A stretch of 64,000 nucleotides of DNA from an archaeon (GTDB lineage Archaea; Nanobdellota; Nanobdellia; Woesearchaeales; GW2011-AR9): the NCBI GenBank assembly GCA_002688265.1, contig NZCK01000007.1, positions 33,685 to 97,684 on the forward strand, written 5' to 3'. The position numbers and the translations under genes were made by a program. Positions 1-64,000 of the stretch are shown here, piece by piece (position 1 is the first letter of the stretch; every line of letters starts with the position of its first letter). Below the pieces are notes generated by a model. The model had not been told where the DNA came from. It worked only from the letters and a program-made list of their open reading frames with translations, and searched no databases.

Positions 1-624
1 TTAACCTCACAAGGAAAAGAAACAAAAAAAGTTCCAAAACATAAACTTAGCGATAAACATTACCAAAAAATTGCAATAGTTTCTATTTTTAGTATTGCAC
101 TACTTGCAATTATGTTACTTTACGTTAAACAAAGTGTAGGATTTGCAGTCTATTACGATGGGATTACAAATAGTGACTTATCAACACTAGTGGAAGAAAC
201 AATTGAATTATCAGTTGAACAAAATAGTTTCTATTCGTTAATTGAATATGCTGACCTTTGCGTGCAAGTGAACGATGCCGATGCTAGTGCTTCATTTAGA
301 GTGTTAAAAACTCCGTATGGACATACAGTTGAAGGATTAGATGAAAACTGTGATGCTACTTCAGAGAATTACGACTTTGCAGTTTCTTTTAGCACTTGGA
401 ATGATTTTTACACCTTAAGTAACACTATGACTTGTTCAGGTTTAGAAGCAGCTCACTCAGTTCAGCAGAATAGTGTGGCTGCTCGAGGAATGTATGTGTT
501 ACCTTCATATTATGTTGAATCCGGATTTAACAAAGTTGATGGTCGATCGTATACTGACTTTTGTGATGCATTATCTTTGTGTTTAAGTTCTAGTGATTTG
601 GCATTGTTGGATTTGGGATGTTGA
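1..624 (+). CDS. Hypothetical membrane-anchored protein, 5'-partial. The frame is open back to window position 1; the first ATG is at 112.
   Basis: Frame 1 has no stop codon from nt 1. The N-terminal hydrophobic stretch KIAIVSIFSIALLAIMLLYV is followed by a Thr/Ser/Asp-rich soluble domain. No recognisable family. Confidence 0.4.
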   Translation, partial: LTSQGKETKKVPKHKLSDKHYQKIAIVSIFSIALLAIMLLYVKQSVGFAVYYDGITNSDLSTLVEETIELSVEQNSFYSLIEYADLCVQVNDADASASFRVLKTPYGHTVEGLDENCDATSENYDFAVSFSTWNDFYTLSNTMTCSGLEAAHSVQQNSVAARGMYVLPSYYVESGFNKVDGRSYTDFCDALSLCLSSSDLALLDLGC

Positions 625-659
625 GAAAAAAAAAACTAATTATTAAAATATAAAAAAAA

Positions 660-1016
660 TCAACAAAACATTACTCGAAGGTCATAGTCAAACCTTGCTA
701 AGAATTCTTCAGCTGCAACAGAGTTTACATCTTTGATTTGATAATAAATATCCTTACTAAAACAATGAGCACACAAACCCATCTCACTGCCACAACTAAT
801 ACAATGAGTATCGCCAGCAAAATTACTGGTTACAATTCTATCCGGTAAAGCAGGATCTATCTCTCCTAAAACCTGTTTCATCTGATTACCAAGACACTCA
901 GAACAAACAGGATTACTTATTACTTCAGTGCAATCAATACAACGATGAAAAATTGCATTCTTATTTTGCCTAAGTGTATTATCCCAAGAACCCTTTCCAA
1001 GAACGTGACCAACCAT
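660..1016 (-). CDS. Cys/His-rich zinc-finger protein. The track ORF is 660..1109; the likely start is the internal Met of MVGHVLGKG.
   Basis: Motifs HRCIDC, CSEC and HCISCGSEMGLCAHC give eight Cys plus His arranged as paired CxxC knuckles. The N-terminal 31 aa of the track ORF are hydrophobic junk running toward a GC-rich island. Confidence 0.4.
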   Translation of the reverse strand: MVGHVLGKGSWDNTLRQNKNAIFHRCIDCTEVISNPVCSECLGNQMKQVLGEIDPALPDRIVTSNFAGDTHCISCGSEMGLCAHCFSKDIYYQIKDVNSVAAEEFLARFDYDLRVMFC

Positions 1017-1154
1017 ATTATAGCACCTCGCTTTTAGTATATTAGAAAAGAGAAATAGAAGAGATATATATAGTTTGTGAAAATACCATATAGGACAATA
1101 TATATTCATAATAAATTAGGAAAAATTATCTTTTGGTATCTTAATTTAATTAAA

Positions 1155-1300
1155 GAAATAAGAGGGAGCCCATAGGACTCCCAACATCCATCCACCTCTT
1201 GTGATATGATATAAGAGGAAAGGTTAAGAGCAGATGTTCCTGCGAGAGGGGGGTGAGGGTGGTAGAATGCAGGAACATCCAATCTCAATCCGTTAATAAC
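1155..1300. ncRNA. GC-rich structured RNA-like island, candidate ncRNA of unknown class.
   Basis: Local GC is far above the surroundings. A perfect 11-bp stem (1233-1243 gatgttcctgc with 1269-1279 gcaggaacatc) encloses the purine-rich loop gagaggggggtgagggtggtagaat. Two further hairpins are gggag/ctccc and cctctt/aagagg. The overlapping track ORF 1106..1306 is judged spurious. Confidence 0.3.
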
Positions 1301-1489
1301 AAGCAAAGTGCCTTATGTATATAAATGTTACTATTTTGTATACTGGTGTGTATTCGTGGCACAATTGTACCTTAATTTGCTCAAATCTGCCCAAAAAAGC
1401 AAGAGGTTACGCGCTTTACAGATATTATCATCCTAATATTATAGCCCAGTTTCAGCAATAATTATAAAGCACAAAACATTCATCTTCTC

Positions 1490-2053
1490 TTGATGGTTGA
1501 ACAAATTAAAGAGGCACAAGTTGTACAAAAACACCTCAGTACGATTCTTTCAGCACAATTATTCTTCTCAATTTTGTTTGGAGGTTTGGGATTTTGGATG
1601 TTCAGTAAACTTGGAAAACAATTTGCAGGCATCATCACAGTGATATTCTCGTTAGAAAATTTTAGCTCTCACTCAATGGCTTCAGTAATTATGGCAAGTG
1701 TGGCTTTTATTGCAATTAATTTTTTAGTTGTTTACACAGTAGGAGCTCACTATGGAATGAAAAAAAGTTTTTCAACTAGTATTATTGGAATGCTAGCAAC
1801 ATCAGCTTTGGCTGTAATGTTAATCTCAGTTACTGATTCAAGTTTACTAATTCCAATTTTATTACTCTCATTATTAATTGCAGTCTTTGGATTTCATAGT
1901 TCTAATCAAGTTCATGCCAGCTTGCAGATAAGTAAAACAATTTCTAAATCAAGAAAAGTTTATAGAAAGAAAATTAAGAAAAAAACTGTTCCTAAAGTAA
2001 GAATCAAATCAAAATCTAACACAAAACAAAAAAGAAGAAAAAAGAGAAAGTAG
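1490..2053 (+). CDS. Small multi-TM membrane protein with a Lys-rich C-terminal tail.
   Basis: Four to five hydrophobic helices, then KSRKVYRKKIKKKTVPKVRIKSKSNTKQKRRKKRK. No family recognised. Confidence 0.5.
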   Translation: MMVEQIKEAQVVQKHLSTILSAQLFFSILFGGLGFWMFSKLGKQFAGIITVIFSLENFSSHSMASVIMASVAFIAINFLVVYTVGAHYGMKKSFSTSIIGMLATSALAVMLISVTDSSLLIPILLLSLLIAVFGFHSSNQVHASLQISKTISKSRKVYRKKIKKKTVPKVRIKSKSNTKQKRRKKRK

Positions 2054-2061
2054 GTCTTTTT

Positions 2062-3321
2062 ATGAAAGAAGCAGTACGTCAAAGTTTGATTAAAGATGTA
2101 GATCGTGCAATTAATATTCTAAACGAAGACTCTTCTAAAGAAAGAAAAGATCTTCAGAGTTTAAGTGAACATGTAATTGGAGATGTTGCCTTATATCGTA
2201 ATGTTGATGCTGTAACACTGGCTATATTAATCTATTCCATCTACAAAACTCTTCCTTGTATCTCTGAAAAACAACAAGAGGAATTAGTTACTAGACTAAC
2301 AAAACTAAGAATACATCTACAGAAAAAACAGTTTACTAAGTATAATGACTCTATGAAAAGATTGTTTGAAATGCTGCGATTATGTAATTCACAGATTAAA
2401 ACACATATTCAAGATGTGTTCTACGCTGCTAAAATCAAAAAAGGAACAAACCTACTGGAACAAGGATTGTCACTGGCACGGGCAGCAGATTTAATGGGAG
2501 TTAGTCGATGGGATGTCCTACAATATGGGGGATCAAGCGTAACACAAACAGAACACAGTGAAAGTTGGCCGGCAGCAAAAAGGTTGGCACTAGCCCGCAA
2601 AGTATTTTCGGCTAACAGTCTCCACAAAGTATTGTTGGTTGATGCTGGACCAATAATAACTCTTGCTTTATCGCAATTACTTTGGGTTTTAAAACCACTC
2701 AAAGAAAAAACAGGTATGACTTTTTACATTACTCCTGCTGTTTATTCAGAGTTAGTTGAAAAACCACAAACAATTAAAAGATTTCAATTTGAAGCATTGC
2801 ATGTACAGAAGTTGATCAGGGAAGGCGTTTTAACAATGTATGAAAAAAGAATTAGTAAACAAGTAACTTCTAGTTTAACACGACTTGCTAACAATTCTTT
2901 TATGATTAAAGAAGGCCCTTTGGAAATATTACAAGCAGGTGAGCTGGAGACTTTGGCTCTATCCATTGAAACTAAAGCAGCGATGTTAATGGATGAGAGA
3001 ACTTTGCGTTTGTTAATTGAAAGACCAGAAGGAATGAAAAGATTACTTGAAGATCGGAAACGTAAGAAAGTTAAGAAGAACCCCAAGAAGTTAAAAGAGT
3101 TTCAACAACTAGCTGGTCGTCCAGGGATTATTCGCTCAATTGAAGTGATTGCAGTTGCTTTTGAGTTGGGTTTGCTTGATCCTTATTTGCCAACAGAAGG
3201 TGATCTTTCTTCTCGAAGGGAAACCTTGTTAAAAGCAATTTTATGGAATGCTAAGTATCATGGGGCTTCTGTAATTGATCATGAAATTGATGAATTGATA
3301 AGAGGAGTTTTGGGGAAGTGA
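2062..3321 (+). CDS. Helix-turn-helix plus PIN-like nuclease domain protein.
   Basis: HTH-like segment LSLARAADLMGVSRWDVLQY. PIN-like core is LLVDAGPIITL ... EALHVQKL ... GELETLALSIE ... LMDERTLR, with the acidic residues in PIN-typical spacing. Ends with TGA. Confidence 0.5.
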   Translation: MKEAVRQSLIKDVDRAINILNEDSSKERKDLQSLSEHVIGDVALYRNVDAVTLAILIYSIYKTLPCISEKQQEELVTRLTKLRIHLQKKQFTKYNDSMKRLFEMLRLCNSQIKTHIQDVFYAAKIKKGTNLLEQGLSLARAADLMGVSRWDVLQYGGSSVTQTEHSESWPAAKRLALARKVFSANSLHKVLLVDAGPIITLALSQLLWVLKPLKEKTGMTFYITPAVYSELVEKPQTIKRFQFEALHVQKLIREGVLTMYEKRISKQVTSSLTRLANNSFMIKEGPLEILQAGELETLALSIETKAAMLMDERTLRLLIERPEGMKRLLEDRKRKKVKKNPKKLKEFQQLAGRPGIIRSIEVIAVAFELGLLDPYLPTEGDLSSRRETLLKAILWNAKYHGASVIDHEIDELIRGVLGK

Positions 3322-3342
3322 AAGTTATTATTCTCACAGTAG

Positions 3343-3486
3343 ATAAGGGCGAACGCGCGGCCCTACGCTAAAGCTTTAAATGTTTGACAAAGCTTGCGAT
3401 TTCGACCTGAGCGAAGCGAAGCTGAGAAGTGGAACCCAAGCCCGGCCGCGTTCCGAGCGTTTGTTGTACAAACGCGAAGCCTTATC
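3343..3486. ncRNA. Conserved GC-rich structured element, copy A. It is homologous to 53277-53425 in inverse orientation.
   Basis: Terminal helix gataagg/ccttatc. Inner long helix gggcgaacgcgcggcc with ggccgcgttcc. Internal hairpins aagcttt...aaagctt and cgtttg-ttgta-caaacg. It shares gggcgaacgYgcggcc, tcgacctgagc, gcgaagYtgagaRgYggaac, gcccggccgcgttccgag and cgaagcc with the reverse complement of copy B. The outer stem covaries between copies (ttggggagg/cctccccaa in B). Confidence 0.45.
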
Positions 3487-3547
3487 TACACCAATTTTCT
3501 TCTATTACAAGAGTAACTTATTTAAATTATTAAATTCTTGATACCGT

Positions 3548-3757
3548 ATGGACAAAAAATGTCTCATTTGTAATGCTCCAGCTGAGTACATGATTAAAGA
3601 CTCCACAGATTTCTACTGCAAAGGATGCGCTCTTGATTATTTTGCAGACCTAGATATGCTTTGCAAAGTTGAAGTTGAAGCGCAAAAGTTAAAAGAATTC
3701 TTGAATGATAAAGTTACACTTGATTCCGATGGACAGGTTGTGATGAAAGAAGAATAA
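3548..3757 (+). CDS. Small zinc-ribbon protein.
   Basis: CLIC...19 aa...CKGC, with an acidic C-terminus. 69 aa. Confidence 0.4.
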   Translation: MDKKCLICNAPAEYMIKDSTDFYCKGCALDYFADLDMLCKVEVEAQKLKEFLNDKVTLDSDGQVVMKEE

Positions 3758-3764
3758 TTTTGTA

Positions 3765-4532
3765 TCAATTTCTAATTGGTCTTTCTTCTAACATTTCTAA
3801 AAAGGAAGTTAAGGCTCCTGGTTTAGTTTGTTTTGAGAATGGAAGTTCTCTTACTGAGATATATTTATTTTTGTAGTTACCATCAATTCTACAACTGATA
3901 CTATCAACCCTAATTGAAAAAACTGATTGGCCACCTACAAAATACCTCCCTGAATTACTACCTAATTCAAAAGATAAATGACCTTGATCTTCTCCTTCTT
4001 CGTGAGTCCAAGATCGCCAGTGCCTTGAGTCATAAGAAGGGTCTCTGTTATGTGCTGGAATAATTGGGCTTGGAGAAAACAATATTCCTGCTGTGCTCTT
4101 AATCCGATGATAAGGCTGAGTTGGTCCAGAAATATCTGGAACAAGAAATCTAGCAGCAAGTTTTTGACGTTCACCGATAGGAAACTCAATTGCAGTTAAA
4201 AAAAGATCCACTTGTTGAATACCAATCATTCCTAAAAAATTAAAATATGGAGTTGCATCACTTCCACAAATTTCAGTAACAGATGCCGAAAGTTCTGCTT
4301 CTTTTGCTAATAATTGTTCATCAGTGACTCTTTGGTATGACCCCCAATCCAAATAACTTATCCCATAGCTCCCACTTAGTTCAGTAGTGAAAATCTTAGG
4401 ATTCTCATTAATTACTTCTGCACCTTCACCACCAGTCTCTGGAAGTTTTAATCCTTTAAGTTCAGTTAGAAATGAAGGATACCAATCTAGAAAATTAAGA
4501 ATCTTAGCTTCAATTCCTTTAACATTTTGCAT
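3765..4532 (-). CDS. Hypothetical soluble protein.
   Basis: 255-aa ORF with an AGGAAG-like spacing before the start. No motif I can assign with confidence. Confidence 0.45.
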   Translation of the reverse strand: MQNVKGIEAKILNFLDWYPSFLTELKGLKLPETGGEGAEVINENPKIFTTELSGSYGISYLDWGSYQRVTDEQLLAKEAELSASVTEICGSDATPYFNFLGMIGIQQVDLFLTAIEFPIGERQKLAARFLVPDISGPTQPYHRIKSTAGILFSPSPIIPAHNRDPSYDSRHWRSWTHEEGEDQGHLSFELGSNSGRYFVGGQSVFSIRVDSISCRIDGNYKNKYISVRELPFSKQTKPGALTSFLEMLEERPIRN

Positions 4533-4619
4533 GATTGCATATTTTAGCCTATTTTTTATAAATAATTCCTGTCTGTTTCATCACAACACATATAAAGCTA
4601 AATTTCTTTAGAAAGGAAG

Positions 4620-5246
4620 ATGTATCAATACCAAAAAAGTAAACCTATCAAACTAGGCCCTATAAAAACAAGTTCCATCGAACTTAAAGACATCCTCAAA
4701 GGATGGACTGCACTATCATTTGCATTTGCTTTATTGTACTCTGGAACCTATATGCTAGGAGGACAATCATTTAGTAACATTTTATCTCCTGGATTTGGGA
4801 TAATATTTTTAATTTCATTATTCACTGCAGGTCTTGGTTTTGTTCTACACGAACTAGCCCACAAATTTGTAGCTCAACATTACGGTTGCATTGCAGAATT
4901 TAGAGCCTTTGATAAAATGTTATATTTAGCAGTAGGCCTTGCAGCATTTGTTGGTTGGATCTTTGCAGCACCTGGAGCAGTTATGATCTCAGGAACTGTA
5001 ACACGAAAAGAAAATGGAATCATAAGTATTGCAGGACCTGCTACTAACTTTGTTTTGGCAGGCGTTTTTTGGTTTATAGCACAAACAATGCCTATCTTCA
5101 CAATAGGTTTTTTCGTGAACGCTTGGCTGGGACTATTTAATCTAATTCCATTCGGAAATTTGGATGGAAAGAAAGTCTTGATGTGGAGCAAAGCTTGGTG
5201 GACAGGATCTGTTGTAGTTGGTGTAGGATTGTTGTTTTTTCTGTAA
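4620..5246 (+). CDS. Site-2 protease family (M50) intramembrane zinc metalloprotease.
   Basis: HExxH motif (LHELAHKFVAQHYG) in a TM helix. It also has the S2P-type LFNLIPFGNLDGKKV (N-x2-P-x4-LDG) motif. Multi-TM protein with an AGGAAG RBS-like sequence before the ATG. Confidence 0.75.
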   Translation: MYQYQKSKPIKLGPIKTSSIELKDILKGWTALSFAFALLYSGTYMLGGQSFSNILSPGFGIIFLISLFTAGLGFVLHELAHKFVAQHYGCIAEFRAFDKMLYLAVGLAAFVGWIFAAPGAVMISGTVTRKENGIISIAGPATNFVLAGVFWFIAQTMPIFTIGFFVNAWLGLFNLIPFGNLDGKKVLMWSKAWWTGSVVVGVGLLFFL

Positions 5247-5335
5247 TTTTTTCCTACATTAGATTTAGCTATAACAATTTCAACCAGTAAACTACATCAA
5301 CAAATTTATAAATATTAATTACTTCTTAGAAAATT

Positions 5336-5536
5336 GTGGCACTTACAAAAACAGATAAAGAATTATTACATATTCTTGTACAAAAAGAAATCAATGAAAT
5401 GAAAGCAGATGCAAAAAAGCTTATGATTGTCAACGCAGAATACATCACAACTTCTAAAGATAATAGTGATTTAGAATTCTTAAAAGCTGAAGAGAAATAT
5501 GAAGAAATTCTCCAAAAATTACTGAAAAAGTTGTAG
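5336..5536 (+). CDS. Small charged coiled-coil protein with a GTG start.
   Basis: 66-aa K/E-rich ORF. No family. May not be expressed. Confidence 0.2.
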   Translation: MALTKTDKELLHILVQKEINEMKADAKKLMIVNAEYITTSKDNSDLEFLKAEEKYEEILQKLLKKL

Positions 5537-5847
5537 AAATAAACAAAGAGAAAACTATAAAGAAGATTGTTAATTTTCATCATTTCTAAAAAGCAAATCA
5601 TTGCATTAATTAATTATTGAAATTTCTAAAAAAGAAGTAAAAGATTATGCCAAATCAACAACAGGAAAACTTCGCCAAACGAGTGAAATAAAGACAAATT
5701 CTTCCTGTTTTACAGAAATGTTTATATACTTTAGAATTATTCGTTACTGGCACAAGGCAAATTTTATGCATTGTATAAAGAGGTAATTTGAATTTTTTAG
5801 AGGTGAAAAGTTCTTTATATTATTTCTTTGAAAACGAGGTGGTTGGA

Positions 5848-5973
5848 GTGAAACAATACGTTTTTCAAGAAGTTAAAAAGTTCAAAATACAAAGGTGCTG
5901 CAAAAGTTGCGGAACCAGAATGGTTGTTGAGAACGCAAACAGATATTATTGCAGAGGATGTCGGGGCTATTAG
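5848..5973 (+). CDS. Small zinc-ribbon protein. GTG start preceded by GAGGTGG; the track version starts at TTG 5788.
   Basis: CCKSCGTRMVVENANRYYCRGC is a C-x2-C...C-x2-C ribbon. A Shine-Dalgarno-like gaggtgg lies 8 nt upstream of GTG 5848. Confidence 0.35.
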   Translation: MKQYVFQEVKKFKIQRCCKSCGTRMVVENANRYYCRGCRGY

Positions 5974-6313
5974 CCCGATTCTTTTTTTCTTTTCATATTT
6001 ATTTTCAAAACTAACTAATCACAACTTAGATTCTATGATCAATAATAATTCACAATAGTGTTCACCAGACAGTGCAAAGGAACTTTAATATAGCAGTTTA
6101 TTTCTGAAAATGATACTCTTTTTTGGAGAAATATTAGCTTAATAAAACTGTTTTTGAAAACTCAACCTGAACAGATTATATTTTGCATTACAAGAAGATA
6201 TTTAAACTAATGAAACCCAAAATAGTAATTATAATTTACAATCAAATTGATTTAAAAAATAACAAAGATAAGTAAAAAATTGTTCACATTTTTTTACAAG
6301 AGGTGGTGTTAAA

Positions 6314-8899
6314 ATGATTACAAAAGTACAAAAAGCAGATGGAACAGTAGTAGATTTCGATAAAGATTTTACAATTTCTTCATTATCACATATCTTACAA
6401 GAAAAAGCATCAATGGCAGAATCTGAGGCTGTAGAGATTGCAACAAACATAGTCAAAGTGATTGATAACCGAGAGATCGAAACACCATCAACAACAGATT
6501 TTGAACAATTAGTTAACTTAGTTGTGACAACCACTAAACTGGCTAGCAAAGGACAAGAAGTTGCTAACGAAGAAACAATAACAGAATTAGAATCAAACAC
6601 AGAAGAAGTCCAAACACAAACAGTTTCTGAAACTGAAGAAAAAAATGAAGAAGTGGTTGAAGAAATCCTTACTCAAGAAACTGCAACAGAACTACAAACA
6701 GATTTGAAACATTTACAAGAACATAATATAGATGTTAACGAACAAGCAACAAGAATCCTTAGCGAATCTACTGTTTTCGATGAACTTGGAAGATCCATTT
6801 TCTTAGACCGATACTCACTAAAATGTAAAAGAGACGATATTGAACAAGGAGACTTAGTAATTGCAATTACAAAAGAAGATCCAAAATATCCTAAAAAAGA
6901 TTTAGGGATTGTTAAGTCAATTGAAGGGGATAAATTTGCTTTACATATGATAACCGGAATGTATGCAGACACTGAAAACAATTACGAATTTACAACTTCC
7001 ATTTGGAAATGCGATAAACCAATAGAATCAATTAAGCAAGCACACAAAAGAATCGCACATGCAGCATCCACTATGGAAAAAACTCCAGAACTACAAGAAA
7101 AATGGGAGGCTGCATTCTTTGAAGAATTAAGTAAAAAACATATTCAACCAGCAGGAAGAATTATGACTGGAGCAAATGTTGGAGAAGGATACACACAAAA
7201 CTTGACTCTTTACAACTGTTATGTAATTCCTAGCCCACAAGATAGTAGAGAAGGAATTATTCAAGAAACACTCCACCAAATGACAGAAATTATGAGTAGA
7301 GGAGGAGGTGTTGGAATTAACCTATCAACTTTGCGTCCACGATACTCATATGTACAAGGAGTACATGGAAAATCTAGTGGAGCAGTTTCATGGGGAGGAC
7401 TTTACAGTTACACAACTGCCTTAATTGAACAAGGCGGTAGTCGTCGTGGAGCGCTAATGCTAATGCTTCAAGATTGGCACCCAGATGTAATTGAATTTAT
7501 CTCAGCTAAACGGAAAAAAGGAATGATTGAAAATGCAAACATTTCAGTTTTGTTTTCTGATAAATTCATGGAAGCTTTATCTAAAGGAGAAGATTGGAAT
7601 TTGGAATTTCCAGACTACGAAGCTGCTGGAATAAAACCTATTTACAAAGATGAATGGACTGGAGATATTGATCTTTGGAAATCAAAAGGTTACCCTACCA
7701 AAATTTACAATACAATCCCTGCAAGTGAAATCTGGGATCAAGTTATTAGTTCTGCTCACGCTAGCGCCGAACCAGGATTAGTTTTCATGGAACGTTACAA
7801 TAAAATGAGTAATTCATATTACTTCAATCCAATAATTTGCACCAACCCGTGCGGCGAACAAGGTTTACCTGCTTGGGGGGTTTGTAACTTAGGTCATCTT
7901 TATTTAGCCTCATTTGCAAGAAAAGTTGGAGAAGATGAAATTGGACCACTTTATGAAATTAATTGGTCAGATTTAAAAAAAGCTACTGCAACCCTTTCAC
8001 GATTCTTGGATAATGTAATTGATCTTACTCCATACCACTTCCAAGAAAACGAAGATAATCAAAAAGGAGAAAGACGAATTGGACTTGGGACTTTAGGTCT
8101 AGGAGAATTATTAATTAAATTACGTCTACGTTACGGTTCACCAGAATCGTTGGAATTAATAGATGAAATTTACAAGCAAATTTCTTTAGCTGTTTACAAA
8201 AGCAGTATTGAACTATCTAAAGAAAAAGGCATGTTTCCAAAATGTGACCCTGAAAAAATTGTAAAAAGTGGATTCATTCAAACACTGCCTGAAGAATTGC
8301 AAGCAGAAATTGTAGAACACGGTTTGCGTAACGTGACATTGACAACACAAGCTCCAACTGGAACTGTAGGAACAATGCTTGGAACTTCAACTGGAATTGA
8401 ACCATACTATGCCTTCGAATTTTTTAGGCAATCACGATTGGGATTTCATAAAGTGAATATTCCTCTTGCTGAAGGATACAAAGATAGTGAAGGTAATTTG
8501 CCAGATTTTTTTGTAACTGCAATGCAGATGACCCCATTAGATCATATTAGGGTGCAAGCAGCTGTACAACGTTGGACAGATTCTTCAATATCTAAAACCG
8601 CAAATGCACCTGAAGACTTCACTGTAGAGCAAACAAAACAATTGTATGAAGAAGCGTATCGCCTAGGTTGTAAAGGAGTTACAATCTATCGGGACAATTG
8701 CAGATATGAACAAGTTCTAACTACTGATGCTGAAACTGAAGAAAAAAATGCTAACAATGGAGATTGGGAAGCCAGTAATAAAGTTGAAGCGAAAGCAGAA
8801 TTGGCTGCGGTCTCTGAAACTGAAGAAACAATTGAAGGTGGCAAATGCGAATTAAAGTTTGATGAGAACGGCCAGATGTTTAAAAGCTGTAGTGATTAG
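6314..8899 (+). CDS. nrdJ: Adenosylcobalamin-dependent (class II) ribonucleotide reductase with an N-terminal ATP-cone.
   Basis: The ATP-cone-like N-terminus is VQKADGTVVDFDKDF. Class II RNR signature region is LYNCYVIP ... CTNPCGEQGLPAWGVCNLGHL. 861 aa. An RBS-like agaggtggtg precedes the ATG. Confidence 0.88.
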   Translation: MITKVQKADGTVVDFDKDFTISSLSHILQEKASMAESEAVEIATNIVKVIDNREIETPSTTDFEQLVNLVVTTTKLASKGQEVANEETITELESNTEEVQTQTVSETEEKNEEVVEEILTQETATELQTDLKHLQEHNIDVNEQATRILSESTVFDELGRSIFLDRYSLKCKRDDIEQGDLVIAITKEDPKYPKKDLGIVKSIEGDKFALHMITGMYADTENNYEFTTSIWKCDKPIESIKQAHKRIAHAASTMEKTPELQEKWEAAFFEELSKKHIQPAGRIMTGANVGEGYTQNLTLYNCYVIPSPQDSREGIIQETLHQMTEIMSRGGGVGINLSTLRPRYSYVQGVHGKSSGAVSWGGLYSYTTALIEQGGSRRGALMLMLQDWHPDVIEFISAKRKKGMIENANISVLFSDKFMEALSKGEDWNLEFPDYEAAGIKPIYKDEWTGDIDLWKSKGYPTKIYNTIPASEIWDQVISSAHASAEPGLVFMERYNKMSNSYYFNPIICTNPCGEQGLPAWGVCNLGHLYLASFARKVGEDEIGPLYEINWSDLKKATATLSRFLDNVIDLTPYHFQENEDNQKGERRIGLGTLGLGELLIKLRLRYGSPESLELIDEIYKQISLAVYKSSIELSKEKGMFPKCDPEKIVKSGFIQTLPEELQAEIVEHGLRNVTLTTQAPTGTVGTMLGTSTGIEPYYAFEFFRQSRLGFHKVNIPLAEGYKDSEGNLPDFFVTAMQMTPLDHIRVQAAVQRWTDSSISKTANAPEDFTVEQTKQLYEEAYRLGCKGVTIYRDNCRYEQVLTTDAETEEKNANNGDWEASNKVEAKAELAAVSETEETIEGGKCELKFDENGQMFKSCSD

Positions 8900-8902
8900 G
8901 GA

Positions 8903-8935
8903 TTTTTTGGTTTTACTTTTTTTATTTCATTGTTA
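8903..8935 (+). terminator. T-rich tract downstream of nrdJ (archaeal oligo-T terminator candidate).
   Basis: ggattttttggttttactttttttatttc lies immediately after the TAG stop. Confidence 0.25.
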
Positions 8936-8990
8936 AGATTCTATAAATTGATTCTAAAAAACCGTACGTATTAAATTCCATTTAAAATAC

Positions 8991-9160
8991 TTCAAGAGTA
9001 TGGCGGCACGGCCTGTGGCTTAAACAAACACAATCTCGAGCAAAGCTCTCCAAGCTGACTTTGCTAAAGCAAAGTAAGTTTTCCTGAAAATCCTACAGAA
9101 TTTTCTTTAAAGGTAAAATGTTTCTGTTTAAGGGCCTCGATGGGCGGCCATACTCTTGAA
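8991..9160. ncRNA. Rod-like structured element with a perfect 14-bp terminal inverted repeat. It could be an ncRNA or a miniature inverted-repeat element.
   Basis: ttcaagagtatggc (8991-9004) is the exact reverse complement of gccatactcttgaa (9147-9160). The stem continues as ggcc/ggcc and cttaaac/gtttaag. Internal hairpins are agcaaag...ctttgct and gaaaat...attttc. The island sits in the 330-nt gap between nrdJ and pyrB. Confidence 0.35.
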
Positions 9161-9232
9161 AATGTAGTTAACTTAATACATACAAAAAACCAACATATTT
9201 TTATATTTCATTGATTTATAGATATTTTTGAT

Positions 9233-10360
9233 ATGGAAAAAATATTCTGGGGAGCAACTTCTCAAATAGGAGAATTTCATAAAAACAAATTTCAAGAATT
9301 TTTATCAAAAGGGCCTAATGAATTAAAAAAACTTTGCACAAAAAGTAATGGACGCCTAAGACACATCATCCGAGCAGAACACATGGATAAGGAATTCTTG
9401 AACATTATATATTACACTGCCAATGCAGCTAGAAAAATAAGTAAAATTGATCCAAACTACCTTAAACAAAAATTACAACATGTATCAATACTAAATTATT
9501 TTGCACAACCAAGCAGTAGAACTTTTCTCTCTTTCTCTCGAGCTGAAAGTAAACTTGGTATCCAGCGAGAAGAAGTTAGAGAACTGCAAACATCAAGCAC
9601 AGTTAAAGGTGAATCAGATTTAGATTCAATTAGAACTTTAAGTTCGTATTTTGAAGGGATGGTTATTCGTCACCCCAGCAATCAATTTGATGCATTTGCA
9701 GTATGGGCCTTACACAACTCAGCAAGACCAATTCCCATTATTAACGCTGGGAGTGGGAGCCAAGAACATCCAACTCAAGCATTACTTGATTATTACACTA
9801 TTAAAAGATCACTTAAAAAAATAGATGGCATCTCAGTTGCATTTGTGGGAGATTGTCTGCGAGGAAGAACGGTTCGCTCAGCTGCTAAATTGCTTTGTTT
9901 GTATAATGATGTTACACTATACTTTGTTGCACCAGAACATTTGCAAATTGATGAAGAAACCCAAGAATATTGTAGGTCCAATGGATTAAAAGTACACAAA
10001 ATTTCAACAGAAATTAAAGAAATTATTAAAGAAGTTGATGTATTATACATGACTAGAATTCAAAATGAACACGGAGGCGATGGAAAGTATCCTCTTGAGT
10101 TTAAACTAAATTTAGAAATGCTTGAAGCTATGAAAGAAAATAGTATTATTATGCATCCAATGCCCAAACGTGAAGAGATGGACCCAAGAATTGATTATCT
10201 AAAAAATAATCCAAAGGTAATGATTTGGCGTCAACAAAGAAATGGTATGTGGGTTAGAGTTGCAGTATTGGCTTACATTTATGGCAAAGACTTAGAAATT
10301 AGGAACCATTATGCGAAAATTGAACAAAAAATGGCTAAAATTCTTAGACATAAAGTTTAA
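9233..10360 (+). CDS. pyrB: Aspartate carbamoyltransferase catalytic chain.
   Basis: Block-by-block similarity to the PyrB sequence as recalled from memory, not checked against a database. Blocks are SSRTFLSFS (STRTR region), IRHP, EHPTQALLD, VAFVGDCLRGRTVRS, LYMTRIQNE and HPMPKREEM. HPTQ rather than HPCQ argues for ATCase over OTCase. There is an N-terminal extension of about 40 aa and no pyrI adjacent. Confidence 0.85.
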   Translation: MEKIFWGATSQIGEFHKNKFQEFLSKGPNELKKLCTKSNGRLRHIIRAEHMDKEFLNIIYYTANAARKISKIDPNYLKQKLQHVSILNYFAQPSSRTFLSFSRAESKLGIQREEVRELQTSSTVKGESDLDSIRTLSSYFEGMVIRHPSNQFDAFAVWALHNSARPIPIINAGSGSQEHPTQALLDYYTIKRSLKKIDGISVAFVGDCLRGRTVRSAAKLLCLYNDVTLYFVAPEHLQIDEETQEYCRSNGLKVHKISTEIKEIIKEVDVLYMTRIQNEHGGDGKYPLEFKLNLEMLEAMKENSIIMHPMPKREEMDPRIDYLKNNPKVMIWRQQRNGMWVRVAVLAYIYGKDLEIRNHYAKIEQKMAKILRHKV

Positions 10361-10384
10361 AATAAGCAAAAAAAATCAGTTCTT

Positions 10385-10717
10385 GTGAAATTTAAATTAG
10401 AAACAAAACAATCAAAAGCTATTCGCATATCTTTGCTAGATGATTCAGGGAAAGAAGTAGCTCGAGCGTTCATGTTTCTAATCACTAACGACTTACATGA
10501 AGGGCCATATGCGCTTTTAGAAGATGTATTTGTGAATGAAGAATTTAGGGGTCAAGGCTTAGGAAAACAGATTGTAAAGAAGGCTGTTGAAGAAGCCAAA
10601 AGTCTTGGGTGTTATAAAATAATTGGAACTAGCAGAAACTTAAGGGAAAAAGTTCACGAGTTCTATCGATTATTGGGTTTTGAAGAATACGGTAAAGAAT
10701 TTCGAATGAATCTATAA
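10385..10717 (+). CDS. GNAT-family N-acetyltransferase.
   Basis: Acetyl-CoA binding motif A is FRGQGLGKQIVKKAVEEAKSLG. 110 aa. Confidence 0.65.
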   Translation: MKFKLETKQSKAIRISLLDDSGKEVARAFMFLITNDLHEGPYALLEDVFVNEEFRGQGLGKQIVKKAVEEAKSLGCYKIIGTSRNLREKVHEFYRLLGFEEYGKEFRMNL

Positions 10718-10767
10718 GAAGTTACCAAAATACTTATAAACAGATTATTAGATTCTTGTGATTATAC

Positions 10768-10877
10768 GGGACTGTAGCTCAGCGGGAGAGCGCCAGACTG
10801 AAGATGCTCAAAAATCAGTGGTTTTTGGCCAATCATCTGACATCTGGATGTCAAGGGTTCAAATCCCTTCAGTCCCA
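10768..10877 (+). tRNA. tRNA-Phe (GAA) with an intron of about 38 nt at the canonical 37/38 position. No encoded CCA.
   Basis: Acceptor gggactg/cagtccc plus discriminator A. D-arm gctc...gagc. Anticodon stem ccaga/tctgg with loop cuGAAga. The stem is interrupted by tgctcaaaaatcagtggtttttggccaatcatctgaca. T-arm aaggg-ttcaaat-ccctt. Confidence 0.8.
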
Positions 10878-10950
10878 CTTTCTTTCCAATAATTTAAGTA
10901 CTCAAATAACTTCTTTAATTACCCCAGATTATAATTAAATAAAAGAGGAA

Positions 10951-11409
10951 TTGATAAAAATGGCAAATGAATTTATGGGAAGTTTACTCTTTGGATTAAT
11001 TGCATTAGTTGGGTTGTTAGCAATTGCATTATATGTCTATGGATCACTAGCACTAATGACTATTGCAAAACGAACTAAAACTGAAAACGCATGGCTAGCT
11101 TGGATTCCAATTGCAAACATCTACTTGATGATGAGAATTGGAAAACTGCCAACTTGGTCACTGGCACTTTGGGCACTAATTTTTGTTCCAATGCTTGGAG
11201 GACTTACTGCAGCCGGAATGAATGTGTGGTACTGGTGGATGATTGCAGAAAGACGAGGTAAAGAAGGATGGTGGGGCATCTTAATGTTAGTTCCAATTCT
11301 GAATTTGGTTTTACTAGGAATTTTAGCTTGGGGAGAAGATGAGAAGAAGCCCGCAGCAAAGAAGAAAAAGAAGGTAGCTAAGAAAAAGGTTACAACGCGC
11401 AAGAGATGA
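10951..11409 (+). CDS. Small membrane protein with a Lys-rich C-terminal tail.
   Basis: Three to four TM helices, then PAAKKKKKVAKKKVTTRKR. Confidence 0.5.
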   Translation: MIKMANEFMGSLLFGLIALVGLLAIALYVYGSLALMTIAKRTKTENAWLAWIPIANIYLMMRIGKLPTWSLALWALIFVPMLGGLTAAGMNVWYWWMIAERRGKEGWWGILMLVPILNLVLLGILAWGEDEKKPAAKKKKKVAKKKVTTRKR

Positions 11410-11458
11410 TTTGTTTTTTGTTTTTATTTATTTCATCTTGTTTTTTATTCAAGTTTCT

Positions 11459-13699
11459 TTATCCTAGCGTATTCTGCAACACAACACCAGCAAATAAATT
11501 GAACAGAATAATTACAACACCTGCAATCATACAATACAAACCAACACTCCTGGTTAAAGCCTTCCCAAGCGCATAACGTTCTCCTTGCTTATCAACACCA
11601 TTCTCAATACCATTAGCAAGCACAGTTAGAATATAAGCTAACTGAACTATGTAAATTCCCACAATCACCTGAAAATGAAATGTAGGAATACCAATTCCAA
11701 AAATAGTCACAAGGCCTCCAAAACCAGTACTCTCTCCACTACTTGAAAATTGAGATAACTGAGAACTTAATTTGGTTAGTACAGTTGAAATCATAGAAGT
11801 GATTCCAACCACAATTCCGGCAATCGCAGGAGTTAAAAACGCAACTTGTGCTTTCATACTTCCAATTACTTCTGCCATCAAATCTTTTAGTCGCTCTTCA
11901 ACTCGATGAATCTCTTTCATGTACCTGCTCATTGACAGAAGAGCTTGGGCAGCAATCAAAGGCCCACGTTTAATACTCTCAACTAAAACTTTCATAGAAG
12001 ACTCAATCACTTTTGAAGGATAAGAAACAACTGCTCCTACTTTGGGATCAAATAAAGATTCCTCCAAACCCATCCCTAACTTTAGAATATTTTTTTCAGC
12101 AAGGTTAAAAAATTCGCCAGAAGTTGAACCGCGCATTGTTTCAGCAACTTTAGCAAACGCAATCTCAGCCGGCAGACCATCACCTAATCTGTTCCCTAAT
12201 TGAAATAAGGCACTAGAAAATTCTTCTTCCAATTTCTTGGTGCGGTTACGGATCGCTATCACATTCTTGCTTCTTAATGAATAGAACAATCCTATCGACA
12301 ACCCAAAAGCTAAGATTACAACTAAAGAGAGTAGAGAAGCCCCCAAACCATAAGGACCCACCAAATCAGTGTCTTCACAACTTGCAAACTCAGGTGGACA
12401 AATATAACCCATCATAGAAATAGATTGATCCTCATTGGCAATTTCAAACCCTGGATCCACTGCGTGCAAGAGTATTGGACTCATACCAATAATAAACAAA
12501 AAAGCGAATAGAGTGATCGCGAAATAAAGGGGGTTAACTGCAAACTGAAAGTTTTTCCCTAAAGGAATAATTACGTTTTCATATCTCTTCAAACCAGGAT
12601 GACTTTTTACAGGGTCAGCTCCACCATAACCACTAGGCCTTTTTGAGAGAATTGTTTTTCCCAGATAAAATACTCCTACTGGCAATGTGATGTTATATAG
12701 CAAAGAAATGTAAATTGCCATAGTTAAAGTAGAAGTATCGCTGCTACTCATGAAACTTACAACTAATGGCAAAATTACCAAACCCAAAATTGGTAGGATA
12801 ATACCAAGCATATTCAGCATGGTCATTGGAGCCTTAAGATTATGCGCGTATCTTAGCATACCTTCGTATGTTCCGTCGAGGATCACATCCAAAGATTTGT
12901 CCAGAAGAGCAACTCTTCGATCATCACTTGGTTCTAATAAAGAAGATTCAATTAAATGAAAAGCTTCCACAAAATCACTATTCCACTCTTTCCAAGTTTC
13001 AAGGTAAGTGTCTGCAGAATCTTTGATTGATGAGAACTTTCCATTCTCTAAATCCCAAAGCATTTTTCGAAAATCAAGAGAAAGTGGAGCATCTAAATGT
13101 TCAGCTGCAAAAGCAATTGCCCTTTCTAGGTTAGAAGTATGGCGCATATAAGTTACTAAATAAAAAACACTTTGCACCATTTGATTACTTGCCTGAATCC
13201 TCCATTGATCAGCAAAAAATTGAGGTATCTTTTGGAAGGCAAAAATCATGGCCATCCCAAAAAAGATACAAAAGAAAACTAGAAACATCATATTAAAAAT
13301 TGCAAACGCGATTAAAGAACCAAATACAATAAACAGCATTGGCACCATGAATGATAGAGCTATTACTCCACTTGGGGTGCAGTTAAGATGACATGTTTCA
13401 ATTTGTTTAGTTAAGGTGGCAGCTTGTTTAGCATCAACCTTAAGTTTGAAAATAGATTCTGCTTTGTTACAAGCCTTTTCATAGAATGTAAAATGAGCAG
13501 GATAAATCTCTGACTTAAACTCTGAGTATTCACGGCTACCAACTGGAGTTGCTCCGGCACCGTCAGCTGAGACGCCAACATCTCCAAATTCAGCTTTGAT
13601 CCGCTCTTTATATTTAACTAAAATATCACCATACTCTTCCTCCCCGGAATCATCCTGAACTGGCGCTAACTCATTAGGATCATTTGTTTCATCCACCAC
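11459..13699 (-). CDS. Type IV pilus / archaellum membrane platform protein (TadC/ArlJ/FlaJ-like, two T2SSF-type domains).
   Basis: 746-aa polytopic protein. Two TM clusters are each followed by an alpha-helical cytoplasmic domain of about 130 aa. The arrangement is typical of GspF/TadC-like platform proteins. Apparent GTG start. Confidence 0.55.
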   Translation of the reverse strand: MVDETNDPNELAPVQDDSGEEEYGDILVKYKERIKAEFGDVGVSADGAGATPVGSREYSEFKSEIYPAHFTFYEKACNKAESIFKLKVDAKQAATLTKQIETCHLNCTPSGVIALSFMVPMLFIVFGSLIAFAIFNMMFLVFFCIFFGMAMIFAFQKIPQFFADQWRIQASNQMVQSVFYLVTYMRHTSNLERAIAFAAEHLDAPLSLDFRKMLWDLENGKFSSIKDSADTYLETWKEWNSDFVEAFHLIESSLLEPSDDRRVALLDKSLDVILDGTYEGMLRYAHNLKAPMTMLNMLGIILPILGLVILPLVVSFMSSSDTSTLTMAIYISLLYNITLPVGVFYLGKTILSKRPSGYGGADPVKSHPGLKRYENVIIPLGKNFQFAVNPLYFAITLFAFLFIIGMSPILLHAVDPGFEIANEDQSISMMGYICPPEFASCEDTDLVGPYGLGASLLSLVVILAFGLSIGLFYSLRSKNVIAIRNRTKKLEEEFSSALFQLGNRLGDGLPAEIAFAKVAETMRGSTSGEFFNLAEKNILKLGMGLEESLFDPKVGAVVSYPSKVIESSMKVLVESIKRGPLIAAQALLSMSRYMKEIHRVEERLKDLMAEVIGSMKAQVAFLTPAIAGIVVGITSMISTVLTKLSSQLSQFSSSGESTGFGGLVTIFGIGIPTFHFQVIVGIYIVQLAYILTVLANGIENGVDKQGERYALGKALTRSVGLYCMIAGVVIILFNLFAGVVLQNTLG

Positions 13700-13809
13700 A
13701 GCATAGAATGAATGAAAAGGGGTTTAAAAATAGTTTGGTTAAAGAAGGAGTTATCTCTTAACATGAAACCCAAATATTTATCAATAGAAAGTGAGTTATA
13801 TAGGTTAAA

Positions 13810-16569
13810 ATGAGGTGGAGTAAGTTTTCTTTAGTAGTATTAATTAGTTCTCTCTTAACTCCAATCTTTGCTTATGCTTCAGTTTCTAGCATTATCTCTA
13901 ATGTATTTGATACTATAATTAGTATAGGCTCGCTATCCTTCTTAGGTTTTCCAGGAGGAGACGATATTACTTCATTCTTAAGAATACTAATATTCATTCT
14001 AACATTTACTATCTATTTTACAGTTCTGACTGCTGCAAATGGATTCTTAAAAATATTTCAAAGAAACATTGCAATTGTAATTGCACTCATCTTATCAATA
14101 ATTACAACAATCTTTATTCCATCAACAGTGATGATAGCTTCAGGTACTGCTCTTGGAACATTAGTTTCAGTAGCATTACTGGCAGCCCCACTTCTTGGAA
14201 TATTGGCTTTGATCTTTTTCTTACCTGATCGTCCATGCTGGTGGTGGTTAGTTAAGTTATTTATTGCAGTTATTCTTTATTGGGTTTCAACACAAACACA
14301 AAATTACTTGGCTGATCCTGCATTTTCTTTCTCTACAAATGTGGCTGCAAGTTTAGCAGGCTTTTGGGAATGGATACTGTTTATTGAATTCTTAATTATA
14401 TTGTATTTGATCTATAAGTTACTCACTTGTGGAGATGATGAAACCGGAATTCCACTAAATCCAAAAGAATTGTTAGATAGAATTAAAAGAATAATTAATC
14501 CGAACGCGCCTGATCCTGGACGAGATGATCCCGATGGTGAGGAAGACCATTCTCCACCACCACCTCCTAATCCAGGAGCTAAGCCACCTAATTCAAATGA
14601 AGGAGATAATCCTATCCCTCCAGATAATCCTAAACTTAATGAACCAAAACATAAACCTATCCCTGGCACGCCTTTCTATAAACCAAAAAAACCAAAACCT
14701 CCTAAAGAAAAAAGAATTAAGATTGATTTATCTCCTTGGTTTCTTTCGGTTAGAAATCAAGATGGGCTTGGGGCTTGTGCTGCCTTTGCAGGTTCATCAA
14801 TTATGGAATACATCATTAATAGAATCTCTGGTTATCTTAATTACGATTACAAATTATCTGAATTATTTCTTTGGTACAACGCAAGAGAAGATAAGAACAG
14901 CAACTCTGGAACATGGCCTGTAGATTTAATGAATGAACTTCTAAAACAAGGTGATTGTAAAGAAAAATTATGGTCATTTGAAGGTGTAACTTCAACTAAG
15001 TATTTACAAATGCCCTTACAAAATTGTTTCCAAGATGCTTTGCAACAAAGAGCACTATCTGTTAAAAATGTTTCAACAGACCCAGACGAATGGATAAGAA
15101 TTCTTCTTGATGAACATCCATTATATTTTGGAATAGGAGTTCCACAAAATTTTGGCAAAGCTTATCTCACTGGAAAACCATTATATGAAAAAATAATATG
15201 GCCAACCAAAGGTGGGCATGGAATGGTAATTGTAGGATACGATTCACATTATCCTACACCTGATGGAAGAAAAATAGAAGCATTTAAAGTTAGAAATAGT
15301 TGGGGAGAACTCTTTGGAGAAGGAGGATACATTTGGATTCCAAGAATTTTATTACGAAATATGATTAACAAACAAGGGGATACACTTTACATCATTGACG
15401 GATGGAATAACAAAAAAGGAGACAAACAACTTTACACAATCAAAGGACGAGCAGTGTTTGATGATAAAAGATTCAAAGGATTTCCAGCAGTACCAAAACA
15501 ATGGACAGGACATCAAATTGTAAAGAGTAGCAAAATTAGTGCACCAAACGATCACGCATTCAAAGTTGCAGTAATGGCACAAATTCAAGGAAGGCCTGTG
15601 TTTTTGCCTGAAGCCGAAACTGTTGTACAAACAGGACAAAACGGAATGTTTAAACTTCAATTTACAGCTGATCCAACTCAATTTCAAAAACTAACACAGT
15701 TTCCTGAAGCATTTCCTCAACTCAAAGGAGTTGATTTTTCTAAACAAGCACCAGGATTAATTGTTGTTAAGAAACCTTACATGGAAGAAAACAGTGATAT
15801 GCACCAATGGTTCTTCCATGTTGCACAATTCAAATATTCTCACGCAGGACGGGGAGGAGAAGGGCACCACGAACCAACAAATCCTAGAAGCGATATTGCT
15901 AGTAAAACAAAAATACACTTTTCAGGTCGGCCAATTCAATTTGGACCTAACCATGATACTGAAGAGAATGTAGTAATTCCAGTAATGTTCTATGAAGAGA
16001 ATAAAACTGAGAACGAAGAAGATGAAGAGAAGAAAAAACATAAAGCAAAACTAGCTCTTGAGAGAATCCATAAACATGCCAAGAAAGAGTTGGATTGGAC
16101 GATGAGAGAATCAGACTTGTTAGTTGGTTTAGAACCTTCTTTACTAGCACAAGATATAAAAGCGTTTAGGCGGTTAGATAGCAGAATAAATCAAGCTTCA
16201 AGAAGAATTTATCGCGAATTTGTTACACTTAAGAAAACAATTAGTCATGAGACAAAGTCTCTTCCTTCAGGATTAAATAAAAAATTAAGTGGCAAACTAG
16301 AACAGTTAAGTGTAGCTGAGAAGAATTTTATTTTATTCTTACAATCATCAGATCCTATTCAAACTTCAGAAAACCCCAAACAACTGTCTGTTGAAGCTGC
16401 TAAAAAATATCTACAAAAACACCATAATGACGAAAGCAAAAAACAAGAGGTTGAACAAGCATGGATTGATTTAAGTTTTAGTTTTAAAGATTTGAAGAAA
16501 TGGCTAGCAGCAATGGTAACAACACTTGAAGATGTTGTTGAGTTGAGTGGCGAAAAGAAAGCAAAATAA
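13810..16569 (+). CDS. Membrane-anchored papain-like (C1 family) cysteine peptidase with a Pro-rich linker and a long C-terminal coiled-coil region.
   Basis: N-terminal multi-TM domain, then linker PPPPPNPGAKPPNS...KPKKPKPPKEK. Peptidase core has QDGLGACAAFAG (Cys), GGHGMVIVGYD (His) and VRNSWGELFGEGGYIWIP (Asn/Trp). 919 aa. Confidence 0.65.
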   Translation: MRWSKFSLVVLISSLLTPIFAYASVSSIISNVFDTIISIGSLSFLGFPGGDDITSFLRILIFILTFTIYFTVLTAANGFLKIFQRNIAIVIALILSIITTIFIPSTVMIASGTALGTLVSVALLAAPLLGILALIFFLPDRPCWWWLVKLFIAVILYWVSTQTQNYLADPAFSFSTNVAASLAGFWEWILFIEFLIILYLIYKLLTCGDDETGIPLNPKELLDRIKRIINPNAPDPGRDDPDGEEDHSPPPPPNPGAKPPNSNEGDNPIPPDNPKLNEPKHKPIPGTPFYKPKKPKPPKEKRIKIDLSPWFLSVRNQDGLGACAAFAGSSIMEYIINRISGYLNYDYKLSELFLWYNAREDKNSNSGTWPVDLMNELLKQGDCKEKLWSFEGVTSTKYLQMPLQNCFQDALQQRALSVKNVSTDPDEWIRILLDEHPLYFGIGVPQNFGKAYLTGKPLYEKIIWPTKGGHGMVIVGYDSHYPTPDGRKIEAFKVRNSWGELFGEGGYIWIPRILLRNMINKQGDTLYIIDGWNNKKGDKQLYTIKGRAVFDDKRFKGFPAVPKQWTGHQIVKSSKISAPNDHAFKVAVMAQIQGRPVFLPEAETVVQTGQNGMFKLQFTADPTQFQKLTQFPEAFPQLKGVDFSKQAPGLIVVKKPYMEENSDMHQWFFHVAQFKYSHAGRGGEGHHEPTNPRSDIASKTKIHFSGRPIQFGPNHDTEENVVIPVMFYEENKTENEEDEEKKKHKAKLALERIHKHAKKELDWTMRESDLLVGLEPSLLAQDIKAFRRLDSRINQASRRIYREFVTLKKTISHETKSLPSGLNKKLSGKLEQLSVAEKNFILFLQSSDPIQTSENPKQLSVEAAKKYLQKHHNDESKKQEVEQAWIDLSFSFKDLKKWLAAMVTTLEDVVELSGEKKAK

Positions 16570-16607
16570 TTGTTATTAATTCTAATTATCTACACAATAA
16601 CCATAAA

Positions 16608-18932
16608 TTAAGAATCTATTCTATGCTGCCGTTCTGCTTTTCTCTTAATCACTTCATTATCTAACCAACGTTTGTATTCAAAGAATATCCTATCAGGATC
16701 TAAATGTCCACGATCTTCTAACACCTTGCCACTTAAAATATGAAACTTATCATTAGCTCTAATCACAAACTCAGCTTCAAACATATCATGATCATTGGCT
16801 GCCACTGCAGCATCTACCAAAGCTTGCTTACACTTCCCCCTTAGAACTATATTATTCCAAACAGCATCCCAGTCTCCAGCAAACTCTTTAATTGAACCTG
16901 CCATCCTCTTTAGAATTTCAGAATTACCATTGATCAAATCGTCAGTGATTTCAAGTTCGTCAGTTTTAGGATTGTAAACCATCAAATCGACAAAAGCACC
17001 TTCCTTAAGTGGATCCTCTTCCCACTGCTTTCTAATCTCAGTCACTCTTAGAACACGCTTGAGTTTCTTCATCCCACTAGCACTCCTCACTGGATTAACA
17101 TTGATAATTATATCAGTTGCCTTAAATGAAGTTCTTGGAACCCCAATATCATTAACAACACGATCGTAAACACCATAAGGGCTGGCTGCGTGAATTGTTC
17201 CAGCTACAACGTTTGCTGCAGCACCAACTCTCATTGCTTCGAAAAGAGCTATTGCTTCTTTACTACGTACTTCCCCTACAATTAATGCACTGTCCCCTAA
17301 TCTTAAGGTTGATCTGATTCCAGTTGACGCATCAACCTCACTACCTTTCTCAACTGATAATGAAGAACCAACTTTCAAAGTTTCAATATTGTATCCAAGC
17401 GCTCTTAATGACTCATTAGGAATTTCTAATGTGTCTTCTAGTGTAATAATTCGATACCTGCGCATCATTTCTACTAGCACGCTTCCAAGATAAGAAGACT
17501 TACCACTACTTCTGGTCCCTGCGATAAGAATTGTCGCGTTACCATCGATAATAAAACTTAATAATCCTGCGCATGTGGCATTCATCATCTTAAATTTTGG
17601 ACTCATATACAAAGGAAATGTCCAAGGATGATCTCTGTGCCTTCGAAATGAAAAACCAATCCCAAACGGATCTAATGGTGCAGTAACTGCACTAACACGA
17701 GAGCTAAAACCCTCTACTTTCAATTCAGTATCTAAAATGGGGTTTGCTTCATCTAGTGGCCTTCCACTAATTAGCCTTAATTTTGTTGCCCAAGAATCAA
17801 CCTCTTGCGTTGTTGGATAAACATTAGTGTAACAATCACCATAGTCTTGATGCACAATAAAAATTGGTACCTCTCCATTTGGTGAATTAATATTTACATC
17901 TTGAATTTTTGGATCAGAAAGAAAGAGTTCAATAAGACCAAAACCAACTGTGTATCTTAAAAGAGCTTTGGCCAAAGCATCGATTCTACTCTCTTTCATC
18001 TTTAACTTTTTGTGTTGACTCAAATCTAACAACATATCTTTACCAATATTGAAAAACACTTCTCGCATTCTCTGCGGATCTACAAACTCCTTTTGAGTAG
18101 GTTTGTGCTCTGAAAGAATTCGTTTGGCTGCATCCAAAAGTTCGTATTCACTCTCTGAAAAAGTCATCTCTGGCGGTGTTATATGATACAAATATTTTAT
18201 AGAGTCATCAAAACCAAAAACATTGACTTCAACCTTATCGTCCCCTTCTCCAAAAGAATAACTTTCAAGTAGATTTCCTCCGACAGGAAATTCACTTTGT
18301 AATTTAGTATACATAAAATCTGGCCGTGTACTTGGATGCAAAACATAACCATAGATTTGCCGATCACCATGCTGATAATCTTTAAGATGAGGAAACAAAT
18401 TCCTAAGAATTGTTAACTGTTCTAATTTAGCTAAGGCATCAAGTAAAATGTGCACAAATTTTGTTTGACTCGCTTTATGTTCTTCACCCACTACGTTAGA
18501 TAGTTTGATCTTTTCTTGTCGCTCTAAACGTTTTAACTCTACATACGCTGCAACTGGGTCTTCTTTAAGCCGTTTTGAGAGGATTGCTTGAAACTGAGCA
18601 AAGGCAGATCGAATATATTTCTCATGCACAGGGTCAACAACAATATGTGAGTAGAGAAATCTTTCTTCTTTGCTGAATTTGCGGTAAAGTTGGGCTAATT
18701 CACTTAGTAGTTTTACTTGTGATAAATCATAATCATATTCGCGTTTTTGCGAAAGGATAATATTAGTAATTCCAGAATTTTGTAGCAACATATCAATAAC
18801 TTTACCCATACATTGCTCGCTGTACTCAATTGAAGGAGGGAACATACACTTTTCTAGGTAAATCTTTAAAATTTTATTTTCGCCTTCGTGGTAAATATCA
18901 AAAGCGAAACATTCTTTGGTGCTAGTATCCAT
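16608..18932 (-). CDS. Type IV pilus / archaellum assembly ATPase (FlaI/ArlI-TadA/VirB11 superfamily).
   Basis: Walker A AGTRSSGKSS followed by a TLEDTLEI-type Asp box. His-box-like GTIHA. Long N-terminal domain, 774 aa. Confidence 0.75.
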   Translation of the reverse strand: MDTSTKECFAFDIYHEGENKILKIYLEKCMFPPSIEYSEQCMGKVIDMLLQNSGITNIILSQKREYDYDLSQVKLLSELAQLYRKFSKEERFLYSHIVVDPVHEKYIRSAFAQFQAILSKRLKEDPVAAYVELKRLERQEKIKLSNVVGEEHKASQTKFVHILLDALAKLEQLTILRNLFPHLKDYQHGDRQIYGYVLHPSTRPDFMYTKLQSEFPVGGNLLESYSFGEGDDKVEVNVFGFDDSIKYLYHITPPEMTFSESEYELLDAAKRILSEHKPTQKEFVDPQRMREVFFNIGKDMLLDLSQHKKLKMKESRIDALAKALLRYTVGFGLIELFLSDPKIQDVNINSPNGEVPIFIVHQDYGDCYTNVYPTTQEVDSWATKLRLISGRPLDEANPILDTELKVEGFSSRVSAVTAPLDPFGIGFSFRRHRDHPWTFPLYMSPKFKMMNATCAGLLSFIIDGNATILIAGTRSSGKSSYLGSVLVEMMRRYRIITLEDTLEIPNESLRALGYNIETLKVGSSLSVEKGSEVDASTGIRSTLRLGDSALIVGEVRSKEAIALFEAMRVGAAANVVAGTIHAASPYGVYDRVVNDIGVPRTSFKATDIIINVNPVRSASGMKKLKRVLRVTEIRKQWEEDPLKEGAFVDLMVYNPKTDELEITDDLINGNSEILKRMAGSIKEFAGDWDAVWNNIVLRGKCKQALVDAAVAANDHDMFEAEFVIRANDKFHILSGKVLEDRGHLDPDRIFFEYKRWLDNEVIKRKAERQHRIDS

Positions 18933-19007
18933 AATTTATCCTCTTTTTTGTTTCTTATTCTTTTGTCTTTATTATGCTTTTGGGTTGTTGAGTAAACAAA
19001 AAAACCT

Positions 19008-19020
19008 ATCCTTTATATAC
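19008..19020 (+). promoter_or_regulatory. Putative archaeal TATA box for the 19046 gene (leaderless-type spacing).
   Basis: ctttatatacc lies about 27 nt upstream of ATG 19046, preceded by an A-rich BRE-like run. Confidence 0.3.
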
Positions 19021-19045
19021 CAAAAACTCCTTTCTTCTAGTTAGG

Positions 19046-19489
19046 ATGGATTTTGGAAAGAAACCAGCAGCGCCGGCCCCTAAACAAGAATTTGATAGCG
19101 CAAAAATGTTTACATGGGCTAAAGCATTAGAATCAAAACTGAATGGACTTAGGCGAGAATTTGATCTAGTTAAAAACAATTCTACAAGATCAGGGCAAGA
19201 CACTAAACAAAATATTCAAAATATTAATAGTGAGTTAACTGAATTGCAGCATAAAGTTAGCAAGATGGATGAAAAACTAGATTTAATTGTAGCAGAATTG
19301 AAAAGGACAGCTGGAAGCGAGGAACTAGATGTTTTGAAGAAATACATTGAGTTTTGGAACCCAATGGAATTTGTAACACAAAAAGATATTGACAGGATTG
19401 TAGAACAGAAAATGCAAGATTTTAAACATAACTCTGACAGTCCCGATAAACAAGAACAAGCACAAGATATAAAAAATACAGAAGATTAG
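19046..19489 (+). CDS. Coiled-coil protein.
   Basis: 147 aa with heptad-like K/E/L periodicity. No enzymatic motif. Confidence 0.45.
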   Translation: MDFGKKPAAPAPKQEFDSAKMFTWAKALESKLNGLRREFDLVKNNSTRSGQDTKQNIQNINSELTELQHKVSKMDEKLDLIVAELKRTAGSEELDVLKKYIEFWNPMEFVTQKDIDRIVEQKMQDFKHNSDSPDKQEQAQDIKNTED

Positions 19490-19525
19490 ATTATTATTAT
19501 AATAACAAAAATTAGGTGATAAAGG

Positions 19526-20185
19526 ATGGCATTATTCCCAGGACAAACAGGAGCAGGAGGACATTTAGATGTGGACGCTGAAGTACACACACTTCGTTCT
19601 CAAGGACTAACAGATGATCAAATTCTCTCAGAATTAACAGCTAAAGGAGCTAAAGAACAACAAGTGATTTCTAGTTTAAGTAAATTAGGAGCGCCTGGTG
19701 CCCCAGGGATGGGTGCTGGTGGACCACCTGCTATGCCAGGAATGCCACCAAGTCCTCCAGGACAAGGTATGGGCCCTGGAATTAGTATGCCTCCTCCAAG
19801 TTCTCCTCCTACAAGCCATGGTGCTGGACCCACTGATTCTCCACAAGACCTATACGATAGAATCGAAGAAATAACTGAAGAAATGATCGATGAAAAATGG
19901 GACGATTTGATTAAAGAAGTTCGTAAAATTGTGGAATGGAAAAACTCAGTAGAATCCAAAATGCAAAAGATGGATTCTGATCTCTCTAAACTAAAAGATG
20001 ATTTTAAAATTCTGCACCAAGGTGTTATTGGTAAAGTTGAAGAATACGATAAACGAATGCAAGAAGTTGGCACTGAACTCAAAGCAGTTGGTAAAGTATT
20101 CAAAGACGTAGTTCCAGTGTTTACAGAGAATGTGAAAGAACTTCGAAGTATTACGTCCGGTATGCGAGAAGGAAAGAAAGAGTAA
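19526..20185 (+). CDS. Pro/Gly-rich low-complexity plus coiled-coil protein.
   Basis: GAPGAPGMGAGGPPAMPGMPPSPPGQGMGPG, followed by an acidic coiled coil. Confidence 0.45.
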   Translation: MALFPGQTGAGGHLDVDAEVHTLRSQGLTDDQILSELTAKGAKEQQVISSLSKLGAPGAPGMGAGGPPAMPGMPPSPPGQGMGPGISMPPPSSPPTSHGAGPTDSPQDLYDRIEEITEEMIDEKWDDLIKEVRKIVEWKNSVESKMQKMDSDLSKLKDDFKILHQGVIGKVEEYDKRMQEVGTELKAVGKVFKDVVPVFTENVKELRSITSGMREGKKE

Positions 20186-20244
20186 GGTTTGTTTGTTTTT
20201 CTTTTTATTTTGTCTTATTATAACATATTAGAGTATCTACTTCT

Positions 20245-20655
20245 TTAAACTAACAAATTACGAGCATCAATCCACTTATTATCAACCCTAGCCCATAACT
20301 TACTAATTGAGAGAGGGTCAAACCCCACATATTTTATTCCAAGGCCATTTAAAGCCCTAGTATCAAAAATTTTACACTCAAACTCAAAAACTTTAACTGG
20401 ATGCATCTTCTGAAGTAAATCTATTATTTTTCCAAGCACCTCACCTTCTCCAATATTCTTTTCAGCATCAAATACACCTATTGATTTTACTATTGATCTG
20501 CCAGCAGGACCTTTAAACCGAAATGAAATTGTACCAACAGAAGTATTTTTCTTGCACTTTGAAGGAACTAAATAATTGTCGCCCTTGTAGCTTATTAAAT
20601 TAGGTGGAATCAATTGAAGTAAATCAAAATTGTCCCACAAAAATTGTATGATCAA
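20245..20655 (-). CDS. Hypothetical protein. It has only a TTG start and is in frame with 20683..20955.
   Basis: No ATG before Met at residue 100-plus. The frame is open all the way up to the TGA of the upstream ORF. Confidence 0.3.
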   Translation of the reverse strand: MIIQFLWDNFDLLQLIPPNLISYKGDNYLVPSKCKKNTSVGTISFRFKGPAGRSIVKSIGVFDAEKNIGEGEVLGKIIDLLQKMHPVKVFEFECKIFDTRALNGLGIKYVGFDPLSISKLWARVDNKWIDARNLLV

Positions 20656-20682
20656 CTGACCATTTGTTTCAGCATCTAAATC

Positions 20683-20955
20683 TCACTCTTTTGGATTCAA
20701 ATCAGCTCTAACTCTCACAAGCATTGGATATCCTTTCATCTTATTTTCTCGTTTTATGAACCTTAAATGCTCTATTGCTTGTTTTCTTGTAGTCCACATA
20801 TAAAACCCAGTACCCTGCCCATGTCCTAAAGCCCTGCTTGGATTAATTCCCTCTTTAACAAAAATTTTTAGATTCTCATTATTTTCTCCTGTACAAGTTG
20901 CATGATACAAAGAGTAAGGATGCTTTGGAATAAATTGAAATGCCATTGAAATCAT
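20683..20955 (-). CDS. Hypothetical protein. It may be the N-terminal part of a gene continuing in-frame into 20245..20655 across a TGA.
   Basis: 90-aa ORF ending in TGA at 20683-20685. The next ORF is in the same frame 27 nt downstream. Confidence 0.35.
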   Translation of the reverse strand: MISMAFQFIPKHPYSLYHATCTGENNENLKIFVKEGINPSRALGHGQGTGFYMWTTRKQAIEHLRFIKRENKMKGYPMLVRVRADLNPKE

Positions 20956-21045
20956 AAAAGAAATTAAATATATAAATATATCTGTTTTGTTTGATATCTG
21001 TATTGTTTGGAATTATTATTGTAATATGGATTAATTAGACCAAAA

Positions 21046-21429
21046 CTAAATACCTTGCCTCATCTTCACATACCACCACTGCCACACACAAAAGAAACCA
21101 GCAAAAATAATAGCAAACAACCATAAACTCTTAGGTCCGCCTTCTAAAGCGCCCCACACTAAACCTAAAGTTGCAGCAGCACTCCACAAAAGCTTGAGCC
21201 GAAGCATCACCATAAATGAATCGTAAGAACCTCTATTCATCCAAAGAGACATTCCACCAATTGCAAATAAAGCAGCAGCCACTAACCTTGCAAGATTCAC
21301 TTCTACAGTCTCAAAGCCAAAAAAACCAAGAAAAGAAACTGGAGCAAAAAATAATGGAAAAGCAAAAATCATATCAATTACAAAATGTAATTTAAACCAA
21401 TTGCGAACCTGAACAGGAGTATGTTTCAT
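21046..21429 (-). CDS. Small four-TM membrane protein.
   Basis: 127 aa. Hydrophobic helices with Trp-rich ends. Confidence 0.45.
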   Translation of the reverse strand: MKHTPVQVRNWFKLHFVIDMIFAFPLFFAPVSFLGFFGFETVEVNLARLVAAALFAIGGMSLWMNRGSYDSFMVMLRLKLLWSAAATLGLVWGALEGGPKSLWLFAIIFAGFFCVWQWWYVKMRQGI

Positions 21430-21440
21430 CTTCTAACACC

Positions 21441-21992
21441 TCAAGTCTTTCCCGTTAACAACGCAATTGCCATCACACAAATTGCAAACAGAACTAACAT
21501 CCCCAAAATCTTAGGATGAAAAATTGTCTCATAAATGTTACTCGCAAAATCACCACTATCAGCCGAACCTGTTCCATCAACACCTGCTGCTTGAGATTGA
21601 TCTACTAAACCTTGACCAAAAGTTGCGGCAAATCCAGCAAAAATTATCACAATTGCAATACCAAGCATTGTCCAAGTTACAGCAGCATCTTTAGTTACTA
21701 CGCTTAGAATTTGAGCATCAGTAGTTCCAAAGGTCTTCATCACAAGCAAGAACAATAATACCAGAATGAAAGTTAAAATAAACCAGGGGGATACAAAAAC
21801 TATCATAGCAATAGCAGATTCAGAAAGAGACGCCATGATGGCAGCACATATAGCAATGGTGGCATTAATTGAAATTGATTCACTAACAAATTTGGTTTTT
21901 TGAAGTATAGCGTAAACTAAAACAAATATTAGTAAAACAGGAAATATAACTCCAAAGTACTGCAATAATCCCAAATCCAACACACTTGCCAT
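21441..21992 (-). CDS. Paralogous membrane protein, copy 3 of a tandem triplet.
   Basis: N-terminus MASVLDLGLLQYFGVIFPVLLIFVLVYAIL aligns with the N-termini of 22073..22642 and 22736..23287 (LPFLLVFTxVxA block). About 185 aa with several TM helices. Confidence 0.55.
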   Translation of the reverse strand: MASVLDLGLLQYFGVIFPVLLIFVLVYAILQKTKFVSESISINATIAICAAIMASLSESAIAMIVFVSPWFILTFILVLLFLLVMKTFGTTDAQILSVVTKDAAVTWTMLGIAIVIIFAGFAATFGQGLVDQSQAAGVDGTGSADSGDFASNIYETIFHPKILGMLVLFAICVMAIALLTGKT

Positions 21993-22072
21993 CTTTTTAC
22001 CTGTTTAATCGCTTTCTAAATTATTTGAAATTAAATATTTAAAATAAAAAATATAAATGAAAAAAAGTGATT

Positions 22073-22642
22073 TCACCACTTCTTCTCAAACATCTTTCCA
22101 AAAGATTTCATGAAATTTTCTCCCTTAGATTTGTCTTTATCTGGATCACGGACAATGAACCACACTATTAATCCAAAGACTAAAATTATTATTAACAATT
22201 CCGTGACTTCACTACTCCACCAACCAAAAATATCATAAGGTCCAGTCCAGAGTCCTAAGGAGGCTCCGAATACATAAGCTACAAAACCAATAGAAACTAT
22301 TGCAATTAATGGAGCTGCAGCTTTGGCAAAATCTGTTCCAAATATACCCATCAATAAAAGTAACATAATTGCAGCAACAGAAATTAGAGAAATACTAGGT
22401 AAGGCGTTATTCATTACATCAACAGGGTCATATCCTAAAGGATAATTTCCAGTAATATGTGGTACCACAAACAGTAAGGCCAGAGTTAAAGCAATTACAA
22501 CTGAAAAATTCTTATTATCTTTAAACAGTGGCATTTTTGTTGCCACAGCATAGACAATTGTAAACACCAACAAGAATGGTAATAGAAAATCAACTACCCC
22601 CAAGTTTTGAAATAATTGTGCTAAATTTGAAAATGTTGCCAT
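22073..22642 (-). CDS. Paralogous membrane protein, copy 2 of a tandem triplet.
   Basis: MATFSNLAQLFQNLGVVDFLLPFLLVFTIVYAV. Same length class as its neighbours. Confidence 0.55.
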   Translation of the reverse strand: MATFSNLAQLFQNLGVVDFLLPFLLVFTIVYAVATKMPLFKDNKNFSVVIALTLALLFVVPHITGNYPLGYDPVDVMNNALPSISLISVAAIMLLLLMGIFGTDFAKAAAPLIAIVSIGFVAYVFGASLGLWTGPYDIFGWWSSEVTELLIIILVFGLIVWFIVRDPDKDKSKGENFMKSFGKMFEKKW

Positions 22643-22735
22643 AACTCTTATTCACCTCTTTTATCTAACCTATTAAAGTATCTTTATTACCTTTTTAATT
22701 GTTTTCATAAAATATCTAGTTTTATATTCATTATC

Positions 22736-23287
22736 TTAATCTTTATCCTTCTTTTTTGTTTTTGGTTCTCTAATAATTAAGCCAACCATCCCAGCTACTA
22801 ATAGTAAAAATACTAAGCTACTTACCCACTCAACATCCATCATATAAAGTAAACCAATTAAGGTTTCTAACCAACCCATTGCGTTGAGGAAAATTGCTGC
22901 GATACCAATAAACATGATTGTCATCATCATCTTAATCCAACCTGGAAAATCTTTAAGGGTAAATTCTCCTTCACCATGAAAACTACCCACTAATAACATA
23001 AAACAAACCGAAAGAATCAATAAAAGTACAACATTTGCTACTATCTCATTGATTACCCCAACCAATTGGGTTGAAGCGATAACTAAAAATGCACAAATAA
23101 AAGCAGTCATTGCATTAAGATTCTTTTTAGTAACTTTTTCACCTTCTAATTCACCAATCCCAAGAAGTTTTGTTTTTTCAAGGATAGCAAAGACTAAAGT
23201 AAAAACCAGTAAAAAAGGTAGAACTACATCATAAAGACCAATGTCGTTAAGAAATGTGATTGCATTCCTAAAAATAGTTTCAGCCAT
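22736..23287 (-). CDS. Paralogous membrane protein, copy 1 of a tandem triplet.
   Basis: MAETIFRNAITFLNDIGLYDVVLPFLLVFTLVFAIL. Basic C-terminus. Confidence 0.55.
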   Translation of the reverse strand: MAETIFRNAITFLNDIGLYDVVLPFLLVFTLVFAILEKTKLLGIGELEGEKVTKKNLNAMTAFICAFLVIASTQLVGVINEIVANVVLLLILSVCFMLLVGSFHGEGEFTLKDFPGWIKMMMTIMFIGIAAIFLNAMGWLETLIGLLYMMDVEWVSSLVFLLLVAGMVGLIIREPKTKKKDKD

Positions 23288-23828
23288 ACACCTACCTTTT
23301 AACCTCTTTTAATACAGCAATAAACACCTTTTGAGTATTTAAATCTTTGCTGAGAATGAGACTGCCAATAAAAGAAAAAAAAGAAGATAAAGCTTAAAAC
23401 TAGACTCTAGTAGCTGTAAATTTAAAAATAAGTTCATTTGTATGTCAAATGAAGTGGCAGGAAAAGATAAGAAAGCAAATTATGGAAAAGGTTGAAGAAA
23501 AATTTCCAGTAGCTATCTCAACCAAAGAGGTAAATAGATATTTTAAGTGGCAGAAAGGGAAAAAGTAGTGGCTCAAAATGTCACAAAATCATAGGTGAAT
23601 TTATATATCATCATATCCTCCATTAAACTGTTAAGTTCAAATATCAACTCAATGAAATTAGCATACTCTTTGCGCCAAAAGAGACAAAAATCAGTTCGTC
23701 AAAAATGAAACACATAGATTATGAAGGAAAGGCTCACAAGCCAAAATTCTGCAGTTTAAGGCATGTTATCACTGAATAGTGGTTTCAGTTCCGAAATGTT
23801 TATAAAGTAGACCCAACTATAGATTGTC

Positions 23829-25256
23829 ATGGATAGCGCACAAGCAATAGATTTGGGTAGAACAGATTTTGGAGATAGTTCAGAAACTCCAACCTTAGTA
23901 GATGTATCTCTTAGAAAAACTGCTTTGGATGCTATAAATCCTACTACTGATACTTCAGTTGGCTTAGATGGAATTGCAACTATGAGAACAAATGAATCTA
24001 CTAGTTCAGATTATGTAGTTCCAACAAATTACTCTTTGCTTGCCGATGACATTTTATCTGGACTTGGTCGAAGATCATTAGAATCAAGATTTAACAATTA
24101 TTCTCATGAAAATGGCTTTAAAGTCTTAGGAGGATATGAGGTTATTCAACAAATTGGTACAAACCCTTGTTCTGGGTACGAATTAGGTATTAGAGATAAC
24201 TGGGCATTGAAAGACAGACTAACTAATTTTGATGCTGTTGTAGACCAGATGTTTAATGATTACAGAAACACTGAAGAAGAGAATGGAAATTATGTACTGC
24301 CAAGTAATGTTGACACTTTTCTTGATGAAATTTCTAGTTTAGAAAGCTTGTTGAAAGATTTTGATGTTTCAAAGCGAAGATTAAGTAGAGTGAAAAATCC
24401 TCAATCAGTTCAATTTAAACACAAAAGAATTTTGCAAAAACTGGCTGATAAGAAAAAAGAAGTTGCAAAGCAACATGGAATAGAATTAGAAAACACAGAA
24501 TTAACTGATTTAGCTAATTTGGCTGAAGGAATTTTGTCAGGAGCTTCATCTCACAAATTACAATATGAAAATGGAGCTAATTATATCACAAGAAACCATT
24601 CTTGGGATGATAGACTAAATAACTTCTCATTCTTAGCACACAAAGTCTTTAAGGGGAATGCGAACAATGCAACTGGTGAATACAACCCAATTGTACCTGA
24701 AGGATTAAGTGTTGAACAATATCAAAATTTAAAATCAAAAGTTGAAACATTAGCAACTACATTAGATACTTACGTGCCTTGTGAAAAACGTTTGGCTAAA
24801 GTAAAGAGAGGAAAAGAAGTGGGACACCACGGCACTTTCCTTAAACAAATCTTTAGAATTGGATTAGAAGAAATTGATGCTAAAATTTCATACTTAGAAA
24901 ATTCAGCTAAACCAGCAGTTGAAGTAATGGCAGAAATTGAACTAGAAACACCAAGTGATGTGATATTAAAAACTTTGAAAGCGCCGTTTGGGTATATTAC
25001 ATTAGATGGAACTTATGTCTTTCATGATAGAAAGGCACAAGACGTTTGTGTTGGTGGAAAATTAGATGAGAATAATGTCTTTAGAGCTTTAAATGGAGAT
25101 CCCTTAATTGATTTGGATGAAAAATTATCAAAAAATACTCCTAAAGAAACAGAAGAAGCTATGCAACAAATGCAAACTCTTTCTCTTTACTTACCAGATA
25201 CACCTAGTTATGTAACTATGTATGATAATAGTTTTCTTCTTGAAGGAGAAAATTAA
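23829..25256 (+). CDS. Hypothetical protein with an internal duplication.
   Basis: 475 aa. Repeated segments around KRRLSRVKNP...KHKRILQKL and EKRLAKVKRGK...FLKQIFRI. No known domain recognised. Confidence 0.5.
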   Translation: MDSAQAIDLGRTDFGDSSETPTLVDVSLRKTALDAINPTTDTSVGLDGIATMRTNESTSSDYVVPTNYSLLADDILSGLGRRSLESRFNNYSHENGFKVLGGYEVIQQIGTNPCSGYELGIRDNWALKDRLTNFDAVVDQMFNDYRNTEEENGNYVLPSNVDTFLDEISSLESLLKDFDVSKRRLSRVKNPQSVQFKHKRILQKLADKKKEVAKQHGIELENTELTDLANLAEGILSGASSHKLQYENGANYITRNHSWDDRLNNFSFLAHKVFKGNANNATGEYNPIVPEGLSVEQYQNLKSKVETLATTLDTYVPCEKRLAKVKRGKEVGHHGTFLKQIFRIGLEEIDAKISYLENSAKPAVEVMAEIELETPSDVILKTLKAPFGYITLDGTYVFHDRKAQDVCVGGKLDENNVFRALNGDPLIDLDEKLSKNTPKETEEAMQQMQTLSLYLPDTPSYVTMYDNSFLLEGEN

Positions 25257-25258
25257 GA

Positions 25259-25723
25259 TTATTTTTTCTTCTTAACTATTGCTATTTTTAATTCTTCTTT
25301 TAACTCAGAAATTTCTTTTAAGTAAGTTGCTTTATCAATTACAGGCAATGTTTTTTTCTTGCTGATTACAAAAATATGTTCAAGAGAATTTAAACAATCT
25401 ATTTGCTTTTTCATATATTCATGACACTCTTCTATTTCTCTAATATCCACAGGACTGCCCTTAGGACTGCATTTGACTAAAGAAGTTAAGAAAACTTGAT
25501 CTTTTGTGATCTTTTTCTCTTTTAATAACTGTAATAATTGTCTTCCTACTTTACCATCCCACAAATTACCTTTGCGATCAGCAATTTCGTCAGGCGATTC
25601 TAGAACAATGAGTAATTTGACATTTTGTTTACCTTCACCAGGAAGTGCTTGAAGCCGGTGTTTCCAGAGTGGACATCTGGTGCACTTGCGGACCTGTTCT
25701 GCTATTGTTAATAGTGTCGACAT
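25259..25723 (-). CDS. Uracil-DNA glycosylase, family 4-like (Fe-S type).
   Basis: CTRCPLW (CxxC-x-L). The GE-x-PG-like LESPDE...GNLWDGKVGRQLLQLL and the LTSLVKCSP (VKCRP-like) motifs are present. Short at 154 aa. Confidence 0.65.
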   Translation of the reverse strand: MSTLLTIAEQVRKCTRCPLWKHRLQALPGEGKQNVKLLIVLESPDEIADRKGNLWDGKVGRQLLQLLKEKKITKDQVFLTSLVKCSPKGSPVDIREIEECHEYMKKQIDCLNSLEHIFVISKKKTLPVIDKATYLKEISELKEELKIAIVKKKK

Positions 25724-25835
25724 GATGTATTAGAATTAATCTTTAGTAATAAAAGTTTTGGAAAGAAATAATTTTGAATAAGAAGTAATAAAGTGAAACA
25801 AACCAAAAAAAAAGAAAAAAGAAAAATTAAGAAAT

Positions 25836-26153
25836 CTACAACATACTTCGAATGCTTTCGATGTTGCTTGCAACATCTCTGCCCTTAGTTGTTAACTCCA
25901 ATAACTTAAGCCGACCTTCTTTCTTGAAATTTATTAAATCAGCCTTCTGCATTTCCTGCAAAATCTTTACCACATGAGAATATGTGCAATCAATTTGTTT
26001 CGCTAAAACTGAAGCATAGATTTGACTGTTGGCGTTTTTTAACTCCACAAGCATCATGGCTGGCTTCTCACGAAAAAATACTTCAAATATTTCTTTATTT
26101 AATGTCATTGACTTTCCCCCAAATTTTCGTTTTCTGCCACCCATCGTTTCCAA
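25836..26153 (-). CDS. Winged-helix transcriptional regulator. The likely start is the internal Met at about 26108.
   Basis: wHTH-like SQIYASVLAKQIDCTYSHVVKILQEMQKADLINFKKEGRLKLLELTTKG. It lies immediately upstream of the UDG gene on the same strand. Confidence 0.5.
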   Translation of the reverse strand: METMGGRKRKFGGKSMTLNKEIFEVFFREKPAMMLVELKNANSQIYASVLAKQIDCTYSHVVKILQEMQKADLINFKKEGRLKLLELTTKGRDVASNIESIRSML

Positions 26154-26460
26154 TACCTAATTCAAAATAATATTTTTTAAACCCTTATTTTGCCTTTTTT
26201 ACTTACTAACATCCTAAGAGTAAACATCTAGGTTGAAGACTATTATTTAAAGCTTTTCTTCTGATGGAGTAAATAGTTGAAAAGATAGCAATCTTCGTCA
26301 CTTGTGGTCGATAAATTTATAGGAAAATATTCCTTTTAGAATATATATTATAGTGCAATGGAAATATCTGCTTGGTTTGATAAAGAAAATTGAACTTTTG
26401 GCATAAAAGTTGTTCTGTAATTACTAAATATATAAAAAAGCAGAACTTGTGTCAAAAAAT

Positions 26461-27636
26461 ATGGCACATGGAGACATAGGAATTATTGCTTGTAGATCTG
26501 GGCTGCCATTTGCTGAAGCCATAATTGCAGGACTAGAACACCAATATCAAAAAACTTGTCCAAAAGGAACTTGGTTACAAAGCGATTTAATGAGAAGAGG
26601 GCTTGATTCACTGGAAGTAAGACTTTCAAATTCTAGAAGTTTAACTGGTGGAATGAATCTTAGAAGAAGACTTATTACTGGATTAAAAGGAGAATTATTC
26701 CCCCCACGACATTTTCGTCTAATTAATTATGAAGAGATTCATTTTCCAAACGGTGAAATTAGAGCAGAGATTTTGGAATCTATTAGAGGAGCTGATATTT
26801 ATGTTATCCAGGATTGTGAAAATAAAGTTGATAAATTTGCTATTGACAAAAATTTTGTTGCTGGAAGACATGCACTTGATGCTGCAAAAAAAGCAGGAGC
26901 AGGAAGATTATCTGCAGTATTACCTTACTTACCTTACTCAAGACAAGATGTACCTAGAGGAAGACAAAATGTTTCAGCTGCCAGAGTTATTAGAGATTTA
27001 GAGAGTGATGGCGTGGACCAGATATTGACATTAGATGTTCACAATCCTGCAATTGCAGGAATTTGTGAAAAAGCATTGTTTGAAGATTTACATGCTTCAA
27101 AAAACCACCTTGATTATATCATAGAACATGTGCCTTTAGAAAACTTAGTTGTTTGTTCACCAGACACTGGAGCAGTTAATAGAAATAGATACTTTGCAAA
27201 CGTCTTAAAAACAGAACTGGCTATGATCTGGAAAAGAAGAGATTATTCTGGTGATAATGAAGTTGATGAAATGCAATTATTAGGAGATGTTCGAGGTAAA
27301 GATGTTCTCTTAGTTGATGACATGATTGCAACAGCCGGAACATTGATTAAAGCGTGTGAACTGTTAAAAGAACAAGGAGCAAGAGATATCTACTTTGCAA
27401 CATCTCTGCCATTGTTAACACATCCAGCAATCGATCGAATTGATGATGCTTATGAGAGAGGCATTATAAAACAAATTATTGGAACAGATGCTGTTTATCA
27501 TGGAGGAAAAGAGTTTAGCGATAAGCACCCATGGTATGTGGAAGTCTCAGTAGCTGACTATTTTGCAAAAGTCATTTGGAACCTAAATCACGACATGTCC
27601 ATAAGTGAATTGTTAAGATACAAACCTGCAGCGTAA
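26461..27636 (+). CDS. prs: Ribose-phosphate pyrophosphokinase (PRPP synthetase).
   Basis: LGDVRGKDVLLVDDMIATAGTLIKACELLKEQGA is the PRPP-binding loop plus Prs flag region. TATA-like aaatatataaaaaa lies about 25 nt upstream of ATG 26461, so the track's GTG 26449 is probably not the start. It is longer than typical Prs because of insertions. Confidence 0.8.
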   Translation: MAHGDIGIIACRSGLPFAEAIIAGLEHQYQKTCPKGTWLQSDLMRRGLDSLEVRLSNSRSLTGGMNLRRRLITGLKGELFPPRHFRLINYEEIHFPNGEIRAEILESIRGADIYVIQDCENKVDKFAIDKNFVAGRHALDAAKKAGAGRLSAVLPYLPYSRQDVPRGRQNVSAARVIRDLESDGVDQILTLDVHNPAIAGICEKALFEDLHASKNHLDYIIEHVPLENLVVCSPDTGAVNRNRYFANVLKTELAMIWKRRDYSGDNEVDEMQLLGDVRGKDVLLVDDMIATAGTLIKACELLKEQGARDIYFATSLPLLTHPAIDRIDDAYERGIIKQIIGTDAVYHGGKEFSDKHPWYVEVSVADYFAKVIWNLNHDMSISELLRYKPAA

Positions 27637-27678
27637 AAACATATACAAACATACCCACAAAGTTTAAGTACAGATGCT

Positions 27679-29598
27679 TTGCAAAAAAACTTGATGGTAA
27701 ACACTTCTCCAATCAATCACAAAGAACTCCTAAACGATCCAGAAATCTGCTTCCCACACAACTCACTTAGAGGTGGACAAGCAGAACTAGTTAAAGATAT
27801 CAAAGACACTCTGCACAATGGGGAAAAAATCTTAGCTCACGCGCCAACTGGCCTTGGAAAGACTGCTAGCGCTTTAAGCATCGCTGTGCCACTTGCAAAA
27901 AAACTAAAGAAAAAAGTTTTCTTTCTAACTAACAGACACACTCAACACAAAATTGTAATCGAAACTTTGCAAGAAATGCAAGAAAAATCTGGAGAACTAA
28001 TAATTGTCAGCGATATCATTGGGAAAAAAGGAATGTGCTCACAAGAAGTTGCTAAACTATTTGGATCAGATTTTAATGAATTTTGCAGATCAACAGTTGA
28101 AAAAGGAAATTGTTCCTATTACAGTAAAGTTAAAGGCAAAAAAGGAATCACAGTTGATGCTGAATACTTAATTGCTAAAATTAGAGCAGCAAAACCTATG
28201 CACACCGAAGAACTGCAGCTAGCTGCTAAACGCGAAGGAATGTGCAGTTACGAAATTGCAATTGAACTGGCCAAAAAAGCTGATGTGATTGTAGGAGATT
28301 ATTATTACCTATTCAATCCGATTGTCAGACAAAATATCTTGAAAAAATTGGATCTGGTCTTAGAAGACATCATCTTGGTTGTTGATGAAGGACACAACCT
28401 GCATAATAGAATTACCGAAATGCAATCAGCTAAACTAAGTCAAAACGTTCTCAAATATGCTGCCCAAGAAGCTCAAAAAAATGGTGCTGAAAATCTTGCA
28501 AATGTGTTACTTGATATTCAAGCAAAGTTCGCGAATTTGAAAAGACTTGATGGTAAAATGCAAGAGGCTAAGGTAAGCGAAGATGATTTTACTGCAATTG
28601 TAAAGACCTCTATTGACTATGAACAACTAATTGAAGACTTGGATTCTGTTGCTGATGAACTTCGCGCAAATCAGAAAAAAAGTTTTTGTGGATCAATTGC
28701 GGAATTCCTTCGCAAGTGGGTTGGGAAAAATAAAGGGTTTGCAAGAATTTTTCGTGAGACACAAGGTAAAATTGGTAAATACAAAGAATTAGAATATACT
28801 TGTTTGGATCCTAGTTTAGCCAGTAGTGAGATCTTTTCTGAATTGCACTCTGCTGTGATCATGAGTGGAACCTTAACTCCTCTTTCAATGTATGCTGATT
28901 TACTTGGAATTAAAAGTGCAGTTAAGAAAAAATATTGGTCTCCATTTCCTACTGAGAATAGACGCTGTATCGTTGTTCCAAAAACAAGCACCAAATATAC
29001 CAGCAGAACTGATTCAATGTACACAGAAATGGGAAAATTGATTTCAGAATACAGTCGCGTGATTCCAGGGAATTTGGCTGTGTTTTTTCCATCTTATTAT
29101 ATGAGAGACCAAGTAGCTCGCAAGATTCTGACACTCAAAAAAATCTTGCAAGAAGAAAGGAGTATGGATAAGGAAGCAAAAGAAGTTTTCTTAAAAGAAT
29201 TTCATTCTTACAAAGATAAAGGAGCTGTTTTACTTGGAGTTACTGGAGCGAATTTTGCTGAAGGAATTGATTTTCCAGGAGACTTATTGCAAGGAGTCGT
29301 AGTGGTGGGAATTCCACTGGCTCGCCCAGACTTGAAAACTAAGGAAACAATTGCTTACTATGATATTAAATTTGGTAAAGGGTGGGATTATGCTTACACT
29401 TATCCTGCAATTAACAAATGTATTCAATCGGCAGGTAGATGCATTAGAAGTGAGACTGATCGTGGAGTAATCATCTATTTAGATGAAAGGTTTGTTTGGC
29501 CAAAATATTTTGATTGTTTGCCAAGAGAAGGATTGATTGTGAAAAGAGAACCAGAAGAAATGATTAGTCAATTCTTCTCCGTTAATCAAGATAAATAA
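27679..29598 (+). CDS. xpd: XPD/Rad3-family Fe-S DNA helicase.
   Basis: Walker A APTGLGKT and DEAH-variant VVDEGHNL. A four-Cys Fe-S domain sits between them (CSQE, CRST, CSYY, CSYE). C-terminal helicase motifs are present. 639 aa. Confidence 0.85.
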   Translation: MQKNLMVNTSPINHKELLNDPEICFPHNSLRGGQAELVKDIKDTLHNGEKILAHAPTGLGKTASALSIAVPLAKKLKKKVFFLTNRHTQHKIVIETLQEMQEKSGELIIVSDIIGKKGMCSQEVAKLFGSDFNEFCRSTVEKGNCSYYSKVKGKKGITVDAEYLIAKIRAAKPMHTEELQLAAKREGMCSYEIAIELAKKADVIVGDYYYLFNPIVRQNILKKLDLVLEDIILVVDEGHNLHNRITEMQSAKLSQNVLKYAAQEAQKNGAENLANVLLDIQAKFANLKRLDGKMQEAKVSEDDFTAIVKTSIDYEQLIEDLDSVADELRANQKKSFCGSIAEFLRKWVGKNKGFARIFRETQGKIGKYKELEYTCLDPSLASSEIFSELHSAVIMSGTLTPLSMYADLLGIKSAVKKKYWSPFPTENRRCIVVPKTSTKYTSRTDSMYTEMGKLISEYSRVIPGNLAVFFPSYYMRDQVARKILTLKKILQEERSMDKEAKEVFLKEFHSYKDKGAVLLGVTGANFAEGIDFPGDLLQGVVVVGIPLARPDLKTKETIAYYDIKFGKGWDYAYTYPAINKCIQSAGRCIRSETDRGVIIYLDERFVWPKYFDCLPREGLIVKREPEEMISQFFSVNQDK

Positions 29599-29616
29599 AA
29601 AAATAAAATTTGAAAG

Positions 29617-29976
29617 TTATTTTCTCTTTTTCTTAGCTTTCTTTTTCACAGTTTTTCTTTTTACTGCTTTTTTCTTAGCTGCTTTTTTCTTAACTGTTGA
29701 TTTCTTTGCTGCAGCTTTTCTCTTAAGTTTAGACTTAGCTTTAACATAACCTCTGGCCTTAAGCTCTTTCTCAACTTGTTTTTTTACAGCATTATGAACT
29801 ATTTTATGATGCTTCTTCCCAACAGCAATCAAATCTCCAGCTAGACTTTTTGCCTCCTTTGAAGTTATCTTTCCTGCTTTCACTAAAGGAGCTAAATGTT
29901 TTTCTAATTCAGATTTCTTCATCCCAGCCGCCTTTAATCCCAAGGCTGCAACCTTTTTCATTTCTTTTAATACCAT
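29617..29976 (-). CDS. Lys/Ala-rich basic DNA-binding protein (histone H1-like tail).
   Basis: The C-terminal 45 aa are almost entirely K/A/R (KRKAAAKKSTVKKKAAKKKAVKRKTVKKKAKKKRK). Confidence 0.5.
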   Translation of the reverse strand: MVLKEMKKVAALGLKAAGMKKSELEKHLAPLVKAGKITSKEAKSLAGDLIAVGKKHHKIVHNAVKKQVEKELKARGYVKAKSKLKRKAAAKKSTVKKKAAKKKAVKRKTVKKKAKKKRK

Positions 29977-30101
29977 TTTTTTTCACCTGTAAAATTTTTT
30001 TTTCCTGTTTTATATTTTTATCTTTTATTATACTTCTTTGTTTTTCTTAATTGTTCTTTTTCTGTTTTCTTTTCTTTCTATATCATATTCTTCCTGCTTA
30101 T

Positions 30102-31787
30102 TCATTTTTTGCGCTGTATATCAGTTGCATCTTTAAGATTTAAAATAATTAGAAACAATAATAATAAAGCCCAAGTTACTGCAACAATAGAATATATTGA
30201 AATATCATAATACATTGGTCCTGTGTGAATTAAAATTGAAGCGCTCAATAAAAAGCTAGCAAATAACAATGAATAAATCCCTAATTTACTAACCCTCCAC
30301 ACAACATGAGATAAATAATGAAATGTTTGATCAATTGTTCCCATCCGATTTTCTAACATTGATAACTTGCGATCCAAACCTTGTAAAGTGGATGGTACTC
30401 TTCCAAATAGCTTCTGGCCCTCATGTAAGAAAATTAATGTCTTTTTGGGGAGACCACTAAAGTCAAATTTAGGAGTTAACATTTTCTCAACATAAGGTTT
30501 AGCTGATTCTACAATGTTAAAGCTAGGGTCTAATTCCCTACAAGAACCTTCAAGGGTTAAAAGTGATTTACTAAATAAAACCATTTGAGCTGGCAAAGAT
30601 ATATTATTCTTACGAGCAACATCAATACAATCGTTTAACATCTTAGCAATTGGTATTTCGCCTATTGGCAAATTATAATACTCTCCGATTGCATGATAAA
30701 TTCCAGTTTCAATATCTCTTAACGGAGGATTAGAATTGTTCACATTTAGATTAATTAATGCATTAGCTGTTTTCTCTAAGCTCCCCGAGATTAGCGCTAC
30801 AAATAATTCAGCAATTTGGTCTTTTAAAACAGAATCAATATAACCTACTATCCCAAAATCAAGAAATGCTATTTTCAAAGAAGAGTTTCTCTTATGAATA
30901 TTATTGGGGATTACAAAAATATTTCCTGGATGCAAATCTGCATGAAAAAAACCATCTACAAATAATTGTTTAAAAACTGCATCAGTTAATTTCTTTATTA
31001 CTTCTCTATTTTGTTTAAGACTTCTCTCTTCTAATAAATGCTCCCCTTCAATAAATTCTATAACTAAAATTTTTTCATTTGAAAGCTTAGGATAAATTTT
31101 TGGGATATGAACACTTTTTTCCCCTGCAAAATTTGTAGTAAACTTAGCCATGTTACGAGCTTCATGGGTTAGATCTAATTCCTTCAAAGTATAAGTTTCA
31201 AACTCTTCAATTACTTTTTCTGGGTTCATAAACTCTATGTTATACCTTCTACCTAATATTTTAGTAAAAGAATAAAGAATAGAAATATCACTTTTGAATC
31301 TTTTTTCAATATTTGGGCGTCTGATTTTTACAGCAACAGTTGTACCATCATGCAAATTTGCTTTGTGGACTTGAGCAATTGAACCACTGGCAATTGCTTT
31401 CTTGCTTATTCTTTTGAAAGATTTTATCCCTTTTGGCAAACATTCTTCTAGACACAATTCTAACTCATCCCACTCCAGGGGCTCTACATGATCTAAAAGC
31501 TTTTCAAAAGATTTTGCATATTCAACTCCAACTAAATCTGGACGCAAAGCTAACAGCTGACCTAACTTCAAAAAACCACCACCTAATCTTTCAAATATCT
31601 GACGGACGGTTTCAGGATGAGTGTGAGCATCATTACCTAAATTTGTTTTTGTATGAAATCTTCTATGCCAAGGAAGATGATGCTTTAAAGAAAAAATATC
31701 AATAAAATGATGGAGTTCTAATTCTAAAAATACAACAGCAATTTCTCTTAGGCGTGCTACCTGCTCGATTGTTTGTTTGACTCCCAT
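30102..31787 (-). CDS. UbiB/ABC1 (AarF) atypical protein kinase family membrane protein.
   Basis: GFFHADLHPGNIFV catalytic motif with the kinase-like N-lobe. C-terminal TM helices. 561 aa. Confidence 0.75.
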   Translation of the reverse strand: MGVKQTIEQVARLREIAVVFLELELHHFIDIFSLKHHLPWHRRFHTKTNLGNDAHTHPETVRQIFERLGGGFLKLGQLLALRPDLVGVEYAKSFEKLLDHVEPLEWDELELCLEECLPKGIKSFKRISKKAIASGSIAQVHKANLHDGTTVAVKIRRPNIEKRFKSDISILYSFTKILGRRYNIEFMNPEKVIEEFETYTLKELDLTHEARNMAKFTTNFAGEKSVHIPKIYPKLSNEKILVIEFIEGEHLLEERSLKQNREVIKKLTDAVFKQLFVDGFFHADLHPGNIFVIPNNIHKRNSSLKIAFLDFGIVGYIDSVLKDQIAELFVALISGSLEKTANALINLNVNNSNPPLRDIETGIYHAIGEYYNLPIGEIPIAKMLNDCIDVARKNNISLPAQMVLFSKSLLTLEGSCRELDPSFNIVESAKPYVEKMLTPKFDFSGLPKKTLIFLHEGQKLFGRVPSTLQGLDRKLSMLENRMGTIDQTFHYLSHVVWRVSKLGIYSLLFASFLLSASILIHTGPMYYDISIYSIVAVTWALLLLFLIILNLKDATDIQRKK

Positions 31788-31894
31788 CCTAAACTAGTAA
31801 TTTATGTTACTAAATACTAATTTAACGCTATTTAATAGTTGTGGTGAATTAAGTACAGTAGAACTAATTCCACTTGTCCTAATTGTATCTGTTG

Positions 31895-32287
31895 TTAGTT
31901 ATCTTGTCCAATTATACTTTTGCAATTCTTAGACCCACACTTACACCCCATGCTTTCTCCAGGAACAAAAGAATCTGAATAATCACTAGTTATTTCCTCA
32001 CCTTTTTCTATGTCTCTCAAAGCAACATCAGAAGAATCATCTACTACTTTTGTATTTGGATCACAAGAATGATTTACATATCTGGCAGGAGGTTGTTGAA
32101 GAAGAAATTTATCTTTTAATGGGTAAACATATCTTCTTTCATTTTCTGAAATTTTTTTTACTTCTTCTTTTGTTAAAATAATATTAAGATTCCACTTAAT
32201 CACTAACTCGCCTTTCTTAAACTTGCGATTAGCAAACAAACCTTTTCCTTCAATGCCCGATTTTTGTATTACCACATCAGAGTTCAT
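31895..32287 (-). CDS. SET-domain protein lysine methyltransferase.
   Basis: RYVNHSCDPN and EITSDY SET motifs, plus a Cys-rich post-SET CKCGSKNCKS. 130 aa. Confidence 0.75.
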   Translation of the reverse strand: MNSDVVIQKSGIEGKGLFANRKFKKGELVIKWNLNIILTKEEVKKISENERRYVYPLKDKFLLQQPPARYVNHSCDPNTKVVDDSSDVALRDIEKGEEITSDYSDSFVPGESMGCKCGSKNCKSIIGQDN

Positions 32288-32385
32288 AAAAATAAATTGT
32301 AAAAGTAATTATTTATATTTTTGGGTATAAAGCCAAAAGTAATTTAAATAGATAGCTTGTTATGAAAGTTCATTCCCATTTTTAT

Positions 32386-32460
32386 GGGCCTGTAGCTTAG
32401 TCTGGATATAGCGGCCGGCTTCGGACCGGCAGGTCAGGGGTTCGAATCCTCTCAGGCTCA
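32386..32460 (+). tRNA. tRNA-Arg (TCG). No encoded CCA.
   Basis: Acceptor gggcctg/caggctc plus A. Anticodon arm gccgg-cuUCGga-ccggc. T-arm agggg-ttcgaat-cctct. No intron. Confidence 0.8.
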
Positions 32461-32555
32461 CTTTTTTCTCTTTTCTTTTCTATTTTTTGCGGATTCGAAC
32501 ATGCGCGAAAATAACTAAAATAAGTCTTCATTAGAGAAACTTTTATAACTTAAGA

Positions 32556-33608
32556 GTGATTACTCTTTTAAAAATGGGGCTTGAGAGATTATTGAGACTA
32601 AAAAATTTATTTGCTGCAGCACCTTTAATTTTAGCAATAGGCTGCCAAGATTATAATGTTAACCGGCTGCCAGAACCATGTGAACCTTGTGAAGATAGCG
32701 ATTTAGATGGCTATGTAGGTAGTGGGAATTGTCCAACTGAGTGTATCACAGATTGTGACGATACAAATTATGATATAAGTCCCATTGGAATTGAAGTTTG
32801 TGATGACCTTGATAATGATTGTAATGGAGTGATTGATGAAGCAGGAGGAGACTTGTACCACTTAGACTCAGATGGAGATGGATTTGGTGGTAAAGAAACC
32901 CATGATTTTTGTAACCCAGAATTTGGTTATGTTCTTAATGATGATGATTGTAATGATGAAGACGTTAATGTAAATCCTGCAGCAACTGAAATCTGCGATG
33001 GAATTGATAATGATTGTAACGGAGAAATAGATGAAGTTGGGAGCGAATGGTACTTAGATTCAGATGGAGATGGATTTGGAGATGTAAATAATAGTCAATT
33101 TGATTGTGACAAACCAGATGGATATGTTGATGATTTAACTGACTGCGATGATGGAAATGAGTTAGTCTTTCCTGGAGCAGAAGAAGTTTGTAACTTACTT
33201 GATGATGATTGTGAAGGAACAATAGATCTTGATCCTAACACTGGCTTTTCTGTATGCCCAGAGTTTCCAGCAACAACTGGCTATTGGCCTCTTGATAATG
33301 ATGGATTTGTAAGTGGAGATTTTGATGTGAAAGATTATAGTGTCAATGAAGTGCATGGAACAAACTCAAATGGAGTATATGTTGAAGGTGCTTTTTTGGA
33401 TACTGAAGGGGCAATATATTTTGATGGAAATAATTCAGAAATTGATTTTGGAGAATTTGCTGGAAACGCTAGTCCTTTGTTACATAATTCAACAGATTCT
33501 TTCACAATAATGCTTTGGATTAATACTTCAATTATCCTTCAGGAAATGCACCAATCATTTGTGAAGATTATGCAAGCTTTGAAAATGAAGAACTTGGCTT
33601 GTATGTAA
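32556..33608 (+). CDS. Secreted lipoprotein with MopE-like putative metal-binding repeats. This is the N-terminal part of a frameshifted gene.
   Basis: Lipobox LILAIGC. There are at least four repeats of the CDDx..P..E.CDxxDNDCNGxIDE pattern. The start of a LamG/ConA-like domain (AIYFDGNNSEIDF...FTIMLWINT) then runs into an out-of-frame tail. Confidence 0.55.
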   Translation: MITLLKMGLERLLRLKNLFAAAPLILAIGCQDYNVNRLPEPCEPCEDSDLDGYVGSGNCPTECITDCDDTNYDISPIGIEVCDDLDNDCNGVIDEAGGDLYHLDSDGDGFGGKETHDFCNPEFGYVLNDDDCNDEDVNVNPAATEICDGIDNDCNGEIDEVGSEWYLDSDGDGFGDVNNSQFDCDKPDGYVDDLTDCDDGNELVFPGAEEVCNLLDDDCEGTIDLDPNTGFSVCPEFPATTGYWPLDNDGFVSGDFDVKDYSVNEVHGTNSNGVYVEGAFLDTEGAIYFDGNNSEIDFGEFAGNASPLLHNSTDSFTIMLWINTSIILQEMHQSFVKIMQALKMKNLACM

Positions 33609-34006
33609 ACTCAGATGGAAATCTATTTTTTAATTTACGTGGTAGTGATGGCCCAGGAACCTCACTAAAAGCATACAGTACAAGCACTGTTGTCACAGGT
33701 TCTTGGGAACATATTGCAGCAGTTTACAGTGTTCAAGACTCAGAAATGAGAATTTATGTCAATGGTACTCTTGAAGGAAGCCAAATAACTGATGGGAGTA
33801 CTGGACTTGGAACCCTTTCTGGATCTTTACAAAACGGTTCTTTGCACTTTGCAAAAAAACCAAGCGATATTAATGATGATAATTTTGCTGTTATAACATT
33901 AGACGATGTAGCATGGTTTGATGATGCACTTGAAGCTAGTACGGCAGAAGATACACTTAGTACGTACCTTTCTTTAGGTATTCCTTTTGGTGATTATTAT
34001 CCTTAA
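33599..34006 (+). CDS. LamG/concanavalin-A-like domain, C-terminal part of the frameshifted lipoprotein gene. The frame is open from 33524.
   Basis: YPSGNAPII...LYVNSDGNLFFNL...HIAAVYSVQDSEMRIYVNGTL continues the LamG fold begun in frame 0. An apparent -1 shift lies between 33524 and 33538. Confidence 0.5.
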   Translation: MYVNSDGNLFFNLRGSDGPGTSLKAYSTSTVVTGSWEHIAAVYSVQDSEMRIYVNGTLEGSQITDGSTGLGTLSGSLQNGSLHFAKKPSDINDDNFAVITLDDVAWFDDALEASTAEDTLSTYLSLGIPFGDYYP

Positions 34007-34072
34007 TTTAGAAATATTTGCTTCTTTTTGATTGAAAGACTTTTTAAATACTTGGCGTTTTAGTAGTATATT

Positions 34073-35422
34073 ATGGTCTTAGAAAAATTAGGAGATAGTC
34101 TTCGTGCAACACTAAAGAAGATTACTGGAGCTGGCCTAGTTGATGAAAAAATTATCAACGAATTAGTAAAGGATATTCAACGTGCTCTTCTGCAAAGCGA
34201 CACAAATGTAAAACTAGTCTTTGCTCTTGGGAAAAAGATTAAAGAAAGGGCAAGGCAACCAGCACCAACAGGCATTTCTCAAAGAGAATACTTAATCAAT
34301 ATTGTATATGAAGAATTGGTAGCATTCTTGGGAGCTGAAGCAAGAGAAATCGTGCTTGATAAAAAACCAAAAAAAATTATGTTAGTTGGACTATTTGGTT
34401 CTGGAAAAACCACCACTTGTGGGAAACTTGCTAAATATTATAAAAAACGAGGGATGAAAGTTGCAGTTATCCAAACCGATACTTGGAGACCCGCAGCCTA
34501 CGAACAACTTAAACAATTAGCTTCAAAAGTAGGAGTTGATTTCTTTGGCGATGAATCTCTTAAAGATCCTAGTGCTATTTATTCCAAATATGAAAAAGAA
34601 CTTTTACAATATGATCTTGTGATCGTTGACACCGCTGGACGTGATGCACTCTCAGATGAATTAATTAGTGAGTTAACAGCAATTCATTCTGCTGTTGGTG
34701 CTGATGAAAAACTTCTCGTTATCTCTGCAGACATAGGACAATCTGCCCAAAAACAAGCACAAATGTTCCACGACACTTGTGCAGTTACCGGAGTAATTGT
34801 TACTAAACTAGAAGGGACTGCAAAAGGAGGAGGAGCACTATCTGCTTGTGCAGTTACAGGTGCACCAATTATGTTTATTGGAATTGGAGAAAAAGTTGAT
34901 GACTTAGAAGTTTTCTATCCAAAGAGGTTTGTAGGTAGATTACTTGGAATGGGAGACATTGAAAGTTTACTCGAGAAAGCACGCGAAGCAATTACTGAAG
35001 ATGAAGCTGCTGACATGACTGACAAATTCATGAGTGGAGATTTCAATCTTAATGATCTATATGAACAAATGGCATCCATGAAAAAAATGGGGTCCCTTGG
35101 AAAATTAATGGAAATGATCCCTGGAATGGGTGCATTGAAGCTTCCTAAGGAGATGTTAGATGTACAGGAGGGGAAATTGCAAAAATGGAAATATGCAATG
35201 GATTCTATGACTGCAAAAGAGAGGGAAGAACCTTCAGTATTTAGTAGTTCTAGAATTGAAAGGGTTGCTACTGGAGCTGGAATTTCAGTTAGGGATGTTA
35301 GGGATTTACTTAAACAATTTAGACAAAGTAAAAAGATGATGAAAATGTTTAAAGGAGAAAAAGATCCTGCCGCTATGATGAAAAAATTTAAAGGGAAATT
35401 GCCGGCAGGGTTTGGTGGGTAA
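34073..35422 (+). CDS. srp54: Signal recognition particle protein SRP54.
   Basis: N domain plus GTPase with GLFGSGKTTTCGKLA, DTAGR and TKLEGTAKGG. Met-rich M domain (MMKMFKG...MMKKFKG). Confidence 0.9.
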   Translation: MVLEKLGDSLRATLKKITGAGLVDEKIINELVKDIQRALLQSDTNVKLVFALGKKIKERARQPAPTGISQREYLINIVYEELVAFLGAEAREIVLDKKPKKIMLVGLFGSGKTTTCGKLAKYYKKRGMKVAVIQTDTWRPAAYEQLKQLASKVGVDFFGDESLKDPSAIYSKYEKELLQYDLVIVDTAGRDALSDELISELTAIHSAVGADEKLLVISADIGQSAQKQAQMFHDTCAVTGVIVTKLEGTAKGGGALSACAVTGAPIMFIGIGEKVDDLEVFYPKRFVGRLLGMGDIESLLEKAREAITEDEAADMTDKFMSGDFNLNDLYEQMASMKKMGSLGKLMEMIPGMGALKLPKEMLDVQEGKLQKWKYAMDSMTAKEREEPSVFSSSRIERVATGAGISVRDVRDLLKQFRQSKKMMKMFKGEKDPAAMMKKFKGKLPAGFGG

Positions 35423-35586
35423 ATAACACTTTTTATAAAAAGAAATAAAAAGGTCTTCTTCTTTATTTATCTCATTTGTGAAATTGAATCTATAGAGTGA
35501 TGAGTTGGCAAGATGACAAGTTTAGACCAAATTAAAATATTTTTAAGGAAATTAGATCTGATAGAAGGAAAGTTGTTCGTAGAGTT

Positions 35587-36177
35587 ATGAGCCAATATGC
35601 TGAGCTTAGGGATTTTGGAGGATTGTATAACCATCCTAGGATGAATGAATTTGAACATTCAGAATATTTTGATAACAAGAACGCAGCTTTTGCAAAAAGA
35701 GGAAGAAGATCTCTTAGAAAATCTATTGGGATTGAGAGGAAAGAAGCAAGACACTTTGATAAATTGTTAGAGTTTTTGAAAAAACTAGCGCCGCTACTTA
35801 CAGAACCTTACTTTAACCAATTAGGGTCAATAATTATTGCTCTTGAAACTTATCATGCTGGAACAGTTAAAGCCTTATCTGTTGGAGGATCATTGGACAA
35901 ACAAGTTCGGCAGAATAGTGATCTTCGAAAGATTGCCTCAACATTAATCCCACAAGTTAAAAAATTTATAGAGGAAGTTAATGTCCCTTTCATGGCTTCT
36001 CTTAAAGAATTAGATGCATTTTGTAACCAAGAAGCTGCGATACTTGAAGCAAAACGAAAAGCCATTACATTAAATATTCCTATTGATGCTGGTTTAAAAA
36101 GTTGTAATGTAACTCCAAAAATAATCTTGATGGATACTTCTTTCTTGTTCAGAGTGTTAGAAGCTAGGAAAAACTAA
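35587..36177 (+). CDS. Hypothetical protein whose C-terminus begins a PIN domain. It is terminated by an in-frame TAA.
   Basis: The last residues PKIILMDTSFLFRVLEARKN resemble PIN strand-1 with the catalytic Asp. TAA is at 36175-36177. Confidence 0.5.
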   Translation: MSQYAELRDFGGLYNHPRMNEFEHSEYFDNKNAAFAKRGRRSLRKSIGIERKEARHFDKLLEFLKKLAPLLTEPYFNQLGSIIIALETYHAGTVKALSVGGSLDKQVRQNSDLRKIASTLIPQVKKFIEEVNVPFMASLKELDAFCNQEAAILEAKRKAITLNIPIDAGLKSCNVTPKIILMDTSFLFRVLEARKN

Positions 36178-36621
36178 AAAAAAGAACTGGTTAATTTACA
36201 TCTGCCACCTCGAGTTGAAAAAAACTACCCTATAGAAGTACTTAGAGAAAAAAAACAAGGAGAGGTTAGAGTTTTTAGAAGAGTTCTTGATAATGAACAA
36301 TTTAGTTCAGTCCATATAGGACTGACAGATAAAGAAAAAAATGAAGTTTTATACCTTTGGAAAAAAACTGGCAAATATTCTGTTTCTACAGAAGAAGAAA
36401 AAAGAAAATTTTTTGCTTCAGCAGATATTAAATTACTAGGGTTGGCATTAAGAGAAGTTAGAAAATATCCTAGTGCAGTTGTAGTCATACTTACAACAGA
36501 CGCAGATATTTATGATACTGTTAGAAAAGCTAAATTTTATTACAGGGGAACTTATCCACACTGGCGACGAGTAAGTTGTTTTCAGTATTATGAAAGTACT
36601 GGATTTAAAAGAGCTGCCTAA
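36178..36621 (+). CDS. PIN-domain remainder. It continues in frame from 35587..36177 with no start codon, so it is either readthrough or a pseudogene fragment.
   Basis: 148 sense codons follow the TAA with no ATG or GTG. PIN C-terminal motifs are SADIKLLGLALRE and VVVILTTDADIY. This is statistically very unlikely to be non-coding in an AT-rich genome. Confidence 0.45.
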   Translation, partial: KKELVNLHLPPRVEKNYPIEVLREKKQGEVRVFRRVLDNEQFSSVHIGLTDKEKNEVLYLWKKTGKYSVSTEEEKRKFFASADIKLLGLALREVRKYPSAVVVILTTDADIYDTVRKAKFYYRGTYPHWRRVSCFQYYESTGFKRAA

Positions 36622-37076
36622 AGTAAATCTAACTCTTTTAGAAGACGTCTGCCATTAAGAGTTTTTCTGAGTTGACTTGCTGAAATAATAGAATAATCTG
36701 TTCTTTCAATAGTATCAATCTCTCCACCAACAGTAAGACGCACATCATACAATTCTAATTTGTTGCCAGTAGTAGTGAATACTCTTTGGGTTCTTTGAGA
36801 TGCAAATAATTCTCTGACATCCTCTTCAAATGAAGTGGATTCACCAATTATTGGAATAGAATATAACTCATCATAAGGAGTATTGAAAGGAATTGCAGAA
36901 GCAGAATAACTAAACAGCAAATCATTGATTATTTCAGTTTCTTGAAGAGAAAAAGCATCTCTTCTTACATGGAAATAATCACCAATATGAACTGAGTTTA
37001 TATCCAATAATGCTTTGTCAAGAACCCAAATTGGACGAAATGCAAATCGTAAATCTAAATCTGCTGCTGCCTCCAT
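36618..37076 (-). CDS. Hypothetical protein.
   Basis: 152-aa ORF. No family recognised. Confidence 0.4.
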   Translation of the reverse strand: MEAAADLDLRFAFRPIWVLDKALLDINSVHIGDYFHVRRDAFSLQETEIINDLLFSYSASAIPFNTPYDELYSIPIIGESTSFEEDVRELFASQRTQRVFTTTGNKLELYDVRLTVGGEIDTIERTDYSIISASQLRKTLNGRRLLKELDLL

Positions 37077-37259
37077 AAACCAAATATAGATGGTTTTTTA
37101 TAAAGTTATCTCTAGAACGTAGTTACAGTGTGTCAAATTAAGTAGAAATCTGTTTTTTATTTGGTACTAGGCCTTTCACTCCGATAGCCACAAACTTTAC
37201 AATACTTCACTAGATACATACCATCTGAGAACTTATGCTGACCTTTATGTAATTGTTTT

Positions 37260-37889
37260 TTACAATCGGGACACTGTGTGTTTTCCATCATCATTTACCT
37301 CAATTAAAGTACCTGTCTTTCCAACATTAAAAACTCTGGTATTTCCTATCTTTTCTTCCATTCCATGAGTTTCATGGATATGTCCACAGATATGAAGTGC
37401 TGGTTGGAACTCTTCTACTGCTTTACGTACACCAGTTGATCCTGGGAAAACTCCAAGTCCAATTACTGAATCACTTGGCTGGACATGTGAAACCATAATT
37501 TTATGTTTCACGTCTTTAACTTGTTCATGCGCTTGCTTTAAAGTTGCGAAAAATTCAGCTTCTGAAAGTTGATGAATTCCAACATCAGCATAACCACAAC
37601 CAAAAATTCCTACATCACCTTTCTGGATAACATAGCCGTGTAAACTTTTGGCATCATAATGTTTAGTTAGAAAATTAGTTTTAGCTAAACCTTCATGATT
37701 ACCAGGAATAATTGCAACATCTAAACCTTCTGCTTTTAGAGGACCCACTAAACCATCAATATTTCCATCATCATCAGCTAAGTCTCCAGCTAAAATAACT
37801 AAATCTACTTCCGCGGCCTTGCCTTTTTTGGCCATCTGCTGCATGAACCGTTTGTCCCCGTGAATGTCTGAGAGTGCTAGAATTTTCAT
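37260..37889 (-). CDS. Calcineurin-like metallophosphoesterase.
   Basis: LALSDIHGD, LAGDLADDDG, GNHE and GHIHE metal-binding motifs. Confidence 0.7.
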   Translation of the reverse strand: MKILALSDIHGDKRFMQQMAKKGKAAEVDLVILAGDLADDDGNIDGLVGPLKAEGLDVAIIPGNHEGLAKTNFLTKHYDAKSLHGYVIQKGDVGIFGCGYADVGIHQLSEAEFFATLKQAHEQVKDVKHKIMVSHVQPSDSVIGLGVFPGSTGVRKAVEEFQPALHICGHIHETHGMEEKIGNTRVFNVGKTGTLIEVNDDGKHTVSRL

Positions 37890-38023
37890 AAGTGTTTTTA
37901 AGGCATTTTGCTTTATAAATCTTTTGGTTAATTACTGTGCAGTGATTAAATTGATGCATTTTTGTCTTTTTTGAAGGATATTTTGCAATCGTCTTTATTA
38001 ATTAGGAGTTTTCTTGATTTCAT

Positions 38024-38989
38024 ATGCAAATCAAAAGAGATCCTAATCAGGCTTTTTATCTTTGGCTGAGTAGTGTTTTGTTGTACGGCCTTGGTCTGTT
38101 GTTCGTGCGCTTTGGACCACACTACTCCTGGTTTGTGTCTGCTCCTGTGCAAGAGATATTGTTTTGGATGTACCTAGGATTTGTGGTTTTGAGCATTCCA
38201 TATTATGTAATGACAGCAACTCGATATTCAACCAATAAATCCTTCTTGTTTTTTCGGTTTCTTTTCAAAAATATTTCTTCTTTGAGACAAGGAAAATTTT
38301 CTTCAGTTGAAAATGAAGAAAAAGTAGCTGTACTTTTTACTGGCGTGAAGTTGTTTTTTTTACCTTTAATGTTGCAATTTTTGTATCAGAACTATAATGA
38401 CTTACTAGGAGTTTTAAGTTCTCCTTGGTCTTATGGTTTCTTCTTGATCTTGTTGTTTACAATCGATACTGCCATCTTCGCTTTTGGATACACCTTTGAA
38501 TTTGCGTTTTTGAAAAATACAGTTCGTTCTGTTGAGCCAACTTTTTTTGGATGGTTGGTTTGTTTGCTCTGTTACCCACCATTTAATTGGAGACTGGGAG
38601 ATGTGATCCCTTGGGGAGCAAATGATTACATGTACTTTTGGAATCCAACATTAGATATTATTTGTAAAGTTTTAGTGATTGTTCTACTTTTGGGATATAC
38701 TTTAGCTTCAGTATGGCTCGGACCAAAAGCATCAAACTTAACCAATCGAGGAATTGTAACTAGTGGCCCTTATGCAATTATTCGTCATCCAGCTTACATC
38801 TGTAAAAACGGAATTTGGTGGTTGACACTCTTGCCTGTGATGTCTTGGCCATTCTTTTTTGGAATGTTGTTTTGGTCAGTCTTGTATTATTACCGAGCAC
38901 TAACAGAAGAGCGACATTTGGGAGAAGATGCTGATTATGTAGAGTACTGTAGACAAGTTAAGTGGCGGTTTGTGCCGTTTGTTTGGTGA
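38024..38989 (+). CDS. Membrane methyltransferase of the ICMT/PEMT (Ste14-like) family with an extended N-terminal multi-TM region.
   Basis: C-terminal IVTSGPYAIIRHPAYICKNG...EERHLGEDADYVEYCRQVKWRFVPF matches the isoprenylcysteine carboxyl / phospholipid methyltransferase signature. Confidence 0.65.
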   Translation: MQIKRDPNQAFYLWLSSVLLYGLGLLFVRFGPHYSWFVSAPVQEILFWMYLGFVVLSIPYYVMTATRYSTNKSFLFFRFLFKNISSLRQGKFSSVENEEKVAVLFTGVKLFFLPLMLQFLYQNYNDLLGVLSSPWSYGFFLILLFTIDTAIFAFGYTFEFAFLKNTVRSVEPTFFGWLVCLLCYPPFNWRLGDVIPWGANDYMYFWNPTLDIICKVLVIVLLLGYTLASVWLGPKASNLTNRGIVTSGPYAIIRHPAYICKNGIWWLTLLPVMSWPFFFGMLFWSVLYYYRALTEERHLGEDADYVEYCRQVKWRFVPFVW

Positions 38990-39000
38990 GGAGAAAAAAA

Positions 39001-39564
39001 TTACTTAACTCTCAACTTCAACTCTAAAACTAAATCTTGCAACTTGTTTAAAGAATATTTGATACTGTCTACTTTTTTTCTAAGTTCGTTGCCTCTGCTA
39101 TTTAATGTGAGGAATTGACCATAAATATTGTCAACTGCATCTCTGATTTTTTCTACTGCTTCTTTATTTCCTTTACTTGCTTGAAAAACTGCGCGTCTTA
39201 CTAATTCCCCTGGCAAATCTGCTAAGCCCAAGAGATAATGTTCAGGATGCAAGTTGCTTAGAACTTTTACTTCACCTGTTTGAACAAAATCCAAATATAG
39301 AATTGCTTCCACATACTCTTGCACAGCTATCTTGTAACTGCCTTCGTATTGAAGTTTGGTGTCATGTGCAGCGATTGATTCTAATTGTTTTAGTTCGGTT
39401 TCTATTGTTGTTTTGAATTCGGTTGCTTTTTGAATTTCGTCACGGTGTACTGCATAGATTAGAAGCTTTGAGAGTTTTAGAACGTCTCTACTCTTCTTGA
39501 TTAATTCTTCGCGTTTGCTATCGTACGCTGCTAGTTCTTTTTGAATCTTAGATAAGTCTATCAT
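39001..39564 (-). CDS. Hypothetical all-alpha protein.
   Basis: 187 aa, predicted helical. No confident family (translin-like or PhoU-like folds are possible). Confidence 0.4.
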   Translation of the reverse strand: MIDLSKIQKELAAYDSKREELIKKSRDVLKLSKLLIYAVHRDEIQKATEFKTTIETELKQLESIAAHDTKLQYEGSYKIAVQEYVEAILYLDFVQTGEVKVLSNLHPEHYLLGLADLPGELVRRAVFQASKGNKEAVEKIRDAVDNIYGQFLTLNSRGNELRKKVDSIKYSLNKLQDLVLELKLRVK

Positions 39565-39628
39565 AGAATAGTTAATTTGGAAGCTGTTTTTTAAGGGTTT
39601 CTGATATATTCACTTATTTAATATTAAT

Positions 39629-40798
39629 TCACTTTTCTAACACTTGACCAGGTAAAAGATTTTGCTTCACAGTTACACCATCAGCTACAACAGAACCCAA
39701 TTGATTCAACTTAGTATCAATCACTTGGCCTTTAATTTTCATCCTAATTGTTTTTTCTGGACTATTATAATTAGTTGTGATTTTGTCTTTAATATTCACC
39801 TTCTCACCAATAACCGAATGATGAATTCTACAATTTTTTCCGATTGTTGTATGATTACCAACCACAGAAGCTTCGATAATAGAATTGTTTTGGATTGTGC
39901 AATTATTGGCAATTGTAGTTGGACCAACAATAGTAGCATTTTCTTCTATTGTCACATTTTTCCCAATTGTAACTAAACCAGTAACCCTGGCACCTTTCTT
40001 AATTACAGAACCTGTATCCATACTAACTTCAGTCTCAACAATAGCGCCCGCATTAACAGATCCCTTATGAATTAATTCAGAATTGTGTTCTAATATTTTT
40101 TGCGTTGCAGTTAAGATATGCCAAGGATAACCAACAGGTTTCCAATACGCCCCCACTTTAGCATGATGCATCTTCTCAAGCCTTGCAAGTTTAGCTACAG
40201 CATCAGTTAACTCAATCTCACCACGCTTACTTGGTTTTAGTTTTTTTAATATTTCAAATAATTCCGCTTTGAAAGAATAAGCACCAACATTAACTAATTT
40301 TGACTCTGCTTCGCCTTCTGGTTTTTCTACAAAACCAGTTACCTTGCCTTCCTTGTTGACAGTTACAACACCAAAAGCAGAAACGTCTTCCAACTCTTGC
40401 AATAAAATGCAATTATTGTGGTCAGTAAGTTTTTGTAAATCTTTGTGAGAATACAAATCATCACCATTGATAACTAAGAATTGGTCATCTGTTTTTGCTG
40501 CTTTAAGGACATGCTCTTCAGTAACCATTACAGCATGTCCTGTTCCCTTACGTTCTTTTTGAGTTACATACTGGATAGGAATTTTATGGTAATAATCTTT
40601 GAAATATTCTTTTATGGTATCTTCTTTGTAACCAGTAACTAGAATTATTTTAGTAACTTTAGGAGTTAATTTACTTATCTCATGTAAGGTGTGTTCTAGA
40701 AGAGGACGGCCTGCGATATCAACCATAGCTTTTGGTTTGTTCTTAGTCATTGGCATTAGCCGAGTTCCAGAACCTGCTGCCATGATGATTACTTGCAT
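39629..40798 (-). CDS. glmU: Sugar-1-phosphate nucleotidyltransferase with C-terminal left-handed beta-helix acetyltransferase domain (GlmU-like).
   Basis: N-terminus MQVIIMAAGSGTRLMPMTKNKPKAM (G-x-G-T-R-L). C-terminal hexapeptide repeats (IGKNVTI, IGPTTIANNCTI, etc.). Confidence 0.75.
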   Translation of the reverse strand: MQVIIMAAGSGTRLMPMTKNKPKAMVDIAGRPLLEHTLHEISKLTPKVTKIILVTGYKEDTIKEYFKDYYHKIPIQYVTQKERKGTGHAVMVTEEHVLKAAKTDDQFLVINGDDLYSHKDLQKLTDHNNCILLQELEDVSAFGVVTVNKEGKVTGFVEKPEGEAESKLVNVGAYSFKAELFEILKKLKPSKRGEIELTDAVAKLARLEKMHHAKVGAYWKPVGYPWHILTATQKILEHNSELIHKGSVNAGAIVETEVSMDTGSVIKKGARVTGLVTIGKNVTIEENATIVGPTTIANNCTIQNNSIIEASVVGNHTTIGKNCRIHHSVIGEKVNIKDKITTNYNSPEKTIRMKIKGQVIDTKLNQLGSVVADGVTVKQNLLPGQVLEK

Positions 40799-40939
40799 TG
40801 TGTTTCCTCAAAACCAAATGGTTACGCGCATTTGATACGCAATGTGTGGCGTTACGCTTCACTTCAGCCCCACTATTTTTCTATGTTCCAGTAAATGGAC
40901 ATACACCAAAATAATTCTTCTTAGTATTTTTTTAACATA

Positions 40940-41614
40940 TTATTTTATCTTATCAATAATATCAAAAACTTCCTTTAAAGACTTTATGGAAAAAGAAGGC
41001 TCAGTTTGAGGAGTATATTGTATATGTTTTCCACGACCATGTCGCATATGAATTGTCTTGATACCTAAATTTTTTGCAGGAATTAAATCTCTTTGAATAC
41101 TATCTCCAATTACAACTGCATTGTCTGGGGTAAGTGAAAATTTAGTTAGAACTTTTTGATAATAAAGCTCCTTATCTCTCTTGGGAGTAATATGAATCTC
41201 TGAAAACAAAGACTGATCTAACTTAGCTTTTTGCATTTTTTTTATCTGCTGCACAAAATCACCATGTGAAACCAAAACTATCTTGTGATCATGCTGTATT
41301 AATTGCTCTATTGTGGGAATTGCATCTGGCATTAATGGAATTTCAATATTATCAACTTTAATATTACCATAATACTCATTGATTCCAAAACTTTGGAATT
41401 GGGGTTGACCATAACTCTTACAAAAAGTTTGAATAGTATTTTTACCGCTGGTGCAGGTCTGATCTAAACTAAGAAGTTGTTCGTAGGCCAAATCAACTGA
41501 AGAAATTTGCATTCCTTCTTTAATCATTGTTGCTAGTGCATCTTTTAATTTGATGGGACCTAAACTTGCTGATCTATCAATCAAAGTATCATCCAAATCA
41601 AAAATAACTAACAT
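40940..41614 (-). CDS. HAD-superfamily hydrolase.
   Basis: Motif I VIFDLDDTLID, a downstream Ser/Thr, a Lys, and the DD motif region (GDSIQRDL). Confidence 0.7.
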   Translation of the reverse strand: MLVIFDLDDTLIDRSASLGPIKLKDALATMIKEGMQISSVDLAYEQLLSLDQTCTSGKNTIQTFCKSYGQPQFQSFGINEYYGNIKVDNIEIPLMPDAIPTIEQLIQHDHKIVLVSHGDFVQQIKKMQKAKLDQSLFSEIHITPKRDKELYYQKVLTKFSLTPDNAVVIGDSIQRDLIPAKNLGIKTIHMRHGRGKHIQYTPQTEPSFSIKSLKEVFDIIDKIK

Positions 41615-42586
41615 CTATTCCACTCCATCAAGAACTTTTATCAATTCTTCTGCAATCTTTTTGTGATCATGACGAATCAGATTACGCTTTAATAAATCGC
41701 CATTTTGAACTTCTTTCAACTTTTCACTCAAAAGATCTGTTGCAATTACATGACTATCTTTTATCAAATCGTTTTCAACTAAACTTGATTCTTTGGCATA
41801 CGCTTCAACTAAGGTATTTGCAGGGAGACCATTATTTATTAAAATATGATCAAACAAATCAGATGGCATGAACTTTGAAAGTTCTCTTAGATAACTGGAA
41901 GCCTTGAAACTATCAGTTTGGCCTTTGCGATTCATTAAATTCATAACAAAAACTTTCTCTGCCATGGTTTCTTTTAATGCACCAACAATTCCTGGGACCA
42001 ATAGTAAAGGTATAAGTGAAGAATATAATCCTCCAGGCCCAAAAACAATTAAATCAGCAGCCATAATTTCTGAAATTGCTTGGTTATGTGGGCTAGGAGT
42101 TGGTTCTAAAAAAATTCGTTTGTAACCTTGACTGATTTTTTCTGAGCCATATATTTGACCTTCGCCATTAAGCATGGACCCATCACTAAGTTCCATTCTA
42201 AGTCTTACATCAGTAGTTGTAACTGGAATCACCTTACCATTGATTTTGAGAACTTTGCCAACTTCTTCAACTGCTTTTTCAAAAGAACCTGTCACTTTTT
42301 CCATTGCGCAGAGTAATAAATTTCCAAAACTGTGACCCTTAAGACAACCTTCTTCAAAACGATAACTCATTAAAGAGCGCATTAACCTACTTGAATCTGA
42401 TAATGCAACTAAACATTGCCTCACATCACCTGGTGGCAAAACACCTAATTCATCCCTTAAAACTCCAGTGCTACCCCCATCATCAGCCATAGAAACTATC
42501 GCAGAAAGTTCAACTTCGTGACGTTTTAGACCCCTTAGAACAGTAAAACTACCTGTTCCTCCACCTAAAACCACTATCTTTTTCAT
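41615..42586 (-). CDS. CofD/YvcK (UPF0052) family protein: 2-phospho-L-lactate transferase-like or gluconeogenesis factor.
   Basis: N-terminus MKKIVVLGGGTGSFTVLRGLK and the overall family pattern. Its TAG is immediately followed by the HAD gene ATG (operon). Confidence 0.7.
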   Translation of the reverse strand: MKKIVVLGGGTGSFTVLRGLKRHEVELSAIVSMADDGGSTGVLRDELGVLPPGDVRQCLVALSDSSRLMRSLMSYRFEEGCLKGHSFGNLLLCAMEKVTGSFEKAVEEVGKVLKINGKVIPVTTTDVRLRMELSDGSMLNGEGQIYGSEKISQGYKRIFLEPTPSPHNQAISEIMAADLIVFGPGGLYSSLIPLLLVPGIVGALKETMAEKVFVMNLMNRKGQTDSFKASSYLRELSKFMPSDLFDHILINNGLPANTLVEAYAKESSLVENDLIKDSHVIATDLLSEKLKEVQNGDLLKRNLIRHDHKKIAEELIKVLDGVE

Positions 42587-42620
42587 TGATTGGTTTTTAG
42601 AAAAATTGTATTTAAGGTTT

Positions 42621-42665
42621 ATGAAAAGCTATGCTTTTCATGCACTGACGTTGTTTGTGAAAAGC
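42621..42665. promoter_or_regulatory. Operator-like inverted repeat plus a third half-site in the divergent promoter region.
   Basis: atgaaaagc-ta-tgcttttcat is a perfect palindrome at 42621-42641. A further gtgaaaagc lies at 42657-42665, just upstream of the TATA-like tttttatatac (42671-42681). Confidence 0.3.
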
Positions 42666-42841
42666 TGGGTTTTTTATATACTATTTTGTTCGTTAGGATG
42701 ATTTTTAATAATATAGAAAGGGAATCTAACAAAGCAAGGTTATGAAATTAAGGCAGATTTCAGTAACCTATGAAAATAATTCTATTTTCAAGCTTTAGGA
42801 CATACAAAAGCTTTATAAATAAGCCATTATCCAGCATTGCT

Positions 42842-43288
42842 ATGAGTCATATCTTAGTAGTCAACGGAAATGAACTGGTTAACAGAGCTGCAGCTCAACT
42901 AAAAGAACATAAATTAGTCTCTGCGCCAGAATGGTCAGTCTTCGTAAAAACCGGAGCACACAAAGAACGTCTTCCTGAAGACGCTGATTGGTGGTACATG
43001 CGTTCAGCAGCAATCCTTCGAAAAGTAGCACAACTAGGGCCTGTTGGAACCAGCAAACTCCGTGTTAAATTTGGTGGTAGAAAAAACCGAGGACACAAAC
43101 CAGGTAGATTTGTAGCTGGCTCAGGATCAATTATTAGAAAATCACTACAACAATTAGAATCAAGCGGTTTAATTGCCCAAACAGCAAAAGGAGTACATAA
43201 AGGAAGAGTATTAACCCCAAAAGGTGTGTCTTTCTTAGACAAAATCGCAATGCAAATGCTCAAAGAGTCAAGAACAGAAAAGAAGTGA
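42842..43288 (+). CDS. rps19e: Ribosomal protein S19e.
   Basis: PEWSVFVKTGAHKERLPED..WWY.RSAAILRKV...GGRKNRGHKPGRF..GSGSIIRK is the S19e signature. The start is taken at MSHILVV (the track ORF starts upstream at 42770). Confidence 0.85.
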   Translation: MSHILVVNGNELVNRAAAQLKEHKLVSAPEWSVFVKTGAHKERLPEDADWWYMRSAAILRKVAQLGPVGTSKLRVKFGGRKNRGHKPGRFVAGSGSIIRKSLQQLESSGLIAQTAKGVHKGRVLTPKGVSFLDKIAMQMLKESRTEKK

Positions 43289-43295
43289 ATGAACA

Positions 43296-43469
43296 ATGGC
43301 ACGATACATACACCCAAGTCGAAAAAAACGACTGATAAAACATGGTAAGCAAACTAAATGGGCCCCATTCTGGACCGTTCTAAAAGCATTTGGGAAAGGA
43401 AAAAGAATACACCCTTCAAGATTAACAGCAGTTAAAAGAAGCTGGAAAAACTCTAGTACCAAAGCATAA
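43296..43469 (+). CDS. rpl39e: Ribosomal protein L39e. It is not in the ORF track (57 aa).
   Basis: Translation is MARYIHPSRKKRLIKHGKQTKWAPFWTVLKAFGKGKRIHPSRLTAVKRSWKNSSTKA. It has the basic KKRL..KQ...P.W...K....HP.R....W pattern of L39e. It sits between S19e and L31e as in many archaea. Confidence 0.7.
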   Translation: MARYIHPSRKKRLIKHGKQTKWAPFWTVLKAFGKGKRIHPSRLTAVKRSWKNSSTKA

Positions 43470-43490
43470 TTTTAGATTAATAATAAAAAA

Positions 43491-43889
43491 ATGGCAGATG
43501 CAAAAAAAATGGAGAGGAGTTACACAATTCCTTTGCGTAGAGAATTTTTGAAAGTTCCTCGTTACAAACGAGCTAAAAAAGCAACTGCTGCTATAAAACA
43601 ATTCTTAACTAAGCACATGAAAAGTGATAAAATTAAAGTTGGAACTTCTATTAATGAAAAAGTCTGGGAAAACGGTATGCGAAATCCGCCTTCCAAAGTT
43701 CGTGTCCAAGTAGTTAAGGACGAAGAAGGAACTGTTACTGCGGAATTATTTGGTGCTAAGAAAACTGAAGTTAAAAAAGTTAACAAGAAAGCTCCTGTTA
43801 AAAAGAAAGAAGCACAAAAACCTGCACCTGCAAAAGAGAAGAAAACTGAAGATAAACCAGTTGAAGCCGCTCCTGCCAAATCAGAATAA
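43491..43889 (+). CDS. rpl31e: Ribosomal protein L31e with a Lys/Ala/Pro-rich C-terminal extension.
   Basis: [24 protein letters not shown]...[25 protein letters not shown] is the L31e core. Confidence 0.85.
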
Positions 43890-43948
43890 TTCTAATTGAA
43901 ATTTTATTGCCAATACTTTTATTAAGAAACTACTATGTTGAATGTTCC

Positions 43949-44896
43949 ATGCCAGATACTATTGTAATCGAAGAATCTACTGGAGAAATTGGTTGCGCTC
44001 CCACTGAGAGAAGCGTTAAGACTCTTTTAAATTACGGAATTGTCAACATCGATAAAGTCAAAGGGCCAAGCTCACACCAAGTTTCAGATTACGTTCAAAA
44101 AATTCTTGGTCTTAAAAAAGCAGGACACTCAGGAACACTGGATCCAGCTGTTACTGGAGTTCAACCGGTTGCTATTGGCAGAGCTACAAAAATCACTCAG
44201 TTTTTATTAACAGCTCCAAAAGAATACATTTGCGTGATGCACGTTCATAAAGATTTGGATCCTGAGAAAATAACTTCTGTTATGAACACTTTTAAAGGTA
44301 AAATTCAACAAATGCCGCCAGTTAAAAGTGCAGTTAAAAGACAATTGCGAACACGAGAAATTTATGAGCTTGAAATATTAGAGATCGATAAAAGAGATGT
44401 GTTGTTTAGAGTAAAGTGTGAAGCCGGTACTTACATTCGTGCTTTATGTAATGATATTGGAAAGAAAATTGGTGGAGCACATATGGCTTGTTTGCGTAGG
44501 TCGGCTGCTGGAGCGTTTGATGAAACAGATAACTTAGTTACACTTGATGATTTGCGTGATGCACTTTGGTATTGGAAGGAGAAAAGTAATGACAAATACT
44601 TGCGTTATTGTATTCAACCTGTTGAGAATGCACTTAAATATATGAAAAAAATCTGGGTCTTTGATTCAGCTTTACTAAGTTTAAGTCATGGACGAGATTT
44701 GGGAGCTCCAGGGATTTCTAAATTAGAGAATTTCAAAAGTGGAGAAACTGTAGCCATCATGACTCTGAAAGGAGAAGTTGTGGCTTGCGGAGTTGCTGAA
44801 ATGTCAGCTGTTCAGATAAGTACGATGCGCAAAGGGATGGCAGTTAAAACTTCAAAAGTGTTTTTTGAAATGCCTTCTGAAGGCAAAGAATTATAA
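43949..44896 (+). CDS. cbf5: tRNA/rRNA pseudouridine synthase Cbf5 (TruB family) with C-terminal PUA domain.
   Basis: KKAGHSGTLDPAVTGVQPVAIGRATK is the TruB catalytic Asp motif. N-terminal GIVNIDKVKGPSSHQV. PUA-like C-terminus. The ATG at 43949 is preferred over the TTG at 43907 of the track ORF. Confidence 0.8.
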   Translation: MPDTIVIEESTGEIGCAPTERSVKTLLNYGIVNIDKVKGPSSHQVSDYVQKILGLKKAGHSGTLDPAVTGVQPVAIGRATKITQFLLTAPKEYICVMHVHKDLDPEKITSVMNTFKGKIQQMPPVKSAVKRQLRTREIYELEILEIDKRDVLFRVKCEAGTYIRALCNDIGKKIGGAHMACLRRSAAGAFDETDNLVTLDDLRDALWYWKEKSNDKYLRYCIQPVENALKYMKKIWVFDSALLSLSHGRDLGAPGISKLENFKSGETVAIMTLKGEVVACGVAEMSAVQISTMRKGMAVKTSKVFFEMPSEGKEL

Positions 44897-44949
44897 GCTT
44901 CTATTTTATTATTTTATTTGAGATTTATATATTTAGAGGATTATAGTAG

Positions 44950-46719
44950 ATGGCGTTATCATTACCATTTGATATTTCATTCGGACTTCTTTCTAGTTCT
45001 GCTAGTAATTTTCTTTCAATTGCACTAGGGGTTCTAATAATTTTTGCATTTCTTTGGATCTGGGCACATGTTGGATCTAAAGGAGAACATAAACGGGAAA
45101 AGAAAGCAGCAAAAGAAGCAGGAGGTAGTTTTCCAAGACTCGCTGCTGCTGAAGAGGCAGCTGAAGATGAACAAAAAAAAGATGCAGCAGCCGAAGAAGC
45201 TGCAATGCAAGCAGTTGAAGAAGAAACTCATGACCAGACAAAAGAAGATGAAGATTCTGCTGACAAGAAAGTTGACAAACAAGTTGAAGAGTCTGTTAAA
45301 GCTGCAGCTGCTGACGAAGAAGATCAAGAAAAATTAGTTGAAGATGCTGAAGAAATCGAAAGAGAAGTTACCGCAATTGTAGCTGACACACAAGTTATTA
45401 GAGAAGGAGTTCACAAAGAAATCCAAGAAGAATTAACCTTAACTCAGTTAGAAGAGAAAGAAGTTGCTCAACTTGAAGCACTCGAAGGAAGAATTAAACA
45501 ACTTGAAAGTTTCGGAGAAATAAACAAAGAAACTGCCATTTACCTTGATAAATACTATGAAGACCTTATTGCACACACTCAAAAAGAAGTTACTTTTGAA
45601 AAAGAAAGAGAACAAGTAAGAACCAGAATGGTTAGAGGGTGTCGCCACGCAATTGAAGAGATGATAAAAATTAGCAATTATGCTAAAAGAAAAGTTAGAG
45701 ATTTAGTAAAAATCCAAAAAAGAGAAAAACGACATTTTAGAAAAGAAGTTAGAGCACTTGGTCGAGCAATTGTTAGAAAAACAGCAAGGTTAACAGTTGA
45801 AATGGCTAAAGGAAGAAAAGCAGACCCCGCACTGGTTGCCCAATTACAAAAAGAAATAGTAATGCTGTACGCAAATAGAAAATCATTGAAAACTGTTAAT
45901 AAAAAATTGAAAGAAACGCATGGGCTTTTAGATTTTGAAGTTAAAAAACTCAAAAAGATGATGAAGATAGTTATCAAAACTGTGAGAAAAGAAAAGAAAA
46001 AAGAAAGAGCTCTACAAAAAAGAGAAGAAAAAATTCCAAAAACAGTTCATAAACTTGAAGAAAACCAAGGCAAACTATATGAATCTACTGAGAAGTTAAA
46101 GGAAACATCAAGACTGCACGCTGCTGTTCTGCAAATATCAATTAAACTAAAAGATTATTTCTCACACTATGAAGGATTGCTAAAAGAAGATGTGAATTTT
46201 ATCAGCTTAATGGAAGTATTACTAAACTCAACTTTGGATGTGGAGAAAAAAATCGAATCTTTAACACCACTTGTTGGAAGTGTCTTAGAATCAACAGAAG
46301 CTTTAGAAAACGGCACAGCTGCTTTGATTGGGATATTAGCAAATATGCTGAACGCTAATATTTCAGGACAGTTGCAATCCCAATCAACTAGTATTGAAAG
46401 AGAAGTTGTGATTATAGAAAAACAAAAACAGATTAATGATACAATCGCTGCCATTGAAAAAGAAATTGAGAAAGGAATTTTAGAAAACGAAGCATTGATG
46501 AGACAGTTAGAAGAATTCTTGAATAAATTAATTGCAGAGAATCAAGCATTGTTTAAAGATGAGTCTGAACACTTAGCTGAGAGTATGGCTACAGCATTAT
46601 CCAAGAAGGAAGCGTTGTCAAAAGGTTATCAACAAACTACAAATAATTTTGCAGAAAAATTGAATGAAAGAAATGCTGCAGCCGGAGAAGCTTTTGAGAG
46701 AGCAATGAAAGCAGCTTAG
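44950..46719 (+). CDS. Membrane-anchored acidic coiled-coil protein.
   Basis: N-terminal TM, E/A/D-rich low-complexity region, then about 400 aa of coiled coil. The internal antisense track ORFs are spurious. Confidence 0.5.
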   Translation: MALSLPFDISFGLLSSSASNFLSIALGVLIIFAFLWIWAHVGSKGEHKREKKAAKEAGGSFPRLAAAEEAAEDEQKKDAAAEEAAMQAVEEETHDQTKEDEDSADKKVDKQVEESVKAAAADEEDQEKLVEDAEEIEREVTAIVADTQVIREGVHKEIQEELTLTQLEEKEVAQLEALEGRIKQLESFGEINKETAIYLDKYYEDLIAHTQKEVTFEKEREQVRTRMVRGCRHAIEEMIKISNYAKRKVRDLVKIQKREKRHFRKEVRALGRAIVRKTARLTVEMAKGRKADPALVAQLQKEIVMLYANRKSLKTVNKKLKETHGLLDFEVKKLKKMMKIVIKTVRKEKKKERALQKREEKIPKTVHKLEENQGKLYESTEKLKETSRLHAAVLQISIKLKDYFSHYEGLLKEDVNFISLMEVLLNSTLDVEKKIESLTPLVGSVLESTEALENGTAALIGILANMLNANISGQLQSQSTSIEREVVIIEKQKQINDTIAAIEKEIEKGILENEALMRQLEEFLNKLIAENQALFKDESEHLAESMATALSKKEALSKGYQQTTNNFAEKLNERNAAAGEAFERAMKAA

Positions 46720-46740
46720 AAAATTCTTTTGTTTAAGTTG

Positions 46741-46854
46741 TTGGCGCGCAGGTCCATTTGCCGAGATATACAAAATCACTGCGCAGTTGCCTTTCTGGCA
46801 CCAAGAATCTTCGATTGTTGAGTGTTTGGGGTGGCCCGGTCTGACCAGCGCCAA
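46741..46854. ncRNA. GC-rich structured element C (TTGGCGCG...CGCCAA-flanked). Related to element D.
   Basis: Terminal helix ttggcgcgcaggtc/gaccagcgccaa. It shares gatacaaaat...tgcgcag with the reverse complement of 62607-62737. It sits between convergent gene ends. Confidence 0.35.
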
Positions 46855-46883
46855 AACAACTTGATTTTTAATCTTAATAAAAA

Positions 46884-47480
46884 CTATTTCAACTCAATAA
46901 CCATACCATCCCAACAAGGGTTAATGACTTTAGTGTCTTTGATTTTATCAATTGCACCAATAGTCTCATGAATATGACCAGAAATAGCAAGCTTTGGTTT
47001 AATCCTCTCAATAAACTTACGATAATCCATATTACCAACATGACCCATTGACAACAAATCTAATTTGGTTTTGTAAACTGGACCATGAGTTACAAGTACA
47101 ACTTTCTTCTTCTTGTACTTGCCATACCAAATTCTTGCAACCTTCCTAAACTCTGGATCTTGCTGAGAAAAACCATCGCCACCATACCCAAGCAAGACAT
47201 AATCGCCTACCTCTACCTCAGTCTTGTGTAAGTTGATCAGATTGTCATAACGTTGAATCGTGACAGTATATTCTTCTCCCTCTTCATGATTGCCTGGAAT
47301 AATGTAAACAGGTTTATCCCAAGAATCAAATTTCTTGAACATCTGAGTTAAAGAACGATTAAAATTTGTGAAATCTCCAGCAATAATTACAAACTCAATG
47401 TCCTTGTCTTTCGCTCGCTTATCTAACTTGGCAAGATGTTTTTTATCCTCATGGATATCCGAAAATACTAGGAATTTCAT
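46884..47480 (-). CDS. Calcineurin-like metallophosphoesterase.
   Basis: MKFLVFSDIHED, IIAGDFTNF, GNHE and GHIHE. The TATA-like tatatatc about 30 nt upstream of this ATG lies inside the longer track ORF, so the start is reassigned from 47525 to 47480. Confidence 0.7.
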   Translation of the reverse strand: MKFLVFSDIHEDKKHLAKLDKRAKDKDIEFVIIAGDFTNFNRSLTQMFKKFDSWDKPVYIIPGNHEEGEEYTVTIQRYDNLINLHKTEVEVGDYVLLGYGGDGFSQQDPEFRKVARIWYGKYKKKKVVLVTHGPVYKTKLDLLSMGHVGNMDYRKFIERIKPKLAISGHIHETIGAIDKIKDTKVINPCWDGMVIELK

Positions 47481-47579
47481 TGTTACCCTTTTTTGATTGT
47501 TTATTTTTAAAGATATATAGGCCAAGGTAAATAATTAGTAAAAAATTAAAGAAAATAAAAAGAAAAAAGAAGTTTGTAC

Positions 47580-48320
47580 TTATTCTTGGTCTGCCTTAGA
47601 CTCATCTATTTCTTCAGATTCTTCTACTGTTTCTTCTTTAACAGTGGCATCTACTTCATCAGTGAATTCTTCAATTTTTCTTCTTTCTTTAACATCACTA
47701 ATTTGACCAGCAGATTTCTTCTCTAATCGCACAGCTTTCTTCTCATCAATTAATTCCATGCCACGAATTAAAACTTCTTTCACAGGAAACATTTTGTTAA
47801 TACTTCTCTTTGCTGCACTTTGAACTTTAATTCCAACAATCTTTCCTACAAATTCATCAAAAGAACTTTTCTTTAATTCTTCAGCAACCATTGCTTTTAG
47901 TTTACTTCTTAGAACTAAACCCATTGATCTGTTGATCCTATTGTAAGTTACAATCAAAGTTTTTAATTGCACAGCCTCATTATCTTTACTTCTTAGAATA
48001 TAAACATCATCTAAACGGCTGGTTCTCTTTCTAACTAACTTTTTTACAAAACCAGGCACAACACCATATCCGACAGTTTTTGTTTTTAACTGCTGGCCAT
48101 CAAGCTCGGATAAAAGTAATTTAACCTTTACATTCTGATCACGCATAGATCCTGTTAATTCTTTCAAAGAAACAGTCATGTTTCTTCCAATTAGACCTTC
48201 TGCTTTAGTAGTATAAGATTCTCCTATTTCTCTGCCACCAAAACTTTTTGGTGCTGTGATCTTTACCCAAGTTTTCTTCTTTGCTTTTACTTTTGTTTTT
48301 TTAACGTCTTTTTTTGCCAT
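47580..48320 (-). CDS. rps3ae: Ribosomal protein S3Ae (S1e).
   Basis: KKKTWVKITAPKSFGGREIGESYT...GRNMTVSLKELTG is the S3Ae signature. Acidic C-terminus. Confidence 0.85.
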   Translation of the reverse strand: MAKKDVKKTKVKAKKKTWVKITAPKSFGGREIGESYTTKAEGLIGRNMTVSLKELTGSMRDQNVKVKLLLSELDGQQLKTKTVGYGVVPGFVKKLVRKRTSRLDDVYILRSKDNEAVQLKTLIVTYNRINRSMGLVLRSKLKAMVAEELKKSSFDEFVGKIVGIKVQSAAKRSINKMFPVKEVLIRGMELIDEKKAVRLEKKSAGQISDVKERRKIEEFTDEVDATVKEETVEESEEIDESKADQE

Positions 48321-48739
48321 ATTGATGTAAGAGATATATCTCTACTTCCTCCGTGCTTTATGACCAAAGAAAAGTAAGTCTTTTTGTCTTTTCTTCAGAG
48401 CTCTTAAAGAGCATTTAGTGTAATTGACTTGTTTTTTTTGTTCTTGGTTTATAAATTTATTGGGGAGTTGTTGTGGAATTCTATTTTTATGTTTAATTTT
48501 TTGTTTTGATATGTAGACTTTAGATGAAGAAAGTTTATAATGTGAGTATTTTGGAGTGGTGTTCTAAAGACAACAAAAGAAAACAGTTGGCCTGAAATAA
48601 GAAATAAAGATTAAAATTTGCTTTAAAACCAATTAAACAAAATTAATTTGTTTGAGGAATCTGTAAAAAAGACATAATTTTGCTTTGTTCAGGATTAGAA
48701 AGATATTTAAATTAGTAAATGTTTACTTTTGGTAATAAA

Positions 48740-49510
48740 ATGGTTAAAACAATAGGAATTCTGGGAGGGATGGGTCCCGAAGCGACAAATCAGCTAAGTT
48801 TTTTGATTACTTCACTTACTCCAGCTTCAAAAGACCAAGATCACATCCCAGTCATTACATGGAATAATTCCAAAATCCCCCACAGAATTGATGCAATTTT
48901 TAAAAACACAAAAAGCCCAGTGCCAGAAATGGTAAGGATGGCGCAAGGACTAGAATTTTTGGGTTGCGATTATTTAGTTATGCCATGTAACACCGCCCAC
49001 CTCTATCTCAAAGACATACAGCCCAACATAAGAATCCCTTTCATAAACTTCATGGAAGAAGTTACAAGATACATTAAAGAACAATTTCCAAAAGTGCGAA
49101 GAATTGGACTTCTAGGCACCAACATGACTGCAAAGATGAAACTTTACGAAACACCTTTGCTCCGCGAAGATTTTGTAGTCTTAATGCCTTCTGAAGAAAA
49201 AATAGAGGATGTAACTAAAGCAATTTATGAAATAAAGAGCGGACGTAAAGATAGAGCTAGGATATTATTTAAACAGGCAGCAAAAGAACTTATTGACAAT
49301 GGAGCAGAAGTTGTTATTTCAGGATGCACAGAGATCCCACTTGTTCTAAATCAAGAAAATGTAAATTTCCCTTTGATTGACCCCTCTCTTGTTGTGGCAA
49401 AGAGAGTTGTGGAGTTATCCCTTGGAGAACAAGCAAACACAGAATTATTAAGTGTAGCTACACAAGAAGTTATATCTGTTCAAAGTTCTGCGAATTTCTC
49501 GGTGAAGTAA
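48740..49510 (+). CDS. Asp/Glu/hydantoin racemase family enzyme (aspartate racemase-like).
   Basis: IGILGGMGPEAT N-terminal motif and a second conserved Cys region (ISGCTEIP). The track ORF starts 21 nt upstream. Confidence 0.7.
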   Translation: MVKTIGILGGMGPEATNQLSFLITSLTPASKDQDHIPVITWNNSKIPHRIDAIFKNTKSPVPEMVRMAQGLEFLGCDYLVMPCNTAHLYLKDIQPNIRIPFINFMEEVTRYIKEQFPKVRRIGLLGTNMTAKMKLYETPLLREDFVVLMPSEEKIEDVTKAIYEIKSGRKDRARILFKQAAKELIDNGAEVVISGCTEIPLVLNQENVNFPLIDPSLVVAKRVVELSLGEQANTELLSVATQEVISVQSSANFSVK

Positions 49511-49511
49511 A

Positions 49512-51071
49512 ATGTATGATATTTTGATTATTAATGGAGACGTGATAGATGGAACAGGGAAGCCAAGATATAAAGCAGACCTAGGAATTATTGGAAAAAA
49601 GATAGTAAAGATAAGAGATTTAAAGAATTCCAAAGCAAAGAAAATTATTGATGCAAAAGATAAAATTGTTTGTCCTGGATTTATAGATATACATTCTCAT
49701 TCTGATTTCTCAATATTAACTAACCCTTTTGCTAATAGCAAAATCCTCCAAGGCGTAACCACAGAGGTTGTCGGAAATTGTGGAGACTCAGCATTTCCCA
49801 TTAGAGAAAGAAATAGAGAAGAAATCCAAGAACTTGTTCAAAATAAATATGGATTTTCGCCCAGTTGGGAAGATTATGAAGAATACGTAAAATTAGTTAG
49901 TAAAAAAGGATGCGCAGTAAACATATTACCATTATTAGGATACAATACACTAAGATCAGCAATTGTGGGGCACGAAGACATTATTCTTTCAAATGAACAA
50001 AAAACTCTAATGAAAACAATTATTGAAGATTACATGAAAAAAGGAGGCATTGGCATCTCAACAGGACTTATTTATTCTCCAGGAACATTTGTTGGAACAG
50101 AAGAGATTATAGAGATGTGCAAGGTTGTTGCAAAACACAATGGGATTTACACAACACATATCAGAGGAGAGGACGAGAGAATAATCAAATCAATTCTTGA
50201 AGCAAATGAAATTGCAGAAAAAGCAGAAATTAGCACTCAGATTTCTCACTTAAAAATATTAGAAGAAGAAAACTGGCACCTTATTGGAGATTTGATTAAA
50301 ATATTAGATGAGAAAATTTCAGCAAACAAAAATATTAGTTGTGACCAATACCCATATACTGCCTCATTTAAAAACCTTAAAGCAATTCTTCCAAATTGGG
50401 CAAAAGAAGGAGGAGACAAAAAAATAATTGAAAGACTCTCAGATAAAGAATCTTTAATAAAAATAGAAAAAGAAATAAAAATAAATCCAGACAAGATCAA
50501 GGTGTCTTTCCTATCAAATGAAAAATTTCAAAATCTTATAGGAAAAAAACTAAGTAGAATTGCAGATGAATTAAAAGTAACCGAATTTGAAGCATTTTCA
50601 ATAATACTAAAAGCAGATATCAAAACAAAAGCCATATTCATAAATCAATCTGAAGAAGTTATTGAGAAACTCATGAAAAAAGACTATGTCATGATTGGTT
50701 CAGATGGTTACGCAAGAAACACACAAGGAATCTTATCAAATGGAGCAAACCACCCAAGAGATTTCGGATCATTCACAAGAGTTCTTTCAAACTATGTTAG
50801 AGAGAGAAAAATTATCTCTCTTGAAAAAGCAATTAAAAAAATGACTTCTTTGCCAGCAATAAAACTAAATCTGCAAGATAGAGGAACTATTGAAGTTAAT
50901 AAAATTTCTGATATAATAATATTTGATGCACTAGAGGTTAAAGACAAGGCAACATTTGACTCTCCAAAACAATATTCAAAAGGAGTAGAAGAAGTCATTG
51001 TTAATGGAAAGCATGTTGTTGAGATGGGCAAAATAAACAACATACTAGCAGGAGAGGTAATTAGAATATGA
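49512..51071 (+). CDS. N-acyl-D-amino-acid deacylase (D-aminoacylase) family amidohydrolase.
   Basis: MYDILIINGDVIDGTG...VCPGFIDIHSHSD is the metal-dependent amidohydrolase N-terminus typical of D-aminoacylases. 519 aa. Its start is 2 nt after the racemase stop and its end overlaps the next gene (ATGA). Confidence 0.7.
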   Translation: MYDILIINGDVIDGTGKPRYKADLGIIGKKIVKIRDLKNSKAKKIIDAKDKIVCPGFIDIHSHSDFSILTNPFANSKILQGVTTEVVGNCGDSAFPIRERNREEIQELVQNKYGFSPSWEDYEEYVKLVSKKGCAVNILPLLGYNTLRSAIVGHEDIILSNEQKTLMKTIIEDYMKKGGIGISTGLIYSPGTFVGTEEIIEMCKVVAKHNGIYTTHIRGEDERIIKSILEANEIAEKAEISTQISHLKILEEENWHLIGDLIKILDEKISANKNISCDQYPYTASFKNLKAILPNWAKEGGDKKIIERLSDKESLIKIEKEIKINPDKIKVSFLSNEKFQNLIGKKLSRIADELKVTEFEAFSIILKADIKTKAIFINQSEEVIEKLMKKDYVMIGSDGYARNTQGILSNGANHPRDFGSFTRVLSNYVRERKIISLEKAIKKMTSLPAIKLNLQDRGTIEVNKISDIIIFDALEVKDKATFDSPKQYSKGVEEVIVNGKHVVEMGKINNILAGEVIRI

Positions 51072-52450
51072 AAACAGTAGCAGAGCAACTAATAGATATG
51101 CAAATTGGACAAAGCGCAACATATCTTCTCTCAATCAGAGGTGCCCATCCCGCATATATGGCAACACTATCAGACAGATTAATCGAGGAAGGCAGACATT
51201 TAGGAGACAATGTTGTTAATATAAACATAACCTCAGAACCATCTTCAGACTATGGAGGACATAGAACAGTCTTAGTTACGGATCCAAGAAGAGAAACAAA
51301 TGGACAGATTGGAAATGGATATGTTCACCCAACTCTTGAAGAAGAAGAATTACATGAAATGGTATTTGGAAACTCAGAAACTATTGCTGTGTTAAGACAA
51401 CTAATTGAAGAAGGAAATAGAGTAGTTATTAATCCATATAAAAATTCTTTACACATTGATGGACTTGACATAGCAATTCCAGATATTGAAGTTCTTGGAC
51501 CAACAGGAAATCTTGTTGAAAGTTGGGACAATAAGTTTTACCAGTTCTCAAGATTCCAAGAATCTGGCCTAAATGTTCCACCAGGAGAAATTGTAGAAGG
51601 ATTAAATGAGCTTGAGAGAAAATTAGCGGAAATTGATTCAGAGGAAGGTGCATTTGTAACAATAAAAAATAGTCACTCTGGACTTGGAAGCGCTCGAGTT
51701 AGATCAGTAGAAGATATAAGAAGAAGATTTACAAATCCTCATGAAACTTATTTAATTACTAGTTGGATAAAAGATATTGTATGTGCACCTTGTTGTTTTG
51801 GAATTGTTGGAGATGAAGGAGTATTAGTATTAGATCCCGCAGACCAAATCTTTGAAAACCAAGTCCAATATAGAGGAAACATTTTTCCATCAATCCTGTC
51901 AAGAGAACTGCAAAATAAAGTAAGAGAAGAGAATAGAAAAGTAGGAGAACTTCTTAAAAAAGATGACTATAGAGGAATCTACTGTTGCGATTTTATCAGC
52001 GATGGAAAGGAGATTTACCTCATTGAGGTGAACCCAAGAAAGTTTGGCCACCTCTCTACATTGACACTGATGTACGATGCTGAAGGAAAAGTAAACATCC
52101 CACAGTTAATTTTGAATTCCCATTTCTCTGAACCAATTTTCAATGGAGAAGATAAGCAACAAGTAGGTGTTAATCCAAATTATAATTGGTCAATGTACAG
52201 GATTGTTCAAAATACAGAAACTCCTTTAATTTTGACCAAAGATATTTCTGAATTAGTTGGAGAAACAGATGAAGCAAAAACATTTGACAGTTATGGTGTT
52301 GTTGCAGTAAATCCTTTGGCAGCAGGCACCATCATTCATCCAGGAGCAACGTTGGCAAGATTATGTGTATATCAACCTTCAAGAGAAGATGTGCTTAAGG
52401 CAATTAGATCCACCGAAGCACTTATTAGGCAAAACACGAAACCATACTAA
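51068..52450 (+). CDS. ATP-grasp family ligase of unknown substrate.
   Basis: C-terminal IYCCDFISDGKEIYLIEVNPRK (E-x-N-x-R Mg/ATP motif) and the preceding glycine-rich loop region. The N-terminal substrate domain is unassigned. Confidence 0.6.
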   Translation: MKTVAEQLIDMQIGQSATYLLSIRGAHPAYMATLSDRLIEEGRHLGDNVVNINITSEPSSDYGGHRTVLVTDPRRETNGQIGNGYVHPTLEEEELHEMVFGNSETIAVLRQLIEEGNRVVINPYKNSLHIDGLDIAIPDIEVLGPTGNLVESWDNKFYQFSRFQESGLNVPPGEIVEGLNELERKLAEIDSEEGAFVTIKNSHSGLGSARVRSVEDIRRRFTNPHETYLITSWIKDIVCAPCCFGIVGDEGVLVLDPADQIFENQVQYRGNIFPSILSRELQNKVREENRKVGELLKKDDYRGIYCCDFISDGKEIYLIEVNPRKFGHLSTLTLMYDAEGKVNIPQLILNSHFSEPIFNGEDKQQVGVNPNYNWSMYRIVQNTETPLILTKDISELVGETDEAKTFDSYGVVAVNPLAAGTIIHPGATLARLCVYQPSREDVLKAIRSTEALIRQNTKPY

Positions 52451-52483
52451 GATTTATAACAAAGAAAATTATACTAACTGACA

Positions 52484-53089
52484 ATGCAACCATACTTCGC
52501 AACTACAGAATACACTACAGCAGCCTCTGCTGTTCTCAACATCATGAAGATCTTAGACTCTTCTGTTGAAATGTGTCAAAGCGAAGAGTTTCGCATCTGG
52601 CAAAAAACAACCATCCTACCAACTAGAGCTAGCTCAGTATTTGCTCTAGCTAAATACGCTAAAGAAAAAGGGCTGAACGTTAAAGTAATCGCAGCCAAAG
52701 AAGAATATGATTTCCCAGATTACAGATTCTACAGATACAGCAAAGCAGATGTAGATAGCGCAAAGTTAAGCGCTAGACTCCTTCGAGAAGAAGCAATTAA
52801 CTCAGGAGTACCAGTAGAGATTAGAGATTTTGATCTGAAAGAAATCAACTCTGAGTTAAAGAAAGGAAATATTTTACTATTACGATTGAACGTGAAACCA
52901 ATTAGAAATCTAAAACGTAACTCAAGTAATTACATAATCATCAAAGAATTCGATGGTAAAAACTACAACATTATTGACACCGGCAATTCAGCCATGACCA
53001 TCAGCTGCGAAATGCTCCAAGAATGTTTTGAAACATTAGAGTCAAAGAAACATAGAGACCATAGGATGATTGTGTTTTCTAGAGAGTGA
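52484..53089 (+). CDS. Hypothetical protein, last gene of the racemase/ATP-grasp cluster.
   Basis: 201 aa, ends in TGA. It has a weak resemblance to papain-like/C39-like folds but lacks a clear catalytic Cys. Confidence 0.4.
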   Translation: MQPYFATTEYTTAASAVLNIMKILDSSVEMCQSEEFRIWQKTTILPTRASSVFALAKYAKEKGLNVKVIAAKEEYDFPDYRFYRYSKADVDSAKLSARLLREEAINSGVPVEIRDFDLKEINSELKKGNILLLRLNVKPIRNLKRNSSNYIIIKEFDGKNYNIIDTGNSAMTISCEMLQECFETLESKKHRDHRMIVFSRE

Positions 53090-53276
53090 TTTAAAGTAAT
53101 TTTTAGGTTTTTTTCTTATTTGAAGACAATATTTAAATTCATTACTAAGTAATTTAGGAGAATTTTCGTTGAAACTAGCTAGCAATTAATATTTTAGCTT
53201 CAAAAGATTTAAATAAGTAAGATATATACATAGTTGTGAAAATATACTTTTTTGTATATTGGATTAGAGTAATTTA

Positions 53277-53425
53277 TTGGGGAGGCTTCGCTCGCTAACG
53301 CTCACTCGGAACGCGGCCGGGCCTAAGTTCCGCCTCTCAACTTCGCCTTTCTTTAAAAGGCTCAGGTCGAGATCAATGTTTGATTTGCTGCTTTGGCATA
53401 TTGGCCGCACGTTCGCCCTCCCCAA
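53277..53425. ncRNA. Conserved GC-rich structured element, copy B. It is in inverse orientation relative to copy A at 3343-3486.
   Basis: Its reverse complement aligns block-for-block with copy A. The terminal helix ttggggagg/cctccccaa covaries with A's gataagg/ccttatc. The overlapping 5' end of track ORF 53277..54218 is judged non-coding. Confidence 0.45.
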
Positions 53426-53447
53426 TAAAAACTTAGGAGAAAATAAC

Positions 53448-54218
53448 ATGTGCAGAATATTGATTGCAGCAGGAAAAATAAACAGTGAAGAATTACTTCA
53501 AGCAACAATAGCCATGGCTAAAGATGAAACCTCTACTCACGAATTTAATGAAGCAAATGGCCCTGGATCATGGCAACATGACGACGGATGGGGCATTGCT
53601 TGGATAAAAGACAACGACTGGCAACGATTCAAATCCACAACAGCAATCTTTAATGACCCACAAGTTAGATCTTTCTCAAACCTTGAAAGTGAGTTTATTA
53701 TGATACATGTTAGAAGAAGAATGGGAAGCGAAACTGCAATTGAAAACACACACCCATTTCATATGAACCGTCACGATGTAGGAAATTTTATGTTCTGCCA
53801 CAACGGATACGCAGGAGAAAAGTTTTCATTTTGCCCTAGTTTTAAATTAAAAGGGAAAACAGATTCTGAAAGATTATTTTACTCAATCCTAACAGAAATG
53901 AAAAACCACGACATCAGATGCTCAATCAGAAACGTTTTTACAAACATAGAAACAAAAACAGGAAGTAATGTGGTCTTAGCAAACACAGACAAATCTTTTA
54001 TCGCACTTAAAGAAAATAAATATCCTGTATACTACAGCATGTATATTGGAAGACGTGAAGGATGCGTTGTAATATCAAGTGAAAAATTGAATAAGCTGGA
54101 AGGATTTACTTGGGAAAAAGTTTCTATTGGAGAACTGATCAGTTTAGACCACAGAAACTTAGAAATTGAAAAATTGAAAACTACTGCTTGCCAACAAAAA
54201 CAAATAATTAATGGATGA
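53448..54218 (+). CDS. Class II (Ntn) glutamine amidotransferase-like protein (YafJ/EgtC-type).
   Basis: It starts MCRILIA, with the nucleophilic Cys2 directly after Met1. RBS-like aggag lies 9 nt upstream. Downstream are HDDGWGIAW and NGYAGEK-type Ntn motifs. Confidence 0.65.
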   Translation: MCRILIAAGKINSEELLQATIAMAKDETSTHEFNEANGPGSWQHDDGWGIAWIKDNDWQRFKSTTAIFNDPQVRSFSNLESEFIMIHVRRRMGSETAIENTHPFHMNRHDVGNFMFCHNGYAGEKFSFCPSFKLKGKTDSERLFYSILTEMKNHDIRCSIRNVFTNIETKTGSNVVLANTDKSFIALKENKYPVYYSMYIGRREGCVVISSEKLNKLEGFTWEKVSIGELISLDHRNLEIEKLKTTACQQKQIING

Positions 54219-54387
54219 ATATCCCTTTGTTCTAATTAAAAAATATATTTGAATATATGTTATTCCAATAGAGATTAGATTGTATAGGTTATAATATAGA
54301 TTATTACTGTCTTCATTTGATATTTATTCTCAAGCTTACAAATCTTTATATAGAGTTCCCTGTGCAAACCAATTGGTGATAAAACCG

Positions 54388-55998
54388 ATGGAGCAAAAAG
54401 GTTTAGATGAGATAGAAGAATCCTTCTTAGGTGAAGAGATAATTGAAGATGAGGTGTCATTCATGGCAGAGACAAAGACAGCAAAAACTGCAGCGAAAAA
54501 AGCTAAGGCAAGTAAAGCCACTAGCACTGAAAAAGAAACTGCAGCGAAAAAAGCTGAAAAAGTAGAAGTGGTTGAAGTAAAACAAGAAGAAGTTACTATC
54601 AGCCCAGTTGAAAAAGTTCCAGAACCAAAAGTAGATAAGGTTCAGAAAGAAGTTAAAGTTGAGCCAGTTGCTGAAAAGAAAACCGAACCAAAAGTTGAAG
54701 CATGGGGCAAAGACCCAACTGAAGCAAACGGAAGTAATGCATGGGCTATTCTTAGCGGAGTTTTAGTTGTACTGCTATTGATAAGTGTCTTTACACAAGG
54801 TTTTTCCTTTGGAGACAATACTGCATTAAGTGGAGAAGAGATTGGTCTTTCTGCTGCAGAAGAGTTAGTACAAGAATATGTTAACACAAACTTACTACCA
54901 GACCCATTTACAGCAGGTCTTGTTAGTAGTGAAGAGTTGAATGATTTATACAGAGTAACATTAACAGTGAACGGACAAGAAATTGATTCGTACATAACAA
55001 AAAGCGGAGATCTATTCTTTCCACAAGGATTAGAAATTGAAGATGTTGCAGATACAACAGATACCGAACTTGAAGCTGTTGACAGAGTTGATGTTTCAAC
55101 TGACGACGATACAGTTAAAGGTGACCCTAATGCACCAGTTACTATTGTTGAATTCAGTGACTACGAATGTCCTTTCTGTGGAAAATTTTATGATGACACA
55201 TATGCTTTGTTAGTAGAAAATTATATTGATACTGGTATCGCAAAATTGGCATTTAGAGACTTCCCATTATCATTCCATCCCGAAGCTGAAGGAGCTGCAA
55301 TTGCAGCCGAATGTGCCGGCGAACAAGACGCATACTTTGGAATGCATGACTTACTTTTCGAAAACCAAGAAAGCCTAAGTTCTGAGTTATACTTAGCTTT
55401 GGCTGAAGAACTGGAACTTGATTTAGTAGAGTTTAACACCTGCTTAGATGATCCAGCAATGGCAGACGAAGTGGCAGCCGACATGGCAGATGGAAGCTCT
55501 TTTGGCGTTTCAGGAACACCTGCGTTTTTCATTAACGGAGAATTGATTTCAGGAGCACAACCTTACGAAGCGTTTGTTGCAGCAATTGAACGAGCTTTAG
55601 CAGAATTATCTGTTGAAGAGGTAGAAGTTGAAGCAGCTGAGGAAGTTGTTGAAGAGGTTGCTGAAGTTGAGGAAGATGTCGCGGAAGAAGAAACTGTAGA
55701 AGAAGTAGCTGAAGAAGTTGTAGCTTCTGGAGAAACAGTATCTGTTGAACTGACCGCAAAGAAATGGAGATTCACCCCAAGTGACGTTTCTGTTTCTGTT
55801 GGAGATACTGTTGAATTAACAGTTGTTCCAGAAGACTTAGATGATTTTACTTTTAGCATTGCAGATCTTGGTGTAGAAGAAACTATTAGTGGAGAAACCC
55901 TAATTAGTTTTACAGCTACATACACTGGTAGCTTTGAGTACAGTTGTTCAAGTTGCGAAGAATGGCGTGGAATGACAGGTCAACTAGTTGTTGAGTAG
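54388..55998 (+). CDS. Membrane-anchored DsbA-like thiol-disulfide oxidoreductase fused to a C-terminal cupredoxin-like beta-sandwich domain.
   Basis: K/E/A-rich N-terminus, a TM helix, and a thioredoxin-fold CPFC active site (FSDYECPFCGKFYD). An acidic EEV repeat linker follows. The C-terminal domain is WRFTPSDVSVSVGDTVELTVV...YSCSSCEEWRGMTGQLVV. Confidence 0.6.
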   Translation: MEQKGLDEIEESFLGEEIIEDEVSFMAETKTAKTAAKKAKASKATSTEKETAAKKAEKVEVVEVKQEEVTISPVEKVPEPKVDKVQKEVKVEPVAEKKTEPKVEAWGKDPTEANGSNAWAILSGVLVVLLLISVFTQGFSFGDNTALSGEEIGLSAAEELVQEYVNTNLLPDPFTAGLVSSEELNDLYRVTLTVNGQEIDSYITKSGDLFFPQGLEIEDVADTTDTELEAVDRVDVSTDDDTVKGDPNAPVTIVEFSDYECPFCGKFYDDTYALLVENYIDTGIAKLAFRDFPLSFHPEAEGAAIAAECAGEQDAYFGMHDLLFENQESLSSELYLALAEELELDLVEFNTCLDDPAMADEVAADMADGSSFGVSGTPAFFINGELISGAQPYEAFVAAIERALAELSVEEVEVEAAEEVVEEVAEVEEDVAEEETVEEVAEEVVASGETVSVELTAKKWRFTPSDVSVSVGDTVELTVVPEDLDDFTFSIADLGVEETISGETLISFTATYTGSFEYSCSSCEEWRGMTGQLVVE

Positions 55999-56131
55999 AA
56001 TTCTTTGTTTTTTTGTTTTTTTTATTTTATATTTTTTTCTTATTTGTTTTAATTGATTTATATTCTAATTCCTTAATTAATACATTTCAATTTAGTAAAG
56101 TTTATAGATAATAAAGTTCGCTGAAACTACC

Positions 56132-57343
56132 ATGACACACATAAAATTCCTAGAAAAAGTAGCAAGCTTAATGCAGTTAAACGCTGAAGAACAAACCTAC
56201 CTCTCAACACCTGCTAGAATTCACACAGCAACAATTAACCTCTCTGGAGAAGAATGCCCCGCTTTTAGAATTCAATACAACGATGCAAGAGGACCAACCA
56301 AAGGAGGAATCAGATTTCACCCAGAAGTTGATGAACAAGAAGTTACATCCTTGGCTTTTTGGATGTCACTAAAAACAGCTGTAGTTGACATTCCATTAGG
56401 TGGTGCTAAAGGAGGAATACAAGTAAACCCAAAAAAACTCTCTAAAGAACAGCTGCAAGAATTAAGTCGGAAATATATTAGAGCATTTGTCGATCACATT
56501 GGCGTTGACAAAGATATACCTGCGCCAGACGTTTACACCACACCAGAAATTATGGCATGGATGTTAGATGAATTCGAAACAATTACAGGTAAAACTGAAC
56601 CAGGAATGATTACAGGAAAACCCCTAACTGTTGGAGGATCTAAATTAAGAGGAATTGCAACAGCATTAGGAGGAGTATATGTCCTACAAGAAGCATTAAG
56701 AAAAATTAACTTAGAAGGAAAAAGAGTAATCATTGAAGGGTTTGGAAACGCAGGAATGACAGCTGCAAAATTACTCGCTGAAAGAGGTTTCACTATTGTT
56801 GGAGTCAGTGATTCTACTGGAGGAATCTATAATGGTGAGGGATTAAATGTAGAAGAAATTATCAAAGCAAAAAAAGCTACAAGATCAGTAAAAACTTATG
56901 CAGAGGAACATGATGCAATAGAAGTTACTGGCAACGGTATTTTATTTGAAGCATGTGATATATTAGTTCCAGCAGCACTGGCAGATTCTATTACTGAAGA
57001 AAATGCAAATAAAATTAAAGCAAAAATAATTTTGGAACTTGCCAACGGACCAATAACAGCAGCAGCTGATGAAATTTTACACCAGAATAATATTCTGGTA
57101 TTGCCAGACATCTTAGCAAACGCAGGAGGAGTTACAGTTAGTTATTTTGAATGGGTACAAAACAGACAAGGATTCTACTGGGAAAAAGATTTAATTGACA
57201 GCCGATTAAAAAAGAAAATGATGGATTCCTTTAATCAAATCTGGGAAAGATTTGAATCGAACAATTATAGTTTTCGAGAGAACACCTACATTTTATCGAT
57301 TGAAAGAATTTTGATTGCCGCCAAACTTAGAGGAAAAATCTAA
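56132..57343 (+). CDS. gdhA: Glutamate (Glu/Leu/Phe/Val) dehydrogenase.
   Basis: KGGIRFHP, the catalytic-Lys block PLGGAKGGI, and the NAD(P) Rossmann motif GFGNAGM. Confidence 0.85.
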   Translation: MTHIKFLEKVASLMQLNAEEQTYLSTPARIHTATINLSGEECPAFRIQYNDARGPTKGGIRFHPEVDEQEVTSLAFWMSLKTAVVDIPLGGAKGGIQVNPKKLSKEQLQELSRKYIRAFVDHIGVDKDIPAPDVYTTPEIMAWMLDEFETITGKTEPGMITGKPLTVGGSKLRGIATALGGVYVLQEALRKINLEGKRVIIEGFGNAGMTAAKLLAERGFTIVGVSDSTGGIYNGEGLNVEEIIKAKKATRSVKTYAEEHDAIEVTGNGILFEACDILVPAALADSITEENANKIKAKIILELANGPITAAADEILHQNNILVLPDILANAGGVTVSYFEWVQNRQGFYWEKDLIDSRLKKKMMDSFNQIWERFESNNYSFRENTYILSIERILIAAKLRGKI

Positions 57344-58245
57344 TGCGAATTCACCATTATGTCCTAATTGCGTTAGGATTTTTTCTAATTTATTTTGGTT
57401 TATTTTCTTCTGCTGTTGATCAAGATTTAGGAGAAGTAGAATATATCATCTTAGATGATTTAGTGATTGGTGAAACAACAATCCCAGATAATAGAGAGGT
57501 GATGCTTGATGCAAAACCAATATTTATTGAAGGCAATTCCAATGAAGCTGTTTTAATATTTCATGGATATCTGGCTAGCCCACAAGAAGTTGCAGAGCTT
57601 GCAGAATATTTAGGAGATAAAAATTATACAGTCCTGGCACCTTTAATGAGTGGCCATGGAAGTCATCCTGAGGCCTTAGCAGAAATTAATTTTGAAGACT
57701 GGCAATCTGATGCCACAACTTACTATCAAGCATTAGATGCAGAGTATGACACCGTGCATGTGATTGGGTTCTCTCTGGGCTCTTTGTCAGCTTTATATCT
57801 TGCTGAACAATATGAACTAGATTCTGTAACGGCCATTGGACCACCATTTTACATTGGACATGAAATGTTAGACAACCTTAATTTGAGTAATGTTTTTCTG
57901 GAACTTGCAGAATATGTGCCAACAATCCCAAACCCAGTTAGCGTAAGTGACACTGTTGTTGGACGAGAACTTTATGATGAGTTCCCATTAGAATCAGTAA
58001 TTGAAATTTTAGAATATTGTGAGTTGGTTGAATCTGATCTAGCACTAGTAACTGAGAAAACATTGTTGATACACGGACAATTTGATACAACAGCAGACCC
58101 AGAAGGATCCATCTTGGTTTATGATTCAATCAGTTCCGAAGAAAAAGAGTTGGTTGAAGTTGCATCATTACACCCCGTTTTAATGGGCATACACAAAGAA
58201 GAAGTGTTTGAAGAGACCTATTTGTTTTTAGAAGAGGCAGAATAA
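57343..58245 (+). CDS. Alpha/beta-hydrolase fold esterase/lipase.
   Basis: G-x-S-x-G nucleophile elbow VIGFSLGSLSA with an N-terminal TM/signal. Its start overlaps the gdhA stop. Confidence 0.65.
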   Translation: MRIHHYVLIALGFFLIYFGLFSSAVDQDLGEVEYIILDDLVIGETTIPDNREVMLDAKPIFIEGNSNEAVLIFHGYLASPQEVAELAEYLGDKNYTVLAPLMSGHGSHPEALAEINFEDWQSDATTYYQALDAEYDTVHVIGFSLGSLSALYLAEQYELDSVTAIGPPFYIGHEMLDNLNLSNVFLELAEYVPTIPNPVSVSDTVVGRELYDEFPLESVIEILEYCELVESDLALVTEKTLLIHGQFDTTADPEGSILVYDSISSEEKELVEVASLHPVLMGIHKEEVFEETYLFLEEAE

Positions 58246-58247
58246 GC

Positions 58248-59414
58248 TCATTCAGCATTAGGTGAAAAATTGTGTTGAGTTGTCATAAAATCACTCACAA
58301 CTGTGTATCTGTCTTTTATTGTTCGAAGATATTCATCTGAAGGATTATAACCTGCAATCCCTGCTTGCACAGAAGGAGAATTAATATCAAAAAAAAGCTG
58401 GTTGCCTAAAAATGCAGAGTATTCTCTGCGCATGTTTAACTGACCAATCAGATTAGTAGTATCTTCCCAATGACTATTGGTTTCTTCTGAATCCATAGTA
58501 TACCACAATAATTTTCCCTTTCTATTTCTAACAGCTGTCTTCCCACTCAAGATTTCTTTCTTCCAGAACTGCTTTAACATTTTTCTAAGCCTAACATTAT
58601 CTTTTTGTTGGGCTCTTCTTAACTGACCCATCTCTTGAAGTAAAACATCATCCCTTGGATTGTCAAAAGCTTTTTTAGCTGCAACAATATCTTTATACTC
58701 TTTCTCTACAGTAGCATACCTTACTTTTCGATCCTCAAGATTCTCTTGATACTCACTTAGAGAAAAATCTTCAGTTGCAATCACTGAATCTAAATCACTT
58801 AAAATATCTGAACTCATTTCTGAAAAAGCCAAATTATGCATGGCAATATATCTCTCATTTCCAGCAACTGCCCTTGACTCCAAAGATCCAGGATTTAATG
58901 TTGCTACCTTAGATCTTCCTAGTTTGTTGAACCCCCCAGGCACACTTAGCATACTATACATTGTCTCAAGAAAAGCAATTTCTTTTACTTGACCAGAACC
59001 ACAAGCTGGAGACCTGGCATTTGAACAACGCATAACCGCAAAATCGCTTCCTTCTCCAACCTCAGTATACAATTGAGCAGCAATAAAAGAAAAATCTGTT
59101 GGAACTAATTCCGTATACTGCCTAATCAAATCTTGATTTGTGACAGTTGCTTCCAAAAGCATTCTATCTTCATTTGATAATTCATGATGACTGGCAAGAT
59201 ATTCCGGCAATAATTCTTCTAGATTAGGAATTGCTCTAATTTGACTGTTATTAGTAACTATAGCAGTTGTAAGTTCTGAAGAAAGTTCTAAATTTTCTGC
59301 AGCTCCAGCACCCTTATCTGAACAAAACTGGGATTTAATTACAGCACCTAAACCTAACAAAGAAGCAGCCAAGATACCTGCTGTTGCAACCCTTAGTCTT
59401 TTGTTTTTCATCAC
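58248..59414 (-). CDS. Secreted hypothetical protein.
   Basis: N-terminal signal/anchor MMKNKRLRVATAGILAASLLGLGAV. 388 aa. No family recognised. Confidence 0.45.
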   Translation of the reverse strand: MMKNKRLRVATAGILAASLLGLGAVIKSQFCSDKGAGAAENLELSSELTTAIVTNNSQIRAIPNLEELLPEYLASHHELSNEDRMLLEATVTNQDLIRQYTELVPTDFSFIAAQLYTEVGEGSDFAVMRCSNARSPACGSGQVKEIAFLETMYSMLSVPGGFNKLGRSKVATLNPGSLESRAVAGNERYIAMHNLAFSEMSSDILSDLDSVIATEDFSLSEYQENLEDRKVRYATVEKEYKDIVAAKKAFDNPRDDVLLQEMGQLRRAQQKDNVRLRKMLKQFWKKEILSGKTAVRNRKGKLLWYTMDSEETNSHWEDTTNLIGQLNMRREYSAFLGNQLFFDINSPSVQAGIAGYNPSDEYLRTIKDRYTVVSDFMTTQHNFSPNAE

Positions 59415-59509
59415 TTTGTGGTGATGGCGTCTTTTTTATAAGGTTTTTGATTATTATTATAGAAAATTTCCCCAACCCTTTAAATACTACTTATCTTTGT
59501 TTTTTGCTT

Positions 59510-60877
59510 ATGTTACGAACACACACTTGTGGAGAATTATCGAAGGCCAATGCAGGCGAGACCGTTACTTTAGCTGGATGGATAAATTCAGCTAGAATTT
59601 CTAGTAAAATTGGGTTTTTGGATCTTAGAGATCGATATGGGAAAACACAAGTGTTTATTGGCAAAAATTTAGTTGAACAGTGTGCAGGATTACATAGAGA
59701 AGATATTATTTCAGTAACAGGTACAGTAAAAGCTCGCCCGGAAAATCAAGTGAAAGGTGCTGGCACCGGAGAAATAGAACTTAGTGCCAAATCTGTTGAA
59801 GTTTTGAAAAAAGTTCCAGAACTACCTTTAGAATTCTCTGGAGACATTGAAAGTACGGAAGAGACTAGACTAAAATATCGTTATTTAGATTTGCGAAGCT
59901 CTGAAATGCAACACGCACTTTTAATTCGTCACAAATTAGTAAAAGCAATTAGAGACTTTTTAGACACTGAGAAATTCTTAGACATTGAAACACCAATCTT
60001 AGCAAAAGCAACACCAGAAGGAGCACGAGATTATGTTGTGCCTTCACGAACTTTCCCTCACAGTTTTTTTGCTCTACCACAATCACCACAAGTTTTCAAA
60101 CAACTGTTGATGATCGCTGGGTACGATAAATATTTTCAAATCGCAAGATGTTTCCGTGATGAAGACCTAAGAGCAGATCGGCAACCAGAATTCACTCAAC
60201 TGGACTTAGAGATGAGTTTTGTGGAAGAAGAAGATCTGTATAACTTGATTGAAAGATTAATGCAATATGTGTTTAAACAAGTTTTAGACGTTGAGATAAA
60301 AGTTCCGTTTGTTCGACTTACACATGCTGAATCTATGAAAAAATATAATTCCGACAAACCAGATTTACGAAAAGAAATTGGTGAAGATTTTGCGTTTGTT
60401 TGGATCACAGAATTTCCTATGTTTGAGTGGAGTGAAACACAAAACAGATTCTTAGCAGAACATCACCCCTTCACTGCACCAAAAGCTGAAGACATTGAAT
60501 TTTTACACACTGATAAAGCCAAGGTGCGTTCACGAGGATATGATTTGGCACTAAACGGACTCGAATTAGGTGGAGGATCAATCAGAATCCATGATGAAAA
60601 ACTACAATCTGAAGTTTTCAAAGCCCTGGGACTCGACGATGCTCAAGTAGAACGTAAATTTGGATTTTTATTGGAGGCACTTAAATTTGCACCACCTCAT
60701 GGAGGCCTAGCTTTTGGACTCGATAGATGGGCGATGATAATGGCAGGCAAGGATAATATTCGAGAAGTGATCGCTTTTCCAAAGAATAAAGATGCCAGAG
60801 ATTTGATGCTTGACTCCCCATCAATTATTTCAAAAGAACAGTTAGATGAATTGGCTGTCGCTTTGAAGAAAAAATAA
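59510..60877 (+). CDS. aspS: Aspartyl-tRNA synthetase (class IIb).
   Basis: OB-fold N-domain (FLDLRDRYG). Class II motif 2 is FRDEDLRADRQPEFTQLD and motif 3 is GGGSIRIHD...GLDR. TATA-like tttaaatac lies about 24 nt upstream. The track ORF 59384 start is trimmed to the ATG at 59510. Confidence 0.85.
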   Translation: MLRTHTCGELSKANAGETVTLAGWINSARISSKIGFLDLRDRYGKTQVFIGKNLVEQCAGLHREDIISVTGTVKARPENQVKGAGTGEIELSAKSVEVLKKVPELPLEFSGDIESTEETRLKYRYLDLRSSEMQHALLIRHKLVKAIRDFLDTEKFLDIETPILAKATPEGARDYVVPSRTFPHSFFALPQSPQVFKQLLMIAGYDKYFQIARCFRDEDLRADRQPEFTQLDLEMSFVEEEDLYNLIERLMQYVFKQVLDVEIKVPFVRLTHAESMKKYNSDKPDLRKEIGEDFAFVWITEFPMFEWSETQNRFLAEHHPFTAPKAEDIEFLHTDKAKVRSRGYDLALNGLELGGGSIRIHDEKLQSEVFKALGLDDAQVERKFGFLLEALKFAPPHGGLAFGLDRWAMIMAGKDNIREVIAFPKNKDARDLMLDSPSIISKEQLDELAVALKKK

Positions 60878-60929
60878 AGTTGATTTAATTATTATTCTAT
60901 TTTTTTTATCTTTTATGTTATTATTATTA

Positions 60930-61376
60930 TTATGAATTAAACCCGTGACAATAATCTCCAAACTTTACACCATAAGGTTTACCCCAAAGATCAACATTGA
61001 TTGTTTTGTTTTTACTAATTTTTATTTGAAGGTATTGATGAGGAGAAATATACCAAACAAATGACCATTTTAACTTAATATCATCTTCTTTGAACATTTT
61101 GCTTTTGATCAACAAAATTCTTATCAAGAGATTTATTTTTGGGCAATGAAGAAAACCAGGTTTTGACCAAATTCGGTTAAGGTTAAGATCAAACAATTCG
61201 AAAAATCTCAAGTAGGTGAGCCCACGGTAACCCCGATACCTGTTTGAAATAAAATTATAAACTTCTCTCAGAACTACTTCTTTACTCCTAGATTTTTTTA
61301 AACTATTTGCAAATTCTTGCATCTCTGAAGGGAGCTTGCTAGGAATTTTAGCTTTGGAAAATAAATTGAAACACAT
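60930..61376 (-). CDS. Transglutaminase-like cysteine-protease-fold small protein.
   Basis: Candidate Cys-His-Asp triad at PGFLHCPKINLLIRILL, FVWYISPHQYLQI and NVDLWG. The spacing resembles the transglutaminase-core/lasso-peptide B2-type fold. Tentative. Confidence 0.35.
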   Translation of the reverse strand: MCFNLFSKAKIPSKLPSEMQEFANSLKKSRSKEVVLREVYNFISNRYRGYRGLTYLRFFELFDLNLNRIWSKPGFLHCPKINLLIRILLIKSKMFKEDDIKLKWSFVWYISPHQYLQIKISKNKTINVDLWGKPYGVKFGDYCHGFNS

Positions 61377-61377
61377 T

Positions 61378-62022
61378 TTATTTGCTCTTGAATGTTTTTA
61401 GTAATTCCTTCATTGCTTTTTTGGAATTTTCTGCTTTCATTAGATATGAACCTGAAATAAAAATATCTGCTCCTGCACTTTTGCATAATTTAAGATGTTC
61501 GGGATTCATAGACCCATCGATGATTATCTTTGTTTGAAACTTGTTCTTTTTAATGTAATCTTTAACTTGTTTGATTTTTTTTAATTGACTTTTCTGAAAC
61601 TTACTACCATAAAAACCTGGTTTGACAGTTAGAATCAAAACATAATCTAATCCAGAGATTATTGTTTTCAATTTTGTGAAAGTGGTTTTGGGCAATACAG
61701 CCATTGCGACTACAATCTTTTCTTTCTGACAAAATTTTAAGTAACTATCAGGATTATTAAAAACTTCAAAATGAGGGAAAAATAATTGGATTCTTCTTTT
61801 GTTTTTTCTGATAAAAGGCAGAGGTTTATTTATCATCAAATGCGCAGAATATTCTAAATTGCGTTTTAATCTGAATGGGAATTGTAATATTTTGTTTGGA
61901 GCAAATCTACCATCGACAACATCTAAATGAACCACTTTGCTGATAGTAATTGCTTTAGATAATTGACTACTTAATTCAGATTGAGACTTTGCCATAATTG
62001 ATGGCCAAATTGAAGATTGCAT
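61378..62022 (-). CDS. rpe: Ribulose-phosphate 3-epimerase.
   Basis: VHLDVVDGRFAPN, AHLMINKP, VLILTVKPGFYGSKFQ, IIIDGSMN and AGADIFISGS match the Rpe metal and phosphate sites. Confidence 0.75.
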   Translation of the reverse strand: MQSSIWPSIMAKSQSELSSQLSKAITISKVVHLDVVDGRFAPNKILQFPFRLKRNLEYSAHLMINKPLPFIRKNKRRIQLFFPHFEVFNNPDSYLKFCQKEKIVVAMAVLPKTTFTKLKTIISGLDYVLILTVKPGFYGSKFQKSQLKKIKQVKDYIKKNKFQTKIIIDGSMNPEHLKLCKSAGADIFISGSYLMKAENSKKAMKELLKTFKSK

Positions 62023-62049
62023 TTTTAGTAAAATTAATTTTTGTGGTTA

Positions 62050-62538
62050 CTATTTGAAATTTTGTTTTTCTATTCTCTTGATCTTATTAATCCTCCTTAC
62101 ATGCCTTTGGGCTTTGCTTGGTTTAGCTGCCAAGAATTCTAAAACAAGTAATTTGGCTTTTTTAATTACCACCCTATCTGCTGGCATACAAATTACATTA
62201 GCATGATCATGTTTAACTGCAAGCTCAGTTTGCTCTTTCTGTTCCACTATTGCGGCCCTGATTCCTTTAAACTTGTTGGCAGTTATACAAACACCCTCTG
62301 CTGATCCACAAATAAGTAATCCCTTAGATTGAAATTTTGATGCTTGAACTTTTTTTGCAACTTGTTTGGCGTAATCTGGATAGTCATCATCTTTTTTGTA
62401 GTTGAGATCTCCACAATCGATAAAAGAAATATTTTGTTTTATTAGAAACTGCTTTATTTGTTCTTTAAGCTGAAAGCCACGATGATCCGCACCTAAGTAA
62501 AGCAAGTTTTGTACTTTTTTTGTTGCCATCCCAATCAA
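62050..62538 (-). CDS. rpiB: Ribose-5-phosphate isomerase B (RpiB/LacAB family).
   Basis: LGADHRGFQLKEQIKQFL and the catalytic LICGSAEGVCITANKFKGIRAA region. Confidence 0.8.
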   Translation of the reverse strand: MIGMATKKVQNLLYLGADHRGFQLKEQIKQFLIKQNISFIDCGDLNYKKDDDYPDYAKQVAKKVQASKFQSKGLLICGSAEGVCITANKFKGIRAAIVEQKEQTELAVKHDHANVICMPADRVVIKKAKLLVLEFLAAKPSKAQRHVRRINKIKRIEKQNFK

Positions 62539-62606
62539 AGAAAAGTATTTTTTGCTTATAATGTTTGCTATTTGGCTTTGGAGAAGAGAATAATTGAGAT
62601 TAATTC

Positions 62607-62737
62607 TTGGCGCGGGTCAGGCTGAGCCACACCATAGCACTGCGCACCCATTTTGTATCTTGCCTTGAGCAAAACAAAATACTTGTGCTAAATTGTTAAT
62701 TTCACTTGATATTCCAGCGAGGGGACCCACGCGCCAA
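62607..62737. ncRNA. GC-rich structured element D (TTGGCGCGGG...CCCACGCGCCAA-flanked). Related to element C in opposite orientation.
   Basis: Terminal helix ttggcgcgggtc/gacccacgcgccaa. It contains gcactgcgcacccattttgtatc, the reverse complement of C's gatacaaaat..tgcgcag block. A cgcc-aaa-ggcg-tttt hairpin plus T-run lies at its 3' edge. It sits in the divergent promoter region between rpiB and the arginase-like gene. Confidence 0.35.
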
Positions 62738-62798
62738 AGGCGTTTTATTGGGAGCAGAATACGAAAGCTAAATAAACCCGTTTTGAGTTATTTACTTC

Positions 62799-63455
62799 AT
62801 GAGGTTGATTTTTGACAGCGAGGCATTCAAAGGCATAGCCTTAAGAGCCAGTAAAGAAGAGATAACAGAAGAAGGAATTCCTATCGATTTTAAAGTACAT
62901 GCTCGTGAAGGAATTATGTTTGGAGCCAAAGAAGAAAGAAAAATTTTCTTATCAGCTAACATTATTTCTAGCCTAGAACATATAAGGCACTTTATTCTAG
63001 AAAAGAAAAATCCAGGAGTGATTATTATCTCAGATCGACCATATTTGCACGCAAACGAATTAATGAATAAAATTCTCCTAAACAAGATTATTAGACCACA
63101 CAACATCATTTTTTTAGGACAACATATCTATGCGAAAGCTGAACGCACATTCATAACACAAAATCGATTTCATTCTTTTCCAATGCGAGAAATTAGCATA
63201 GAAGGACATATGGAAGTTAGTGAGTCAGTGATGTCAATTGCTAAAAAATGGTCTGATTGCTTTATTCTTGTCGATAGCACCTGCTTAGATAGCTCTGTTG
63301 CTAAAACTAATTGGGCAGGAGGACTAACCTTAAGAGAATTAATCTTCTTTGTACAAAGATTTAAACGACTACATAACTTTAAAGCAAGTGAACTGGTGAT
63401 TCCACCTGCAGCTAAGAAAATTGCAGTGAAATTGTTGGTTGAAATGTATAGATGA
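62799..63455 (+). CDS. Arginase/agmatinase-family-like protein. It is short and possibly catalytically degenerate.
   Basis: The C-terminal LVDSTCLDSSVAKTNWAGGLTLRELIFF resembles the ureohydrolase S-x-D-x-D...GGLT motif. The N-terminal GGDHS/DAH metal motifs are not evident. 218 aa. Confidence 0.45.
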   Translation: MRLIFDSEAFKGIALRASKEEITEEGIPIDFKVHAREGIMFGAKEERKIFLSANIISSLEHIRHFILEKKNPGVIIISDRPYLHANELMNKILLNKIIRPHNIIFLGQHIYAKAERTFITQNRFHSFPMREISIEGHMEVSESVMSIAKKWSDCFILVDSTCLDSSVAKTNWAGGLTLRELIFFVQRFKRLHNFKASELVIPPAAKKIAVKLLVEMYR

Positions 63456-63462
63456 ATGATAT

Positions 63463-64000
63463 TTAAGCAACATCATCCAAATTCTTTGATAAATCTACTA
63501 CATGAGGTCTTAGATTTAGATTATGGCCAACACCGTAATGTAACCTTTTATTGTGAAAAACCTCTGTTGCCCCAACAATTAAATCATCTGTTTTGCTGAA
63601 TAAATCATAACTAAATGGAAGATCAGGACTTAAAATTCTAGGCAAACCACTGCCACCATGAGGCCTGGCAATATCAAAAATAAATGTTTTATTATCTGGA
63701 TCACTCACTACAATAAATGAATGTGGGCTTAATCCATCCCTAATTGATCTTGTATAAACCCCACCCATATAAGATGAAGAGAACCCTTCTTCTAAACAAC
63801 CTTGAAGTAAATATTGTCCCATAGCTGCTTGTTCTGCACACATCGCGAATCCAACTAAGTCACTTAATTTAAGGACGTTTCCGGCACATGAAAATTTTAG
63901 ATCCCTTTCATTAGAATTAATCGAATCAATAGAATCTAAAGCAAAAACTTTTCGAACCTTTTTTTGAACAGTATCTGTTACAGCGAATAAATATGGGTCT
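63463..64000 (-). CDS. Hypothetical protein, 5'-partial (N-terminus beyond window end).
   Basis: The minus-strand frame is open from 63463 to the window edge (more than 178 codons). No family assigned. Confidence 0.4.
   Translation of the reverse strand, partial: DPYLFAVTDTVQKKVRKVFALDSIDSINSNERDLKFSCAGNVLKLSDLVGFAMCAEQAAMGQYLLQGCLEEGFSSSYMGGVYTRSIRDGLSPHSFIVVSDPDNKTFIFDIARPHGGSGLPRILSPDLPFSYDLFSKTDDLIVGATEVFHNKRLHYGVGHNLNLRPHVVDLSKNLDDVA

Follow-up and report, generated by a model that had tools for sequence, protein, structure and literature searches.

Prokaryotic MITEs are exemplified by the Sulfolobus SM1-SM4 elements, and several of them, such as the Correia elements of Neisseria, ERIC, RUP and BOX, carry functional RNA or promoter features. 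The Correia elements are bacterial, have 26-bp repeats and a TA duplication, and are present in hundreds of copies. Insertion sequences of the IS66/ISBst12 type have ends that start with GTA(A) and are associated with 8-9-bp duplications (ISfinder family table). According to a published census, MITE densities are very high in DPANN genomes, among the highest in archaea, with 105 MITEs per Mb in a Woesearchaeal genome (PMC11602168), and the presence of a MITE family in the genome described here would therefore be unsurprising.

The stretch of DNA that was analysed (the window, 64,000 nucleotides, GC content 34.7%) is derived from an uncultured, AT-rich marine DPANN (Woese/Nanoarchaeota-like) archaeon; the nearest named relatives of its proteins are Woesearchaeota/Nanoarchaeota, and it encodes an intron-containing tRNA as well as the archaeal ribosomal protein S3Ae. 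In such an AT-rich genome, GC-rich intergenic islands are conspicuous. Two of these, C and D, had been grouped in a preliminary description as elements bounded by TTGG and CCAA, for which a small-RNA family, a regulatory-protein binding cassette or a miniature mobile element were considered. Among these options the mobile element fits best, but not with the TTGG/CCAA ends that were assigned to it: it seems (with a probability of roughly 0.6) that C and D represent the inner stems of old, eroded members of a new MITE family, and that a third element, E (8964-9183), is an intact one. The features of C and D are as follows.

46741..46854, plus strand: inner core of copy C, the GC-rich, stem-bounded body with the motif ACAAAATCACTGCGCAG.
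46727..46740, no strand: worn terminal inverted repeat of copy C on the side of the 589-aa gene, CTTTTGTTTAAGTT.
46855..46884, no strand: 16-nt spacer and worn terminal inverted repeat of copy C, abutting the metallophosphoesterase stop codon.
62607..62737, minus strand: inner core of copy D; its minus-strand reading has the same orientation as C(+).
62593..62606, no strand: left terminal repeat remnant of copy D, ATTGAGATTAATTC versus GTATGTATTAAGTTC in L121, with the spacer deleted.
62738..62762, no strand: worn right end of copy D and right copy of its target duplication; ...TTATTGGGAGCAGAATAC aligns with TTAATACGTACCAAAATAC of L121.

Much of what had been described for the two islands stands: C begins with TTGGCGCG and ends with GCGCCAA, D begins with TTGGCGCG and ends with CGCGCCAA, and in both a terminal helix of 8 bp (TTGGCGC(G)/(C)GCGCCAA) continues across a bulge of 2-3 nt into GGTC/GACC (C) or GGGTC/GACCC (D). 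Both core strings (core ...AAAAT-NNN-TGCGCAG) are likewise present in C and D, and the window has exactly two occurrences of the shared 3' block CTGACCNGCGCCAA and exactly two of the core, where ~ 0.3 are expected at the mismatch level used; the sharing of ends and core is far above chance. The shared core had been thought to lie in opposite orientations in the two elements, which is not the case. The two asymmetric ends and the core of C(+) all align with those of D(-) (global alignment z=9.4, with a clearly lower score for the reverse orientation), so D is the whole element inverted, and the orientation of the core relative to the ends is the same in both. The positions were given correctly, C being located between the convergent gene ends of a 589-aa coiled-coil protein and a metallophosphoesterase, and D between the divergent promoters of rpiB and an arginase-like gene.

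In addition to P1 (TTGGCGC/GCGCCAA) and GGTC/GACC, C has a stem GCCG/CGGT. The stems of D are P1 (TTGGCGCG/CGCGCCAA), GGGTC/GACCC, GCTG/CAGC and P3 (TAGCAC/GTGCTA), and it also holds an AAG, an A/T hairpin (ATTTTGT/ACAAAAT) and GGGTGCGCAG; its sequence is identical across three assemblies of one species. C is without the 5' half of the P3/P4 core that is present in D, L115 and L121, i.e. the 5' strands of P3 and of the A/T hairpin are missing altogether, so that one of the two copies originally described does not have the core fold. As to the surroundings of C, the gene of Cbf5 (the H/ACA pseudouridine synthase; 43907-44896) lies 1.8 kb upstream, no H/ACA RNA was recognised near that gene, and the order Cbf5, 589-aa coiled-coil protein, metallophosphoesterase, S3Ae is preserved among relatives.

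The site of D in related genomes is what connects these islands to a mobile element. At the rpiB/arginase site of the relative L121 (protein 86% identical) there is a 187-bp insert (783-969) at the exact point of D, so that the window and L121 share the position of an insert of ~ 190 bp, which separates the TATA boxes of rpiB and the arginase-like gene. At its ends the L121 insert has 14-bp inverted repeats, GTATGTATTAAGTT on one side and GTACGTATTAAGTT in reverse complement on the other (a 13/14 match), and outside these a perfect 8-bp direct repeat, CAAAATAC. In four relatives (L122, L125, L128 and L109, whose neighbouring protein is 68-85% identical to that of the window) the D site is empty, with an uninterrupted 96-119-bp spacer that contains a single CAAAATGC-type site, and in the window D occupies a ~ 30-bp gap between two divergent core promoters that are both still intact. 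The L121 body is homologous to D (z=4.5) and to the L115 element described below (z=4.2), and this homology, the insertion of the L121 element at the site of D and the worn repeats kept by C and L115 (see below) link C and D to the MITE family. As a separate observation on this neighbourhood, the arginase-like gene of the relative L126 is followed downstream by a helicase (Helicase_C, HHH_5; 6331-9531) that contains an intein with a LAGLIDADG endonuclease and is 1066 aa long, compared to ~ 560 aa for the lineage of the window.

A search of the window with the terminal repeat of L121 gave one further pair, 8964-8977 and 9170-9183, bounding a hairpin element, E, which was noted as a GC-rich hairpin independently of this search. 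Its features are given below.

8964..9183, no strand: copy E, an intact 220-bp member of the terminal-repeat family, with a long imperfect hairpin as its body.
8956..8963, no strand: left target-site duplication of copy E, 8 bp, AAAAAACC.
9184..9191, no strand: right target-site duplication of copy E, 8 bp, AAAAAACC, a perfect copy.

The terminal repeats of E are GTACGTATTAAATT (8964-8977) and, in reverse complement, GTATGTATTAAGTT (9170-9183), which match at 13/14 positions, and GTATGTATTAAGTT is identical in E and the L121 element, that is, in two different genomes. The 14-bp terminal inverted repeats of the intact copies (E; L121 783-969) can be written as GTAYGTATTAAGTT and are located 3-16 nt outside the GC-rich stem. 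E and the L121 element have in common the terminal repeats, the duplication length and the layout (repeat, 3-16-nt AT-rich spacer, long perfect stem, variable centre), which together amount to the signature of a MITE family. The inner stem of E is 17 bp long (TTCAAGAGTATGGCGGC/GCGGCCATACTCTTGAA), and its interior is not significantly similar to the other elements (z=2-4 at the ends), so E is assigned to the family on the basis of its termini and layout, not of its centre. Its neighbour is aspartate carbamoyltransferase, for which the protein of the closest relative is only 61% identical. The elements are 158-220 bp long and non-coding, with only spurious ORF overlaps.

With these intact copies at hand, TTGG and CCAA cannot be kept as the element boundaries that they had been taken for: they end an internal stem, and worn outer repeats lie outside it. 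No target duplication is found directly outside TTGG/CCAA; 8-bp duplications are present outside the outer repeats in E and L121. C, D and L115 retain only the worn inner halves of the terminal repeats. On one side of C, the inner 7-mer AACTTAA (minus strand) of 46727..46740 is intact and directly abuts P1, while TATTAAG is found 18 nt out on the other side, both facing inward; AACTTAA has a frequency of 1.6e-4 per position-strand in the window, and the joint chance of the two inward 7-mers is ~ 1e-5 (from window 7-mer frequencies of 1.6e-4 and 6.3e-5). The minus-strand sequence of the C repeat at 46871-46884 is GTTTTTATTAAGAT, which departs from the consensus at 3 positions, and there is no recognisable target-site duplication at C. 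The remnants of D, ATTAATTC and ...AGAATAC, align with the ends of L121 but are not significant alone, the left-repeat match (62593..62606 versus L121) included, and the target duplication of D is degraded (AGAATA(A)/AGAATAC). L115 retains AACTTAAT 1 nt from its P1 stem; its left-side worn repeat is not significant on its own.

Orthologous loci of the C site were fetched via the neighbouring proteins. In L115 (metallophosphoesterase 78% identical) a homologous element is present at this site, with TTGGCGCG/GCGCCAA ends as in C and a compensated GGCC/GGCC in place of GGTC/GACC, while in L106 and L116 the element is absent. Instead of element C, these two loci (L106 8565-8654, L116 6951-7048) contain a GC-rich hairpin of 57 nt, AAATGCAGCAGCATTTGATAGTGCGAACGGCATGCACTGCGCTTAGCCATTTAAGAAG, which is conserved between them and has on either side a perfect direct repeat of 30 bp, made up of the last nine metallophosphoesterase codons and the stop; this arrangement resembles an insertion whose target duplication is unusually long, or the remnant of an integration at the 3' end of the gene. 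The D and L115 elements are 84% identical (93/111, z=17) although they are found at different loci in different species, and they are closer to each other than either is to its positional counterpart, as is expected for copies of a mobile master or upon gene conversion among copies. The terminal stem of the L121 element (TAGAAAAGAGCACC/GGTGCTCTTTTCTA) differs completely from that of its positional counterpart D, which counts against the MITE reading in that it requires either independent insertions at one hotspot or a replacement by gene conversion.

Following the MITE reading, an intact member would be ~ 190-220 bp long and non-coding, and would consist of a 14-bp terminal inverted repeat (GTAYGTATTAAGTT), a 3-16-nt AT-rich spacer, a long GC-rich stem and a centre, of which the stem presumably corresponds to the 'TTGGCGCG...CGCGCCAA' part in C and D. 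The centre is variable and in D, L115 and L121 holds a short helix, an A/T hairpin and a YGCGCAG motif. Insertion duplicates 8 bp of the target (shown by E and L121), and mobilisation may proceed in trans by a DDE-type transposase, which would recognise the terminal repeats and make cuts staggered by 8 bp. C and D, from which the outer 5-6 nt of the repeats (and in D the spacer as well) appear to have been lost, are probably immobile fossils, which may have persisted where insertion is tolerated, i.e. just after a stop codon between convergent genes in the case of C, and between divergent core promoters in the case of D. The GC-rich stem would then be an ancestral part of the body, and its strict complementarity between the two strands would fit an inverted repeat at the DNA level.

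Not all observations are accommodated equally well. Neither a cognate transposase gene flanked by the family repeats nor another terminal-repeat pair was found in the window and the ~ 270 kb of related loci that were searched. The host genome yielded three copies only over 73 kb, and the family was otherwise seen in just three other contigs. A 9.4-kb extension of the same scaffold gave no further copy, only an intron-containing tRNA. This tRNA is a GC-rich island in its own right (L163 19669-19790, minus strand), located upstream of the EF-2 gene ~ 7 kb past the end of the window. The collection scans made use of C/D-specific patterns that were built before the true ends were known. The scan of genome contigs for TTGGCGCG-N85-115-CTGACCNGCGCCAA, too weak a pattern, gave 104 chance matches in GC-rich bacteria and 0 in AT-rich archaea, and two scans of viral contigs likewise gave chance matches only. 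For a host-adapted MITE it is unusual that the body is GC-rich where the genome has 35% GC. Furthermore, D and L115 have retained their inner body much better than their ends, which is not predicted by simple neutral decay and hints at selection on the inner part.

This last point leads to the alternative that survives best, which is possible, if on the unlikely side: that the stem-bounded inner body is a functional structured small RNA, either as cargo of the MITE or through domestication once inserted. The predicted fold of such an RNA comprises P1, P1', P2 and P3, and an A/U hairpin surrounded by an asymmetric loop (5' AAG, 3' NNNYGCGCA); this conserved loop, in which the palindrome UGCGCA lies, would be a binding site for a protein or a pairing site for a second RNA. 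Besides being GC-rich within an AT-rich genome, the inner part is indeed far better conserved than the worn repeats (84% between D and L115, versus 78% for the flanking proteins). D, L115 and L121 share helix P3 (as TAGCAC/GTGCTA, TTGCAC/GTGCAA and TACGAC/GTCGTA), the 5' AAG, the A/T hairpin and the 3' NNNYGCGCAG, the single-stranded AAG and YGCGCAG being invariant. In the alignment of these elements, three sequences only, 94% of the cells are paired and both partners have changed in 11/29 pairs, figures that are purely descriptive because the structure was derived from those same three sequences; 0/500 shuffles reached this level, and slid controls were 37-49% paired. A single G-U pair in P2 of C favours the C(+)/D(-) strand.

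Against a small RNA, one-sided changes (G-C to G-U) are found in 0/29 pairs, and pairs that are Watson-Crick on both strands are at least as compatible with an inverted repeat in DNA as with a helix in RNA. The fold energies of C and D are no better than those of shuffles (z=-0.5 to -2.0), the absence of the 5' strands of P3 and P4 from C means that the fold is lost in one of the two window copies, and on inspection by eye C, D, L115 and L121 have no promoter-like box at a distance that is constant among them, whichever orientation is considered. Several close relatives lack the element, which holds for both loci, and a metagenome scan with the core and 3' end returned only the D locus of the same species. 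Rfam 15 gave no match at C or D at gathering or permissive thresholds. The small-RNA option of the preliminary description is thus left without positive support, given the Rfam null, the lack of a consistent promoter and the missing half of the core in C.

A number of known RNA classes and origins were considered for the inner body and rejected. An H/ACA RNA does not fit, as there is no ACA after the stem in D and L115, nor does a C/D box RNA, as there is no RUGAUGA and the CUGA of C and D is CUUGG in L115. There is no GA/GA K-turn next to a 3-nt bulge, and on inspection the bulges of the terminal helix are 2 nt or 3x1 instead of the 3-4-3 of a bulge-helix-bulge. The resemblance of GUGGCUCAGCCUG to the start of a tRNA D-arm is deemed a coincidence, the matching 3' strand of the D-stem being absent. 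In C(-), E(+) and L121(+), the TATTAAG of the terminal repeat lies ~ 23 nt ahead of P1, where it could serve as a TATA box, but the spacing fails in D and L115.

For the window as a whole, Rfam reported only two tRNAs at the gathering threshold, and nothing at C, D, A, B, E and F at the permissive one. A tRNA-Phe gene (10768-10877), found by the Rfam tRNA model and missed by ARAGORN, has a 41-nt intron within the anticodon loop and a 21-nt inverted repeat on both sides (10716-10736 and 10895-10915, 76% complementary). ARAGORN placed a 90-nt tRNA-Ile (anticodon AAT) on the minus strand at 22139-22228, which is probably a false positive, being without Rfam support and inside a long ORF (22073-22642). 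Another GC-rich intergenic island (1160-1290) has several hairpins, among which GATGTTCCTGC...GCAGGAACATC, enclosing a G-rich loop, and GGGAGCC...GGACTCCC; it has no Rfam match and is unrelated to C, D and E. In general, the GC islands of this genome are mostly tRNAs or repeated elements.

A more specific combination of the two readings, in which the MITE is the vehicle of a structured RNA module (with the invariant AAG/YGCGCAG loop) that was domesticated at the C and D loci, is distinctly doubtful. It would account for the inner 115-130 nt being 84% identical between species while the transposon ends decay.

That the element is a binding cassette at the DNA level is very unlikely. In such a cassette the palindromic GC-rich boxes (TGCGCA, GCGCGC, TTGGCGCG) would be sites for a dimeric protein, and the element would act as a regulator or insulator between the neighbouring genes. 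The core palindromes (CTGCGCAG in C; TGCGCA in D, L115 and L121), the complementarity that is equal on both strands, and the location of D exactly between two divergent promoters are consistent with this. C, on the other hand, lies between convergent 3' ends, where there is no promoter to regulate, conservation of the terminal GC boxes does not extend to L121 and E, the same promoters run without the element in related genomes, and no candidate regulator is linked. A mere chance resemblance of two unrelated GC-rich intergenic hairpins, which might be suspected from there being only two window copies with TTGGCGCG ends and from the weak individual fold z-scores, is practically negligible in view of pairwise alignment z-scores of 9-17, pattern counts that far exceed those of shuffles, and the homolog at the orthologous C site of another species (L115).

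A third island, B (53277-53425), had been grouped with C and D on account of its own TTGG...CCAA ends. The homologs of B are in fact A (minus strand, 3340-3490) and an element in the relative L109 (5739-5871), and since B belongs to this other family its TTGG...CCAA is coincidental. The notion of recurrent TTGG...CCAA islands is thereby lost, as B is from another family and the ortholog at the D site in L121 has a quite different terminal stem. The members of the A/B/L109 family are GC-rich elements of ~ 150 nt (A on the minus strand, B on the plus strand), in which the terminal helix differs completely per copy (TAGATAAGG, TTGGGGAGG, GAGTAAGG) with complementarity kept, and in which internal blocks (CTCGGAACGCGGCCGGGCC, CAGGTCG, GGCCGCGCGTTCGCCC) are strongly conserved. 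The GAACGCGGCC/GGCCGCGCGTTC helix of this family has a compensated change in L109, from G-C to T-A. B and the L109 copy both adjoin a DUF3335 gene, and Rfam gave no match for the family, which may represent a genuine small RNA or a further MITE family.

If C, D and E are plain MITE fossils and copies, their value lies mainly in annotation, in that GC-rich islands in AT-rich DPANN genomes are not automatically RNA genes. The terminal repeat and the 8-bp duplication provide a handle for finding the transposase of the family. Insertion hotspots can be mapped as well, two being visible already, directly after stop codons and between divergent core promoters, and with DPANN genomes being tiny, active or recent transposons are relevant to how these genomes change. 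If, instead, the inner module is an RNA that is transcribed and under selection, it would exemplify the spread of RNA genes on MITEs in archaea, and a domesticated module, taken together with the A/B/L109 family, would if true suggest that DPANN archaea have a class of mobile mini-elements that bear RNAs.

Compared with known systems, the C/D family is most like the prokaryotic MITEs. It shares with these, including those of archaea and DPANN (PMC11602168), a length below 250 bp, the absence of coding capacity, terminal inverted repeats and a duplication of fixed length, as well as an intergenic location, the possibility to fold into a long hairpin and presence or absence between relatives. 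It may also share with them the occurrence of several copies per genome. It differs from them in that no parent insertion sequence was found, in its GC-rich body in a 35% GC host, in an internal stem that differs completely between copies while remaining perfectly complementary, and in the loss of the outer repeat bases from C and D. With respect to a possible parent, the 8-bp duplication and the repeats starting with GTA, a likeness compared over three bases, are reminiscent of the IS66/ISBst12 type, for which the difference is that no transposase gene was found for the C/D family. IS6, IS256, IS1595 and ISL3 also make 8-bp duplications and are equally possible relatives. REP/BIME and the palindromic elements derived from IS200/IS605 (PATEs) are, like the elements described here, GC-rich extragenic palindromes that are repeated between genes, but they are without the terminal inverted repeats and target duplications that the intact copies both have. 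The likeness to the Correia elements is that of a MITE whose transcript or signals could affect its neighbours, with copies located at gene ends and in promoter regions, whereas the 26-bp repeats, the TA duplication, the copy number and the bacterial host of the Correia elements set the two apart.

What the first reader, a model, noticed from the sequence alone, without database searches (positions are those of the whole stretch)
48740..53089. Compact overlapping-gene operon: Asp/Glu racemase, D-aminoacylase, ATP-grasp ligase and an unknown protein; a candidate D-amino-acid peptide pathway
Four genes are tightly coupled. The racemase stop and D-aminoacylase ATG are 1 nt apart. The D-aminoacylase TGA overlaps the ATP-grasp ATG (ATGA), and the last gene follows after 33 nt. 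A racemase makes a D-amino acid. A D-aminoacylase handles N-acyl-D-amino acids. An ATP-grasp enzyme makes amide bonds, as in D-Ala-D-Ala ligase, RimK or cyanophycin-type ligases. In an archaeon, which has no murein, such a set is not part of a textbook pathway. It suggests synthesis or salvage of a D-amino-acid-containing peptide, poly-amino-acid or modified metabolite. The ATP-grasp N-terminal substrate domain and the 201-aa partner are unassigned. A class II GATase follows after ncRNA-like element B.
Basis: inference. Interest (0 to 1): 0.65.

Follow-up and report, generated by a model that had tools for sequence, protein, structure and literature searches.

The report
D-amino-acid peptide ligase cassette, DPANN archaeon
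A tiny marine archaeon carries a tightly packed gene set (racemase, D-specific amidase, ATP-dependent ligase, inactive protease-like partner) that most likely makes and recycles a small peptide containing a D-amino acid. Relatives carry different but functionally equivalent gene sets at the same genomic spot.

Summary
Four co-directional genes lie at 48740-53089, with a 1-nt gap, an ATGA overlap and a 33-nt gap.

- **Racemase:** intact aspartate/cysteate-type racemase.
- **Amidohydrolase:** intact D-aminoacylase-family enzyme.
- **Ligase:** a rare three-domain ATP-grasp ligase. Its nearest characterised relative is BesA, a gamma-Glu-amino-acid ligase.
- **The 'unknown' 201-aa protein:** a DUF3335/C39-like papain-fold protein that has lost the catalytic Cys and His.
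- **Host:** a Woesearchaeota-like DPANN archaeon from a Tara Oceans MAG.

Eight loci were compared: the window and seven relatives. All hold a variable cassette next to rpS3Ae. It is built from:
- a maker of an unusual amino acid (Asp-type or Glu-type racemase, SbnA-like enzyme, opine dehydrogenase);
- an amide ligase (this ATP-grasp, a glutathione-synthetase-like ATP-grasp, or a GCS2-like ligase);
- an amidohydrolase (D-aminoacylase, M55 D-aminopeptidase or DoeB-like deacylase);
- the C39-like protein (7 of the 8 loci);
- an EgtC-like Ntn amidohydrolase (GATase_4, 6 of the 8 loci).

The racemase-ligase link recurs. The D-aminoacylase link is unique to this window, but a close relative has a D-aminopeptidase in its place.

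Best reading: synthesis and turnover of a small D-amino-acid (iso)peptide metabolite. Its identity and role are unknown. This is a new variant of a known kind, of moderate interest.

The parts
48703..48712 (+). TATA-like box (ATATTTAAAT), putative archaeal promoter of the operon
   Evidence: Read directly from the sequence. Its position implies a transcription start near 48733, so the ATG at 48740 is the likely start codon. This is inference; it was not tested.
48740..49510 (+). PLP-independent Asp/Glu-family racemase, aspartate/cysteate type (256 aa)
   Evidence: PF01177, 1e-39. NCBIfam CuyB cysteate racemase 237.6 bits (cut-off 190) and TIGR00035 190 bits. P. horikoshii aspartate racemase 1jfl, 3e-50. 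Both catalytic Cys motifs are present (MPCNTAH, SGCTEIP). It is 72% identical to the racemase in the syntenic locus L100.
49512..51071 (+). D-aminoacylase-family amidohydrolase (519 aa)
   Evidence: 1m7j D-aminoacylase 1.7e-72 and 3gip N-acyl-D-glutamate deacylase 1.4e-63. Metal-ligand motifs are conserved in the alignment: HSH, GNCG, THIRGE, SHLK, GSDG. Pfam Amidohydro_3 and Amidohydro_1. No homologue was found next to any related ligase or C39-like gene.
51068..52450 (+). Rare three-domain ATP-grasp amide ligase (460 aa), BesA/PRK06524-related
   Evidence: PF02655, 1.3e-12. The best characterised relative is BesA (8yi6), E 7e-4. AlphaFold model pLDDT 88 with a biotin-carboxylase/PurK/BesA-like fold. 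E-x-N-x-R motif IEVNPR, residues 319-324. Only 290 relatives among 1.84 billion representatives. An orthologue (38% identity) in L087 follows a glutamate racemase.
52484..53089 (+). DUF3335 / C39-like papain-fold protein without the catalytic Cys and His (201 aa), a pseudo-peptidase
   Evidence: PF11814 6.7e-12 and PF03412 1.2e-4. AlphaFold model pLDDT 94; Foldseek hits to PeiR, the Alr0975 phytochelatin synthase, and PCAT1/ComA. The family alignment and profile alignment to LahT150 (6mpz) place Thr12 at the Cys position, Asn149 at the His position and keep Asp165. 139 homologues at E<=0.001, the named ones from Woesearchaeota/Nanoarchaeota MAGs.
53100..53114 (+). T-runs after the C39-like gene, a possible archaeal terminator of the four-gene unit
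   Evidence: Read from the sequence. Inference only.
53448..54218 (+). Class II (Ntn) amidohydrolase, GATase_4, EgtC-like (256 aa). Separately transcribed here, but one of the most constant module parts in relatives
   Evidence: PF13230 1.7e-18 and TIGR03442 EgtC 3.3e-13, below cut-off. N-terminal Met-Cys. Orthologues are 33-69% identical in L087, L092, L094, L100 and L102, all in the same cassette.

Best explanation
The four genes, together with the downstream GATase_4, form a cassette for a small amide-linked metabolite that contains a D-amino acid.

Proposed steps:
1. The racemase converts an acidic L-amino acid (aspartate, or the isosteric cysteate) into its D-form.
2. The ATP-grasp enzyme activates a carboxylate as an acyl-phosphate and joins it to an amine. 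This gives a dipeptide or isopeptide with the D-amino acid as one partner. By analogy with BesA and with the GCS2-like ligases that occupy the same slot in relatives, a gamma-glutamyl-type linkage is the leading guess.
3. The D-aminoacylase-family enzyme (which cleaves acyl-NH-D-amino-acid bonds) and the EgtC/DUG3-like Ntn amidohydrolase (which cleaves gamma-glutamyl amides) take the product apart again, for turnover, recycling or level control.
4. The C39-like protein has lost its protease residues. It acts as a non-catalytic partner, binding the peptide or the ligase.

Shown here: gene order and coupling, family membership, intact catalytic motifs, loss of the C39 Cys and His, and recurrence of the 'unusual-amino-acid maker + ligase + amidohydrolase' logic in relatives.

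Inferred: co-transcription, substrates, type of bond, direction of flux, and physiological role (osmolyte, redox or thiol-type peptide, or chelator).
For: - Tight coupling of the four genes.
- Intact active-site motifs in the racemase, amidohydrolase, ATP-grasp and Ntn hydrolase.
- Both recoverable loci with an orthologous ATP-grasp have a PF01177 racemase immediately upstream, but from different subfamilies: Asp/CuyB-type here, MurI-type TIGR00067 (245 bits) in L087. The GATase_4 is orthologous in both.
- Close relative L100 (racemase 72%, C39-like 68%, GATase_4 69% identical) has, in the same slot, a glutathione-synthetase-like ATP-grasp and an M55 D-aminopeptidase (PF04951, 1.2e-47) in place of the ATP-grasp_3 and D-aminoacylase. 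This is non-homologous replacement that keeps the function classes.
- Other relatives combine the C39-like gene, with or without GATase_4, with GCS2-like ligases, or with SbnA-like + GNAT + GSH-S-like ATP-grasp + DoeB-like deacylase, or with opine dehydrogenase + amidohydrolase.
- Distant bacterial members of the same ATP-grasp family are followed by a KamA-family (glutamate-2,3-aminomutase-like) enzyme in 46 of 61 loci and by an M20 glutamate-carboxypeptidase-like hydrolase in 30 of 61. The logic is the same.
- The nearest characterised relative, BesA, ligates a non-proteinogenic amino acid to glutamate (the BesE substrate is gamma-Glu-propargylglycine, bioRxiv 10.1101/2025.10.10.681649).
- Class II amidotransferase-like DUG3 degrades glutathione (PMC12653102).
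- Operons that pair a peptide-forming enzyme with a peptidase have a precedent in the NAGGN osmolyte operon (PMC8070244).
Against: - No biochemical data.
- Only two loci carry the orthologous ATP-grasp with recoverable context; the clade is very rare.
- The D-aminoacylase is not linked to the ligase anywhere else.
- M55 enzymes remove N-terminal D-residues, whereas D-aminoacylases free C-terminal D-residues, so the two 'equivalents' do not predict the same bond.
- Synthesis and hydrolysis in one operon looks futile unless regulated.
- GATase_4 is separated from the operon here by T-runs and a 358-nt spacer.
- Similarity to BesA is weak (E 7e-4, about 120 residues).
- Neighbourhoods of distant family members differ.
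Confidence: 0.5

Rival explanations
1. Salvage or catabolism of environmental D-amino-acid derivatives. The D-aminoacylase (and, in relatives, the D-aminopeptidase) frees D-amino acids from N-acyl-D-amino acids or bacterial cell-wall debris. The racemase turns them into usable L-forms, and GATase_4 cleaves gamma-glutamyl remnants. The ligase re-uses the products or is only loosely related.
For: DPANN archaeon from a 0.1-0.22 um marine fraction, with reduced metabolism expected. Racemase and D-aminoacylase are adjacent with a 1-nt gap. This enzyme family hydrolyses N-acyl-D-amino acids (1m7j, 3gip). Three of the five genes are hydrolases or isomerases.
Against: The ATP-grasp start overlaps the amidohydrolase stop. 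In L087 the racemase is coupled directly to the ligase with no D-specific hydrolase. No transporter lies in the window's unit. An ATP-consuming ligase, and in relatives one or two more ligases, is not expected in a purely catabolic route.
Confidence: 0.2
2. Protein or peptide tailing. The ATP-grasp adds (D-)acidic residues to the C-terminus or a side chain of a protein or ribosomal peptide, as RimK does on S6. The C39-like domain recognises the target, and the hydrolases trim the tail.
For: C39-like domains without the catalytic Cys act as substrate-binding modules in ABC exporters such as HlyB (general knowledge). DUF3335 is reported as often fused to GNAT-type ligase/acetylase domains (PMC10318531). 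The cassette always sits next to, and divergent from, the rpS3Ae gene, whose product has an acidic tail.
Against: No RimK-family hit for the window's protein. No precursor-peptide ORF was noticed. The nearest characterised relative acts on free amino acids. The partner enzymes (D-aminoacylase, M55, DoeB-like, EgtC-like) are small-molecule hydrolases. The rpS3Ae adjacency is explained by synteny around a variable slot.
Confidence: 0.12
3. Cell-envelope chemistry: synthesis of a D-Glu/D-Asp-containing envelope polymer or cross-link (like poly-gamma-glutamate or pseudomurein), with the C39-like protein related to wall isopeptidases.
For: The top structural neighbour of the C39-like model is the pseudomurein endoisopeptidase PeiR. 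Racemase plus ATP-grasp is the logic of D-Ala-D-Ala and D-Glu wall chemistry (general knowledge).
Against: None of the five proteins matched a signal-peptide or membrane-protein family, and no Mur-type ligase, lipid-carrier enzyme or exporter lies in the unit. The C39-like protein lacks the catalytic residues. Foldseek TM-scores are only about 0.5. The cassette content varies too much between close relatives for a core envelope function.
Confidence: 0.06
4. No common pathway. The slot beside rpS3Ae is a recombination hot-spot that collects unrelated amino-acid-metabolism genes, and the tight spacing only reflects genome compaction.
For: Gene content of the slot differs in every locus examined. 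DPANN genomes are compact. The D-aminoacylase is unique to this window.
Against: The same three function classes recur with non-homologous proteins. Translational coupling (ATGA here; overlapping starts in L087) links the amidohydrolase or racemase to the ligase. The C39-like and GATase_4 genes are retained in most loci.
Confidence: 0.1

Closest known systems
BesA (L-propargylglycine--L-glutamate ligase) of the beta-ethynylserine pathway, and the PRK06524 'biotin carboxylase-like' ATP-grasp group
   Same: Best sequence match among characterised or solved proteins. Same three-domain ATP-grasp fold. It ligates a non-proteinogenic amino acid made by neighbouring genes to form a small (gamma-glutamyl) dipeptide that is later hydrolysed.
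   Different: Only about 120 residues align, at E 7e-4. NCBIfam score 24 against a cut-off of 750. Different partners (racemase and D-aminoacylase instead of halogenase, oxidase and lyase). Archaeal host. Substrates unknown.
Glutathione / gamma-glutamylcysteine metabolism and ergothioneine EgtA-EgtC logic (GCS2-type ligase, GSH-synthetase ATP-grasp, class II Ntn amidohydrolase EgtC/DUG3)
   Same: Relatives carry GCS2-like ligases, GSH-synthetase-like ATP-grasps and the same EgtC-like GATase_4 in this cassette, and glutaredoxin genes lie nearby in two loci. The C39-like model resembles a glutathione-binding primitive phytochelatin synthase.
   Different: The window has no GCS2-like or GSH-S-like gene. 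All scores are below the equivalog cut-offs. The racemases and D-specific hydrolases have no counterpart in glutathione metabolism.
NAGGN osmolyte operon (asnO-ngg-peptidase) of Pseudomonas and Sinorhizobium
   Same: One operon combines a dipeptide-forming enzyme, a class II amidotransferase-type protein and a peptidase to make a compatible-solute dipeptide (PMC8070244). DUF3335 domains are reported fused to GNAT-type ligase proteins (PMC10318531).
   Different: No GNAT gene in the window. GATase_4 here lacks an asparagine-synthase domain, so it is a hydrolase rather than an amidotransferase. The 201-aa protein gave no NCBIfam hit to the Ngg family. My recollection that Ngg itself carries DUF3335 could not be verified here.
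D-Ala-D-Ala / vancomycin-resistance type sets (racemase + ATP-grasp ligase Ddl/VanC + D,D-peptidase VanX/VanXY)
   Same: Same three-part logic: racemase, ATP-grasp dipeptide ligase and D-specific hydrolase encoded together (general knowledge).
   Different: The Ddl models score only about 13-16 bits against cut-offs of 246-310. The racemase is PLP-independent and Asp-type rather than an alanine or serine racemase. The hydrolase family differs. There is no murein in archaea.
Non-catalytic C39-like domains (CLD) of ABC exporters such as HlyB
   Same: C39/papain-like fold retained while the nucleophile Cys is lost; a binding rather than cleaving role (general knowledge; loss shown).
   Different: Stand-alone 200-aa cytosolic protein. 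The His is also lost (Asn149). It has its own invariant basic motif (FPDYRFYRY, R134, K138, K189, R191), and its partners are amide ligases, not transporters.

Membership tests
Asp/Glu racemase superfamily (PF01177), aspartate-racemase subfamily | Significant full-length match to the family model and to solved aspartate racemases | tested here: met
   PF01177 136.9 bits (cut-off 31). TIGR00035 190 bits (cut-off 93). 1jfl 3e-50.
Asp/Glu racemase superfamily (PF01177), aspartate-racemase subfamily | Two catalytic cysteines of the two-base mechanism | tested here: met
   The motifs LVMPCNTAH and ISGCTEIP are present in the translation. Equivalence to the P. horikoshii AspR cysteines rests on the 1jfl match and general knowledge.
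Cysteate racemase CuyB (NF052483 equivalog) | Score above the curated equivalog cut-off | tested here: met
   237.6 bits against a cut-off of 190.
Cysteate racemase CuyB (NF052483 equivalog) | Genomic association with the D-cysteate sulfo-lyase CuyA, and activity on cysteate | not tested
   None of the five cassette proteins matched a CuyA-type (PALP) family; the rest of the window was not searched for CuyA. The CuyA association is described in PMC11193023. Substrate preference (Asp versus cysteate) cannot be decided from sequence.
D-aminoacylase / N-acyl-D-amino-acid deacylase (amidohydrolase superfamily) | Full-length similarity to solved D-aminoacylases | tested here: met
   1m7j 1.7e-72 and 3gip 1.4e-63, each in two aligned stretches covering both ends.
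D-aminoacylase / N-acyl-D-amino-acid deacylase (amidohydrolase superfamily) | Metal-binding residues (HxH, Cys, two His, Asp) | tested here: met
   DIHSHSD, GNCG, THIRGE, ISHLK and MIGSDG align with the corresponding motifs of 1m7j.
D-aminoacylase / N-acyl-D-amino-acid deacylase (amidohydrolase superfamily) | NCBIfam subfamily PRK09061 cut-off; D-stereospecific activity | tested here: not met
   206 bits against a cut-off of 340. The segment at about residues 290-340 does not align with known structures. Stereospecificity is not testable here.
ATP-grasp superfamily (PF02655 ATP-grasp_3) | Family model above cut-off, three-domain fold, E-x-N-x-R Mg/phosphate motif | tested here: met
   48.5 bits (cut-off 23.2). 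Model pLDDT 88; Foldseek E 1e-19 to 1e-21 to biotin carboxylase, PurK and BesA. IEVNPR, with N322 and R324 near-invariant in the family.
BesA (NF042917 equivalog) | Score above the equivalog cut-off | tested here: not met
   24.2 bits against 750. It is a relative, not an orthologue.
Biotin carboxylase | Equivalog score; BCCP and carboxyltransferase partners | tested here: not met
   PRK06524 38.6 bits against 684. No biotin-carrier or carboxyltransferase genes in the neighbourhood. Only the fold is shared.
RimK / D-Ala-D-Ala ligase | Family model match | tested here: not met
   No RimK hit at E<=0.1. Ddl models score 12.8-16.3 bits against cut-offs of 246-310.
Peptidase C39 / DUF3335 (papain-like) | Family model above cut-off and papain-like fold | tested here: met
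   PF11814 45.8 bits (cut-off 25) and PF03412 22.3 bits (cut-off 22). Model pLDDT 94, with Foldseek hits to PeiR, Alr0975, PCAT1 and ComA.
Peptidase C39 / DUF3335 (papain-like) | Catalytic Cys and His (with Asp) and the oxyanion Gln | tested here: not met
   Thr12 at the Cys position, Asn149 at the His position, Asp165 kept, and Ala6 where most homologues have Gln. Cys occurs at this position in only 3 of 39 aligned homologues, and His never. It should therefore not be filed as an active C39 peptidase.
Class II (Ntn) glutamine amidotransferase-like, GATase_4 / EgtC | Family model and N-terminal nucleophile Cys | tested here: met
   PF13230 67 bits (cut-off 23). Starts Met-Cys-Arg, as do the L087, L092 and L100 orthologues.
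Class II (Ntn) glutamine amidotransferase-like, GATase_4 / EgtC | EgtC equivalog cut-off; ergothioneine genes nearby | tested here: not met
   49.6 bits against 218.65. No egtB/egtD-like genes in the locus.

The most novel reading that the evidence does not exclude
Woesearchaeota-like DPANN archaea carry, at a fixed spot beside rpS3Ae, a hypervariable biosynthetic cassette. It produces a family of lineage-specific small gamma-glutamyl/aspartyl peptides built on non-proteinogenic amino acids (D-Asp or D-cysteate, D-Glu, diaminopropionate-type, opine-type). These would act as a glutathione-like or osmolyte-like metabolite class unique to these organisms. The catalytically dead C39-like protein would be a previously unrecognised obligatory partner of three unrelated amide-ligase families.
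Probability: 0.2. Interest if true: 0.75.

Novelty: new variant of a known kind. Interest (0 to 1): 0.55.

Why it matters
DPANN archaea are thought to have minimal biosynthetic capacity and no D-amino-acid-containing wall. A dedicated, ATP-consuming cassette that makes a D-amino-acid peptide would point to an unrecognised metabolite class in these widespread ultra-small marine archaea, particularly as close relatives swap it for functionally equivalent versions. Candidates are an osmolyte, a redox buffer or a chelator.

It would also give a first functional handle on three things:
- a very rare ATP-grasp clade;
- a divergent GCS2-like ligase family without a confident Pfam match;
- the DUF3335 pseudo-peptidase family.

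Across distant lineages the recurring pattern is 'unusual-amino-acid maker + BesA-like ATP-grasp + amidohydrolase': racemases in archaea, 2,3-aminomutases in Desulfobacterota, and alkyne chemistry in Streptomyces. This suggests a general rule for this ligase family that could guide the discovery of new dipeptide natural products.

Tried and rejected
**Searches that led nowhere**
- Word-indexed homologue searches with the ATP-grasp found only itself. With a 30-sequence profile they found only itself and P0017.
- The first genome scan with the wide alignment failed for lack of a conserved stretch.
- The JGI metagenome scan found no relative above 27% identity over an extended match; two short ~50-residue fragments reached 37-41%. 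Only one orthologous locus (L087) with context could be recovered.
- 80 bacterial loci were fetched; an ATP-grasp ORF was located in 61 of them, and none had a racemase, D-aminoacylase, C39-like or GATase_4 neighbour. The linkage is therefore specific to the archaeal clade.
- PADLOC gave no meaningful defence-system hit. The defence-system idea was rejected.
- Rfam gave nothing for element B at E<=1.
- tblastn of the C39-like protein against plasmids, done to reach ngg on pSymB, gave no match.
- A profile of the ~400-aa family against PDB sequences gave nothing. Its GCS2 identity rests on the NCBIfam and Pfam hits.

**Unavailable resources**
- Iyer et al. 2009 (PMC3268129) is not held.

**Ideas rejected**
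- Biotin carboxylase, PurK, RimK, Ddl or carbamoyl-phosphate synthase identity for the ATP-grasp: only the fold or weak local matches are shared.
- An active double-glycine peptidase role for the 201-aa protein: the catalytic residues are absent.
- Element B as a MITE: the terminal stems of the two copies differ by compensatory changes, which fits a structured RNA better.

Full report
**Observation**

- The racemase ORF runs 48719/48740-49510. Its TAA stop is followed by one base and then the ATG of a 519-aa ORF (49512-51071).
- The TGA of that ORF overlaps the ATG of a 460-aa ORF (51068-52450) as ATGA.
- After a 33-nt spacer comes a 201-aa ORF (52484-53089).
- T-runs follow at 53100-53114. 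A 358-nt spacer with a G+C-rich element then precedes a class II amidotransferase-like gene that starts Met-Cys at 53448.
- A TATA-like ATATTTAAAT at 48703-48712, together with the N-terminus of a 72%-identical orthologue, favours 48740 as the racemase start.
- The same arrangement occurs on two independent assemblies. The window is part of a 209-kb Tara Oceans scaffold, deposited in NCBI as an unclassified 'archaeon' MAG.

**What the proteins are**

*Racemase.* It is a PLP-independent Asp/Glu-family enzyme: PF01177; 3e-50 to Pyrococcus aspartate racemase; above the NCBIfam cut-off for the cysteate racemase CuyB. Both catalytic Cys motifs are present. Aspartate and cysteate are isosteric, and sequence cannot separate the two specificities (PMC11193023 describes CuyB).

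*Amidohydrolase.* The 519-aa protein belongs to the D-aminoacylase family (1.7e-72 to 1m7j; 1.4e-63 to an N-acyl-D-glutamate deacylase). All metal-ligand motifs are conserved, but residues around 290-340, in the region that shapes the substrate pocket, do not align.

*ATP-grasp.* The 460-aa protein is an ATP-grasp enzyme (PF02655).
- The AlphaFold model (pLDDT 88) has the three-domain biotin-carboxylase/PurK/BesA architecture.
- It keeps the E-x-N-x-R motif.
- It fails every equivalog cut-off for carboxylases, RimK, Ddl and BesA.
- Its best characterised relative is BesA, which joins propargylglycine to glutamate.
- The family is rare, with 290 hits at E<=0.001 among 1.84 billion representatives. 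Only three other lineages exceed 35% identity: two from the same Tara sample and one (P0069) known only from a 557-bp ENA contig.

*The 201-aa protein.* It is not unassignable.
- It matches DUF3335 ('Peptidase_C39 like', 6.7e-12) and weakly Peptidase_C39.
- It folds with pLDDT 94 into a papain-like domain. Its neighbours are the pseudomurein isopeptidase PeiR, a glutathione-binding primitive phytochelatin synthase, and the PCAT1/ComA C39 domains.
- It has 139 homologues at E<=0.001, the 120 listed being stand-alone proteins of about 160-230 aa; every organism name attached to them is Woesearchaeota, Nanoarchaeota or unclassified archaeon. This identifies the host as a DPANN archaeon.
- An alignment of 39 homologues and a profile alignment to the LahT150 protease place Thr12 at the nucleophile Cys position and Asn149 at the His position. 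The Asp (D165) is kept. The window's subclade has also lost the oxyanion Gln.
- The family instead has its own invariant, mostly basic residues (R48, FPDYRFYRY at 77-85, R134, K138, K189, R191). It is therefore a pseudo-peptidase with a conserved binding site, not a protease.

*Downstream gene.* It is a GATase_4 Ntn amidohydrolase, closest to EgtC but below cut-off.

**Comparative context**

All loci found lie in the same syntenic slot, divergent from rpS3Ae and a metallophosphoesterase gene.

| Locus | Relation to window | Cassette content |
|---|---|---|
| Window | - | Asp/cysteate-type racemase -> D-aminoacylase -> ATP-grasp_3 -> C39-like -> element B -> GATase_4 |
| L087 | ATP-grasp 38% identical over full length; GATase_4 39% | MurI-type glutamate racemase (TIGR00067, 245 bits) -> ATP-grasp -> 404-aa protein -> GATase_4, with overlapping or abutting genes |
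| L100 | Close relative: racemase 72%, C39-like 68%, GATase_4 69% | Racemase -> glutathione-synthetase-like ATP-grasp (342 aa) -> M55 D-aminopeptidase (opposite strand) -> C39-like -> 406-aa protein -> GATase_4, then the same DsbA-cupredoxin, GDH and hydrolase genes as the window |
| L101 | C39-like 51% | SbnA-like PLP enzyme, GNAT, GSH-synthetase-like ATP-grasp, DoeB/aspartoacylase-family deacylase, C39-like |
| L092 | C39-like 70% | Opine-dehydrogenase-family protein, an amidohydrolase, TauE, C39-like, GATase_4 |
| L093, L094, L102 | C39-like 62%, 51% and 44% | A ~400-450-aa protein beside the C39-like gene; GATase_4 in L094 and L102, with glutaredoxin genes close by |

- The ~400-aa proteins of L087, L093, L094, L100 and L102 form one family. 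It is a divergent GCS2/YbdK carboxylate-amine ligase: TIGR02050 hits in 3 of 3 members tested (best E 9.6e-6), Pfam GCS2 at cut-off, and GCS2 on record for the L102 copy.
- The window holds no GCS2-like gene or remnant.
- The most constant parts of the cassette are therefore the C39-like protein (7 of the 8 loci) and GATase_4 (6 of 8). The variable parts always come from three classes: a maker of a non-standard amino acid, one or two amide ligases, and an amidohydrolase.

**Wider family logic**

- An ATP-grasp ORF was located in 61 of the 80 bacterial loci fetched (mostly Desulfobacterota; homologues about 25% identical). None of the 61 has a racemase, D-aminoacylase, C39-like or GATase_4 neighbour.
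- In 46 of them the next gene is a KamA-family radical-SAM aminomutase, closest to glutamate 2,3-aminomutase.
- In 30 of them an M20 glutamate-carboxypeptidase-like hydrolase follows.
- Another member sits among an oligopeptide ABC transporter, a GSH-S/RimK-type enzyme and a glutathionylspermidine-synthase-like enzyme.
- Taken with BesA, this ATP-grasp family repeatedly accompanies an enzyme that creates an unusual amino acid and a hydrolase that could cleave the resulting amide.

**Mechanism proposed**

1. The racemase supplies a D-acidic amino acid.
2. The ATP-grasp ligates it, via an acyl-phosphate, into a small dipeptide or isopeptide.
3. The D-aminoacylase (acyl-NH-D-amino-acid bonds) and the EgtC/DUG3-like Ntn hydrolase (gamma-glutamyl amides; DUG3 degrades glutathione, PMC12653102) hydrolyse it for turnover.
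4. The C39-like pseudo-peptidase is a non-catalytic partner.

A gamma-glutamyl linkage is the leading guess, for three reasons:
- BesA and GCS2 enzymes make such bonds.
- EgtC and DUG3 cleave them.
- The structural neighbours of the C39-like fold include a glutathione-handling enzyme.

This remains inference. Precedent for ligase, amidotransferase-type protein and peptidase in one operon is the NAGGN osmolyte system (PMC8070244), and DUF3335 domains are reported fused to GNAT-type ligase proteins (PMC10318531).

The physiological role is open: an osmolyte in a marine cell, a redox peptide (given the glutaredoxin and DsbA neighbours), or a chelator (given the opine-dehydrogenase and SbnA-like variants).

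**Weak points**

- Only two loci with the orthologous ligase could be examined.
- The D-aminoacylase linkage is unique to this window.
- M55 and D-aminoacylase act on opposite ends of a peptide.
- GATase_4 is a separate transcription unit here.
- Nothing was tested biochemically.

**Rivals**

D-amino-acid salvage (0.2), protein tailing (0.12), envelope chemistry (0.06) and a functionally unlinked variable island (0.1) are set out in the rival explanations.

**Verdict**

- The system is an uncharacterised variant of known ATP-grasp/GCS2 small-peptide ligase clusters, found in a DPANN archaeon.
- It has an unexpected pseudo-peptidase partner and striking cassette-like variability between relatives.

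Noticed in passing
window 53277-53435 (+) and 3346-3457 (-): Element B is a ~160-nt G+C-rich (about 55%) element in a 35% G+C genome, with a strong fold (-56.9 kcal/mol, z -3.7). A second copy, 71.5% identical, lies in another intergenic region. The closing stem differs between the copies by five compensatory double changes, which favours a structured ncRNA family over a MITE. There is no Rfam match.
   Followed up: partly
window 48454-48467: The 14-nt 5' end of element B (ATTTATTGGGGAG) recurs exactly in the 400-nt intergenic region upstream of the racemase (E 0.1). Its meaning is unknown.
   Followed up: no
window 53376-54218: The NCBI record annotates the GATase_4 protein as 280 aa (MAG60368.1), which would start inside element B. 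Orthologues in L087, L092 and L100, and the Ntn mechanism, require the Met-Cys start at 53448 (256 aa), as in the ENA gene call.
   Followed up: yes
L007-L086 (bacterial loci, mostly Desulfobacterota): There is a conserved three-gene set: an ATP-grasp of this family, a KamA-family aminomutase closest to glutamate 2,3-aminomutase (46 of 61 loci), and an M20 glutamate-carboxypeptidase-like hydrolase (30 of 61). Many are from soda-lake genera. This is a candidate beta-amino-acid dipeptide pathway, possibly for a compatible solute.
   Followed up: partly
L101 2525-6606: The Woesearchaeal variant cassette has an SbnA-like PLP enzyme, a GNAT, a glutathione-synthetase-like ATP-grasp, a DoeB/aspartoacylase-family deacylase and the C39-like protein, followed by a MacB-type ABC exporter. 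The parts list resembles N-acetyl-aspartyl-glutamate-type or diaminopropionate-peptide chemistry.
   Followed up: partly
L087 6984-8198; L093 5698-6945; L094 5756-6967; L100 5257-6477; L102 6806-8155: This ~400-450-aa protein family mostly lacks a Pfam hit on record. It is a divergent GCS2/YbdK-type carboxylate-amine ligase with conserved motifs GxExE, SGxHxHxS, NTGY..R.R and GTxExRxxD.
   Followed up: yes
window 10768-10877 (+) and 22139-22228 (-): Rfam reports a 110-nt tRNA at 10768-10877, probably intron-containing, which ARAGORN misses. ARAGORN alone reports a 90-nt tRNA-Ile(AAT) at 22139-22228.
   Followed up: no
window 54373-55998 (+): A 541-aa (536 aa in the ENA gene call) very acidic protein combines DsbA/thioredoxin-like and cupredoxin-like domains. 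It is conserved downstream of the cassette in several relatives.
   Followed up: no
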